64,000 nucleotides of DNA, from the NCBI GenBank assembly GCA_017499595.2, contig CM039004.1, forward strand, positions 1,860,001 through 1,924,000, given 5' to 3'. The notes under the pieces were generated by a model. It was not told the origin of the DNA, made no database searches, and was given only the letters and a program-made list of their open reading frames with translations. Position 1 is the first letter of the stretch; the number at the start of each line of letters is the position of its first letter. The position numbers and the translations under genes were made by a program. Below are positions 1 through 64,000 of this stretch, in pieces. This DNA is from Psilocybe cubensis. Taxonomy: Eukaryota.

Positions 1-1
1 G

Positions 2-73
2 GAGACCGCTGCGCTGCCAGCGCCACGCCGGTACGCACTACCTCTTGGACGCGTAGTGTACACGCCGTTTTAG
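2..73 (+). CDS. Possible 3' end of an upstream gene (…ETAALPAPRRYALPLGRVVYTPF*)
   Basis: A GC-rich open frame ends in TAG at 71-73, followed by an abrupt switch to AT-rich, 3'UTR-like sequence. No family recognised. Confidence 0.3.
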   Translation, partial: ETAALPAPRRYALPLGRVVYTPF

Positions 74-420
74 ATTCTCTGGAAATTATATTTAAATGTA
101 TGAAACATATAAACTTGCTACATAAACCAGATTTTAATGTCCGGGAGCATTTGGACATTATTTGGATTGAAGCTGGTCTTTGTATACAGGATTCTAACGT
201 GCTCAGAGCAACGTATGTGGGACTGATCATTTTTAACGCAGATAGTATATGAGACTCAACATTTTATATACAGAATAAATGTACAATCCGGCAACCATAT
301 AACCATAAGCCAAAAGATAGGGTTTCTTTCCCGACGGCTTGTAAGCAACGGTCGAAGATAGGAGAAGGACTGCCGAAAATTGTGTCTGATGGTTTGTGAT
401 GAAGGAAAAGAGGGCGGGCA

Positions 421-1008
421 TTATGTGTTAATGCGAGGAAGTCCGTTTGGGGAGCAATAAGCGCTTTGTCCCAGCAATTCCACGAAATCCGCGGCATTCA
501 AAAAATCGACGGAAACCGGAACGTCAACTGGTGCGGGCGTAGTAGGTCCTTCTGAGCAATGCTCGTCCCTGTAGCAATATCTTAGTTTTAGATTGTAATT
601 CCAACTGAACGACTGAAGGAAAAGGAGACACATTGAGATTCAAGAAATATTGGGCACTCACGCGAATACATAGCACGATGCAGGTTGGCAAAATACGGCG
701 TTCGCGATTGTTTTCCCGTTCTTTCGCCACGGGACACATTGATTATATTGAACCACTTCTGGCGGCCCTTCTCCGTAACGAATGCCTGCAAACTTCATAT
801 AGTTGAATATTGACAACTGTATCATTAGAAAAGGGAATGAAAATATAGGACATACAACTAGCTTTGGATCAGCAGCTTTACATGCGTCGTATAGCTCAGC
901 ATCCTTCTCCAGGCTAACATCAGGTCCTACTACGCCAGGAATTGTGGTCGATATAGCTGAAGACGCTGAAGCTAGTAGCGCTACAATTTGAACAAAAAGC
1001 TTCAACAT
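421..1008 (-). CDS. Small secreted cysteine-rich protein (~140-150 aa, 3 exons)
   Basis: ATG at 1008 begins a signal-peptide-like MLKLFVQIVALLASASSA. Donors are GTATGT (855) and GTGAGT (~660). An acceptor at 569 joins in frame to DEHCSEG…PRINT*. The mature part has six Cys. Confidence 0.7.
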
Positions 1009-2171
1009 AGCGAATAAAAAGACAACTGATCCGCAAGAGACGAAACGGATTGGTGATGATGAAGGTGGGTACCACGATGGCTTGTCCATTTTATACTTGG
1101 CTCAACAACTGGATTCATAATCGTAAGACTTGAAAAGGTCGCGACGCGAGGGCTGAGGTAGTAGTAGTGGAGGGAAGCGGCGTTCTAGTTCGAAAAGACG
1201 CCAGAATATACTTTAGGAAGGCCTAATAGTTGACTAGAAGACAGTGAAAATCAAAGATCAAACCTGGTTAGTGGGGAAGAGCCACACAAATTAAAACCTC
1301 GGAAGCGAAGGTAGGTTCCAAAACAACTAAAATATTGTGGAGACATAAGAAATTAACAAGAATATGCCCCCTTATAATTTCCCGTCCGGAGAAATCGACT
1401 TGGAGAGACGATATAACACAAGATTGTTACGGTTGTGTGATTTACATATTGATACCGCATACACCACTTCCGAAATACGGCGTGTAGCTAGAATTTGCCA
1501 TTACCATGATTCAAGGAAACCAGAGTCGAAAAACAACGATTTCACTTATTTTGGTTTAACGCACAGAATTCGCAAACCATGATGACAGAGGATAAATTCG
1601 GGCGATAAGAGTATCCACTCCCCTGTCGGTTGAAGAAGTTTGACCGAGTAGACGATAATAGCACAGAAATTGGCCTGCATAAATTACCACATTAATACAT
1701 CCATAGTTAATTGCACATTGAAGACATCTCACTATGCTAGGTTTCTCAGTACTGAGTCGGCGCTTCCGAGCCCTTTTGAACCTCTTCTTTGTTGTACGAG
1801 TTCAAGACCTGTCATGACACGCGGTTAGTATGTGTCGCAAATTCTGCAAAATGTCGTAAAACACCAACATGCAGCTAAGCTTTAAAATCGGTGTTGCGTG
1901 AATGGACAGTGTTGGAATTTTGATCTCCAGGGTTTATGACAGCCTCGCACACTGACAGAGGATTGCCGCCTACATGGGAACAAGGTGGGAAAGGCGAGAG
2001 AATGTTGAATTGGTCGTTTGGAGTTGCTCGATAAGATAATGTTGTCGGAAATAGCCGTTGTAAGCAGATGATGATGGTGGTATGGCTACAGTAGGCAACT
2101 ATTGCGAACGAGGAATTTAAAGGTACTCCTGATTTATCGACACATCTGACATTCTGTCCCAAACCATCAGG

Positions 2172-5123
2172 ATGTCCTCGTTGATAACCATTGTACGCAA
2201 CAGTAAGCAACATTCAACCTGCGTTTCCTATACATTGTAGTAACTGTGCTCCCTAGAGTTCTTGGAAGCAATACGTTCCGTCAACCCGCCCACGCGTTGG
2301 AAGATTCTCGTCGTTGATGAATACTCTCAGAAACTCTTAGGCGCTGTCCTGAAGCAGTTTGATATCTTGGAGGAGAATGTAACCTGTGCGTTTCATGAAT
2401 GCTATAGCACTCCGTCATCACTCAAATACCGGCCATCTACATGTTTTAAAGTGATCGAATCCATTACCAGTATTCGCGAGCCCCAGCCAGGTTTCGAGGC
2501 CATATACTTGCTGATGCCGACAAGCCAGAACGTTGACCGCATCATCAGAGACTTCTCCAATAATAAGCAATATGCTGCAGCACACTTGTTCTTCATTGAA
2601 GGTAGGTCGCTTGGCGTACTTCGACCCTATTATCATTCAAGTGACATTCGTAGGTCTCCCGGAGAAATTGTTTGAGCGCCTGACATCATCACCCGCCGAG
2701 CCCTACCTTCAAGCGCTGAAAGAGCTTTTTCTCAACTTCAATGGTAGGTCTGCGATTGAGCCGCGATGATCCGCTCCTCATCCTTACGTTGCAGCCATCG
2801 AGGCCCAGGCATTTTCTATGAATGAACCTGGTTACTTTTTCAGCATATACAGTCCACCTAGAACAGAATCTTCCTACAAACCTGCACGGGCACGCTTAGA
2901 AGAAGACCTGAGATTCATGAGTAAAATGGTTGGTACTGTTGCATCTTATTATCCATTGGCGCTGATGATCTTCTACAGATCTCCAATGTTTGTATATCTC
3001 TGAACGAATTTCCATATATCCGATTCTACATGCCTTCCAGTCATCAACCCCTTGGACCATTGAAACCCAATGCACAAACTCGACCACCACCACCACCCGA
3101 GGGCGCGAGCCGATGGAGAACAAACCTGGCTCGCGGTGCAGAAGCGCGGGCATATGAGTCCGTAGAATCAGACTTTGTCACCAAGCTACTTGCATTTATG
3201 GTCCAAGACGCACTAGAGGAGCATAAGAAGATGAATCCTGATTTTGGAGTTCGTGTTCTTGTCATACTGCAAGTAGTGTTATGCTAACCAATCGGCAGAA
3301 AGTCGATCCTGCTCGACCAAGAGCCACGTTACTGATTACAGATAGGTCGATGGATATGATGGCTCCATTTGTGCACGAGTTCACATACCAAGCTATGGCC
3401 AACGACCTTTTACCCATTGAAAACGGAACAAAATATTCGTTTGTCAAAACCCTTTCACTCACCCGTCATTATCTAATGTATGCATTGATAGATACAAATT
3501 TCAGTCGTCCATGGGTGCTTATGAGGATAAAGTCGCCATTTTGTCAGATGCTGATACTACTTGGACTTCCGTTCGCCACCTTCACATGCGCGAAGCTATT
3601 GATAAACTTATGTCTGATTTCAACAAGTTCCTGGAAGAAAACGCCGTCTTCAAAGGGTAAATCTCCTTTTTTAGATAAAGTTTTTGATTAATCTTTCATT
3701 TCATTTCCAGAGAAGGTGCTGCCAACCTTAATGACATGAAGGATATGCTTGCAAACTTGCCTCAGTATCAAGAACAACGTGAAAAGGTGAATACTTTCTA
3801 ATTAATGTTAATCCCCGTTGTAACCTCCTACATAGTTTTCCTTGCATCTAAATATGGCACAGGATTGTATGGCCCTTTTCGAAAAGGAGAAGCTCTCAGA
3901 AATCGCAAATGTTGAACAGGTGCGAACATATCTTATTTCTGTTATAAATCCATCTGATTTATATTTGCAAAGTCGTGCGCAACAGGCCTCACCGCTGAAG
4001 GCAAGACTCCAAAAAGCCTTGTAGAAGAGATGGTACCTCTCCTAGATAGTAGAGATGTTCTGTGGGTTAACATTCATGATTGTTTTTTATATTTGGTACT
4101 TATGAGTCTCCAAGGAACATGCGTAAAGTACGAATCATCGCGTTGTATATTCAATACAGAGACGGTGTACCGGATGAAGATCGCAGACGATTATACCAAC
4201 ACGCAAGGCTGACTCTTGCAGAACAAGACGCTGTCAATGCTCTCGTCCATCTCGGTGTCCGGATCGCAAGAGTGTGTATAGGTGTTTGCAATGTTTGTTT
4301 TGTGAATGAATAGTCTACTAGGGTCCTACCGATAAAGACACGAAGAAGAAGATCAAACAAAAGATATCCGGAGATGAATACGAACTTTCTAGGTTTAAAC
4401 CTGCAGTGAAATCTATTATCGAGGTATATAGATTATCGATGCTGATTTTACCGCTGGCTTAAATTTTATCTCTAGGACCATGTCGCCGATAAATTAGACC
4501 CCGTAATGTTCCCCTACGTGAAAGACGCACCATCAGCCATGCCGTTATCCCCACGCTCACCTCCACCACAAACGACTTCTTTACGCAGTCAGAAACCAGC
4601 GTGGCATAGAGCCCCAAAAGCTTCTGTGCAGGTTGACAATCGACAGAGATTACTTCTTTTCGTCGCAGGTGGTGTAACGTACTCCGAGATGCGTGAAGTT
4701 TATCACCTATCAGAATCGTTACACAAAGATATTTTCATTGGTGAGTAGACCTTAAATGTACGCCTATATCTCATTCACACGCTTTTGGCAGGGTCCACAC
4801 ATGTTCTTACTCCCAAGGGCTTTGTCGACGATCTCAAAGTCCTTGACTTGGGAGGTGCCGGTTCCAGAGCTCTGCCAAACGGGCTCCGAGATATGAGAGG
4901 GGAACCAAAGTCTCATCAACAGCTTTACGATGAAAAATACTTCGTACAAGATGCACCTCCGCCTCAGCGTGTGGCGCCCAAGGCAGCGAAGAACCTTGCG
5001 CCACCACGCACAGCAACGCCAATACAAATATCTCCCACAAATTCTTATCAGGAATCCGTCAATTCTTCCGCACCCTCCGTAAAAGATGAAAAGAAGAAGA
5101 AACGAGGTCTTTTCCGCTTCTAA
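2172..5123 (+). CDS. SEC1: Sec1/Munc18 family SNARE-regulating protein (exocytic Sec1)
   Basis: Spliced start [17 protein letters not shown]. Motifs [49 protein letters not shown] and [15 protein letters not shown]. Basic C-terminus [10 protein letters not shown]. Multiple GT-AG introns. Confidence 0.93.
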
Positions 5124-5326
5124 TGGAGGGCCTTCAGCGTGGACCAACTGTAGTTATAATAATTGGCGTTTGATGTAATACAATCATATATACCTCAAGG
5201 ACGGATCAAATACATAGTGAGCCTTTAAAGATGCTTGGAGTGTTTCAAAACCAATTATTCAATCCTACATAATACATGGATAGCAGACAGGTATAGAGGT
5301 ACGGATGAAAGTATCGAAAACAATGA

Positions 5327-6909
5327 CTATGCCGTATATTCAAGCTTGGCTACACATGAAGTATAAGTATAATATTCAGAGTAGAAAGAATTTGTGTCAA
5401 CTCACTTTCATGCTTTTTGGCATCGCTAACTTTTCGAGCACCTTTACTCAAATCTTCCTGAGCGATGACATCCCTATTGTCGCGAATAGCAAACATGCCC
5501 GCTTCAGTGATTACGTTTCTCAGATCAGCACCGTTAAACCCATCCGTTAACTGACAAAACATCAGCAACTCCTGATTAGGAAGTAGGAAGCAGGGATCAA
5601 ACCTTGACAATAGCCTCAAAGTCGATGCCCTCTGCCTTCGAAACTTTCGCAGAATGAATTTTGAGAATTTCCAGACGGCCCTGTTCGTTAGGAAGAGGAA
5701 CTTCAATCTTTCGGTCCAAACGACCAGGTCGAAGAAGTGCAGGATCAAGGGTATCTGGTCGATTTGTTGCCATGATTAGTTTCGTTTTCCCCAAAGAATC
5801 GAAACCGTCCATCTGATTTAAAAGCTTTCCCCGAGTAGATCTCAGCTTGTTATCAGCTGTAGAAGGTTAGATGCAACACACCTCCATCAATGTTCTTTGG
5901 ATTTCACGATCTGCACTGGTACCTTCGGAGAAACGACGACCGCCAATGGCATCAATTTCATCCATGAAGATGACACAGGGTTCATGTTCTTTGGCGAATG
6001 CAAACATTTCACGAATAACACGGGCACTCTCTCCAATGTATTTGTCAACGATTGCCGATGAAACAACATTGAGGAACTTTGTGTTAAGGGTTGCTGCGAC
6101 CGCTCGTGCCAGGAGAGTCTTGCCAGTACCAGGAGGACCATATAACAAGACGCCTTTAGGTGGCTTGATGCCCACCCGGATAAATAATTCGGGGTTGAGT
6201 ATAGGAAGCTCGATAATCTAGGGTAGCAATTAACAGTGTGAAATCAATGGGAATCGTTCAAAGTAAGACGACCCACCTCTCGTAGTTCCCTAACTTGCTC
6301 GCTCAAACCTCCGATTGACGCAAAAGACGCATCTCCTGGATCCTCAAGACTCATCTTGTACACTACAGGGTCAACCTCTCGGGGCAGTATGCGCATGATG
6401 GTCAACGTCGTCATGTCGAGCGAGACTCGGGTTCCAGTCTTGAGTTTGTGTGCTGGAATTGCAGGACGATATGAAACAACATATCGAGGACCAGAAGACG
6501 CTTTAACAATGACTGGAGTATGGTGTCAGTTTCAGAACCATATCTGGTTGCTGATGCGGGACACATACATCGGTCCGAGTCGAGTTGCTTCATGACTTCG
6601 CCGATAATTTGTCCAACCGATTGCACGGCTTTAATGTCATCCTCTGTCTTTTCGTAATCCTTTTCCAAATCCTTTAATGACGTTCTGACTGAAATGCAAG
6701 GTAAAAAAGGTATTATGCAAATTATTGAATGCAAAGCCTACGGTTCTTCAAGTTGGTACTGCTAGCTTCATGAAGCCGTATTTTCTATACTGTGGTTAAC
6801 TGTAATGTTCAAACAAAATAAAAGGTATTCTCACTTCACGGTACGCCTTAAGGGTATCCTGTTTCCGCTGATCGAGAGCAATAGAAGATGATGAGGCTTG
6901 AGTGTCCAT
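5327..6909 (-). CDS. RPT4: 26S proteasome AAA-ATPase subunit Rpt4 (PSMC6)
   Basis: [17 protein letters not shown], Walker A GPPGTGKT, Walker B IFMDEIDA, Rpt4-type [22 protein letters not shown], and [23 protein letters not shown]. The last exon is TKLEYTA*. Confidence 0.95.
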
Positions 6910-7026
6910 GGCGGTTAAGAATGAGAACAAATCAGTGTCAGTACGCGTAAGTGCCCTGACGCGTTTAGGGTCATGCCAAATAAAGCACAAGTGATTATAT
7001 AACGCAAAAATAATCCGGTAAGCATC

Positions 7027-7108
7027 GGCCTGATGGTCTAGTAGTATGATTCCTTGTTAGGGTAACACCAAATCGAGGAGGTCCCGGGTTCAATTCCCGG
7101 TCAGGCCC
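7027..7108 (+). tRNA. tRNA-Pro, anticodon AGG, with a 10-nt intron (7063-7072)
   Basis: Acceptor stem GGCCTGA/TCAGGCC. Anticodon stem CCTTG/CGAGG with AGG at 7059-7061. T arm CCGGG-TTCAATT-CCCGG. Intron lies after position 37. Confidence 0.9.
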
Positions 7109-7117
7109 ACAGTTGAA

Positions 7118-7124
7118 TTTTTTT
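7118..7124 (+). terminator. RNA Pol III oligo-dT terminator of the tRNA gene
   Basis: T7 run 10 nt downstream of the tRNA 3' end. Confidence 0.8.
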
Positions 7125-7398
7125 CACCCATAACTTTGGCTGTCGTTCCCTACAAATGCAAGGCATGAAAAAGATGTAAAATGAAAATGAATAAAATTGC
7201 GAAGGGTATATGTGTGTAAATGGAACATGGTCGTAACTACATTGGTCGTATGCAAAATAAATATGCGAATAAACAGATCGTCAGACCTCATCAAGAGAGC
7301 TGGATGATGATGACATTCAAAGTTGTAACCAAGCGCCAGCTTGAGCAACAACTAGAATTGTAGGAAGCATCCAGGTTACACGAACTGCAAAGCCAGCA

Positions 7399-10300
7399 TT
7401 ACTTGGTGCGTCTTTTTCTGGATGTTCTCGTTTGTAGTACCGGTGGATGGATGCGAGATGTCGTCCTGGGTGCTTGGGTCGATATATGTGTCGGAGTGGC
7501 TTGGTTTCCCTGAATGAAGGTTTTCCAAGCGGCCCTGGTGGCAGCTGGGAAAACGTATGTCGACTGGGTAGCGCCATTGCCATAATAAATATTGTCTCCC
7601 CCCTGAAGAACACCCGCTAAAGATTGTACTTCGCCACCCACAACTGTCACGGAGCCGCCCTGAGATTTCACTAACCCAGTGGGATTGTTTCCAAGTATAA
7701 ACTCCCGCAAAAAAGTAAAGGCCTGTGTACAGTGTCACCTAGGGTCATGGGACATTTGTTCTGAATCTTAACTTACCGAAACCGGGTTAGATTGTCCAAA
7801 GAGGTGCCCCGAGGCGTAGAGTAGACCATAAGTCCATCCTCGTTCCTGATGAACAACACCCCCAAATTCTCCTTTATCGTTTTTCCAAGGCGTCGAAGGC
7901 TTTCGCGTGAAGCCTTGAATACCGCCAAACGTCGTGTTCTGGGAATGTTGTTTGATGACTAAGGTATAACAGAAAGAGTTCATGATTAATCACCTGGATA
8001 GCGACTAAAGAAATAACGGTTATTATCTGCGATTTTTAGTTATGATAACTTGGACTGACTTTCTGTCCCTCGGTGAGGAATGAGCATGTCATCATTTCCC
8101 GAGAATAAAACCACACCGACTCCACGTGCAGTTGCATTAACGGCGAGTGCATTGAAAATGTTTATGGACCTAAATAGATTTTAGTTGTCATGTGCCACAT
8201 ATATTTGTGAAATACACGTACATTGGGCCTAGAAATTATGCAACCAGTCAATTAGGAATGTCATATTTTAAGATTAAAACAACCATTAAACATACTAGGA
8301 TCTTCCTGGCCTGTAAAGTCAAAAGATAAGTTTGTCATCCATTGGGTTACAGCAAGGTTGACTTACTCAGTCCAAAAGGAAAGTCAGACTGCGCCTCCCA
8401 GTCTGTGCTCGTTGGGGCATGTAATGCTGCTCTTGTACGAGGGTCTATACCACGATTATCACTCAACAAATTATACCACAAGGACGTGTATAGGACGTAC
8501 CATTCATGAATACACTTGCGTCACGATTAACCTTCGGGTTCAAAGCATCAGGAATATCATATACCTGTCGCGAAATGACCGTTAGTTCTTGGCTGCTTTG
8601 GGTTGGGGATCATAAGTACACACGTTAATTGGGAAGCCCGCTTGGTCCGTGAGGTCTAGAGTATTTTGATTAGATAAAATATCAAGCATCTTGAAAGAAA
8701 ATGCCTCACTCCAAGGGAAAGTGAAGTTCACTGCATAGTCAATCGCCATATCCAACAAGAAGCAACCATACTGAATAACTGTCAGAACGTACACAAATAG
8801 TCTAACTTCAAAGACTGACCCAAGGATCAACAGTTCCATTGGTGCGGAGTGAGAGGTCCCGCTTCCATGCTGCTTTCTCAGCCGGAACATCACGTTTTGC
8901 GAGAGTCTTCGCTTGTTCTTCTCCTCGACGAGTAAGTTCCATTAAAAATGTTTTCTTGGTGTTGTATCTCATTTGCTTAAAAAACGGGATGTCACGTAAG
9001 GTAGGTTGGATGAAATTATTATCTGGGATGATTCCGTTCTGGGGGTATGTAAGATTAACGTCAAAACCGCAAAATGACGTCCTAAAATCGAGTTTAGTAT
9101 ACCTATATCATGAGAATTTACAAAAAAAAAAGTCCCAACTTACTGCGCTTTAAAGTAATTGTAAACATCTTGATCATAACCAATAAGTTGGGGGTAAGTT
9201 TCCAGCATACTAAGCTGTGGGTGTAAGCGTAAGTCGTACACAGAAATACTGGATAGGTAAGGTAGACAAACAGCGGGCAAAAGTTCGAATATTGGCTCTG
9301 AGGAGTATGTACCATCTCCGATTGCAATTTTTGCAATGCTGACAGGGGGCTTCGGCATGTCAAAATATGCCTTCAGAATATATGGCTAGCAGACATGTCA
9401 ATATATATAAATCGTTACACTTTGTGCAGAGCGTACAATATATTGGCCAGCATAACTTTCCCCTGTAAGGTATAACGGCCGGGTAGCCAGACTGGGGAAA
9501 ACTTTGACTAAATTGCCCAAAAAGCCCATCTATACAAAATGAGCTAAGTTGTTACCAGACATTTATTCAGCGAGACTTACAAAATCTTTCCCAATTTGGT
9601 CTTCATCAGCGACTGTATCGACGTCGGATGGTTATTATGGAAGCAATGACAGAGTAAATATTAACATACCATAGCCAGTCGCGTCGGCAGTCGCATAACC
9701 AGTCCCACTATAGAAAATTAAATACCTGAATGTTATATGGTAAAAACACGAACACGTACACAGGTTGGTCTATCCAGAAATAATCAGCCAACTTATTGAA
9801 TCCGTAAGGATTGGGGGAAGCAGAGTAGTCTGCATTTATATGTATTGGTCCATTCTTCACGGCGGAGTGAATAAATCTCTCCATGGGCAAATATCAAAAC
9901 ATACCTCAAAAAATAAGCCATACATGCTGGAAGATCCGGGACTGAGAGAAATAGTAGCAATTTCAGTAAACCTTCAATACGTCGGACGAAGCTGAACCTA
10001 CCCCCCGTTCAACCAAATACCCCAAGGGTCGCGATTGGCAGGTGAGGGTTTGGCGATCAGCGAATCTTTGGTTTTCTCAACGCCAATAAAGAATAACGTG
10101 TTGTTTGGGTGCCCTGCACGTTGAACTGGTATGTTGCCTGCATATGTTGTGCCAATGTTGAAAGTAATATTGGGCAATGGACTGGTAACCCGGAAGTCTA
10201 GAATTCAAAGAGGTGAGTTCCAGCTACATTACAAGCAGCAAAATAAAGCACATTTCTGCCATGCGGGGCTAAAATCTCCAGAAGGCTTTCCTGGGTAATC

Positions 10301-10402
10301 ATGGGGGAACGAACTGGGGAGTGTGGTTGGATCTTGAGAGACAGCAAACTGAGTCAAAAGCAACGAGAAAGCGAGGCAAGAAGAAAATCGTCGAAAAGTC
10401 AT
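7399..10402 (-). CDS. Secreted serine carboxypeptidase, peptidase family S10 (multi-exon; C-terminus may instead end at 7317)
   Basis: Signal peptide MTFRRFSSCLAFSLLLTQFAVS. Motifs IWLNGGPGSSS, IDQPVGTGY, catalytic-Ser YLTGESYAGQYIPY, IAIGDG and catalytic-His SGHL. Confidence 0.9.
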
Positions 10403-10919
10403 TACGAAATCGCCGTGAAATCTAGAAACGAAGGGAACCTCCGTTGACGCGGGTGAGTGTCGAATAGTCCACTCGTAGAGTGCCCGACTTTATACAATTA
10501 CGACGTTGCTGGTGGTGCACATGAGGGGCTTCCCGAACAATTAGGATATTTTTAGCTGTGAGCGTTTCGTAAGTCTCAGGGCGTCAGGCCCTCCCGGTTC
10601 CTAAGGCCGCAAGGTTTGATATCACGGATATTCTTATTGCAAGACACAAACCAACAGAAGGAACATGGGTTGCTTATTGTCTTAAGAGGCTTGCCGACAA
10701 TTGTCAGTTACTGATCCGCGCAAGAACATCGGGGTAAAGTCTTTCCCATGCAACACGCACGCTGGTCTGCCAGAAAGACAATAAAAATCATGTTGATGCA
10801 AGTGGGGATGTCCAATCCCCGGTTAGTGTGACATCGAGTGACAGGCGAGGTCACACCTGTGACCAGGCAATTTCTTGAGACATCGAGTTTGTGCTTTGCA
10901 CAAATCAAGGTTGCTCCAT

Positions 10920-11850
10920 TTTTTATGTTAATAGAGGCAGAACGTAGTTTATTTCTAAACCTATGGTATTAATTAGTTGTAAAAATTTGTCAACGTGTTT
11001 TAAATGCTTGATCAAGGTGTTTTGCCTGCCAAATTTAGACCTCAAAGATGTTTATGCATTATCTCCTCAGGAAATATACATATAGGTATGATCTGTAGAG
11101 TTTTTTTCATTAGAATTGAATTTGGAATCGATCTATCAGAGCCGGATTTTGAAATTCTTCCTGGTTTCTGAGATATACGTGTAATATAGGCACTTTAGCA
11201 TACTTAGAAGCACAATATAAAAAATCTGCTCTAATAGAGTTGTAGCATATGAAAATTAGATTACTTTATGTCTGCAAATCCACTTGCAGATTTGAGGCTG
11301 TAATGAGTTGATAGCCAAATACTGGTTATGGATTGATATAACTACCATTATATATACCATATATGTTATGGATTACATTAAATATTACTGAACTAAATTT
11401 CCCTTTAAAACAGCATTCCAGCGCAGTTAAATTTATGAGATTTGGTGAAGAATTGACCATTTTACACCTGTAACAATTTTTGGCCTTTGGATGGCTTGGA
11501 GCGGGAGCCACGCTCAGCCGCGTCTATTTTTGGGTGTGTCATTCAGGCATCGACCATGTTTAGATGAGAGAGCATATCTACATGAATTCTGCACCGATTT
11601 TCATGATTTAAGATGATAAATGCTCGGTTTTTTAAAGCCAATATGTCTATTCTCATCTCAAATTCCATACCATATTTCTCAGATCTGCAGCTTGTAAGTT
11701 CTCCTTTGTGATCATCACGTGATTTTTGGTAAATGGCTTATTCCATGTACTATTTGCATTAACGCCCTACTTTTAAGACTGAAATGTGTGTTATATGTGT
11801 GTTAGACTTCATTAGTGCTGAATTATAAGAAGGTAATCATCTGAAATGAA
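10920..11850. repeat. AT-rich non-coding tract with imperfect inverted repeats; possible degenerate non-autonomous DNA element
   Basis: Composition differs from the flanks and there is no credible ORF. Short IRs include TCTGCAA…TTGCAGA (~11271-11290) and TTTAGATGAGA…TCTCATCTCAAA (~11558-11662). No TIR/TSD could be delimited. Confidence 0.3.
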
Positions 11851-12158
11851 GAAATATAGGCATGTATCAGGTTTTGTGACAAAACCTTGCGTGACGCGTG
11901 ATTATGCCTGCCTGTCACGCTATCAGGGATTGTGCAACCCCAATGCAAGTGAAAGGGAAGAAACGGTGCGCTCTGACGCGCGTGGTTATTTGACAAGCGG
12001 GGTCAATGGGCACGCAAGCCGAGGCAAGCCGCTGTTCGCCGCTACAGCAGCCCATGATTTAGACATTTCGAGTCAGGTGATCCTCATTTCACTACTACCG
12101 CCGCATACTCATTCCTGGTATACTCGAGTCTCGACAATACTTCAACCTCTGCAGATAC

Positions 12159-15100
12159 ATGGCAAGACGGAAACGTGTTTTGGATGATGGCGATGATTCT
12201 GACTCTCTAGACGGATCTGACAATCCTGACTTTGACTTTGAAAACGACCCTGATGCTCGTGAAGAACGCGCACTCTTCGAGAATCCATATGGCCACAAAC
12301 GAAGACGCAGAAATGGGAAGGAGGATGCTCTCTATGGCGTATTTGCTGATAATAGCGAAGATGAAGACATTGGCCGAGGAGGAAAGGCTTCCGCATCCAA
12401 AAGAAGCGACTGGGCAAAGGCGCCTGCTTTTGTTAGTAGCGACAAGCCAGTTACCCAGGAATCTCTAAACGACGCAATGGCTGTCGATGAGTCGGAGGGA
12501 GAAGGTGAACGTAGCGCAACCTTTGAAGAAGGATCAGATGGTTCTGATGAAGATGGTGGTGAGGCTACTGGATCTGAAGACGAGGGCAAAGATGAAGGAT
12601 CTTCTGACGAATCTGAACCCTCCAGGGCGCCTTCTCCCAGAGTTTTGATTGAAGATGATAATGACGAAGAAATTCCCAGACCTAGGATGGGGGGCATTGG
12701 GTCTTCGAGTGGGATAGGATTGTCAGGGCGCCAACAACCACAAGGGTTTTCCTCATCAAGAGGTGGGATAGGATCCCAAGCGGCCAAAGTTGAAGAAGAG
12801 CAAGATATTGACAGCCCGGTCCCAGGCGCATTTGATACCACAATGCCCTCAGCCTTTGGTAAAAAATCCCAGAGTTTTACGCGTGCTTTTAACGCCTCAC
12901 CCAGCCCCGTCGCATTGCCAGCTGCAGAAATGGCACATTTCAATAAAATTCAGGGCTCTTTCGGTGCTCGTATGCTTGCTAAGATGGGTTGGCAAGCGGG
13001 TTCAGGCCTTGGTGCCAGTGGAGAGGGAATTGTAATTCCTATTGAGAGTAAATTGCGACCGCAGAAGATGGGCATTGCTTTCAAAGGGTTCAAGGAAAAG
13101 ACGGAACAATCGAAGCTAGAAGCCAAGAGGCGAGGAGAGGTTGTCAGTGACGATGAAGATGCGAAAACTAAGAAATTCAAGAAAAAGGCCAGGGAGCAGC
13201 AAGAGAAACGCTCCGACGCGTGGAAACGCCCAAAGAAAGTCAAAACGAAGATTGAGCACAAGACATATGAACAAATTCTTGCAGAAGCCGGCGAAATTGC
13301 CCCCAGTTCTGGAATCGGTCAAATAATCGATGCTACAGGCGCTGTGGTGTGTTTCATTTTTCGATATGACTGTGACTTTTCATTTAATACATCATCAAGC
13401 CCAGGGAGGTGTCTTCGTTGGCAGATGTTTCCATAAATTCATGGGCACCATCCAATGACCCGACACGAATACCAGAAGTGCGGCACAATATTCGCGTAAT
13501 TGCCGAAGCCTGTAAAGAAGATTTGGACGGGCTAGCTAGAGAAGCAAAAGCTCTCCATGAACGTAAGAAATTTGTCGCGGTTGAAGATGCACGGTTGCGT
13601 AAGAGAGTCGAGGACGAAGCGGACTGTAAGTGTCAGTCTCTTAATTTTACAGCACATCTGAAAATTTTGCAGTGATTTCTAGACTCCAACAGATTCAAAT
13701 CGTCGCCAATGATATCCAAACCATTGCCAAGGAGTTGTCCTCCTTATATGAAGTTTCTTTGGACCCTCTTTCGCCTCCGATTCAAAAATTAATCAATGAA
13801 TATTCTTCTGAATACGATAAATACGCTCTCGATGACATCGTTGTTGGCGCGATTGCACCAGTAATGCGTAGAATTGTCACCAGTTGGAACCCGTTGGAAG
13901 ATCCATCATCTTTCCTTCCCACCTTCAGATCCTGGCGCCGTGCGCTCAAAATTAACGAGGAACCTGCTCCTGAGACCAAACTGGATCTTTATGGTTCGAA
14001 AACAATATCCACGAGGCCAACCGAATTGTGAGTCATTCTAAACCTCTTCACTCAGTGAATGTTCTATGTGCACTTACGCATATCTAGAGAACAACAGATG
14101 ACTCCCTTTGAGAGCTTACTGTGGAACGTATGGCTACCAAAAGTTCGAACTTCGATAAACAATGACTGGTCACCAGAGGAGCCCAATAAAGCCGTCAAAC
14201 TGTATGAAGCATGGTCAACATTCCTTCCCTCCTTCATCCGCGATAACCTCTTGGATCAACTCATCCTTCCCAAGGTGCAGAAGAGTGTAGCCAATTGGAA
14301 TGCAAAATTAGCGACGGTGTCCTTGCAGACTATTGTATTCCCTTGGTTACCCCATGTTGGCTTGCGGATGGAAGAAGTCGTGGGCGACGCCAGGCGTAAG
14401 ATCAGGAATGTTCTCAGACAATGGATCGTCAGTGAGCCGATCCCGACAGACTTGGTTGCCTGGAAAGACGTAAGTACCAACTTTCTGTTTTGTTCCATGT
14501 TCCATGGTTCTGACATTCATAACCTCATACTAGGTGTTTGATGCTGGCGAATGGGATGCTATGATACTCAAATATGTTGTACCCAAACTTGGGGCAACCC
14601 TACGCAACGATTTCCGGATCAACCCACGGGACCAGAAAATGGATAGCTTACTGCGCGTTTTCGCGTGGTCCAGCATTATACGCACATCTGTTATGTCTCA
14701 AATTCTGGAAACCGAATTCTTCCCTAAGTGGCTGGATGTTCTCCACATCTGGCTAACTCAACCTCGCGTTAATTTTAATGAAGTCGCGATGTGGTATGAA
14801 TTCTGGAAGGACACATTCCCTGAGGTCCTTCGCAGTTTACAGGGAATCAATCGAGGGTTTACTCGTGGCCTGCAATTGATGAACAAGGCTATCGAGCTCG
14901 GTCCTGATGCACCAACAAAACTGGCTAAACCCGATTTCTTGGGAGAAATTTCAATACCTAGTACCCCCAGGCGAAGCGAAAAGGACAAGGGCAGAACGAC
15001 AAAACCCTCCGCTCGTACACACGAAATCACGTTCCGTTCCATCGTCGAAGACTTCGCGGCAGCAAACAATCTGTTATTTATCCCAACTGGCAAGGCGCAT

Positions 15101-15274
15101 GAGCGGTCACGAATGCCACTCTTCAGGGTTAGTCGAACAGCAGATGGACGAAAGGGGCTTCTAGTATATATTCTGGACGATGCTGTTTGGGCGCCAAAGA
15201 CGGATGGCGCAAACGTTGAAGGAGAGGAATTTAAAGCTATTAGTTTAGAGGATATGATATTGCGATCGGTTTGA
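12159..15274 (+). CDS. SPP382: Spliceosome disassembly factor TFIP11/Spp382(Ntr1), G-patch + GCFC domain
   Basis: N-terminal KEDALYGVF (TIP_N-like). G-patch SFGARMLAKMGWQAGSGLGASGEGIVIPIESKLRP. GCFC-like LDQLILPK, WLPHVG, FFPKWLDVLHIWL. Four introns. Confidence 0.9.
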
Positions 15275-15803
15275 GGATGCGTTTAAAATGTCATCGAATT
15301 GGTGATCACCCTCTTGAATATTCAGATAATACAACATGTAGTTTGATGTATAGCATGGCTTGATTTCAGTATTTCGATATTTTACTACATTAGAGCGATT
15401 GAGAAATTTAGGACCCTCTTCGCAAGGGTCTCGGGCTAGCAGACTTGATTAACTAGTGATCATAATTATTGAAGATCTTGATCAAAAATTAGCGAGTGAC
15501 GTTCTTTAGCGCCCGTTTTTGTAGGGAGTAGAATAGGCCCGAAGAAGAAACAACGTCAAAGAGGGTAAAGATCACAACATGGAAGGACGGTATCTTTATC
15601 ATGATATGTAGCAATATAGCGTACTCATGTTGGAGACACGATGCGGTTTAAAGGCAGCGTGTTTGTGAAGACCCGATCGGGCTATAGATAAACTCGGACA
15701 ACTCCGACCAAAAAAAAATTTGTGGCTTGTTGAGCACTCATTAGGCCCTTTCCTTACTTCCTCCCTCCATCCTCTTTTCCTTCCCATATTACCGACCTTA
15801 AAG

Positions 15804-18800
15804 ATGGATGTATGCCTTCAGATTACTCTCAGCACTATATCGACCAAGCTGATCGTATGACCGATCTTTTTTCTAGGCCTTCGTCCAAAATCTTCATAAC
15901 CTCCTCCTCCAAACCACCTCTAACGATACATCTCTCTTGAAAGCTGTACGATCTTCGCTACTCCATCTCATACTTCTGGATCCTCATCACATCTACCTCC
16001 CAGGCTACTGCTCAGCTCAATCAAGATTTCTACAAGAGCCCTCAATGCATCCAGGCTCTTGGTCAAATCCTCGCCAGTTCCCCCGAAGTTTCGGTAAATC
16101 TCCTAATGTCCGAGATCTGTTGACTCTTCCTCATATCAGCATCTACAGGTTCGCCAACTCGCTGCTGTCGAGCTTAGAAAACGTGTATCTCAAAATAACA
16201 ACCATCTCTGGTTACAACTTTCCCCAGCCGAACGTGACAGCATCAAGGCTAGCCTCCCTCAGCTCATCTTATCAGAGCAAAAGTGTGTTTCTATCATACC
16301 CTATCATAGTGTTCTCTAATTTTATGGTGTCAGTAATCTTGTTCGTCACTCTGCTGCTCGTGTTGTTGCTGCCATTGCTACCGTCGAAGTCGCCCAAGGC
16401 ACATGGAACGAACTTCTTCCATGGTTGCACAGCACTTGCGTTTCGCAAAATGTTGCGCACCGTGAAGTTGGATCTTTTATTCTATTCACCGTTCTTGAAA
16501 GCATTGTAGAGGGATTCCAATCACATCTACCTGAGCTTTTCGAACTTTTTGCCTCGCTTTTGGCTGATCCAGAGAGTATCGAAGTTCGCATCACGACCGT
16601 TAGGTATGCCAATTTAATTTTTTTCTTTTATTCCCTATCTGATGTCTGCGGAAGGTCTCTCGGTGTTATTGCGCAATATATTGACGCTGAAGATAAGACA
16701 GAACTTGTATATCTTATTTGTTCGCTCTTTCGATCTGTATCTGATATATACTTTTTCAGAAAGCCTTCCAGAGTCTTCTTCCATCTATGATTCAAGTTAT
16801 TGGTCAATCAGTCGAAACTAGTAATGAAAGTGGCGCGAGACAATTGTTCGACGTTTTGGAGACCCTTCTTATTCTTGTACGCCAAAAGTAGCGGACTTTC
16901 ATACCTATTTACTGATTGTTTATAGGAAGTGCCTGTCCTCGGTAAACACATCCCAGAACTGGTTGGTTTCCTCCTCCAGTGCGGTGGCAACCGCAACTTC
17001 GATGCCGAGCTCCGTGTTCTCGCTCTCAATGCCCTTAACTGGACCGTGCAGTAGTGCGTGTAGTCTATGGCTTCACAATGTTGCTAGATACTTACATCTT
17101 GACAGCAAAAAATCTAAAATTCAAACTCATAATCTTGCAGCGTCCATCTTGGCTGGGCTCATGCCTATCACAGCTGAAGAGGAGCCTGAGGATATTGACG
17201 ATGACGCTCCATCTCGAGTAAGCATAAAAACTTAATATTATCTGATATCATCTAATCCTCCACTAGTCCGCTCTTCGTATCATTGACGGTCTGGCCACAA
17301 ATCTTCCTCCCACCCAAGTCTTCCCCGCTCTTTGGACCGAAATAGCCAAGTACTTCACTTCTCAGGATCCCAGTCACCGACGTGGTGCAATGCTTGCACT
17401 GGGTGTTTCCGTTGAAGGCTGCAGCGAGTACATCACTCCTCTCATGAAAGATGTTTGGCCCATCATTGAGGCTGGTCTTGTTGATGGAGATGCCGGCGTC
17501 AGGAAAGCAACCTGTGTCGCTGTCAGCTGCCTGTGCGAATGGTTGGAGGATGAGTGTGCGTCCAAACATGCCGCCTTGGTCCCTGTACGTATTTCAACAA
17601 CAATGGCTTCACCAGAAAGCAGTACTGATTTACATTGTTACAGAGCATAATGAACCTAATCAATGATCCCGCCACTCAGAAAACTGCTTGTACTGCTCTC
17701 GATGCTCTTCTCGAAATCTTACAAGACAATATTGAGCAATACCTTGAACTCATCATGGAGCGTCTCATCGGTCTTTTGGAGACCGCTCCGCTATCAGTCA
17801 AGGCTGTTGTTACTGGTGCCATCGGCAGTGCTGCGCATGCCTCCAAGGGACGTTTCCTCATGTACTTCGAACCCACCATGAAGTACCTGGCTCATTTCTT
17901 GACTCTCACTAATGAGGGAGAGGAAATCGAGCTCCGTGGTATCACCATGGATGCTATTGGAACATTCTCTGAGGCCGTTGGCAAGGAGGTTTTCCGACCC
18001 TACTTCCCCCAGATGATGGCCCACGCTTTTGAGGGTTGCAAGATGGGTAGTGCCCGCCTTCGCGAATGCAGCTTCCTATTTTTCGGAGTCATGGCTCGCG
18101 TTTTCGGAGAAGAATTTGCCCCTTATCTTAGCCAGGTTGTCCCTCCTCTTCTCGAGAGCTGCAAACAAGCCGAACAGGGCGAAGACAACCTCGAGAGTGA
18201 GTAACAATATTTGTCCACTGTGTTCAAACTTGAATTTTTTTTTGCATCACTAGTATCCGTCGCCGATGCCGCGTCTGCTTTCGCCTCTGGTTCCTCTCCA
18301 GCCAATGCTATCTCCGTTAGCGAAGAGCTTGATGCCAACGGCAACCCGTCTGTCGAGATTGAAGACCTTGATCTTGACAAGATGATGGACGTCAATAGCG
18401 CCATTGCTGTTGAGAAAGAAATCGCCGCAGACACCATTGGCACACTCTTTGCTGCCACTCAGCTTCACTTCCTCCCATACGTGGAATCATGTACCCTGGA
18501 GCTCATTGCTCTTCTTCCTCATTATTACGAAGGCATCAGGAAGAGCGCCACGGACTCTCTCTTAGAAATCGTTAGAACCTTCTACGACCTTAGTGAACAC
18601 GATGAATGGATTCCTGGAGCCAACGTAAGTGGTAATTCATTGCCAGTCAGTTTCATATTCTCATTTGGTGGTCAGACTGGTCATTTGAACAACCAAGTTT
18701 CTGAACTCATAAAACATGCCCTTGTGCCTCTCCTTGAGATGTATGAGACCGAAGACAACAAGTAAGTTTTTCTTTCCTGTGCAGGGGCATTTTTCTGGCC

Positions 18801-19984
18801 CTCTTTTTCTTAATGAAAATTGAATCCTATCTCACTTCGAGCCTTTGACCGTGAGACGATATTTATCAAAATCTTTACTAATCTTCACTCTTCAATGCTT
18901 GTTTTATCTGAACATGATCTAATACACGCTTTTCTTTGCAGATCTGTGGCTGCTTCTCTTTGCATCGGTTTGGCTGAGACTATCAACAAAATTGGCCCGG
19001 GCTTTGTTCAAGGCCGTGCGTTAACATGTTTATATTATTGCATTTCGTGACTCATTATTTGATATATCTAGACTACGAAACCATCTGCGGCATTGCTAAG
19101 CAGATTTTGGAACAGAAGGCATTCTGCCAACAAGATCCTGACCAAGATGATGAAGAAGAAGCACCCGAAGACCAGGCAGAGTATGACTCAGTTTTGATCT
19201 CTTCTGCTGGTGACCTTGTTTCTGCTTTGGCGAATGCTGTGGGCCCCGACTTTACCCAGGCATTTGGAACTTTCTTCCCCTTAGTATCGAAGTACTACGT
19301 AAGTTATCACCATACAATGCTTCAAAAACGCCATTACTTACAACGATGCAGAAAAAGACTCGTTCGCTCAGCGACCGCTCAGCAGCCATTGGATGCCTTG
19401 CAGAGATCATCTCAGGAATGAAAGGTGCTATCAGCCCTTACACCTCTCAACTTTTCGAGCTCTTCGCTCGTGCTCTGAGCGATCATGAGAACGAGGTCCT
19501 CAGCAATGCTGCCTTTGCCATCGGTCTCCTTGTCGAATACTCGGAAGTTGATCTTTCTCCTCAATACTACCAAATACTTGGAGCCCTTCGCCCTCTGTTC
19601 AATGTCACCCCCGATTCTCCTGCCGCCAAACTCAACGCAAAGGACAATGCCACAGGTGCAGTTGCCCGTCTTATTCTCCGAAACACCAACGCTTTGCCCC
19701 TTGATCAAGTTCTGCCCACCTTCGTCGACGCTCTGCCTTTGAAGAACGACTACCTGGAGAACCGCCCTGTATTCCGCGCTCTCTTCCACCTCTTCAAGTC
19801 ATACGGCTCCGTTGTCTACCCTTATATGGATCGTCTGTTGGCCGTCTTTGCGCACGTTTTAGCACCCGGAGAAGATCAGATTGGCGACGAAGTTCGCAAA
19901 GAACTAATCCATCTTATTGCACTGATTAACCAGGAAGAGCCATCGAAGGTCTTGGCTGCTGGCCTCAACCAGTACCTGGTGTAG
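15804..19984 (+). CDS. KAP123: Importin-beta family karyopherin Kap123 / importin-4
   Basis: 6-nt first exon ATGGAT, IBN_N-like VRQLAAVELRKRV, HEAT-repeat character, VNSAIAVEKEIAADTIG, HYYEGIRKSA, DNATGAVARLI and LPLKNDYLENRPVF. Confidence 0.9.
18810..18911 (+). ncRNA. Candidate intronic box C/D snoRNA in the 180-nt Kap123 intron (18762-18941)
   Basis: The intron is about three times longer than its neighbours. Degenerate C box TTAATGA (18810), D' TTGA (18845), C' GAGACGA (18853) and D CTGA (18908) sit just upstream of the branch point. Confidence 0.5.
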
Positions 19985-20327
19985 AGTATGCCATTTTCTT
20001 CTCTTTTCTCATGTTCATCAGTTCTTTTGCTTTCCGTTTCTCACTTCCCTTTTCATGGATTCCATCTTACGATTGCGACATGTTTTCCGTAGTTTCTTAG
20101 AATAACGACATTTGGCTTAGTATCTCGTACAATAAATAATCCTTCTGGTTATAAGTATGATCGTGGAACGCAAAGTACGATCGTGTTGTGACATGTTTTT
20201 GGGGCGCCTGTAATCTTCAAAGTTGGTGGCTGATATTCCCCGTCATTTTACCTGTGCTAAAAGTGAAATCGCTGGTCGACTCGTCCTTCGAATCAATCAA
20301 GCGGGCCCCCGCCCAACACATTTTCCT

Positions 20328-23187
20328 ATGACACTCGCTCTTTTTCCTTTCTTGTCCTTCTTGACGGCAACGGTGGTTTTTGCTACGAATCCGTCTGTCA
20401 CTGTCGTTCAGTCTCTGGACAAACAGTTGGTACAAGTCGCCCGGGTCGGCCAACCTTATTCTTGGACTTTTTCGGAGTATACATTCAACTCTTCTGATGG
20501 GCCATTAACCTTCACGACATCCCTGTTGCCTAGTTGGTTGGGTTTCGATAACTTGACGCGCACTTTTGAGGGAACTCCGTCAGCGAGCGACGAAGGTTAT
20601 CCTGACATCACTGTCACTGCTCATGCTTCAACTTCCTCAACGTCTTCTAGATTCACAATTTGTGTGACTCACTATGCACCTCCGGTCTTGAATCTACCCT
20701 TGTCGGAGCAGTTTGTACCCACTTCTCCCTCACTTTCTTCCGTCTTCTTTCTACGGTCCAACTCTGCTCTGATTACAGAAAACCCTGCTCTGCGAGTACC
20801 GCGGAAGTGGTCTTTCAGTATTGGCCTCCAAAGCAACACTTTTCAGTCAGATCGGAATATTTTTTATGAATTACGATTGGCGAATGATTCTAGCATTCCT
20901 ATGTTCCTAAACTTCAACTCCAGGACTGTTACATTGGACGGCGTAACACCATCTGCTGAGATAATAACTGAACCTGTTCTGCTGCCTTTGGCTCTTCATG
21001 CTTCTGACCAAGAAGGCTATACCGCAATCGCTGTTCCGTTCGACCTGATAATAGCGGATCATGAACTATCTAGGACAACGGATTCCCTCCCAACTATAAA
21101 TGTAACGACAGAAACTTCGTTTGTCATAAGCCTGTTGTCTGCTGTCGATTTCATGGGCATCCTGGTGGATGGTGATCCCATCCAACCATCTAATATATCC
21201 AGATTGGATATTGATGTTTCAAACCATAGCAGCTGGCTTCGATACGATGTTCCAAGTCGGACCTTGTCTGGAAAACCTCCAACCAACATTACTGGGTCGC
21301 CAACTTTGCCTGTCATTCTCGAAACGCCATTCAATCAGTCAATAAAAACTCAGGTTTCTCTTGCCTTAGTTGAATCCTACTTTGTAATGTCAGATTTGCC
21401 GTCTTTGCATGTTTCTAGAGGCGATCAAATCATCTTCGATCTCGCCCAGTGGTTTTCTCCTTCTCGGGCAAATCCTGGCTATGACCACACGAATCTCTCC
21501 GCTTCTTTTGAACCAACTGCAAGCGCAAACTGGCTTCGCTTCGATGAATTGACGAACAATCTGACTGGCACTGTTCCGGAAACCTATGAATCCACCTCGG
21601 ACCATATTACCATCACTTTTACTGCATATTCTCATGAGACTCGCTCGACGTCGCACGCGATTCTTACAGTGTATGTTACTAACACAAGCAACACTAAATC
21701 GCTGGCGCCTTCTCATCCCAATGGGCTTTCTACTGAAGCACACAGGCGACTGATCTTGGCGATCGCCATCACGTTTGGGACCCTAGGTGGCATGTGTACA
21801 CTTGCTGGAATCTTTGCAATACTGAGACGATGTGCAAGGGTAGAGGACACCGCGTTTCTCGACGAAGAAGGGAGACATGCATGGAGTGAAAAGGACAGAA
21901 GGTGGTATGGCCTAACGCTCAGTCCAAACGGAACAAGGATTGTAGAGAAATCGGACCCGATACATTCTTCACCTATGACAAGATCGCCTGGGAGGAGGAG
22001 CAACAGAGCATACAGTCCCTTGGGATTGGACCTTCGGCGGGTGTCTGAACGTAGTCAACGACATTCATCATCTAACGAAGAACTTCTAAGTCCTGCAGTT
22101 ATGAGTAAGAAAGAATTTTTGTCGAGAATCAAGGAGACTGTACGCAAGGTCAGCAATAAGTACGCGAGGAAAGATATACCACCCACCATTCGACCAGTCA
22201 TTGGAAAGCCAATTCTTGTAGCGTCGTCTAGGCTAAATGATCAGGACCACATAGATTCTCCTTCAAACCCCTTCGACGATATTGAACCCCTCAGCCGCCC
22301 AGGAAGCGCGTTCATTTCCGGATCACCCTCAGCTTCCACAGCGGAACATTCTATTCCTAGGCGACGAGCGGACTTTGCGACTCCCAGGAACCCTGCTCAA
22401 GTACATTTTAACGATGGTTTGCTTGTTAGACAGGTTTCTACTGGGTCTATGGGGTACGCTTTGCAATGTTTACTCATTTTTAGTTCTCAAAATTAATTTC
22501 CGTTAATGTTTTAGGGCGAATAGCTTCGTTAGTGGAAGAAGCGGTTTGTCGGCTAACTCATATGCAGAGGTGTCCATGGGCCCTCCTACACGGCCTCGAC
22601 TAGTTCCATTCACGAACTCCACGCGAGTCCCAGTCCCACACGTCGTGATGCCTACTGGTCAGGGCGCCGGTTTCGCTTCAAACAGGATTACAAGTCAAAG
22701 GGCCAACGTGATTGTCGAAGGTGTCAAGCCCAGCGGCTCGAGCGATGGCCTTTCAATGGGAATTCATTACGTCCGCTCTTTGGGTGCAGATCAGTTGGCA
22801 GTCAATTCGAGTCACATATCTGGATCATCCCCAGTCTTATCTAATGTGAGGTCGTCTTTCGCTTCCTTGGAGTCCTCGCACGTTGGCCATAAGTCTGCAG
22901 TTGACATGCAGGAGATGCGAGTTCTGGTCAGAGTAGGAGAGAGATTCAAATTTCGGGTCGCTATCCCTGGTAAACACACAAGTGGTTTCTATGTCAAGCT
23001 TACGTCTGGACAACCACTGCCAAAATTCATCCATGCGGATCTCAACGGAATCAGCAATAAAGGCGCGCTAGAGTTCACCGGAGTGGCAACATTTCATGAA
23101 ATCGGGGAAAGGGTTGTGGGTATTTACGCCGAGAAGGACGGTGTTTGTGTAGCCAGCGTAGTGATCGAGGTGGTGGGGAAGCGTTAA
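20328..23187 (+). CDS. AXL2: Axl2-like type I membrane polarity protein with dystroglycan/cadherin-like (He_PIG) repeats
   Basis: Signal peptide. VARVGQPYSWTFS, LPSWLGFDNLTRTFEGTP, WLRYDVPSRTLSGKP and WLRFDELTNNLTGTVP repeats. Single TM LILAIAITFGTLGGMCTLAGIFAIL followed by RR. Ser/Pro-rich tail. One intron ~22454-22514. Confidence 0.8.
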
Positions 23188-23487
23188 TGTGTGGGCGTTT
23201 TTTTAAGTCGACCAATGTATCATAATATGTCTTGTGTGTATCCTTTGAACAGCCTATCGTCATGTAGCACAACCTCTATACTTACTTTCGTTAACATGCT
23301 GTATTTCACCCGCGTCGCGCCATGAATCAGATGAGAATGTTCAGCAAAACCGGAAACACAATAGAAAAACTTTTTTACAGTAAAACAAGGCGGATTACTC
23401 TCTTCAACACGTCCGTCTATACCACAACCATAAGCCACTGAAGAGTAAACGTGTCTGGGCCGACCCCAACCATGGACTGCACAGTCT

Positions 23488-23973
23488 TTATGATTTCCAA
23501 ATAAGGATTGCGAGGGTACCGACATAGAAGTAGATGAAGTGTTTGGTTTCTGAACATTCAAGTTAGCGAAAGAAAAGAGACGGAAATTATAACACGATGG
23601 AGTATTTATAGACGCATGACCGATATAACACGATTGGCTTTGACGAAACGCGTTGCAAGGTCGCGTCGAGTGCGTCGACGGGTGGGGGAGGAGGAGACGA
23701 CGTACCATGGGTGACATAACTGCCAAAGTTCTTTCCAACAACGACATGCCAGGTTGGACCGTGTCTTCGGTCGAACTCCTTCTTGATCTGAGCGGCAATG
23801 TCCTTTTCGATGTTGTATTTCTCGAGGGCTGCGGACGCGATGTCGACGCTCTCCTGCTGCATCTCCTCGCTCATGTCGACGTTTTTTATGATTGCCTTTG
23901 GGGCAGCGCCGGTAGGGGCAGAGTCTCTGGGGGCTGAGGCGGTGTCTGTAGACGATGAGGTTGGCGCGTCCAT
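23488..23973 (-). CDS. DYN2: Dynein light chain LC8
   Basis: [15 protein letters not shown]…[58 protein letters not shown]. Intron 23550-23705. Confidence 0.95.
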
Positions 23974-26053
23974 TGTGTTGTGATAGTGAGGAAGGATAAG
24001 AGATGAAGTTGGAGTTGAAGTATTTGAGAGAGAGGATGGAGACACGTGGTTCCAGGGTCGTGTGGCAGTCGCTGGATTCGTCCGACGGCTGTCTTCGGTC
24101 CACTCCCTTCATTAAGTTCTCGCCGCCGCCATACAAACGTCCTCCATGTGCTTTACACCGTTCTCATCACACGCACTACCATCGCCTATCTTTGTAGCAG
24201 AACCGGGTGCAGCGCTCAACTCGTTCAATTCATATCCCTTGGCCCCTGTCTGTACCTTTGCCTTCCCAGACACATACTCTCCCTTTTCTGCATGTCGTCA
24301 TACAGCTTTTTCCTGCACCTCTCCTGCCCGCCCATTTCCTGTTAAATGTCGTCCATCAAGCGTCCACTTGGCATCTGCCAGGCATTCTCCATGAGAAGCA
24401 ACTTTGTTCGTGGTGGCCCACATGTGGACCCATGTGTGTACCACTTCAACCAGTATGTACAGCAGCGGTTATTCTGCCTTGGCAAATAGCAGAGGTACGA
24501 GTCTTATTTAATATCATTCATTCATTTTACAGTTTGTTACGCTCTAGGTCGGCTCAAATCTCACTTGGGATTCATTTACGCCTCTCTTTTTCTCAGCATG
24601 ATGTGCCTCCACATTGCACATCGCACAGCTGCACGGTGAAAACCGACCACCACATCTCTGAAGGTTTAGCTCAAAGATTTTCCAGTTTCAGCTATTTTAA
24701 ATGACGCTCCTTCACAATGGTACCCATCTTGATGGTGTGATCTCTGGTCAAAACCGCATGCACTGTGTTTGCTTCTAATCTTTACTTAGAGAGTTCTCTC
24801 TCAAAGTAATATCGGGCGCCACCTTGGTATAAGTAGAAGAACGCAGCATGGATACAATGGCGGAGCTTTCGTGCTATATCAGCATCGATTAGAGTATGCG
24901 AATTAGATAATCGCACTCTGTTCGCCAATATCTCCAGGCTTCAATGCACGAGTGCTTCCTAAGAATACGAACGTTGGCCGTGTGCCAGTTGTATGTTCTC
25001 TCCCATCAAATAGCATGCTCCTCGTGCACACTTCCCACTCAACGGACAAGACATGCAACTTGTGGCAGAAAGCAACATGTGCGTATGGTCGCCAGCTGCT
25101 GCATGCGCTGCGCATTTTTACAGTCATACGAACAGAGATGTTGCTGTTTGCTCATGTCAAAGGCCATGACTGGACCTACTCCCTAACCGAGGATTTCGAT
25201 ACCAACTGTACCGGCGGCCTCGGTATTTTTAATATCTACTTCAGTTTCGCGCTGTCGTGATGTTCGGATATCTATAGCGTTACTTTCCACAGATATTACC
25301 GTAGACCAATTCCCTGGTCTATCACGTAGAGAAAGATGGTCCCTGATGTACATGGTGTCGACTAACGTCTTCAATGTGAATTCAAATGTTTGAAATATCC
25401 ATGCGAACCGCAGTTAAGTTATATCCCAAGTCTGTCAGATAAAAAAACATTGTTCTAAATATTTCAGCTGAGGGGTCAAAATGCATTTCTGTAGCTGTCA
25501 TTATTAATATTTCTGCTTAAACCACACACCCTTCCCTTAATTTGGTTAATGATAATGACGTCGTGATTAAAAATATAACGCGGGTCTGTAGACCATTGAG
25601 CATCTAACTTGTGGTCATGCCCAGTCGGGTATGAGAAAGACCAACGATGAATAGTTGAAAAGTCATATTGATTTACTCAGAAATTTAATCGTTGATACAC
25701 CCTTTTTCTGCCTTTTCTTTGATGTCATGGTATATAATAATCAAAAAGAGGGCCCAGATCGTGCAACGGCTATTACGACTTCAAACCCACGGCGACGATA
25801 CAAGTAATGTAATCCTCAGTACATAAGTAAACTGGACTTACTGAAGTACTATACTACTTCCAAGTCCAACCTCAATGCCTTGATTAGGTAGAAGTTGCCT
25901 TATCGGAGCACAATAATCCCGGTGCCTGGATGCAGACTGACAAATATCTCGATTTTGAATTTCAAAGACTGATGAGAAGTCTTTGAGATTTTCGATTACT
26001 CTATGCTATATAAGCCAGAAACCTTATAATTTAAAAAATAGTTAACGTCCAGA

Positions 26054-28497
26054 TTAACGATGGTTCAAGGAACCACCAACTGCGTTGGTCGGGGAAGGCG
26101 TCCTATAACCCAAACGTGGTGATCGATCCGAGTAACCCAGTGTCCACGTCTCTACCAACTCGTGGTATATCGCTTTGAATGCCTCCAAAGAACCCTTTTC
26201 CTGAACCAAAAGGAGAGATACGAGATATCCTTCGTGGCACAGTTGAGGTGTAGGCCACTGCATCTCGACCCTGAATTTAACAGATTTGAGACCCAACATG
26301 ATGTTATTGGCATCCTTGACATCATGAGAGCGGCATTTCAAAACACCAAGCTTATCAGAATCTTCGAGCGAGACGAGCATGTTCATGTCCATAAGAAGTC
26401 GTCGGCATTCTGACTGTGTGGTATGCACGTCATATCGCGACAGAAGGCTATATGTCGCGGGCTTGAATTTGAAGACATTATCAAACCAACTTCGTCGTGC
26501 AGCATTACCTACCGAAGAAGGTAGAGAAAACGAGGAACCAGCTTCAGAAAACAAAGGCGAGACAGGCGCTGGCGACGGCCTTCTTTTCTTAAGCTTCAAC
26601 GGTTTTGCGTTAGTGGGCGTCTTGGTGTTCTCAGAATAATGTTGGTCCTCCATTGTACCAGTATGCAGAGTAAGTGGAGATTGTCCATGCATGATAACAG
26701 ACTCTGTGATAGGAATAACGTTCTCTTTCCCATCTGTGTCAATGGTAATAATCGGTTGAAGTGGCATACGATTCTTGCGACGGAGAGTCAGAGGCTTGGT
26801 GTTTCCTTTCGGGTCTCTTGTTGTTTCTTGTAGTATTGTTCGGCTCAGTGCACCCAGTTCTTCCAGATGATCTTCGGGTTTGAGTAGGGATGTCGGAATG
26901 TTAAGGGGTATATGTGGCACTGGAGCGAGACGTTCTGAGAATAAGTTTGTCGATGGTCCCTGACGAGCCTCTGTCCCCGACGTTTTTTCGTTCAGAACGT
27001 TGAGATGATTCGCAACCTGCTGAAAGAATGCCTGCATTTTCTCGTCCTCCAATTCCGGCACATCAAGCTTGGGTAGATCCATATTATTTGAACGTAACCT
27101 CTTTTTTTCCGGCGATGGGGCAGACAGAGAGATGGAAGGAAAAGGGCTACATCTCAGAGACTCATTAGATGAAGATGTAAAGCCGTCCGGATGCTTGTCG
27201 CTTCGTGAAGTAGCTGGTGCATCACGCGGAGGCAATGCAGACGCTAGGAAAGCTCGGTCTCTACGACGCATGCTCCTGTGGTCCATGGAATTGGCTTGAG
27301 ACTGGGCTTCCTCAAGCTCTTGCTGCCGGTTTGCGAGGTATTTTTTACGATATGCTACAAGTAGATGGTATATCCCCTTTTCCCAGTTGCGCTCGGAACT
27401 CATCAGCCTTTCAATGATCCTTGAGTCTGGAGTGCCATGCCACAAGGTTCGCAGGTTCGCAAAAATATCCGGATCAATAGTAGACAAGCTTCCAATCGGT
27501 TTGGCAATAAGGTCCATGTCAGGATCTGAGGGCATCGCTTTCGGGTTTTTCAGGGGATATGACAAAAAGAATGGATGTCGCATGATCTCCGGCATAGTAA
27601 TACGCTTATCAACATCCGTCGTAAGCATACGAGATATCAAGTCCTGCGCACGTCGATCAATATCATGTGGCATTTCAAAGTATCCAATAGATATTTTGCG
27701 TAACAGTGTGGGACAGTCGTCGTCATCGAAGGGCAGTTTGGCCGCGAGCAGAGCGTAAAGAATGATACCACAAGACCAAATATCGGAGGCAGAACCATTA
27801 TACGGCTTTCCAGAGATGATTTCAGGCGCTGCATAGTGAGGACTGCCGCAGGAGGTACGAAGAAGCTTTGCACGCGAGTCACCTTGCCATGTAGCCATAC
27901 CAAAGTCAGCGACCTTGATGTTGGAATCTTGATCAATGAGAATATTCTCGAGTTTTAGGTCACGATGAGCAATATTATAGCGGTGGCAATGATCAACAGC
28001 GCAAATAATCTGCTGAAAATAGTTCACAACCTCAGCAGTGGGGCGGCGACCCTTGTTGCACAGATAATCGAAGAGCTCTCCGCCTTGAACATACTCGAGA
28101 ATGAGATATAGGCTGCTTGATGTTTCCCAAACATCGTAAATCTTCATGATGTTTGGATGGTCGATAAGCTTCATGACAACAATTTCCCTCTCAACAGCCA
28201 AAAGATTGTGTTCTACCTCATCGGCAAGACGATTCAAAGACACTCGACTTCCCAGTGCATTTTTTGGGATGATCTTGATGGCAGCATACTGACCTGTTTT
28301 CGAGTGTCGCGCAATTCTTACGTGACCTAAATTATAGTGTTTTGAATCAGAATAACAGTCAACAGACGATGTATGATAGATTTTGCACCTGAAAATCCTT
28401 TCCCCAGTGTTCGACCGACCTTCCACAGTCCAATCATTTTAGGATCTTGTCTGGTTTTCTTGGCATGAAGGGCAAATGGATTTTGGATATCTGCCAT
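26054..28497 (-). CDS. Nim1-family (Gin4/Hsl1/Kcc4/Cdr2-like) CAMKL Ser/Thr kinase with C-terminal KA1-like domain
   Basis: Exon 1 MADIQ…IGLWKVGRTLGKGFSG, then AAIKII, EREIVVMKLIDHPN, HRDLKLEN, DFG, TSCGSPHYAAPE, IFANLRTLWHG and C-terminal RSWFDNVFKFKP. Confidence 0.88.
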
Positions 28498-28828
28498 CGG
28501 GATAGATGGAGATGGTCAAAGACAAGAGAGCAGCTTTGTGGCTGACATTGTAAGAAGTGTCGCGAAGACATGAGATGAAGTTGTAACTTGGAATCAAGTT
28601 GAAACTTGGCCTAGGCTGATCGACTGCCTCACTTTCGCCCGAGGACAAGCAACACCAAATAACGCGTCGCAACCGTTTCACGAGTCACGGGGCCTTAATT
28701 GTTGTGGCGCACACAATGATGATTGAGTTGACTACTCAACCTGACTCGTTACTTCTGTCATATAAGAAAAGGCGCGTTTCGCAGCCGTGTTCCTTGTACC
28801 GCTGAACTCGTTGGATCAAAATATCCTT
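28498..28828. promoter_or_regulatory. Short bidirectional promoter between the kinase and LIG4, with an MCB-like ACGCGT (28662-28667)
   Basis: The divergent ATGs are 331 bp apart. The interval contains ACGCGT, further CGCG cores and TATAAG at ~28761. Confidence 0.5.
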
Positions 28829-31800
28829 ATGCAACCGACGCCTGCACCAACTTCTGCACCCAATTCACCGGGACCTCCTGAGGGGACCCACGATACACCG
28901 TTGGTTGAGGAACAGACCTATACGGCGCCACCACAAAATGTCGACAGCGCGCCGTTTGGTGTTCTGGTTGCACTGTTTGAAAGATTGCAAAACGAAAGAA
29001 AACCCGAAAGGCGTCGAAAGCTCCTTTTGACTTGGTTTACCGTATGAGTTTAACATTTCTCCAATGTTTCTCCATATAACTTTTGAACTAATTTTTCAAG
29101 CACTGGCGCAACGAGAAAGGGTTCGATTTGTATCCAGTATTAAGACTACTTCTTCCACAGGTCTTGTGTAATCCAGGATTACAAACATAAACCATTCTCA
29201 TATAACGTTCACATATAGAAAGACCGTGAACGCTCTGTCTATGGCTTGAAAGAAAAAAACTTGGGCAAAACCTACATCAAGATGATACCTCTTGGACAAA
29301 GGGATCCTGATGCGCAACGGTTACTCAATTGGAAAAAGCCTACAGATCGTGATGTACGAACCTCAATATATAGGTTATTGTCTAAGCTGACAGCTTGTCT
29401 TGTCTTGCCTTTCAGAAAGCAGCTGGCGATTTCTCCACAGTATTATATGAGGTCGTAGGGAAACGATCTTCAGTAATTGAAGGATCGCTATCGATAGATG
29501 ACTTAAACCATCTTCTGGATCAGCTCTCGAGCAACTCGGGAAAGCAGTATGTCAATTGAGTCAGATGAGAAGGAAATCCGTTAAATATTGGCGAACAGGG
29601 ATGTGCAGTCGAAAATATTACAACGGGTGTATAACCGCGCCACCCCTGAGGAGCAAAGATGGATTGTTCGTATCATATTAAAAGGTAGTCAATTTCATCC
29701 AAATAGTAAAGGTGTATTAATTGTTGATACCTTCAGATATGACCATTTCCGTCAAGGAAACAACCATTTTTTCAGTGTTTCACCCTGATGCACAAGATCT
29801 CTACAATACATGCTCGGATCTTAAAAAGGTGGCTTATGACCTCTGGGACCCTTCCCATAGATTGAAGAACGAGGTTAGTACGATCTGAGAGATTTATTCG
29901 CTACTAAACTTATTCAATGTCAAATAGGATAAAACAGTCCAATTATTTCAAGCATTCGCTCCGATGCTTTGCAAGCGACCCACAAATACAATCGAGGAGA
30001 CTGTACGCCTAATGGGTGGCGTTGAATTTTATATTGAAGAAAAGCTAGACGGAGAAAGAATGCAGCTTCACAAACGAGCAAACGAGTACTTTTACTGCTC
30101 CAGGTATGTTTTGCTGCCTTCTTGCTCAGGTTATTTAACACCATGCACAGGAAAGGGAAAGATTATACCTATCTGTATGGAAAAGATATTGGACAAGGCA
30201 GTTTGACACCGTATATCCGTCAAGCATTTGATGGAAAAGCTGTCACTGAGTCAGTGTTTCGATAAATATCACTGGCACTGTGCTCATCTCCATGCCTAGG
30301 ATCGTATTAGATGGTGAAATGCTGGTTTGGGATCCGGTGTCGGAACGTAACCTACCCTTCGGGACTTTAAAGACAGCAGCGTTAGGTATGTATGTCTCTC
30401 TCTTCTACTTGATTCGTACCAAGACAGACACCGTTTACATGCAGATAAATCTAAGCACGAGTTTAACCCCCGTCCATGTTGTTAGTTCTGCTATCTGCTA
30501 TGTGTTCGATGGAGTACTCTACTCATGGGCTCTCAGTCAAGGTGTTCGATATCTTGTATCTGAACGGAAATTCTCTTCTCAGTTTAAAGGTCCAACATCG
30601 AAAAGAAATTTTAAGGAAGTATGTCAAAGAAGTAAAGGGACGCATCGAATTCGCAGTACAATGGAAAGGGACTGATGCTAAGGATATCAGAGAAAGGATG
30701 GACCAGATTATGGAATCTCGAGGAGAAGGGCTTGTGATTAAGAATTCTTTGTCGAGATATGAGCTTAATGGACGGACTAATGGTTGGATTAAGGTACGTT
30801 TCGCTGGCAAGTTGTTCTTCGAATGATACTCATCGAATAGTATATAGGTTAAACCTGAATATATGGTGCCATCGTGTTATAAATCTAGATTCTCAATTAT
30901 CTGTATACTGACTTGTATTAGGATAACATGGGCGAAACGGTTGACGTCGTTGTCGTTGGTAAGTAACATAGAGTTATGTGTGCTCATGATTACTAATCTT
31001 ACTTTAAGGGGGAAACTATGGTACTGGAACTCGGCGTGGAGGGGCAGTATCAACTCTGATTTGTGCCGTATTTGACGATCGCAGGAGCTACGATAACGAC
31101 GAAGATCCTAAGTACATAATTTCAGATTCGTGAAACACATTTGTTATTGATTCTCATTGACTATACTTCCAATCTAGATACAGTACTTTCGTTCGAATTG
31201 GCACAGGCATAACATATGCAGATTATTTGTGGATACGAGCACTTCCCTGGAAGGAATGGAAAAAGGGGACTACGCCCGATTTCTTGCAAACTTCAAAAAA
31301 AGGCACAGATGATAAAGGGGATCTCTATCTTCATCCAGACGAGTGAGTGTTAAAAAATGGATCAAAGGCTGCAATAGCTTTATGGCAAATGTCCCAACAG
31401 TTCTTTTATACTTAAGGTTAAAGGAGCCGAAATTATACCCAGTGGCAAGTGTGCCTCTATACGCCGATATGTATTTTTTCTTACGTCTTTATAGATCAAT
31501 ACCAGTTAGGCTATACAATGAGGTTCCCTCGAGCAGTGGCGTTTAGGAGTGATCTGACTATAATGGATTGCATGCCTGCTTCCGGTTAGCTCTCTTTTCT
31601 ATTCGGCGATAACTACTCTAAGCATGACTTCAGCCATTTTGGAAAGTTTACGAAACGATAAAAAGAGGAAAATGTCGTCAGATATTAGGTATATCTCTGT
31701 TCAGTGTCTATACCGATCCTCGTCTGACCTTCATAGCAGTAGTTCCAATAAGAAGCGTAAAATTACCACTTCTAAGGTTAGGATATAGGTTTTGAGACGC

Positions 31801-33442
31801 TTTTCGATCGCCACTTACCTGTTATGCAAGCCGGCTATCCTTGAACGATATAAAGGCGTAAAGGCCAAAGATGTTCATGTTGAAAGCAAACTGCTTGAGG
31901 GTCTGACATTTGGTAGGCGTTCTTTTTTTTAAGAACTCAAATTCTTAATCCTCTTTCAGTTGTCCTGTCGGACTCCAAGTCCAAAACGGCGAATGAAGAC
32001 AGGAAATTTATCGAGACACAGTCAGTTACGTCATTAAATTTTCAAGATGTATGTGTAACTAATGGTCTCTAGAATATACGCAAATGGTGGTATTTGCGCC
32101 CAGATATCAGGTCCCGGAAAGATTGTGATTTATGGAGGTTCTACGACACGTTAGTTCTTTCGAATTTCAATTATAAACAGACAATAAGAAAACCGATGGT
32201 TTACAGCATATAACATTAAACAAATCATCAACAAAGGAAGAGACATTATTAAACCCAGTTGGATCTTAGACTCCATCTCAAAGGGCGAACGAATGCCATT
32301 GCGCAAGAGGTATTTTTCGAGGTATATATGAATGCCGTTGTCGTTATTCACCCCAACATGCTAGATATTTTTTTCATGCAACTGAAGAATCTATCGCCTC
32401 TGAGGAGTACGACGCAGAAGACGACGAGCAGGACCAAGAAGCCGCTGGGTCTGGCATTGCCAGTCGGTCACCTTCAGTTGACAACAGGCAAGGAGAGCCA
32501 GCTAGCTCAGATATTCACGGGGACAAGCCAGTTTCCCCCAAGGTGGAAGAAATGGAAATTGATCCTGAGCTAGCTGAATGGTTTAAGGTTGACCAACAAA
32601 CTTCAGGCTATTCGGAGGACAAGGACATCCAAGACAACGATTCGGTGACGGAAGATGACGACTCCGACAATGCTGACGTCGCTGGGGATGAAGAGGCCGA
32701 CCTTGATGATTGGTTACAAGTGAAGGTTCAAGAAGCCAAGCCCCCAATTGAAGAAAATGCAGCAACGCAATATGAGGTTGTCAGTTTGAAATATTGTTGA
32801 TTTTCCGGGTCTCGTATCTCATATTTTTTTATTTATTTGTAGGACGATGATGACGTCAAAATGGGAGAAAGCGACAAAGCCATGGAATACGATCAAGACC
32901 TCATTTTCAAACATTTGTTAGTAGCTTAACCATCTGAGAAACAAATTGACGTCAACATCTTTGTAGATGCTTTTACATGGACTCGCCAGATAACGCTATC
33001 AAAAACGGATTGACTGTCAAACCAAGCAAACACGAAGCAGACATGAACGTCAAGTATGATTGGTTACTTGTTTTTACTTTACGCGAGGGATTAACGCCTT
33101 CCAGACTTTCCCAGATCGCGGAATTAGTTATTGCCCACGGAGGCAAGGTGGTCACCGACCTTGACAATCCGAAGTTGACCCATGTTGTGGTCGACCAGCG
33201 GGACGTCAGGCGACGAATAGAGTTGATTAAACGCACATCAAAGTACGCTGGTGTCGTGCGTTTCTGTTTCTTGATACTGATAGACCACTCCAAGACCTAA
33301 AATGCGAAACCTCGTAATTTCTGACTACATCCAAGCGTGTTTAGACGAGGGAACGTTATTGGATAATGCAGGTGAGTGTGCATAAGCTTGAACATTTTTA
33401 CAACTTGAACGGCTGATTTGTGATGAAGAATTTGAACCTTGA
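28829..33442 (+). CDS. LIG4: DNA ligase IV (NHEJ), ATP-dependent, with C-terminal BRCT region; about 28 introns
   Basis: LLLPQKDRERSVYGLKE, EQRWIVRIILK, adenylation motif EEKLDGERMQLH, VLDGEM, EGLVIK, WIKVKPEY, TMRFPR, BRCT IIKPSWILDS and LTHVVVD. Confidence 0.93.
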
Positions 33443-33869
33443 GGTACAGAAACCGGCTTACATGCCGATAATACACTAGTTAGGACCACTGTTACCTGTA
33501 ATTATGAGTATGTAGCTATACAAATTGAAATGGATAGTTTGAAATACGCATCATCATTGATGGGTGAAATTTGTTGTGTGATGTTTTTTTCCATGGGCGA
33601 GTCGGAGTTTGCAAGTTTGCATCATTGTGCCCTTGCCTTCTCGAGCGTTGTCAGTCCTCCCTCCCTCCCCGAACTTCTTTCCTCCGCGTCTCTTATTTCT
33701 CCCCCTTCTCTTCTTCCCTGCGATATCACCTTCCGCTTATAACACCGTCCAATAAATTCTGTTTTTCTTGTTTTCTGCTCAGACAGGGTTCTTCTGTCGC
33801 GCGTGCCCAGACACGACCCATTGTAAACTTTAATCCCCCACAGGCTGCCTCAGCTCCTTCATATACATA

Positions 33870-36853
33870 ATGGGCGACCTACAAGTATCACCTATATCAC
33901 AACTCCTCCATACGCTTGGAATAACGCGTGAAGATCTGAATAAACGGAGTGATCAAATGCGACAATTTCTCACCGCCGACGATGCCATGTCTTCACGCGT
34001 CCCCGAGCGCGACAATGCCTACCGACCAAGGTCCGGATCGGATTTACACTCCAGCTCACGATCAGTAGGGTCTTCACGATCTTTTGCGCGTTCTCTGTCG
34101 CGTGCAAGCTCATCCTCAGTTCGCGATGGCACTCCGCCAGCAACTCCGGTCAAGTCCGAACCTCGTGAAGGCGAAATACCGCACAGACGCATGGATAGTA
34201 TGGAGATGGTATTAGAAAGGCAGAGAAGGCAGAGAAAGAGTCGTCGGGAAAAAGAGCGCGAATCTAGCAAGGCAGTGCCACATCCCCCTTCCCCATCCCC
34301 CAGCATCGCGTCACATTCAGGTCATAACCTTGACTCCTACATGCAATCACGCGATGATGTCCAACCGCCCAGCTCTTCAAGTAGCAGTCGATCCAATCCG
34401 CCCTCAGTGGTAGGTTTTCTACTCGTTGTCGCGTGTTATTGGTCTCGAGAGCTGATCTGACCATTTTAGACCAATGACCCCCCTCTGCCTATCACTCCTC
34501 AGAAAAGCAAATACTACAGAGATCACACAAACCTTGATTCGGAATCGGCTCGTAAAGTAAGTCTTATATCTTGTTGTTGACTGAAACACCTCTGATTTTC
34601 TCTCGTAGGATACCGCTTTGAAGACTGAGACACCGACTCCCACGCGCGCCAGTGCTCCTCCTCCTCCTCAAAGTCTTCCCCAGCCGCAATACTATGCTTA
34701 CCCAGGATATATGGGATACCCACATTTCATGCCTATGGCATACAGACCCGCCACGGCCACCTCTTCCTTTCCTATCACACCACAGGCGCAACGCACACTA
34801 CCCGCTCGACAAACAGCAACATCACCTCTACCTCCTTCATCTCCTCCCCCGGCGTCATCCCCAATGTCTTCACCCGCCCGTCGTATAAATCTTGTATCCT
34901 CTCCTGGGCCTATGGGCCCTGCTCCCGAAGAGAATGAATACGATAATTTACCATATAAACTCCCTCCAGGCCCTTATTCTCCAAGTAAACCCGACCTCTC
35001 TTACGCTGCCTTGGTGGGGCGTGCCATTTTATCATCTCCTGAACATCGCCTTACTCTCCAAGAAATTTATGATTGGATTACAATAGTGTATCCACATTAT
35101 AAACGTGGAGAGACTACCTGGATGAACAGCATACGCCATGTTTTAAGCACCACTGTATGTTTCCGCAAAGTTCCAAGAGACCGTTCTGTCGGTAGGACAT
35201 TATGGGCTATCTACGATGAAGATATCGAATGTTTCAAGGACGGTGGTTTCAAGAAGCATCTTTGCAAGGATTATGTCAATGGTAATGACGGTAAAGAAAA
35301 ACAATCTGGCAGTTCGAAGGGCAAAGCTAGGGCCAGAAAGCGCGTCGACGATGAAGAAGCCATCGAAGGCCGAAAAACAAAGAAGTTGAAGAAAGAGCAA
35401 TGCGCCATTACGGGCAACATCTCGACCTTCGATTCACATGTTGCCGGGCCATCGTTCATGGGATCCAGCACCCTATCGTCTCGACCTCTATTCCCTCCAA
35501 CACGCCCAACCGCTCACCATCAACCGTACTACCAGAGTTGTGTCCCCCAAACCCAAGGATTCCCCACGGAAGTCATCTTCCCACCTTTACCTGCTGCAGC
35601 TGCTTTCAATCGAGTTGTGAATAATCTCAACACCAGTCACAACAATAATGTTTCATCTTCCACGACACTAACGACCATTAAGGACTCCTCTGCGGTGGAG
35701 GCCTCTCCTCCTCCGAGTAGTTCTTCACCCATTCTTTCAGCATCATCTATTTCATCTTCTTCACTCTCTTCTTCGATCCCTGAACTTACTCCGAATCTCA
35801 GTTCTTCCAGCCCACCATCCTCACTTCCTGCCACCAGCGACATAGATATCGATTGCCCCGAGAGTCGGCCCATGAGCGTAAAACCAGATGTGCTTCATGA
35901 CATTGGAAATACAGCTCTTGCGATTAGCGACATATTTACGGATGAAGGCGAAGCTGACACCTCCACTCCTGCTGAATGTACTGAAGATGACATCTTCAAC
36001 ACAGCACTATTAGGGCCTGTCACAACCTGGGGTCAATCTCCCAAGGTTCCTGGCCTTCTACAACCTGGAATTGAGCTACTGGAGTCTAACACAGATTCTG
36101 ACGAAGATTCTGATATATCTATTCGAGATAGAAAAGGCAAGAAAAAACAAGGCACCCGCAATTACAAGGTACATACTTATTGTCCTCTGTGGTATAAGAT
36201 ATTGAACATTTTTTCCGCAGGGGTCTGTCTTTCCCCCAATGCCTTCATCGCCTTCACTTAATCGCGGGAAGCATGCATCAGCCAACTCTGAAAATGCAGG
36301 TCGCCCGTCAACGCCAGCCTCTTTACCTGCCTTGCCCTCGACGCCTCCTCGAAGTTCAATACTAGATCATCAAATTTCTTCTACTCGCACTCCTCTTTCT
36401 CACAAGGGCCTTCATATGAGCCCATCAGCCAGCCTGGCTCACTACAAATCCAACCTGGACCCGCCGCCTGTATATAATGGAAGTATACCGGCCCTCGATA
36501 ATCCTCAGGCCGATGAAGAGGATCTTATGCGGACCCCTCGGAAACGCGGGACTAACGCCAGCGCTCCCACATCGTTTGGACCCCCAGTTACTCCAAGGAA
36601 ACTCATCTTTTCTGCTAACCTTGAAGATTCACCTTTCCGCACTCCCAGCAATAATCTGAATATGTCCCCATTCCGTACCCCCGGCTCGCGTTCTATCTTC
36701 GACCCTCATGATCCTAGGACACTCCTTGACGAGGAGCTCAGTGGGATGCACTATAACTACGATAGCAGCCCTGCTAGTGGGTTGTTCGGAAGAGGGCGAG
36801 GATCTCTCCTCTATGACAGTCCTGGTTTTGAGAGTCCTGCCAAGTGGTGGTGA
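33870..36853 (+). CDS. Forkhead-box transcription factor (Sep1/Hcm1-like), 4 exons
   Basis: KPDLSYAALVGRAILSSPEHRLTLQEIYDWI…WMNSIRHVLS…CFRKVPR…W. Many S/T-P sites in the C-terminus (TPRK, SPFRTP x2). Confidence 0.85.
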
Positions 36854-37445
36854 CTTTTCTTTTCATGCATTTAACATCTTTGTATCGCATACTTATATCT
36901 CATTGGGCTTCGTTCCCTTGTTTCACGACAATGTCAGCAGTGTTATCTATTCACGAATGTCACCTTGTTTTTGTATTTTTTTTTTCTTTTTGTTTTTTCC
37001 CAACGTATTGTTTCTTTTCCACCTCGGTGATATCTTTCCTTAGATTTTTTGTGTCGTGTTAGGAAAACTGGACACCGATACGACTGTCACCTCCATTTAC
37101 GTTCTTTTGCATTTAGCCCGCCTTGTAGGCCAGGAACTATTTTGTCTCCAATCTTTCTCGTCGTTAGTCTTCTGTACAAGTAAATATCGCTTTCACTGTC
37201 CATCGTGCTTCTATGCAATACAATGTTCTGTTCTGTTGCTTCTTGGAATCTCTGCAAACCATCGATGTCTATCATCAAAAACTCAAGAAAGGTACCGTAA
37301 AAGGATGAGGACTGCAGCGATGATTTTCATTGTTATATATAACGTTACAAGTTAAGTTGTACAAAATAGATCAAGGGAGGAATGAGCACTAGAGAAGAGG
37401 GGGATCAGCATTACGAACGAAGAAAAGTTGGAGATGGAAGAAGAA

Positions 37446-37525
37446 TCAGCTGGCTGTTCTTAGTATTTTGTATGGTTGTATCCCCATCGCCGTAGCTCCG
37501 GAAGTTGGTGTATTGTTCACATCTT
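37446..37525 (-). ncRNA. Box C/D snoRNA with two antisense elements to 18S rRNA helix 34
   Basis: Degenerate C (AAGATGT), guide CACCAACT, D' CGGA, cUACGg hairpin, C' GCGATGG, guide ACTAAGAACAGCCA, D CTGA. The guides are complementary to the recalled 18S sequence UGGCCGUUCUUAGUUGGUG. Confidence 0.78.
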
Positions 37526-37676
37526 GTGTATGATGGTAAAGGGAAGGTAAACTTACCGAGTGTTGAGGAGCCATATGAGGGTGAAGAATAAACAAAGGGT
37601 GGGAGAGGAAATCTATAAAGAGAAAGGAATGTTAGAATGACATATAACAGAAAAGAGTTGAGGAAAAAAGGAAGAG

Positions 37677-37766
37677 TCAGTGGTGCACATTTTGGCTGGT
37701 GCTTGCGGACGTCGTCAAAGTTATCTTGTCAAATAACTACGACTGGGGCGGCAATGGTTTCATCGT
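37677..37766 (-). ncRNA. Box C/D snoRNA, snR67/U31(SNORD31)-like guide for LSU P-loop Gm (yeast Gm2619)
   Basis: C ACGATGA, guide TGCCGCCCCAGT, D' CGTA, stem GTTATTT/AGATAAC, C' TTGACGA, D CTGA. The guide is complementary to LSU CUGGGGCGGCA and the +5 rule lands on the G equivalent to E. coli G2251. Confidence 0.85.
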
Positions 37767-37860
37767 GTAGACAGAAGGGAATGAGACTCACAAGGAAGCT
37801 ATGGACGGAAGGAGTGTAAGAGTAGAAAGAAAGAACAGCGAAAGCGAAAAAAAACATGAT

Positions 37861-37867
37861 CTTTATA
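37861..37867 (-). promoter_or_regulatory. TATA box (TATAAAG) of the snoRNA host gene
   Basis: TATAAAG on the minus strand lies upstream of a pyrimidine-rich start region and ~70 nt before the first donor. Confidence 0.6.
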
Positions 37868-37979
37868 GGCACGGGGGCGTGGGAATGTATGGCAGTCATA
37901 TTGGTCATCAGAAGGGAGTTGCTCCTTGTCACCGACCACCCATCCAAACACCGTTGCTAAAGCTATCAAAAGAGGTATA

Positions 37980-40900
37980 ATGTCTCCTCCGGGCTCACCC
38001 AGGTTGGTTGACTCCTACACAGTGCCAAAGGATATTTTGCAAGAGTTTCATGACCTTGCTGAAGAAGAAGATGTCGACCCTTTCGCTGAAACTGCCTCAA
38101 AGCGCCAGATCGCTGCTCGACAGTCCGACTATCACAACCGACGATTTAAGCGCGTTGCTGTCGACAGTGCCGACGCATTCAAAGAAGGAGGCGAAGGAAA
38201 GGAAGATGAGGGTGGGTATAAGGAGGCTATGCGTTTGACTCGGTTGGAACAAGAGGAGCTGAGAGTGAAGAGAGCAATCGAGGAGAAGCAAAGGAAGGCA
38301 AGAGAGGAGGATCAGATGAAAATGGATCTCGACAAAACCCCGCCTCGTGAAGAGATAGAAGCTGCTGCCAAGGAACTTGCTGCTATGAACAAAGACAAAG
38401 AGGCGGGAAGCAAGCGAAAGAGGCGATGGGACGTAGAAGAGCCGGCGGACGAAAATGTCGACCCCAACAAGAAGGATTCTGGAGAGTGGTCGAAGGAAGC
38501 TCTCGAAGCCTCTGCGCCTAAGAAGCGACGCTCGCGCTGGGATGCTACTCCTGCTGACACCGTCGGGGAGACACCAAAACGGTCTCGTTGGGATCAAACA
38601 CCCGCCCCAGCCCCAGAGGCGCCTATGATGCCCATCATCATGAATGCCCCAGGGATAATGCAAGATGACAAACATAACAGGTATCTCACCGACGAAGAGC
38701 TCGATGCCGTCCTGCCAGCATCTGGTTATGCAATCGTTCCTCCTCCCCCGGGTTATGCCCCAATGGTTGCTCCTCGTAAATTTATGGCTACTCCTATCAC
38801 AGAAGTCGGTGGATTCCAAATCCAAGAAAGCTCCGATGCTGCTGCTGCTGCTGCTGCTGCTGGTCTGGCCCCCGAGTTGCCTACAGAAATTCCAGGAGTT
38901 GGAAACTTGGCTTTCTTCAAACCTGAAGATGCTCAGTATTTTGCGAAGATCCTGAAAGAAGAAGATGAAACCGAGTTAACAGTCGATGAGATGAAGGAGA
39001 GGAAGATCATGAGATTGCTGTTGAAGATCAAGAATGGAACACCCCCAGTTCGTAAAACAGCTCTCCGTCAAATTACAGACAAAGCTCGCGAATTTGGTGC
39101 TGGGCCTCTTTTCGACAAAATTCTTCCCCTCCTCATGGAACGCACACTCGAGGACCAGGAGCGGCATTTACTTGTTAAAGTCATCGATCGTGTCCTTTAC
39201 AAACTGGATGATCTTGTCCGCCCCTATGTGCATAAAATTCTTGTTGTTATTGAACCCCTTCTCATTGACGAAGATTATTATGCTCGTGTTGAAGGTCGTG
39301 AAATCATTTCCAATCTTTCCAAGGCTGCTGGTCTGGCACACATGATTTCAACAATGCGACCCGATATTGATCATGCCGATGAATATGTTCGTAACACGAC
39401 TGCCCGCGCGTTCTCCGTTGTCGCCTCAGCACTTGGTATACCCTCACTTCTTCCTTTCCTGAAAGCTGTTTGTCGCTCCAAGAAATCGTGGCAAGCTAGG
39501 CACACCGGTATTCGTATCGTACAACAAATTGCTATTATGATGGGATGCGCTGTACTCCCTCATCTCCGCAACTTAGTTGACTGTATTGCCCATGGATTGT
39601 CTGACGAACAGCAAAAAGTTAGGACCATGACTGCATTGGGTTTGGCTGCCCTTGCTGAAGCGGCTGCCCCATATGGCATCGAATCCTTCGATAACGTTTT
39701 GAAACCTCTTTGGCTCGGTATTCGTCTTCATCGCGGAAAGGGCCTTGCCGCCTTCCTCAAAGCAATTGGCTTTATTATTCCCCTTATGGATCCAGAATAC
39801 GCTTCCTATTACACCAAAGAAGTTACGGTCATCCTTATCCGTGAATTCCAAACGTCAGACGAAGAAATGAAGAAAATTGTTCTGAAAGTCGTCAAGCAGT
39901 GTGCAGCAACAGAGGGCGTTACACCTCAATACATTAAACAGGATATCCTTCCCGATTTCTTCAAATCCTTCTGGGTTCGACGAATGGCCCTTGACCGGCG
40001 TAACTACAGGCAAGTTGTTGAAACCACTGTAGAGCTAGCCCAAAAGGCCGGTGTTTCCGAAATCGTTGGGCGTATCGTCAACGAACTGAAGGATGAAGCT
40101 GAACCTTACCGTAAGATGGTAATGGAAACAATCACTAAAGTCGTTGCAACCCTGGGTGCTTCTGATATCGACGAGAGGTTGGAAGTGCGATTGGTCGATG
40201 GTATTATCTATTCTTTCCAAGAACAAACGACGGAGGATCAGGTCATGCTCGACGGTTTTGGTACCGTCGTGAATGCCCTCGGCATTCGTGTCAAACCATA
40301 TCTCACACAGATCGTCTCCACCATTTTGTGGCGCCTTAACAACAAGAGCGCTAAGGTTCGACAACAAGCTGCTGATCTGACCACCAGGCTTGCCGTCGTC
40401 ATCAAACAGTGTGGTGAAGACCAATTGCTTAGCAAACTAGGCTTGGTATTGTTTGAACAACTTGGAGAGGAATATCCTGATACATTGGGTAGTATCATTG
40501 CCGCTGAGGGTGCTATTGCAAACGTTGTCGGTATGACACAGATGAACCCTCCAGTCAAAGATCTGCGTGAGTAACTTCGTTAAATCACTTTCCAATAAAC
40601 TAATTCTTATCTTTAATGCAGTACCTCGAATGACTCCAATTTTGCGAAACAGACATGAAAAGGTCCAGGAAGCATCAATCAACTTGATTGGTCGTATTGC
40701 CGATCGAGGCGCCGAGTTTGTGCCTGCAAGGGAGTGGATGCGTATCTGTTTCGAACTGCTCGATCTTCTGAAAGCCCACAAAAAAGGAATTAGACGTGCG
40801 GCCGTCAACTCCTTCGGTTATATCGCTAAGAGCTTGGGTCCTCAAGACGTTCTTTCCGTTCTTTTGACCAATCTGCGAGTCCAAGAGCGTCAGAGTCGCG

Positions 40901-41548
40901 TATGCAGTACTGTTGCTATTGCTATCGTGGCAGAAACTTGCGGACGTGAGTAATTATTTTATTTCCCTCCGTAAAGCTGACATTTATTTTGTTCTTCTAG
41001 CCTTCACATGTATTCCCGCCATCCTGAATGAGTACCGCACGGCCGAATTGAACGTTCGAACGGGCTGTTTGAAAGCGCTCTCTTTTGTCTTCGAATACGT
41101 TGGGCCACAGTCAGCATATTATTGTGACTCGGTTGTTACAATGCTTGAGGATGCACTTACCGACCGCGATCTTGTCCATCGTCAAACTGCCAGTACAATC
41201 GTTAAACATCTAGCCCTCGGTGTAGCTGGATTAGGTTGTGAAGATTCAATGCTGCATCTCATGAACCTTGTTTGGCCAAATTGTTTCGAGACATCGCCCC
41301 ACGTCATTGGCGCCGTCATGGAGGCTATTGAAGCCATGCGCGTCACTTTGGGTCCTGGGGTGCTGCTGAGTTATGTGCTACAAGGTCTGTTCCATCCTGC
41401 CAGAAAGGTTCGCGAAGTGTATTGGCGCATTTACAATGCCCTCTACTTGGGCGCGGAGGATGCGATGGTGCCGTTCTACCCTGACCTTGGTGAACTTACC
41501 GAAGGACAGAACGTTTATGATAGACATCCTTTACAAGTTTTTATTTAG
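37980..41548 (+). CDS. SF3B1: U2 snRNP splicing factor SF3B1 (Hsh155/Prp10)
   Basis: ULM-like [52 protein letters not shown] and HEAT repeats. Introns 40567-40621 and 40946-41000. Confidence 0.97.
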
Positions 41549-41760
41549 TTCGCTTTCTTTCTAACTTGCTTTTCCTTCCTCTTCCTATCTTTCTTGTCGC
41601 TTTCCTTTACTCCTATGTACATGTATTTTCCATCCGCGAAAAAGTCCGTGTTTTTGGGCGTCTAATATGAATCTCAAAGCTGCCTTTCACATGAAAATCA
41701 AAAAGATGCCGATTATGCGACTACAGTATCTACGTGTAAGTATACGTTATATCCAATATT

Positions 41761-44700
41761 TCATGAAGGAGTGCCAGTGAGGCCAGGTGGGAAGCCGGAA
41801 AAGTCGACCTGCTCCTGGAAATTTTGACCAGCTATACTGTAGGCTATCCGCAAGCGTAAACGGACGGCGCTCTGGTAGAAATAAAACACATTAGTAAAAT
41901 ATAAAAAAGTTAAATAAGTACTCACTCCAACTGGAGCCAAAACTCTCATTTGTTGGGTTTCAGTAGCGCCTAGGTTAATATTGGAGTTGGACATGGGAAG
42001 CATCTGTAGCTGCTGTGACTGCGTTCGCCAGTTGGGTAAGACCAAAGATGTAGATTAATCGACGAATGTAATCAATCGTACCTTTGGAACAGCAGCCTGG
42101 AAACTCAAACCAGTAGCAGGCTCACCGCCAGACACCTGGAAACGCGCCAAAATCATCACCACACCCGGTTTTGTGGGCGACGTTTGTGGCGTAAGAGTAA
42201 TTTTCAGGCCGTTCTTATCGTACGCTGGGTATGAGGGATAACGCTGTGCAGCTGCAGCTGCAGCGGCCTGTGGTGGGGGTGAAGCGGCTTGATTGGGGGT
42301 GTATGATGGTGCGGGGGTAGAAAATGAAGGTGTGGCTGAGTAGGGCTGTTGGGGAGCGGGAGAAGCTGGGCCGGAGTTGCCAAACAACCCGAGAATGTCA
42401 TTGACCGAGGATTTTTGCTGAGGAACAGGAGGGGATACAGAGTCTGAAGTTACGGAAGATGAGCCAAAAATTTCAGCAAGCAGGTCTTGGTTCGATTGCA
42501 CAGACGCGGCAGGCTGATTGACAGGCGCGCCTGGTGTTGAAATAATTTCGTCACCCAAAAGATCCGCCTGAAGAAAGTAAGTTCAGTCATTTCTAAATAT
42601 AAAGGTTACGATAGTGACGTACGTCTTGGCCTTTGGTAGACCCCACAGGCTTCTTCTCGCTGACTACAAGGCAACATAAATGACTTTACCAAAGCAATGT
42701 CGATTATCAACTTACCAACTCCCATAACAGTCGCCTTGATCTCTGGAGGCGGCATTTGTTCCAGGACACCAATTCGCGTATCTCCCAGGCTAAACAAACT
42801 AGCAAATTCGACTGCTCGCTGCTGCAATTCCAGTTCAGGGCTGGTGGTATATTTTGCTAGCACTTCAGCAATGCGGTCTTGTTCTGGGACAGATGTTGTG
42901 CTACGTGCTGCGATCTTTGTTACCGCTGCGAGGACAAATTGACGAACTAGGTAGTTGGCGTAAGGGGAGTCAAGAATGGATAGCACCAGGTCGACCAGAT
43001 CCTTGTCTGTAATCTATTGAAAGGAGCAGATTAGAGAATTAAAAGTGAGGTTAGGAAGCAACATACGGTAATTGTCTGGTCTTCATCTACGATACCTCCC
43101 TGTAGAATGATTTCACTGTATTCACCCAGAATCCATGTTGCTGCCAGTGTTAATGATTCCTGAGAAATGTCTGACTTGAGAGCCAGATATAATTTCGATG
43201 CTGTATAAGACTGGAGTTCGGGAGTGTGTGCAACAAGTCTAATAAATGCAGATAGAATTTCTTCGCGAACAAAATTTCCAGCCTATATATATAATGATGT
43301 TTAAAGGGCAGGATTATACCTATTGCAATGCGACATACCAATTTCAAAACACGTAGCACAGTGTCAATATGCCATCGTTTGTTGGGAGCAAATCGCTCAG
43401 CTGCCAGAGAAATCTGAGTTGTCAATCCCAGTTTGAATTCGTCGTCCGCAACTTCCAGGAAAGCCAATAATTCGCGAATCAGAATGCGAACATTCTGCTC
43501 ATTGATCAACGCATACGAAAGCTCAAGGGCACGTCTGCGAATGGAGATATCCCCGTCCCTCAAGCAATCGAGAATGATGTTCCTATGGCGTTGCACAGCG
43601 TTCGTGTCCATTGACACTACTTTGTTGAGGGTGTTGAGCGCGACGTATCTGTGGGATATAAATAACTGTCCATTGAATGGGTGAGTAAGACAGACCGAAT
43701 GTTGTTATCTTTGTTGCTCAAAAACTTCCCGAGGATGTTAATGGCCATGACCCGCAGACCTGTGTCCGCTTCAATTTCTAGGACTGTGAGTACAGTTTCA
43801 TACAAAATCGAATTTCCGACATTCTTGGATGAATCCGTGTTGGTCGCAACCTTGATGCAAGTGTGAATAGTAGCTTATACGTCAAAAGGGTACGTACTTG
43901 TGCCAGAATATCGTTCATCGTCTCGCTAGCTTGTTCGTCTCCCTTTCCTAGCATCCGCAGCAATCGCAATATTTTGACTTGGAGGAAGGGATCGGTTATC
44001 CCTGAGACGTCATGCTCTGGGCTATATCCCGTCGTCACCAACGATTTTAGATTGCGAACAAGCAGTGGAACAGCCTATGCAGTATGTCAAGAAATATTCA
44101 AAGTGAGAGTGAGATGGTATTGCTAACAGTGCGGAATTCATCCAAAATCGCGTTGTCGATTTGACACATCTCAGTGACAAGTGTAATGGCAGTTAATAGG
44201 ACACCATGGTTGCGATCTGTCAGGAGATTCTTGGCTTTCGAAGTGAAATGGTCTGCAATATCAGGAACTTTCTTGACTACGCGTAACGCGCAAAGTGCGG
44301 CCTTGTTTATCAACATATATTAGGATCGTAACAGTAACCTTGAGTCGAATCGGCGTACCTTTTTGCGAATATAAGTATTGCTGGATCCAAGCAATTTCTC
44401 TATCTCATTAGCAAGATCGCGGGACATCTCTTCTGATGCAATGTTGGCAAAGGTACAGAGTGCGAGCCCAACGGCGTACATATTGGAGTGGTTCATGTCA
44501 CTAATCGAAAGTAAAACGAGTTAAGAGTGTACAAGATGAGCCATGACAGTTGTACATACTTTTTAAGAGAGTTGGTCACCAGAGTAAGGACTTCCTGATT
44601 CTCGTCTAGCAAAAGCATAATCCCAAGATATCCCAGACGCTTGTCTGAAAAGCGGGGGCTGGCGACGAGTTTCAAACATTCAATTTGTCCAAAGTGGGCA

Positions 44701-44992
44701 GGGGAGCCTAGCATATGGATATACAGGAGCTTCGCGATGTTGTTGTGCCGTTGGAAGGAGTCCTCTTCCCTAAACGATGCACGAATGGCGGCCGACTCCT
44801 GTTGGATGAGGGCGCGTTCATCTGCCACGGTCTATTGAAGCGCAAGATAGATCAGATTCGAAAGTCAGGGTTGCGTGCTACTGACAGACCTTGCATGAGC
44901 GGATTCCCTTGATAAGGGCTAGATAGAGAATTAGTTTGGGTCTTTTGAGAGTTAAAAGGGGCGTTCCTACCCTTGAGATTGTTGTAGACCAT
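41761..44992 (-). CDS. APL4: AP-1 adaptor complex gamma subunit
   Basis: [63 protein letters not shown] and a gamma-ear domain with FQAAVPK and LRLRIAY. Confidence 0.95.
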
Positions 44993-45367
44993 GAATATAG
45001 GGCCTCCTTTGCGACTGTAACTTGACTTTTGGAGAGCCCTTGCGCCCAGCCTCAATATCGGCGTGACACAACTGTGACACGGTGGGAACATTCCCTAATA
45101 GGGACGATTACCCCTAATGAATAACATTGGCTGCTCAAAAGCTCTGCGTATGTTCAGTATTGCAACCTTTTCTTGCAGAAAAGCGCGGATTTTATATGTA
45201 ACCCATGTTCTGTAATTTTTGGCTCACTTTTACAATTTTCCTTTCTTTTTGCACCGCTTACTGACGCAGTGTTCTATTTTTGGCACCCTCCGTTCACAAT
45301 CAATTCACTGGTTTATCGTATCAGCCCAAGCTTGCCGCTGTAAAGCCAGGTGGCAGCAATGGAGTCC

Positions 45368-45429
45368 GTTGTTTCATGAGGATGTATCAGCATTCAGGAA
45401 TCAGTTGTTTCATGAGGATGTGTTAGCAT
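45368..45429. repeat. Two-copy imperfect direct repeat GTTGTTTCATGAGGATGTRTYAGCAT (36-nt period)
   Basis: Copies start at 45368 and 45404. Confidence 0.8.
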
Positions 45430-45993
45430 CGTGAGTGTAACCTGGCACTTTGATCATGTGACAGAGCTAAAATACTTGATTCAAACGTGAAAACGCTTGT
45501 CAATGATCTGACTTATTTCTGTTTCTTGAATGTTGACATACCCGTATCTTGCTCATTCCGATAATGGATCCCGTACATTTGTAGTGGTCCAATTTACATG
45601 GCGTCTATTGGTTGGTCTTTTGCATGGACCATGAGCCGATCTTATTACCTATTCATGGCTATTGTTCATGCCACTGGTAGCGAGGCAGACAGGTGCCTTG
45701 TTTTTTTTGCCATCGCATAAGTACCCATCTCTCTTTTATACCTCCATGATCGCTTTTCTCTCATTTTGATACTTTTTGGCAGCTCCTATCTGTCGCCGCC
45801 GCCTTCCCTTTTGATTCCTAATACGTCCTCGTTTGTAAGTTGTTATTTCAAGTTACTCTTCCCCTTCTTCTTGTGTCCTATTTATCCTTATTAAGTCCCT
45901 CTTTATCCTAATCTCCGCATACGTTTTCATCCAGTAGATTTGGCTCATATCCATTCACTCAAACGGAGCTGGTCTGGCATCCATTGTACCACC

Positions 45994-46973
45994 ATGTCAT
46001 CCTCCAAGTTCAAGCCACTGTCGACCAACGATGCAGATTTACGCCTCGCTCGGTTTCTTTCAAAGCACGATGATCCCCTTAATCGTGGCTTTATAACCCG
46101 CCTAGACCATTCACCAATCGCAATGAAACGGTGCGCGACCTTGTCACTCGTATTGTATTCCTTTCGTACTTATTCAATTTCCATCCCAGACTTGCCTTCT
46201 TCAGAGCTCTCCTCCTGAACACATTTATTCTCATTGCCCTCACCATTCTCTCATTTATTATGATCTCCCAGTTTCTGTTATCTCCTCCATCAACCCCAAC
46301 GCAAACCTTGATGTGTATTACCCACGACTTCATCGTTGCGTCGGCAATAGTCGTCCTCATACGGTCAACTCTCCTTCCTTTCTTTTGTGGGGAATGTCGT
46401 CTACGTGTCGCATATGGTTTTCGTCCCTCGGAAATTGTAATACGCAGGGCACCACTTCTCGGGAAGGAATATAACAGGCACACAATAGCCCGCGCTGTTA
46501 ATCCGGCACTTCTGTACTCAAACGTCAGTGCTATGCTATCGTCTGATTATTGGACTCTCGAGTATACCATCATCCTCGATGCTCTAAACAGGATTTCCAA
46601 AGGAGAATTTCCCGAGGATGTGTTGGAGTTTTCCGTCTGGAAGCAACGCGAGCAAACTTGGCATGTATGGGAGCTTTGGAAGATGCATGATCTTATATCA
46701 GATGAGCAAGAAATTGCTATCTTCAAGGTGCACGAGTTGATACCATCTTGTCGCATGGCCTTAGTCACTAACAGAGTTCCGCAGTCACTTCTCATTGATT
46801 CAGGAAAGGAGGAACTGCTGGCAGATTGGCAAGGGGCCATTGCCGACGAAAAAGCGCTTGATAGATCGTCAACAGTGAGATCATATCAAACTGTTGTTGA
46901 TAAATTCGCTCGAGAGGGTTTGGACTATGAATCTGTATGGGATCAGGTATCCGAAAAGAGAAAATTTGCTTAA
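45994..46973 (+). CDS. Hypothetical fungal membrane protein (two N-terminal hydrophobic segments)
   Basis: MSSSKFKP…HSPIAMKR spliced to LAFFRALLLNTFILIALTIL…LRVAYGFRPSEIVIRR…. Canonical introns and a probable 5'UTR intron (~45835-45937). Confidence 0.7.
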
Positions 46974-47593
46974 AATCCTTGTAATGGTCTGATCCACACC
47001 TTTCTCATTTGCCTCTTAGATGTAAACTGCGTATCAACCACTGTATGTATAACAAACCTGTATTTTCTGTAAAGCATAGCGTAATGTTGCATGGAATTTA
47101 ACTCTGTCTATGTAGATCATCATGGTCAAAAATGTTCAAGGACATTGCTACCGACGATCAAGTTAAGCTTATATGGGGGAAATCTGACACTCATCGACAA
47201 TCACTTCGGGGATAATTGACTTTCGTTTATTGAATCTAATCAATGAAATTCAATAGTCCTTTCTACTACGTACCAGATTGTCCATGCTGCCAACTGCGCG
47301 CACCCGCAGTCTGGCAACAAAGCCTCTCGCGGCCACGTTGCCCTTGGTATTTAGTTTAAAGGTGTGCTTTCCTTACGAAAGAGAACTTGATCAAGGTAGA
47401 ATCTGGGAAAAAACCTTAACTATTTAAACGTTTCGGTCAACCCCATGCCACCAGATACTGTTTGGTTAGAACTCCCACCTCGAGCTCAGAGTCTGAATAT
47501 CGCTCCATTCAGACTGCGCGCTCTAGTTGGAAGTTCTTCTCCTACGCTCTACTCTTAACGCGACCACCTCTACTTGCTGTCGTCCGGTACTTT

Positions 47594-50500
47594 ATGTCCA
47601 ACATAACTATGAGTTCATCCGTCTGCAAGTTCAACCTCAGCGGTTCATGTCGCAATGGCAAGCTATGTTCCTTTAGCCATCAAAGGACTGTACCGCGTCA
47701 GAACGCCGCAAAAAAAGTCGCATGCAGATACTTTCCTAAGGGAACGTGCGCGTACGGTGATCAGTGTTCACGAGCTCATGTCCTTCCCGAGTCTGATGCA
47801 GACCAGACGAAACGGGGCGGCAAGCCAGTCAGAGCCAGCAATCGCGGCAATGACGGTGATGCGCCTGCCAATACTGGTTCAACGAACTACAACCGTGTTG
47901 TGGACGCGTTGAATAGCCAGTCAGAATACCTTGATGATGCAACGTCCAATCATGAAAGGCAGGATGATGATGAGAGCAATGTCAATCCCAATGAGGAAAG
48001 TCATCCACAGCCTCTCTCATCCGTTCCACCGTCCCGAGACACCTTTAATTCATCCGATGAGGAAAAGCCACAATGCGTCTTCTTTCTGCAAGGGGTGTGC
48101 GAATCTGGCGATACATGCGTTTTCCTCCATTCGGTTCCTGGCAAGTCTCACACAGATGTAGTGCATGGTGAGTGGTCATCATTCCGACCAATTAGACCTC
48201 AATATAGTAGAACAATTTTAGGGCCAAATAAAAGCGAATCCACCCGGGCAGTATGCCAGTATTTTCAACGCGGATTTTGTCGGTTAAAAGACAAGTGCAA
48301 GAACATACATGAATCGCCGAACAAAGCGTCGAAGGGCTCTAATCAACCCTCTGAATCTGACTCGTCGCCCGCTTCCGGTATCCAGAGCCCCGTTTTCGGG
48401 AATAAGGTCCTCCAAGCGTATTCCAGCGCCAGCGACACACAAATGCAAACCCCCACCGGTCATGGCGATTACATACATCAATGGGAGGATGACCAGGAGA
48501 AAGGAAGCCAGTTTGACGAGGAGGAGGAGGAGTGGGAAGGCGAACAGGATGCTGAAGAAGTTTTGAAAGATCCACCTCAGATTTATCATCGCGCAGAAAT
48601 TCCTCTGGACAGTAATGGGACCATTATGAACCAGAATGAAGATGTATCTGGACAGTGGAAAGGATCTTTCTCCAACACCGGAAGGTCATCACCGGATATT
48701 TCTCAAGGTCTGGAGCAGAAGTCCGAACAAGAACCTGTCCAGTCGGGTGACTCTCGCAAACGCAAAAGGCCCGGTAGCTATTATGGAGAAGGATGGTCAG
48801 AGGAGGAGGTTGGATCACCTCGGTGGCCGATACCAACTGCAACCAGTCAAATTCCCGAGGAAAACATCCCAATACCGACACAACCTGTATACCCACATAT
48901 CTCGGAGGTCAAACCGCATTGGTCACAATTCGCGGATCCATACGCAGATCCTAAGGTACCCTTTTGTAAATTCCATGCCCAAGGGCAATGTACACAGGGT
49001 TTTACCTGCAAATTCCGTCACTCCCTCACACCTCACGAATATACCACTCTTTTTCACGATCAGCAGCCTAACTTGTGGACTTTGAAAAGAAACTCGCTAA
49101 ATGACAATGTTGCTCCCACCACAATTGCGCGCACTACCCATGCATATGAACTTTCGACTTCTTTTGTTCAACCACCTTTTGGAGCGCCCTCTCTTACCCC
49201 GAGACCGTCTGCGTCTACTTCGCGCCAGGAATGTCTTTTCTACCCCCGCGGAAAATGTCAGAATGGTGAAAATTGCCCATTTAAGCACATTGGGCCACCA
49301 CCTCCTACAATCCCTGCTCCGAAATCAGAGCCGGATGATTCGAAGCCTTACAAATCCTCGATTAATTACAATTCAAAAGTCTGCAAGTATTTTGCGAATG
49401 GGCGCTGCAAAATGGGCTCTGACTGCAAATTCGTACATGAAGAAGTTGACAGTAATCATGAAAAGGAATCAGAGGAGTTGGACCAACGTGAGTCAGCAAC
49501 CAAACAAGCTGATGCCGACAACGGATGGGGGAGACCATGGGACGAAACACCCAATGATGCCGATTGGAATGACAATCCAATTGAAGGTATCAAGTGGGAC
49601 GCCCCTCCAGATCTCAGTGGATGGGACATAACTAGCACGAGCGATAATAAGCTGGAGAAGCAGACATGCAATCAATTCACCAAGTATGGCACCTGTCGCT
49701 TCCAAGACAGCTGCAAATTTGCTCATGATGTAGAACCCAACGAGTCGACCCCTACCATCGAGGAGAAGAAAACCCCAGTTGAAACCCTTCAACACTCTGA
49801 CAATGATGAAGGCTACTCGCCACCTGGGACTAGAACTGATTCTCCTGTATCGCTATGCCCGTACTTCTTCAAGGGACGGTGTAAAAACGAAGAAATTTGC
49901 GAATTCAGCCACGGCAACCCCCAACCGCACTTAAATCAGGCACGGCTTAATCAAACAGTCAGCGAACGCTCCATTACACCTGGGCAATCGAATGATCACG
50001 AAGAAGTAGAAAATGGCGAGGAAGAAGAGCAAGAAGAGCAGCAGAAAGAGGAAGAGGAAGAGGAACTACAGGACAATGAACGCCAGGCAGATGTGGAGCA
50101 GGAGCAATTGGTGGTAGCCGAAGAAATTTCCAATGACGCACCTATGCAGGTGGCTAAGGTGCAAAGCAAGATTCTGAAACCATGTCGATACTTCATTCAG
50201 GGCCATTGTAAAGATGGATTGAACTGCAGATTCGCACATGATAACGCCTCTGGGGATATTCCAGATGAAATAAAGGTAAGCTCTCCAGTTAGTATCTCCA
50301 AAGATATGCTTAATTGGTATTGAGCAGCCGAATGACAATGATATTATTGAAGAATCTGGCGAAACTGCACATCTTGAAGCCAGCGCTGTCGGGGCTGGTG
50401 GTACCAATGAACAGTTCACCGTCGACTCCGGTAGAATCGACCAGGATGAATTCCCAGACCAAGCCCTAGAACCTATAGTGAGTGTTCACACCGCAAGCAT

Positions 50501-52413
50501 GAACGATCTGCTAACGATTTTATCCTGTATAGTTTTTCGATCATCCGCTTGTTACCCGCCTTCTTTTAAGCTGTGAGGTCACTGTCGGACCAGATTCGGC
50601 CCCTTCTCAAATCACAACGATGTCGGACTCCACCAAAATTATCTTATCAGACCTCCCTGACTCAGCCAACGCTCAGGGTATTCGTGAATTTTGCAGCACA
50701 TTTGGTCAAGTCAACAATGCTGTCAACATCAACACAACTTCTATCACCCCCGTGTTCCAAGTAGAGTTCGCAGAGATATCTCACGCCATCAGAGCGGCCA
50801 AATCGATAGGAAAACACTTGTACCACGGAAAGAAAATAATAGCAACATTAAAGGCTAGGGTGCCTTTAACTATTACAGATGCCAATGACCAATTAGTCCT
50901 CAAAGTTTCATGGCCCAACCCAAGCCAGAGCGCATGGAGCCATTATCCAACAATCACTAAAGCAAAGCAAGAGGCAGCTCGCCTCAATAACATAACCTTC
51001 AGGGGGAGGACCATTAAAGCAACCTTTGTTACACCTCATCGTAGCCAAAAGGACTTATTTGCAATCAAAATCGACAGATTGCCTGTGGACGTTACGAAGG
51101 CAGAACTCGAACAAATCTGTACCAACACTACTCTCGTCACCCTCAATCAACCAACTTACACCGAAGACTCGAGTAATGCCATTCGTTCCGCTCTTGATGA
51201 ATGCGGCGGCCTGGAAACCTTTGACCCTCTCGCAGGAAACAGCGAAAGAGCGATTGCTGTTGCCTTCGCGATATTTCAAAGTGATTCCATGGCGAAGGCT
51301 GCCATGAAGTCTCTAGACTCACAAGAGCAGAACTATCTGGGAAATCAATCCGTAACTCTTCGACCGGTTTACTACTCTCGATATCGAGTTCTCCGTGATC
51401 AACTGGAGGCTATCCAGAATGAATTGTACCAGATACAGGCAGAATCTGACAGACGGTGCTCAGTTCAGATCGATGACCATCACGATACTACTCTGGCTTG
51501 GATCCGAATGTACGCCTCTCCGGAGGTCGGCCCTAGGTTTCATGCAGAACTGAAAGACCTTGTCAGTGGTACAATCCTCAAGGCCGAGAATGGTTGTGAC
51601 CTCTGGGATGACTACTTTGAATTGTCCAGCAGCTCTAAAGCTCTCAAGCAGATCAACAATGCATTTATCCATCGTGATCTTCGCACCAAACAATTGAAGG
51701 CTTATGGATCCCTCAGCGAGCGAGATGAAGCACAAAAATTAATCCTTAAACTTCTATCCAAGGTTCATTCCCAAAGACACCAAATCACGCTCCCCCGACC
51801 GAAATTGAAACCTTTAATCAATGGGTCCCTTGCAATTTTAAAGACAGAGCTAGGCTTCAACAAAGTCTCTCTGGACGTCATCAAATCTACTCTTATTGTT
51901 CGAGGGTCGTCAGACGACGTTTCAAAGGCACACGCTATTCTTGATTCCTTGAATCCTAACCCTTCTTCGTCCTCTAAACATACAAGTTGCCAAATATGTC
52001 TGCACACACCTACACCTGACGATTCTATCGTACTCTCTTGTCACCATCGATACTGCTCTTCATGCCTTCGCTTTGCTTTGCAACAAATAGGGCATGGACC
52101 TTTACAGTGCATCTCACATCTGGCATCAGATAACTCCAGCGAAAGATGCCCTGCGCATGTTCCATACGCCGTAATTTGTAATCTTCTTTCAGGACCAGAT
52201 GAAAAGGAGTTCATACTGGAATCATTCCTCCAACACGTGCGTTTAAATCCTGAAGAGTTATTTTTCTGTCCTGCGTTGGATTGCCGAGCAACATACCGCC
52301 GCTCAGGAGAGAAGGGTTTGAATCTCAGATGTAAATTTTGTTTATCAGACCTTTGCACATATTGCAAATCCTTCGCTCATGTAGGTGCTTCCTGTCCAAC
52401 AAACCTAAATTAG
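47594..52413 (+). CDS. Multi-CCCH zinc finger + RRM-like + RING1-IBR protein (RBR-like, no RING2)
   Basis: Ten C-x7/8-C-x5-C-x3-H motifs. Introns ~50276-50327 and ~50478-50532 join the two long ORFs in frame. RRM-like IILSDLP…VEFAE and IKIDRLP. RING CQIC…CHHRYCSSC and IBR FCPALDC…CKFCLSDLCTYCKSFAHVGASC. Confidence 0.82.
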
Positions 52414-52544
52414 ATACGATTCTGTATCACTGTCAGTAGATACAATACTTTACAACGTTCATTTAATCATTGAATTTATCAATCCTTTGGAACAGTATTT
52501 ATTAACAAGCAATGTAAGTAAATCCAATGATATACTAGGTGTAT

Positions 52545-53288
52545 TTATAGTTGTCGATGCTTCAGGTTAGGGGGAAGTGTATATATTTTGTGGTTGCCAA
52601 ATCGAAAATCGATGTCGTGTAATTTGACAGGGAAGTCTGTCACAAGCATGGCTAAATCGCGGTAGACTATGGCAGGCAAAAAATGCCTGAGGAACTCTTC
52701 ATCTCCCCCAATTATCGTCAAGCAACGCAAATTGGGTATCGCCCACGCTACATTGTGTCGTCCTCTCGACAGTAAAGTAGATAGGTTTTTGTTGGATTGC
52801 ATGTTAGCCCTGCCCATGAAGCGTAATTCTAGGAAAGTGATTTGCGGTGGAACGTTCCTGTAAGTCCATGTATCAAAAATATCGCCGGCATGAAACTCGT
52901 CATTTACGTGCACAAGTGTATGCAAACAATCGTGGTCGTGCTTTACCATCCGGGCAACAGCATCGAAGACTAATCCAGACTCCGCTTGGGGTTCGACCAC
53001 TATTGACTTGCATATACCACTGGGAAGATAACCATATCTTTTGTATGCCCAATCCCGGTCTTGGTTCGCTTTGAGAACGAGTTCTTTGTAGTGCTCGAGG
53101 AATCGAAGTGACGGAACGTGTATATCCCTGAAAGAAATGAGCGTGTAAACGCGAAACCAGAGTGTTGATACCAAAGGAAAGGAGGTCATGGAATGGATTC
53201 GTTCGGGGACAGACATTGGAGAGTGCCAGGCTTCCTCGATTATTGCCATTACAAGTTCTTCTGGCAACCGCTGGTGTTCGTCAAGCAT
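52545..53288 (-). CDS. Hypothetical protein with F-box-like N-terminus
   Basis: Intronless ORF starting MLDEHQRLPEELVMAIIEEAW…LVSTLW (LPxEL…LVSxxW pattern), with LRR-like ITFLELRF and PNLRCLTIIG segments. Confidence 0.6.
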   Translation of the reverse strand: MLDEHQRLPEELVMAIIEEAWHSPMSVPERIHSMTSFPLVSTLWFRVYTLISFRDIHVPSLRFLEHYKELVLKANQDRDWAYKRYGYLPSGICKSIVVEPQAESGLVFDAVARMVKHDHDCLHTLVHVNDEFHAGDIFDTWTYRNVPPQITFLELRFMGRANMQSNKNLSTLLSRGRHNVAWAIPNLRCLTIIGGDEEFLRHFLPAIVYRDLAMLVTDFPVKLHDIDFRFGNHKIYTLPPNLKHRQL

Positions 53289-53901
53289 GGTGAATGTAGG
53301 TGTATTGGAGAAGATTTCTGTATGAATTCGAATTGTAGCACCTTGTGTTGTTGGGAGATGGGCCCTGGCGGCTGTGATATAGGTGCCCCGCCAGATAAGA
53401 AGGGAGGTAGGTAGGGCCACTGGTCCGTATCGGATCGGGCCAATGTAGGCATGGCCCCTATTCGAAAAAGGTGGTCCATTGAAGCATTACGAAACTTACG
53501 AGACGGTCAATCTGTAACACGAATGTCATCAGACCCAGAAGAGCAAAATTAAGGAGTGTAGGCGGTCTATTTAAGTAATGCCCATACAGGCAAGTACACT
53601 TTGTAGGCGTCGAGTTCGGCAAGTCATAGGGCATTTCGTAGTCTCAGACCAGGAGAAGCGAGCGCCGTTCCAATAAATTCCAGGGAAAATGGTTGCTATT
53701 TCGTTTGATGGGGTATGAAGTACTACTGGGCAACAGTGCCAGCCACCCGTCGTACTTGTTCGGTGCATTATTGTGTGTGTACATATTCTGTGCTTAATGA
53801 GTGGGAGGTTGGTGGGAGGAACAAACGAAACGTAACACTCGGCCCGTTCCTGCAACCTCATCATAGTTTGAAATTTGAACACAGCCACATCGCTGTTCAC
53901 C

Positions 53902-55620
53902 ATGTCCAATGAAGAAAGGTTAACAACTCTTACCCAGAAGCTACAGATTCCACCAAACTTTTTACGAATCGAGCATATAACCGACACAGCTGCTATATCC
54001 GAGCTTGAACGTTGGAAACGCGACGCGGCATCAGTATTGCAAGATATTCTTCACATTATCAAAACCAAACAATCTTTGCCAGTGGATACACAAAGCGATG
54101 TACTCTTCAGAACGCTGCCATTCGCCTCGAATCATATACTAGATAGGGATGGAATAATTCAAGTTTCTTATGGTGACGAACCCTGGATGTCGCCCGACTC
54201 ACGCTATGCCGCCGACGGTGAGAAGTTAGTTTTATCGACGGAGCGTCTGGCCTGTACCAACATAATCGTCAAGCTATTATTTCTTCACCTGTGCTATCAC
54301 ACTCGTTAAATCTTATAACCCAGATTCTAGAGTATAAGCTGAAGCCAATATTTAAATTAAGTCCGCATCCCAATCTTCATGCTGAAACTGGACGAAAGGT
54401 CACCAATCGCCCCGGTGGCCCATTGGCGGTTCACGACTATTACGAGGAGCAAAAGTGGAAAGAATACCCAGGAGTCGAAAAGATCGTCTTGTGGTGTATA
54501 TCTGGATTACAGGTACATTTTATCCGCCGTGTATCTTTGAGAGTGATTAACCAAGGGCTGGGTACAGGAAAATGTATATGAAACAATGTGGCATTTACTG
54601 ATCCCTCCGGTTATGACTTTGTTAGATGACTTTGAGGCTAGAAATAAGTTGCATGGGGTGATTATTGTTCGACAAATGCTGTCAAACGTACCTAAAGTCC
54701 TTCTACGAAGGACCGGAGTTGACGGCTTGCTGAGACAAGTAGGCTTTGCTTTCTCAACGAATTATGTCATTTTGAACACACCTTTGCAACAGTCATTAAA
54801 GACATCACTTTCTCATTTACAAAGTCCAGAAACACCACGACTTCTGAAATTAGCAATCGAAACATCTGTCTCTTTGACTTTACTTACTACCTCTCCTTCG
54901 CCAGGAGGAAAACCGTCCCCAGACCGTTTTAATGAACTGTCCTCACTTTTAGGAGAGGGTATCATTACAGGCATCTGGTTGTATGCCGAAGACAAACCAG
55001 ATGCCGTCAACGCAACCTTTGAAGCTCTTCCCTTCCTTTTGAAAGAACTTGGTATTGGAAGCATTCGGTTTATGAAGGTTGTAGTTCTGTCCACTTCATC
55101 TCAAAACAGAATTCTGACTGCTCAAGTGAAGCCCTTGATTCCCCAGCTTACACATACACTTATTCCCCGCCCGTTGGTCGAACCAGACACAACGATGCAA
55201 CTTTCAGCTATCAAGGTCTTATACACCTTGCTTGATGTCTGTGAACCCAGAATCGAGCCTTGGAAAGAAACAATTTTGAATGCAATCGGACGATGTTGGG
55301 TTGGATTGATGGACCAAGAGCGTGGTGCCCCGAATACAGGTCCCTTTTTTTCTGACGCCCCAGTAGTCCCCGCACTCAACCAATCCACAGTTCCTCGAAA
55401 TGAAAGTCAGTCTACAGAAGTGAAGAAAGGTCTCCAGATGCTTTGCATGAAAATGGCCGAAATCTGCCCTTCTGTGACACAGGTGCTGTGCCTCGTACTT
55501 TGCCGTTTCAGATTATTTACGAGTCAACGTCCCACACAGAATGAATTCCAAAAACTTCTTCAGGCAGACAAGGAATTGTTTGAGGATTTATTACCTCGAC
55601 ACGGCCGTGTGGCAACGTAA
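53902..55620 (+). CDS. TTI2: Tti2-family protein (TTT complex, PIKK co-chaperone)
   Basis: LKPIF, DYYEEQKWK, WHLLIPPVMTLLDDFE, LLRRTGVDGL, LGIGSIRFMK and CEPRIEPWKETIL. Confidence 0.78.
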
Positions 55621-55683
55621 ACGTTCAGCACAGCTGCACGTTTGAGCGGTACATACGCGGGGTGATTATTAAATCTACTTCAT

Positions 55684-58120
55684 CTAGATAGAGGTTGATT
55701 CATCGGCGTTCAGGATGAGAGTCGTAAAGAAGCGGATAATCTCCAAGAATGAATCGATCGAGGCAGCTAACATTCACAGTCAGTCGTGTCGTGTTATACA
55801 AAAAATATTGAATACTCACATTCATTAACGGTATGGACTCCACCCAGACCACTGGAATTTCCTGCGTTATGGTGGTTGTACCGGAAAATGTGCTTGGAAA
55901 GGTTCCAGTAGAATCTTGTATCTAGAACATAACTTCAGCAACATTTTGCAAGGAAAGCATTGACAACTGACCTGTGTTACCCGACATCATGCTGGGAGCT
56001 ACGATAATTGGGTCCACAGCTTGGAAGGAACGATGCGCATTGTAAGTCGCCTTGATTGTGCCCGTCAGAAGTTGGTACGGTGCCGCATTTTCATCAGTAG
56101 GGGTAATGGGGGCAGGTTCAAGGCTTCCATTGTAAGCATCACTCAAAGTAAGAGACCCTTTTGCTGGTGCGCCAGCTTCTGAAACGGAACTACCGAACGC
56201 GGTGTATGTCAAATTGAATTTTTGTGCCAGGTCTTTCAAGAGCTCGGTGTCATGCTTCTCAACTGCGTCAACAGAGCTATAACAAAGATTATTAGTAAAT
56301 ATTGGTCGGAATAATGGAAGAACGTTAGCACCTGACAACTGCGATACGGCGATTGACAATTGCCCATGCTCGTTCAGGGAGAGCGTTAGATTTGACACCT
56401 CCCTGAATGATGTCGATTGCCTGAGTAGTGGAAATCAAACTGCTGAGGACCAAGTCTTTGCGAATGAAGGATTGTAACCTGTCGAGAGCTTTGTCGCAGG
56501 TCACTGACTTCTTGATGATATTGCGCAAGTCAGACGGCACTTCCTTGGCATGTTCGGCTAGACATTGTAAGGTATCATAAACTGGCTCCCTACGAGTCTG
56601 TCCATCCGTCAGAAGGGTGCATATGAAGTATGGAAGTTACAGGGCGTACAATTTCGACCTTGTATGGATTTTGCTCAAAATGGACCAGCAGAGCGGAAAG
56701 TATGCCTATACTCTAAAAGATAATTAGAAATGAACCATCTGACTTAAGGTTGATGTCCTACTGTATGCGCGGGAGGAATGCTTGAATGTCCTCCGGGAGC
56801 AGTGACTTCGACGAGAACATTAAGGAAGCCTTTCTCAGCAATTCCAGGAGTAGCAATGACGGATCCAAATTGTTCCGTAAATCCAGCTACGAAGTTTTGT
56901 GAACGCTGATATCAGATGATAGTCGTTTAAATACTCACATCCTTCGTCGACAACCATGGCGAAACCATCTTTACCGTATATTTTCTCGAGGTAAGGCCCG
57001 AGATTTCCAGCACCCTGTTTGAGTTACGTTAGTTTGTTCGTATTTTGAATTTTTGCAATGTATAAGGGGTACCTGGAACCCACTGGCTTCCTCATCAAAT
57101 CCAAAGGACAGTACTACAGTCCTAGTTGGTTGGAAATTGGCTTTGAGGAGAGTCTCGATGGACGAGCTGTTTAACTTACAGATTAGCTGGATCGTGTATT
57201 TAATGAGGCGTAAACGTACAGAATACCAATCAAGCCACTCTTATCATCGGTACTTCCACGCCCCCAAAGACGTTCACCTAAATGAGTGTTATGAGTATAA
57301 ATGGGTCAGTGTCAAGTGAGTGAATTAGTGGTTGTGTCATGAAATAATACTGTACCGTCAAAGTACCCTGAATACGGAGGATGAGTCCATTGGTCTACAG
57401 TTGTTGGATCAACAGGAACTACATCTGTGCAGTAGCATTAATGACTATGTCTGTTTATACATCCAAACCACGCACCTTGATGTGCCGCCAGGAGCAACGG
57501 CTTCAAAGAAGGATCGGAACCCTTCCACTCGTAATATAGACCATATGTGTTAACTTTGGTCAGTTTGAGAGTTGCATGCCTAGAAAGGTTACGGAGTGAG
57601 CCCAAAACGTGTAAGAGGAAACAGTGCGAAGACTTACACCTGAGGAAACGCCTGGAGTAGATAGTCATGGAAAGGTGCGAAGGCGTTCCATCGTGGATCG
57701 ACACCAACAGGGTCCATGTTGTCGAATGACTCTGTACTGCATAGTTTGTATTTTCACGATTAAATGGCGCGAAACTTCAGCGCATTCGAGAGCTATGACG
57801 TACGGGACACGAACAGCACCTCCGAGCCAGTTAATGGCATCCTGCTTGAAACTGGCACCACCAATCTTTTCGTTTAACTGGTTCCACAGGTCAATATTCT
57901 TGTCTGGGATAACAACATCGGCCTGAGGACATCTGGGGGTTGAGGATCTGTGGCCGGATTCCCAAGCGAAATCAAAGCGGTGCAAAAGGCGTAAAGTACA
58001 GTACAACCCCAGGATAATGCAAAGCTTCTTCGAAATCCAGCCTTTCTTTTTTTCAGTAGCTGGGGTAAGATTTCCGTGCGGCAAAGCCGTAGAGGGTAGC
58101 ACATCCTTCTCAGACATCAT
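55684..58120 (-). CDS. CPS1: M20 family Gly-Xaa carboxypeptidase (carboxypeptidase S-like, type II membrane)
   Basis: N-terminal TM, LLLAAHQD, WGRGSTDDKSG, FGFDEE, PGGHSSIPP, GGVKSNALPE and HTVNE. Confidence 0.88.
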
Positions 58121-58436
58121 GTTGGTGTGAAGGTAAGGAGAATTGGGACTATTAATCAGAGGAAAACCCTGAAGCACACGAAATGTTCAACCTTATGAAA
58201 TAGGCGGTCCGCCTGATCCGTCATACACTTATCGCCATAAGGACACTGTTTACCGTACCGAGAAGAAAGACTGATTGGAGTGATTACAATTTGCAGCACG
58301 CAGTTTACTTGCCAAGTTCACACATCCGTCATCTCCTGTGTTACAATACTCATGATTCTGCATACGCATGATTGCATAATAATTTTGAGAGTGGGAAAAA
58401 ATACAAGGAACATGCAGACCAGGAAAGGGGACATGT

Positions 58437-59298
58437 TTACTTGAGGGGAATGCTGTTTGAAAATTAGAAAACGAATTAAAGGCGGAAAAGAATGAAAAAC
58501 GTACAAACGAGAAGCTGGGATACAGCAAAAAACAGCATTAGCAAGCTAAACATCATATATGAACCGACTAGTCCCTTACAGTGGGTGGCACCAATCTAGA
58601 TGACAAAGTTGAGCATATGGTCTGAGCAACAAGTAAGGTCGACTTACACCGGGGCGACCGTGCTTGACGGGGCGGTATGAGCATGAAAACTCAGCAAGGT
58701 AGTGTCCAGTCATCTCAGGCTTGATCTCAACAGAGTTGAAAACCTATTACAACAGGCATAAGACTCAAGTATAAAATAAACATGGCCCGTTCCCAATTGA
58801 ACTCACCTTTCCGTTGTAAATTCCAACAACAGAGCCAATCATTTCAGGAACGATAATCATGTCGCGCAGATGCGTCTTGACGACAGCGGGCTTCTCATTG
58901 GGAGGAGCCTCCTTCTTGGCCTTGCGAAGTTTCTTGATGAGACCCATGGGGCGGCGCTTGAGACCGCGCTGGAAGCGTCTGCGGGCACGGGCGTGGACAA
59001 GCTAATAAAGTTGACCAGTTGAATATTGATTCCAAAGTCCACTCTTTCTGTATACGTACTTCAACAAACTGAGAGTATTAAGATCAATATTTAAATACTG
59101 CATTAAACAAGAAAGCGACGCACATCCTCGTTGCTCATGTCCAAGAGCTTGTCGAGCTCAACACCACGGTACGAGAAGGTCCTGAAGATCCTCTTTTTCT
59201 TGAGGTCGGCAGCAACTTGAGGGTCGGTGACTTCAGCCTGGATATCCTACCATCAGCATGACGTCCTTTGTCGCAAAATCATAATGAGGACACACCAT
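58437..59298 (-). CDS. RPS15: 40S ribosomal protein S15 (uS19), 8 coding exons
   Basis: [54 protein letters not shown] and KHGRPG|IGATH|SSRF|IPLK*. Confidence 0.96.
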
Positions 59299-59693
59299 GG
59301 TTGTTGTTGGCGATTGGCGGCGGCGAAAACGATAGACTGGACGGTGGAGGCTGGCGGAGTGTGAATATTGGCCAAATGTGGGAATTTTCCAGCTCTGTGG
59401 CTGAAGGCGTATTATGTAATACTGTACAGTACCAACACCGGCAGCACCAAATTTCGTCGGTGTAGTAATTGTTTAAATCTATATCTTCGGCTAGAACCCA
59501 CAGGTCTTCCCTCGAGGATTAAATTGTGAGTGCTCAACGACGCGTCCAGCCGGAAGACAACGAATCTCTGAACGTTCGATTTTTCAGTGATTTGTGGCTA
59601 CCGATCTTAAACTTTCACCAAAAAACCACCAACTAACTCAAAGTACGCGCACCGGACTTATTTGGCGCTCGAACTAACCACCTCTCCTCTAAG

Positions 59694-60202
59694 ATGCGTA
59701 ACATTGCTGCATACCTTCTCCTCCAGGCCGGTGGAAACGAAAACCCCACCGCCGCTGACATCAAGAAGCTCCTTGCTGTTGTCGGCATTGAGACTGACGA
59801 AGCCCGCCTTGACACCCTCATCTCTGAGCTCAAGGGCAAGTCGACCGCTGAGGTACGCACAGAAAGGACTGGCCAGGCTGGAGTGATTCACATACTTTGC
59901 TACCTTCTTTTTAGCTCATCGCTGCCGGATCTGCCAAGCTCGCTTCCGTAGGTGGCCGTTTCCCATGTAAAGTTGGCCAATACTCACCATTGTATGCACC
60001 CAGGTTCCTTCCGGAGGAGGAGGAGGAGCAGCTGTTGCCGCTGCCCCCGCTGCCGGTGGAGCTGCGCCCGCCGCCGAGGAGAAGAAGGAGGAGAAGGCTG
60101 AGGAGAAGGTAAGTTGTGCCTGTGAATCACAATGAACAAGAAACTAACAGACGGCTGCAGGAGGAATCTGACGACGACATGGGCTTCGGATTGTTCGATT
60201 AG
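59694..60202 (+). CDS. RPP2: 60S acidic ribosomal protein P2
   Basis: [10 protein letters not shown]…[13 protein letters not shown]…ELKGK, an Ala/Gly hinge and the C-terminal [14 protein letters not shown] 5'UTR intron ends immediately before the ATG. Confidence 0.96.
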
Positions 60203-60416
60203 AGGACATTTATTGATAACTGTAACCTGTAGTTGGCTGAATACAATCGAATAAGCTGATATAAATGTTGTGCTGTGAAAATAACCAAACGGGCGTAGTG
60301 TGATGGTGCCGGCGGTGTGGGGAGGCTCGCACGTGGTCGGATCCAGTGCTGGTAGTGTCCCTGAATTGGCAAACCAAAGCCGGCGGACCGATTCCGTTAG
60401 AGAATCCAGTGAGAAA

Positions 60417-63400
60417 ATGACAACCAGCCCTTTCCATCCAACCACTATCATGCAGAACGCAGATTCAAATGCTGCCTTCATGAAGGGCCCAAAGCGAAAG
60501 CGTCTTGCAAAGGTATTTCTACCCCTTTGTTCCCTCGTTTGCCTCTGATATCTCCCAAGGCCTGTGATGCGTGCCATAAAAGCAAGCGTCGCTGCGATGG
60601 TACAGGTGCGTCTCGTATTGCGTACTCCTCGTTTACTTTTCTTATATTCAGCAAACATTTAGCTCCGTGTAGCAATTGGTAGGCCTTTTGGCATATCTTT
60701 TCTAGGTCCATTATCTTATAATGTTCAGTTATTACGCCTCCAAACAGTGCGCTTATACAGACGCTTCGGGTCGGCCTGTTCCTGCGCCCCGTTTATTTAA
60801 GCCAGAAGGACAGGATCCTCAGCCATCGTCCTCGACATCTGACAGTCGTCTCTATCAGCAGTCCCAGTTCGCTTCATCCTCTAGCAGTCAGCTTCGCTTT
60901 TATCCTAACCCTCCCCTACATTCTCTTCCGTACCAAAGTGGTGTCGACGAGGAGGACAGCAAGCTTTCCCGCAAGCGTTTCAGGAATGAAAGGGGCGATC
61001 CCATGCCAGCCGATGATCTTGTAATTGAGGGTCCCATTTCCCATATCGTTTCCGTTGATCACCCCGACATCGAGCTTGACCCCGCTCTCAAGCGCGAGCT
61101 CACAAATCGTAAGCAGAATTCACTTCTGTTGGTAAGCCTGCTGTCTAAATTGTTTACATCGTCCAATAGTATTTTTTGCACATTGTCATCCTGCTCGTGC
61201 AATCATACATAAACCCACATTCTCAACCGCACTGAGTCTAAATCGCGTCCCATCTCATCTCTTGCTCGCCGTGTGCGCTCTTGCCGCCCCCTTATCGAAA
61301 CAACCTACTATCCGCACCTCACCGTCCCGTTTTGCCGGCAGACCTTTTGCAAACGAGGCCCTTTCGAAGATGTTCGATGCACAAGGCCGCCTGATTGTAC
61401 AGAGAGACCTTGCAGCTGCTCAGGCACTCTGCATTCTACAGCTGCACGAAATACTTACGAACGAACGAAACACCCTTTGGGACTCCCGATTTCATGGTAA
61501 TATCCCCTTTCTTCCGGCCCTGCTTCCCACCTTGAATATCGCTGATCGGAAGAAGTAGACCTCGCACTTCAAATTGTAGAAGGCCTCGGAGTCCATAGCC
61601 CCGAACATCCGAAACTCACCCCGGTCCCGTCTCCAGAGTATGTGGAGGCCTCCATCGAACACGAATCCACACGTCGTATATTTTGGTTAATTCACGTTTT
61701 GGACCTTCTTGCATCCATCTTTTTCAAAAAACCAACCACTTTTGCAGATGGCGAATTGCGACTAAGATTACCCGTTGATGAAACCAACTTTGAGCTTGGC
61801 GCTTACTCCACACTTCCTGGTGCGTGGTTGATTCTGTTTGAACTATTTATTTTTCTTGCTTTTTGCCTTGAACCCCCTAAACCCCACAAAAAAGAAAAAT
61901 TATCTCATGCCAAATCCTTCGTGTTCCACTGGCAGTCCCGCATGTAGATTTCTTTCCACCGCTTCTAATCCCATTCATGTCAGGATCATATGCTGTTCAC
62001 TGCCACTCATTTTGATATTTCCCATCCTGCACCACATATCGCGACCCTTACATCCCACGCCTTTCCTATTTGCTTCACTGTTATCCCCGCTTCTCTTCAA
62101 ACTGACATTGCATCTAAATTTAGAATATCTCTACCTTCCGGCGGTTAGGACACAATATGCCTCAGAATTCGGACATCTCATTCGCATTTTGTCGATATAT
62201 GCCAAAATTGAGTGCGCGCTCGACGAAGGCAATGGTATGTAGGGTAGCATTATCTCTACGACAGCCGCTCAAGTTGATCTGTTTTAGATCCAGCAACAGC
62301 TGCCAATTCTGATGCGGCACTCAAGGAGGCCCAACTAAAGATGGAGGTTGGTTGCATCTGATGTACCGTGCCGCCTGACGTACACCTTCATTGACGTGCA
62401 TATCCGCCATTGCAGGAATGGGATCGTACACTGCCCGAACATCTCCGCTTCTCTGAGCAAAGCCTCGAGGTTCAGAAATCCATGTTCGAAACGAGTTCTA
62501 ATACCGGCGCATGGTGTTGGGGTTGCATACACGTCTATCATGCATCGTGCGCCCTCGCCCTGAATCTTGTGATTACTTTTCCTTTTCTGTTCCTTTGCAC
62601 GGAATCTGCTTCATTTTCTCATGTGACCCACTATGGGTAATTCTTTATTTGCAGGCTCGACAACGCACAATGCGTGGACCCAAGACTGAGCCCTCATGGG
62701 CGCTCCAAAAGATAGAATTGATCTTGAAGATGCTCGGCGATCGTGCTAAAAACAGTATTCTCAGTTGCGTATCGAGGTTTCCCTTCTTCCTTTCTTGATT
62801 CGTCTGGCTAAAGTTAGTTTTCTTCATTCCACCCATTTTTAATATTTATTAGTGGGCTCCGCTCTTTGGGTGCGTCATGCCTGTTTCATAATCACTACTT
62901 TGTCGCCCTTACTAAATCCATCACCTTTGTTTTTCCCAGTCGTTAATCAAATATTGCAAGAGAGATGATGCTATCGTCCGAAAATGGGCAGCTGAATATG
63001 AGGAAGAAGTTGGAACCAAAATATTCGAACTTGTTCAGGATTGGAGGACCCAACCATCTCCTCCACATCAGCACCAATATCCATCTCATCCTCATCCTCA
63101 TCCTCAGTCGTCGCAGCACGTTCAAAAATACCAGCAACAACCGCATGTTCAACAAAATCCGTATACCCAGCAGCATCTTCACCGACGGATCTCGGACGCA
63201 CGACATCCTGGATCCAATTCACAAGTTGTTCTCAAGACGACCAACTCCAACGTATCTCGACCGCCACATCATCAACATTCTTCCGATTCCTCATCGTATG
63301 GCAACGACGTCTCGAGCACCCAAATCATCAAAAGGTCTTCAAGTCACTCTCCTCCTTTGTCGTACTCCCTTGGCCGTCAATCAAACGCTGGTGGCCACAT

Positions 63401-64000
63401 GAACCGTTCCTCGACCGTATCAACACAATATTCCTCCGCTGGTTTCTCTGAATCTCTTAACAACAGTAGCAACACTGACAGGGACGTGCGAGGACAATCT
63501 TCTGCCAATAGCTCTGGCCTCATTCTTTTACATTCACCGGTGTCCGGTCCGAATAGCAACGAACCTTCAGTTCCGAAGCAGGGCATTCCAGAGAAGTATC
63601 ACGGGAGGGAAGTAAACGTAAATCACGCTCGATGGTCCCACAGTAACGGCGAGACTGTCGGTTCTGCTGACGTAGGGAAACAATCAGCTTACTCAGGTGG
63701 TACAAAATCTTCTGGTGATCCAGGTGGACCTCCCCTGCCGTCTAGTGGAACAATCGCTGGAGGAATGGTCAACAGTAGCGCCGAGTCCGGCCAAAGGAGT
63801 TTTTCCAGTCTGGGAGATGGAAATCAGTCATTGCCATCTCTAAAGGCAAGCGGCTTGTTGGATTCGTGGGGTTCTTCAAGGACGTCAGAACCGCATAGCC
63901 AAAGTTCCAGTGGAAGTTCGCAAAAGCCTCATTCTATTACATCGCCGCGGAGAACGCCTCCTGGAAGCAGCACCTTAAGTGGGTTGATCACTTCTTCCCA
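60417..64000 (+). CDS. Zn(II)2Cys6 transcription factor with Fungal_trans middle domain; 3'-partial
   Basis: KRKRLAK|ACDACHKSKRRCDGT|APCSNC|YYASKQCAY, FFAHCHP, LLAVCALAA, TRRIFWLIHVLD and LRLPVDE. The final His/Gln/Ser-rich exon is open to the window end. Confidence 0.9.

Follow-up and report, generated by a model that had tools for sequence, protein, structure and literature searches.

In yeasts and humans alike, 18S rRNA carries two acetylated cytosines. The equivalent of C1280 (S. cerevisiae numbering, used throughout) is acetylated in S. cerevisiae, in S. pombe, where it is designated ac4C1297, and in humans. In S. cerevisiae, ac4C1280 is made by Kre33 with the box C/D RNA snR4 as guide (PMC5464676). 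This RNA is described as ∼186 nt long, with box C at nucleotides 15-21, box C′ at 123-129, box D at 184-187 and no clear box D′ (PMC5464676, PMC6171561). Its nucleotides 1-5 pair with 18S 1286-1290 and nucleotides 142-149 with 18S 1264-1271, leaving a bulge of 9-11 nt (PMC5464676, PMC6171561). Sni445 is needed for snR4 to reach the 90S particle (PMC12848939). The RNA has been traced to Taphrinomycotina, Saccharomycotina and several Pezizomycotina, and the relevant passage of PMC5824354 does not name Basidiomycota. As of 2022, no human homologue of snR4 was known, and the existence of a human guide was described as unknown in the corresponding passage of PMC9670809.

The C/D RNAs SNORD13 and snR45, which serve ac4C in helix 45, pair imperfectly around a 5′-CCG-3′ cytosine, NAT10 needs this antisense pairing for acetylation, and unpaired and mismatched bases matter for their activity. 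Making SNORD13 fully complementary was reported to lower acetylation (PMC9670809), and Drosophila SNORD13 acts through a single antisense element (PMC9226516). As described in PMC5464676 and PMC9226516, the known acetylation guides leave the target cytosine unpaired. The rRNA neighbourhood of C1280 is also served by the methylation guides snR55 (U1269; listed with CD34 in the N. crassa table) and snR40 (G1271), both listed with uninterrupted complementarity. In addition, C/D snoRNAs can engage in accessory base-pairing, in which a second stretch extends the main guide duplex (introduction of PMC5464676).

Here we describe a candidate box C/D snoRNA within a 64,000-nucleotide stretch of Psilocybe cubensis DNA (the “window”). 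Like snR4, it is a box C/D RNA that would pair with the helix 33-34 region and leave C1280 unpaired. It differs from snR4 in its size (∼80-90 nt versus ∼186 nt) and in the placement of its guide, which lies directly upstream of box D and pairs on both sides of C1280, with one base left unpaired. SNORD13 and snR45, by comparison, act on another helix and carry their antisense at the 5′ end and in an internal loop, not beside box D. The window RNA shares its class, its size, its box-D/D′ guide geometry and its rRNA neighbourhood with snR55 and snR40, but unlike these its guide keeps a non-pair beside the +5 nucleotide.

Materials and Methods

Homologous loci were sought by scanning metagenome contigs with a pattern consisting of the guide and box D, in which two bases were left free (N), the one at the mismatch and the one preceding box D. 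The other 17 letters of the guide and box D were fixed. Matches that were preceded by a C box at a distance of 55-77 nt and also had a C′ box internally were designated “snoRNA-like”, and the others were treated as background. Note that a G at the mismatch makes the first 14 letters of the pattern identical to 18S antisense, and that the scan may have lost such forms. A covariance model of the family was built from the 59 unique sequences of alignment A1, with the window included.

The 18S reference was composed of S. cerevisiae nucleotides 1266-1290, which are given in Table 1 of PMC3940700 and fix the numbering, and of two eukaryotic SSU rRNA fragments confirmed with Rfam. Splicing was assessed on contigs from runs X10 and X11. 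These runs come from one study and were taken as RNA by guess; their contigs are spliced and RNA-like.

Results

Box C/D architecture

All coordinates of the C/D′/C′/D layout claimed in the original prediction agree with the minus strand of the window from 37525 to 37446 (Table 1), and the guide strings that it quoted from the plus strand were found in place. Box C lies near the 5′ end and box D near the 3′ end, D′ and C′ boxes joined by a stem occupy the interior, and an A-rich spacer on the minus strand separates the C′ box from the 14-nt guide. Judged by its boxes, its spliced host intron and its conserved partner (see below), the segment appears to be a genuine intron-encoded box C/D snoRNA. 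Within the core of box C, the G and A are invariant and the U and G are conserved in at least 90% of the 59 sequences of alignment A1. The stem joining D′ and C′ covaries across the family alignment and is 2-5 bp long: its closing pair is G-C in 43/59 sequences, C-G in 7/59 and non-pairing in 9/59, and the second pair is C-G in 40/59. The cUACGg loop that had first drawn attention is present but peculiar to the window, and only the stem is conserved. By inspection of the window and of alignment A1, no obvious complementarity of the flanks was seen that would form a terminal stem. Intronic snoRNAs often lack this stem.

Table 1. Positions of the snoRNA, its host intron and its partner in the window.
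Feature	Coordinates	Strand	Remarks
Host intron	37389..37556	-	GUAAGU ... branch-like CUGAU 37408-37404 ... AG
Box C/D snoRNA (candidate)	37446..37525	-	Extent counted from box C through box D; from sequence
Box C, AAGAUGU	37519..37525	-	GAUG core kept; positions 2 and 7 differ from the consensus RUGAUGA
Spacer element, CACCAAC	37504..37510	-	Antisense to 18S 1288-1294; accessory pairing probable
Box D′, CCGG (or CGGA, one base later)	37497..37501	-	Aligned CCGR/CGAG column block, alignment A1
Hairpin joining D′ and C′, GC-UACG-GC	37489..37496	-	Two-pair stem, UACG loop
Box C′, CGAUGGG	37483..37489	-	From sequence; U and G at least 90% conserved in A1
Box-D guide, ACUAAGAACAGCCA	37451..37464	-	Antisense to 18S 1276-1289, 13/14
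A facing 18S C1280	37455	-	Position 6 upstream of box D
Spacer G between guide and box D	37450	-	Single base
Box D, CUGA	37446..37449	-	Perfect; from sequence
Partner C/D snoRNA (candidate), SNORD31/snR67-like	37677..37771	-	Weak Rfam match, 21.9 bits, E 0.079
Partner C box, ACGAUGA	37766-37760	-	
Partner D′ guide island	37754-37736	-	24/24 syntenic loci examined
Partner D box	37680-37677	-	

Host intron and genomic neighbourhood

The location claimed for the RNA, inside an intron, was borne out by contigs of runs X10 and X11, which join 37388 to 37557 and skip 168 nt (the intron 37556-37389). The ends of the skipped segment are CT..AC on the plus strand, equivalent to GU..AG on the minus strand, and DNA run X9, from a diverged strain, is continuous across 37389-37556. 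The snoRNA candidate thus lies inside a spliced intron, with box D 57 nt upstream of the 3′ splice site. The snoRNA itself is without cover in the X10 and X11 contigs, which is uninformative either way. By inspection, the host is a small multi-exon transcript of the minus strand without a long reading frame. It is flanked by two genes of the plus strand, both confirmed with Pfam: a forkhead-domain gene with its end near 36853 and, from 37980 onward, SF3B1. Two short elements were observed between the host gene and SF3B1. The 10-nt island ATTCCCACGC (37877-37886, minus strand) recurs in 14 of the 24 syntenic loci examined and may belong to a promoter shared by the divergent host gene and SF3B1; TATAAAG is found at ∼37868-37862 on the minus strand.

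The RNA has a plausible biogenesis context, the intron of a host gene that carries a partner C/D snoRNA as well (Table 1). The D′ guide of the partner, which formed no part of the search pattern, is present in all 24 syntenic loci examined. Several non-syntenic loci have this partner too, ∼200 nt upstream of their family member. A candidate for a third snoRNA, at TGAUGA 37272-37277 (minus strand), was rejected because it has no matching D box, gives no Rfam hit and is not conserved in the 24 syntenic loci. As to the processing of the partner, a 76-nt intron, 37613-37688 (minus strand), has been spliced out of the RNA-like contigs from X10 and X11, with the 5′ splice site GUGCAC at 37688. This site lies inside the box-D guide of the partner, so that the spliced form cannot yield the partner snoRNA. 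GUGAGU at 37791-37786 (minus strand) could be the 5′ splice site of an alternative intron that releases it.

Pairing with 18S helix 34

The guide is predicted to pair with 18S 1276-1279 (4 bp) and 1281-1289 (9 bp), which places A37455 opposite C1280. The 18S sequence and numbering used in the original prediction agree with Table 1 of PMC3940700 and with the two SSU fragments. Scored against the S. cerevisiae letters, the match is 13/14, as predicted, and the sole mismatch is the base at 37455. Both Rfam-confirmed SSU contigs carry the same target letters, and a primer covering 18S 1266-1286 is reported to match 98.4% of 13,105 non-redundant eukaryotic 18S sequences (PMC3940700). From this antisense to 1276-1289, we regard the D guide as aimed at the 5′ strand of helix 34, in line with what had been proposed.

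The D-guide duplex has a calculated energy of -19.3 kcal/mol. When 300 shuffled guides were set against a 912-nt SSU fragment, their energies had a 5% quantile of -17.1 kcal/mol and went down to -21.7 kcal/mol, and the evidence against chance from the duplex energy of this single sequence is modest. It is conservation, in at least 80 metagenome loci and in the conserved islands of a related organism (see below), that argues against a chance match between the guide and 18S.

The layout of this duplex is that of a methylation guide. Such guides are expected to carry an antisense stretch of 10 nt or more that a single nucleotide separates from box D; here the stretch has 14 nt with 13 pairs, and the +5 rule would make C1279 the methylated nucleotide. 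The RNA could be an ordinary 2′-O-methylation guide for C1279, in which the A opposite C1280 is tolerated or keeps C1280 free for acetylation. We regard this as the main rival of the acetylation reading (see Discussion), rather unlikely but worth weighing in detail. In its favour are the canonical size and box layout and a guide with 13 pairs directly upstream of a perfect CUGA. Moreover, fungi outside Saccharomycotina have many predicted sites that are absent from yeast (N. crassa, Table 1 of PMC2780460). Under such a function S. cerevisiae, which is without the family, would lack methylation at C1279. To our knowledge, C1279 is not a known site of 2′-O-methylation in S. cerevisiae. What does not fit is the interrupted pairing around the target, where uninterrupted pairing is expected: an A (U in 3/59 sequences) stands opposite C1280 at +6. 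In studies of guide duplexes, mismatches beside the target nucleotide strongly reduce methylation. Nearly all guides in the N. crassa table have zero mismatches, and none of those tabulated there targets 18S near 1275 (PMC2780460). The snoRNA tables of N. crassa and A. fumigatus contain no 18S target at the C1279/C1280 site. Likewise, among the top matches listed in the literature searched, which takes in text passages of PMC5824354, of PMC4605285 and of work on S. pombe, we found no report of 2′-O-methylation at the C1279 equivalent.

Family and host genes

The pattern scan returned at least 119 loci, and among the matches listed 80 were snoRNA-like and 39 were background. Together with the window, the 80 listed loci gave 59 unique sequences (alignment A1), with a mean column identity of 57%. 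With the covariance model, the window scored 80.3 bits (E 6.7e-15) over 37441-37530, and all 80 listed loci and the window scored at least 46.8 bits. The model was also applied to ten of the 39 background loci, which scored between 19.8 and 34.5 bits. The 17 letters were fixed by the pattern, and constraint on them is suggested only by their being shared among groups that differ almost everywhere else.

The family occurs in at least three host-gene settings. At least 34 loci keep SF3B1 adjoining the snoRNA, and at least 23 keep the forkhead gene on the other side. In the pairs checked, SF3B1 is divergent from the snoRNA at a distance of ∼0.4-0.7 kb, and the identity of its N-terminus to that of the window, over the aligned part, runs from 97% down to 62%. 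The microsynteny of forkhead gene, snoRNA host gene and SF3B1 covers 34609-40574 in the window and is seen in at least 34 metagenome loci. A second group, which includes L018, L035, L031, L074, L053 and L019, has the snoRNA within an intron of a different, unrelated gene that codes for protein. One exon of this gene, upstream of the snoRNA, has a weak Pfam match to NAD_binding_1 (E 0.0016, below the cut-off), and its last exon gave nothing credible in Pfam. In a third group, the snoRNA occupies the first intron of yet another gene. With several host-gene contexts, and with members down to ∼62% identity at the SF3B1 N-terminus, the RNA is not the lineage-specific guide that it had been taken for.

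Evidence independent of the pattern scan was provided by a contig of a related organism (run X12). Between the flanking genes, only two islands of this contig can be aligned, 37437-37469 and 37736-37764. The first, at the guide, has one difference, and the second lies at the guide of the partner snoRNA; SF3B1 has 26 differences in 283 nt.

An Rfam search had been suggested as a check of the locus, and no family matches it. At the gathering threshold, Rfam reports nothing at the window locus; in E-value mode, only chance-level matches were obtained there (snoU54, 17.1 bits; sR19, 13.7 bits). Four family members gave no Rfam match at the gathering threshold, and eight more, searched with E up to 1, gave one stray match to SNORD71 (22.6 bits). 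No published description of the family was found in the literature searched. It thus appears to be a widespread fungal snoRNA family that is absent from Rfam, with members known from metagenome contigs.

One contig, L053, carries a second, paralogous snoRNA at 1955-2036 (minus strand), which scores 30.0 bits with the family model. The paralogue agrees with the first copy in its boxes and in the end of the exon before it but has an unrelated box-D guide, and it appears to reflect guide switching after duplication of the host gene. The scaffold can therefore change targets, while the helix 34 guide and its A are constant elsewhere.

The conservation of the guide also bears on the identity of its target. 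The true target might be another RNA with U opposite the A, such as an snRNA, a pre-rRNA spacer or an mRNA, and the 18S match might be secondary or one half of a dual guide; we consider this very improbable. An A-U pair would make the duplex perfect. U2 snRNA shares a 9-nt stretch with the complement of the guide, and the cytosine at its +5 position is methylated in vertebrates. Positions 2-4 and 14-15 of the guide pair with 18S and would not pair with U2. These positions are identical in groups that have diverged to saturation elsewhere, which would not be expected for a target such as U2, and the three members with U in place of A would break the A-U pair. Note that guides with multiple targets have been described in fungi (PMC5824354).

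Conservation of the mismatch

Conservation of the mismatch across homologous loci, proposed as a check from the outset, was evaluated on the matches listed. Opposite C1280, 56 of the 59 unique sequences have A, three have U and none has C; the 80 listed loci have A in 77 cases and U in three. The members with U (L019, L092 and L053) all belong to the group with the snoRNA in a protein-gene intron. Neighbouring bases behave differently. The base 5′ of the guide (position 16) is T in 29, A in 28 and C in 2 of the 59 sequences, and the base before box D (position 1) is G in 35, T in 12 and A in 12. Because these unconstrained neighbours vary freely, the A at the mismatch is likely to be actively maintained, and a non-pairing base opposite C1280 appears to be a conserved feature of the family. 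In the 39 listed background loci, the mismatch base is A in 12, T in 18, C in nine and G in none. We do not claim that the position is never G, since G is absent even from the background and the scan may have lost forms with G.

These counts give the strongest point against methylation of C1279 as the function of the RNA. A guide selected for methylation would be expected to carry G, yet the mismatch beside the target nucleotide is kept family-wide, although G would pair.

The D′ spacer

The original prediction had the RNA targeting helix 34 twice, with a D′ guide for U1289. This second guide was not upheld. The conserved part of the spacer is a 6-nt core, CACCAA, which is complementary to 18S 1289-1294 and present in 23/59 unique sequences; it is missing from the protein-gene-intron group, and its distance to D′ varies by 2-4 nt. 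The D′ spacer duplex (-13.1 kcal/mol) is no better than shuffles. On these grounds (variable spacing, partial conservation and an energy within the range of shuffles), a methylation guide for U1289 was rejected. Five of the 59 sequences have the variant CACCCA, complementary to 18S 1262-1267. A complement of at least 6 nt within 18S 1262-1300 was found in 30/59 spacers, whereas 200 shuffled sets averaged 13.8 and reached 21 at most, a comparison that should not be read as a probability because the sequences are related.

CACCAA is probably an accessory pairing beside the main duplex. As in described cases of accessory pairing, it abuts the D duplex; it differs from them in being present in only 23/59 members and in being altered, in five, to match the other side of C1280. 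An overlap of the two guides at 1287-1289 had been taken to mean that they act sequentially. The conserved core, however, overlaps the D duplex at U1289 only, so that both elements could pair at once as adjoining helices.

Taken with this element, the RNA pairs with up to ∼19 consecutive nucleotides of the strand that later forms helix 34, as might a chaperone or timer that makes no modification, masks the 5′ strand of helix 34 in early assembly and relies on the mismatch for easier release. U3, domain A of U14 and snR190 mask rRNA strands elsewhere without modification. Structural, non-methylating contacts between snoRNAs and rRNA are common in CLASH data, according to the sections concerned of PMC6171561 and PMC12645875. 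A mismatch for release could nevertheless sit anywhere and should drift, whereas here it is fixed opposite C1280 in every sequence group; we therefore consider a chaperone improbable.

Discussion

The window RNA was compared with snR4 and the other acetylation guides on architecture and sequence. Like them, it has the cytosine of a CCG unpaired between two antisense stretches (4 bp, A opposite C, 9 bp). It has neither a guide in two parts, drawn from the 5′ end and from an internal loop, nor a bulge of several nucleotides, nor a long D′-C′ helix, and identity with snR4 was ruled out on architecture. No sequence likeness to snR4 was detected in Rfam for nine members including the window (E up to 1), where it should be considered that Rfam 15 may lack an snR4 model. 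Since some Pezizomycotina have snR4, snR4 and the window family may coexist.

We tentatively favour, at somewhat less than even confidence, the reading in which the snoRNA holds helix 34 open with C1280 unpaired for acetylation by Kre33/NAT10. The snoRNA would then be built around C1280 acetylation. In the early pre-ribosome, it would keep the 5′ strand of helix 34 in a short helix with C1280 alone unpaired, and the unpaired C1280 would be accessible to the acetyltransferase Kre33/NAT10; in many members, CACCAA would add adjoining pairs with 18S 1289-1294. Such an RNA would be a minimal counterpart, with a one-nucleotide pocket, of the bipartite guides snR4, snR45 and SNORD13. We infer that the non-pair exists because of C1280 acetylation, and we favour this over methylation because G would be the expected base at the mismatch in a guide for methylation. 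Nop1 may methylate C1279 as well.

The strongest point against the acetylation reading is the textbook methylation geometry. The guide abuts box D, C1279 is at +5, and Nop1 would be positioned beside C1280, the base to be modified by Kre33. Furthermore, judged by analogy, the known acetylation guides are longer and carry their antisense elsewhere, and snR4 leaves a bulge of 9-11 nt rather than a single mismatch. Finally, a specific base, A, appears to be kept, and a need to leave C1280 unpaired does not by itself explain A. The two outcomes put forward originally, methylation of C1279 with C1280 left unpaired and presentation of C1280 for acetylation, both remain leading readings. Extended to the family as a whole, the acetylation reading would mean that most fungi other than the budding yeasts use it to guide acetylation in helix 34, as a C/D snoRNP of canonical size that offers C1280 to Kre33/NAT10 as a lone mismatch at the sixth position from box D; this is possible, and we advance it with some doubt.

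The guide for helix 34 is known only in budding yeast (snR4). A conserved RNA that sits on C1280 with a non-pair may be the missing guide for that acetylation, and as it is also easily deleted, selection at C1280 outside Saccharomycotina becomes directly testable. If the RNA is instead a methylation guide, it would represent a rare natural case of a conserved mismatch beside a methylated nucleotide, and the two modifications, being adjacent, would show crosstalk. If the acetylation reading is true, RNA-guided acetylation would work from a continuous duplex with a one-nucleotide pocket, which resembles the A-C mismatch that engineered guides present to base-flipping editing enzymes. The family would then also show concretely what to look for in animals and plants, whose helix 34 guide is still unknown.
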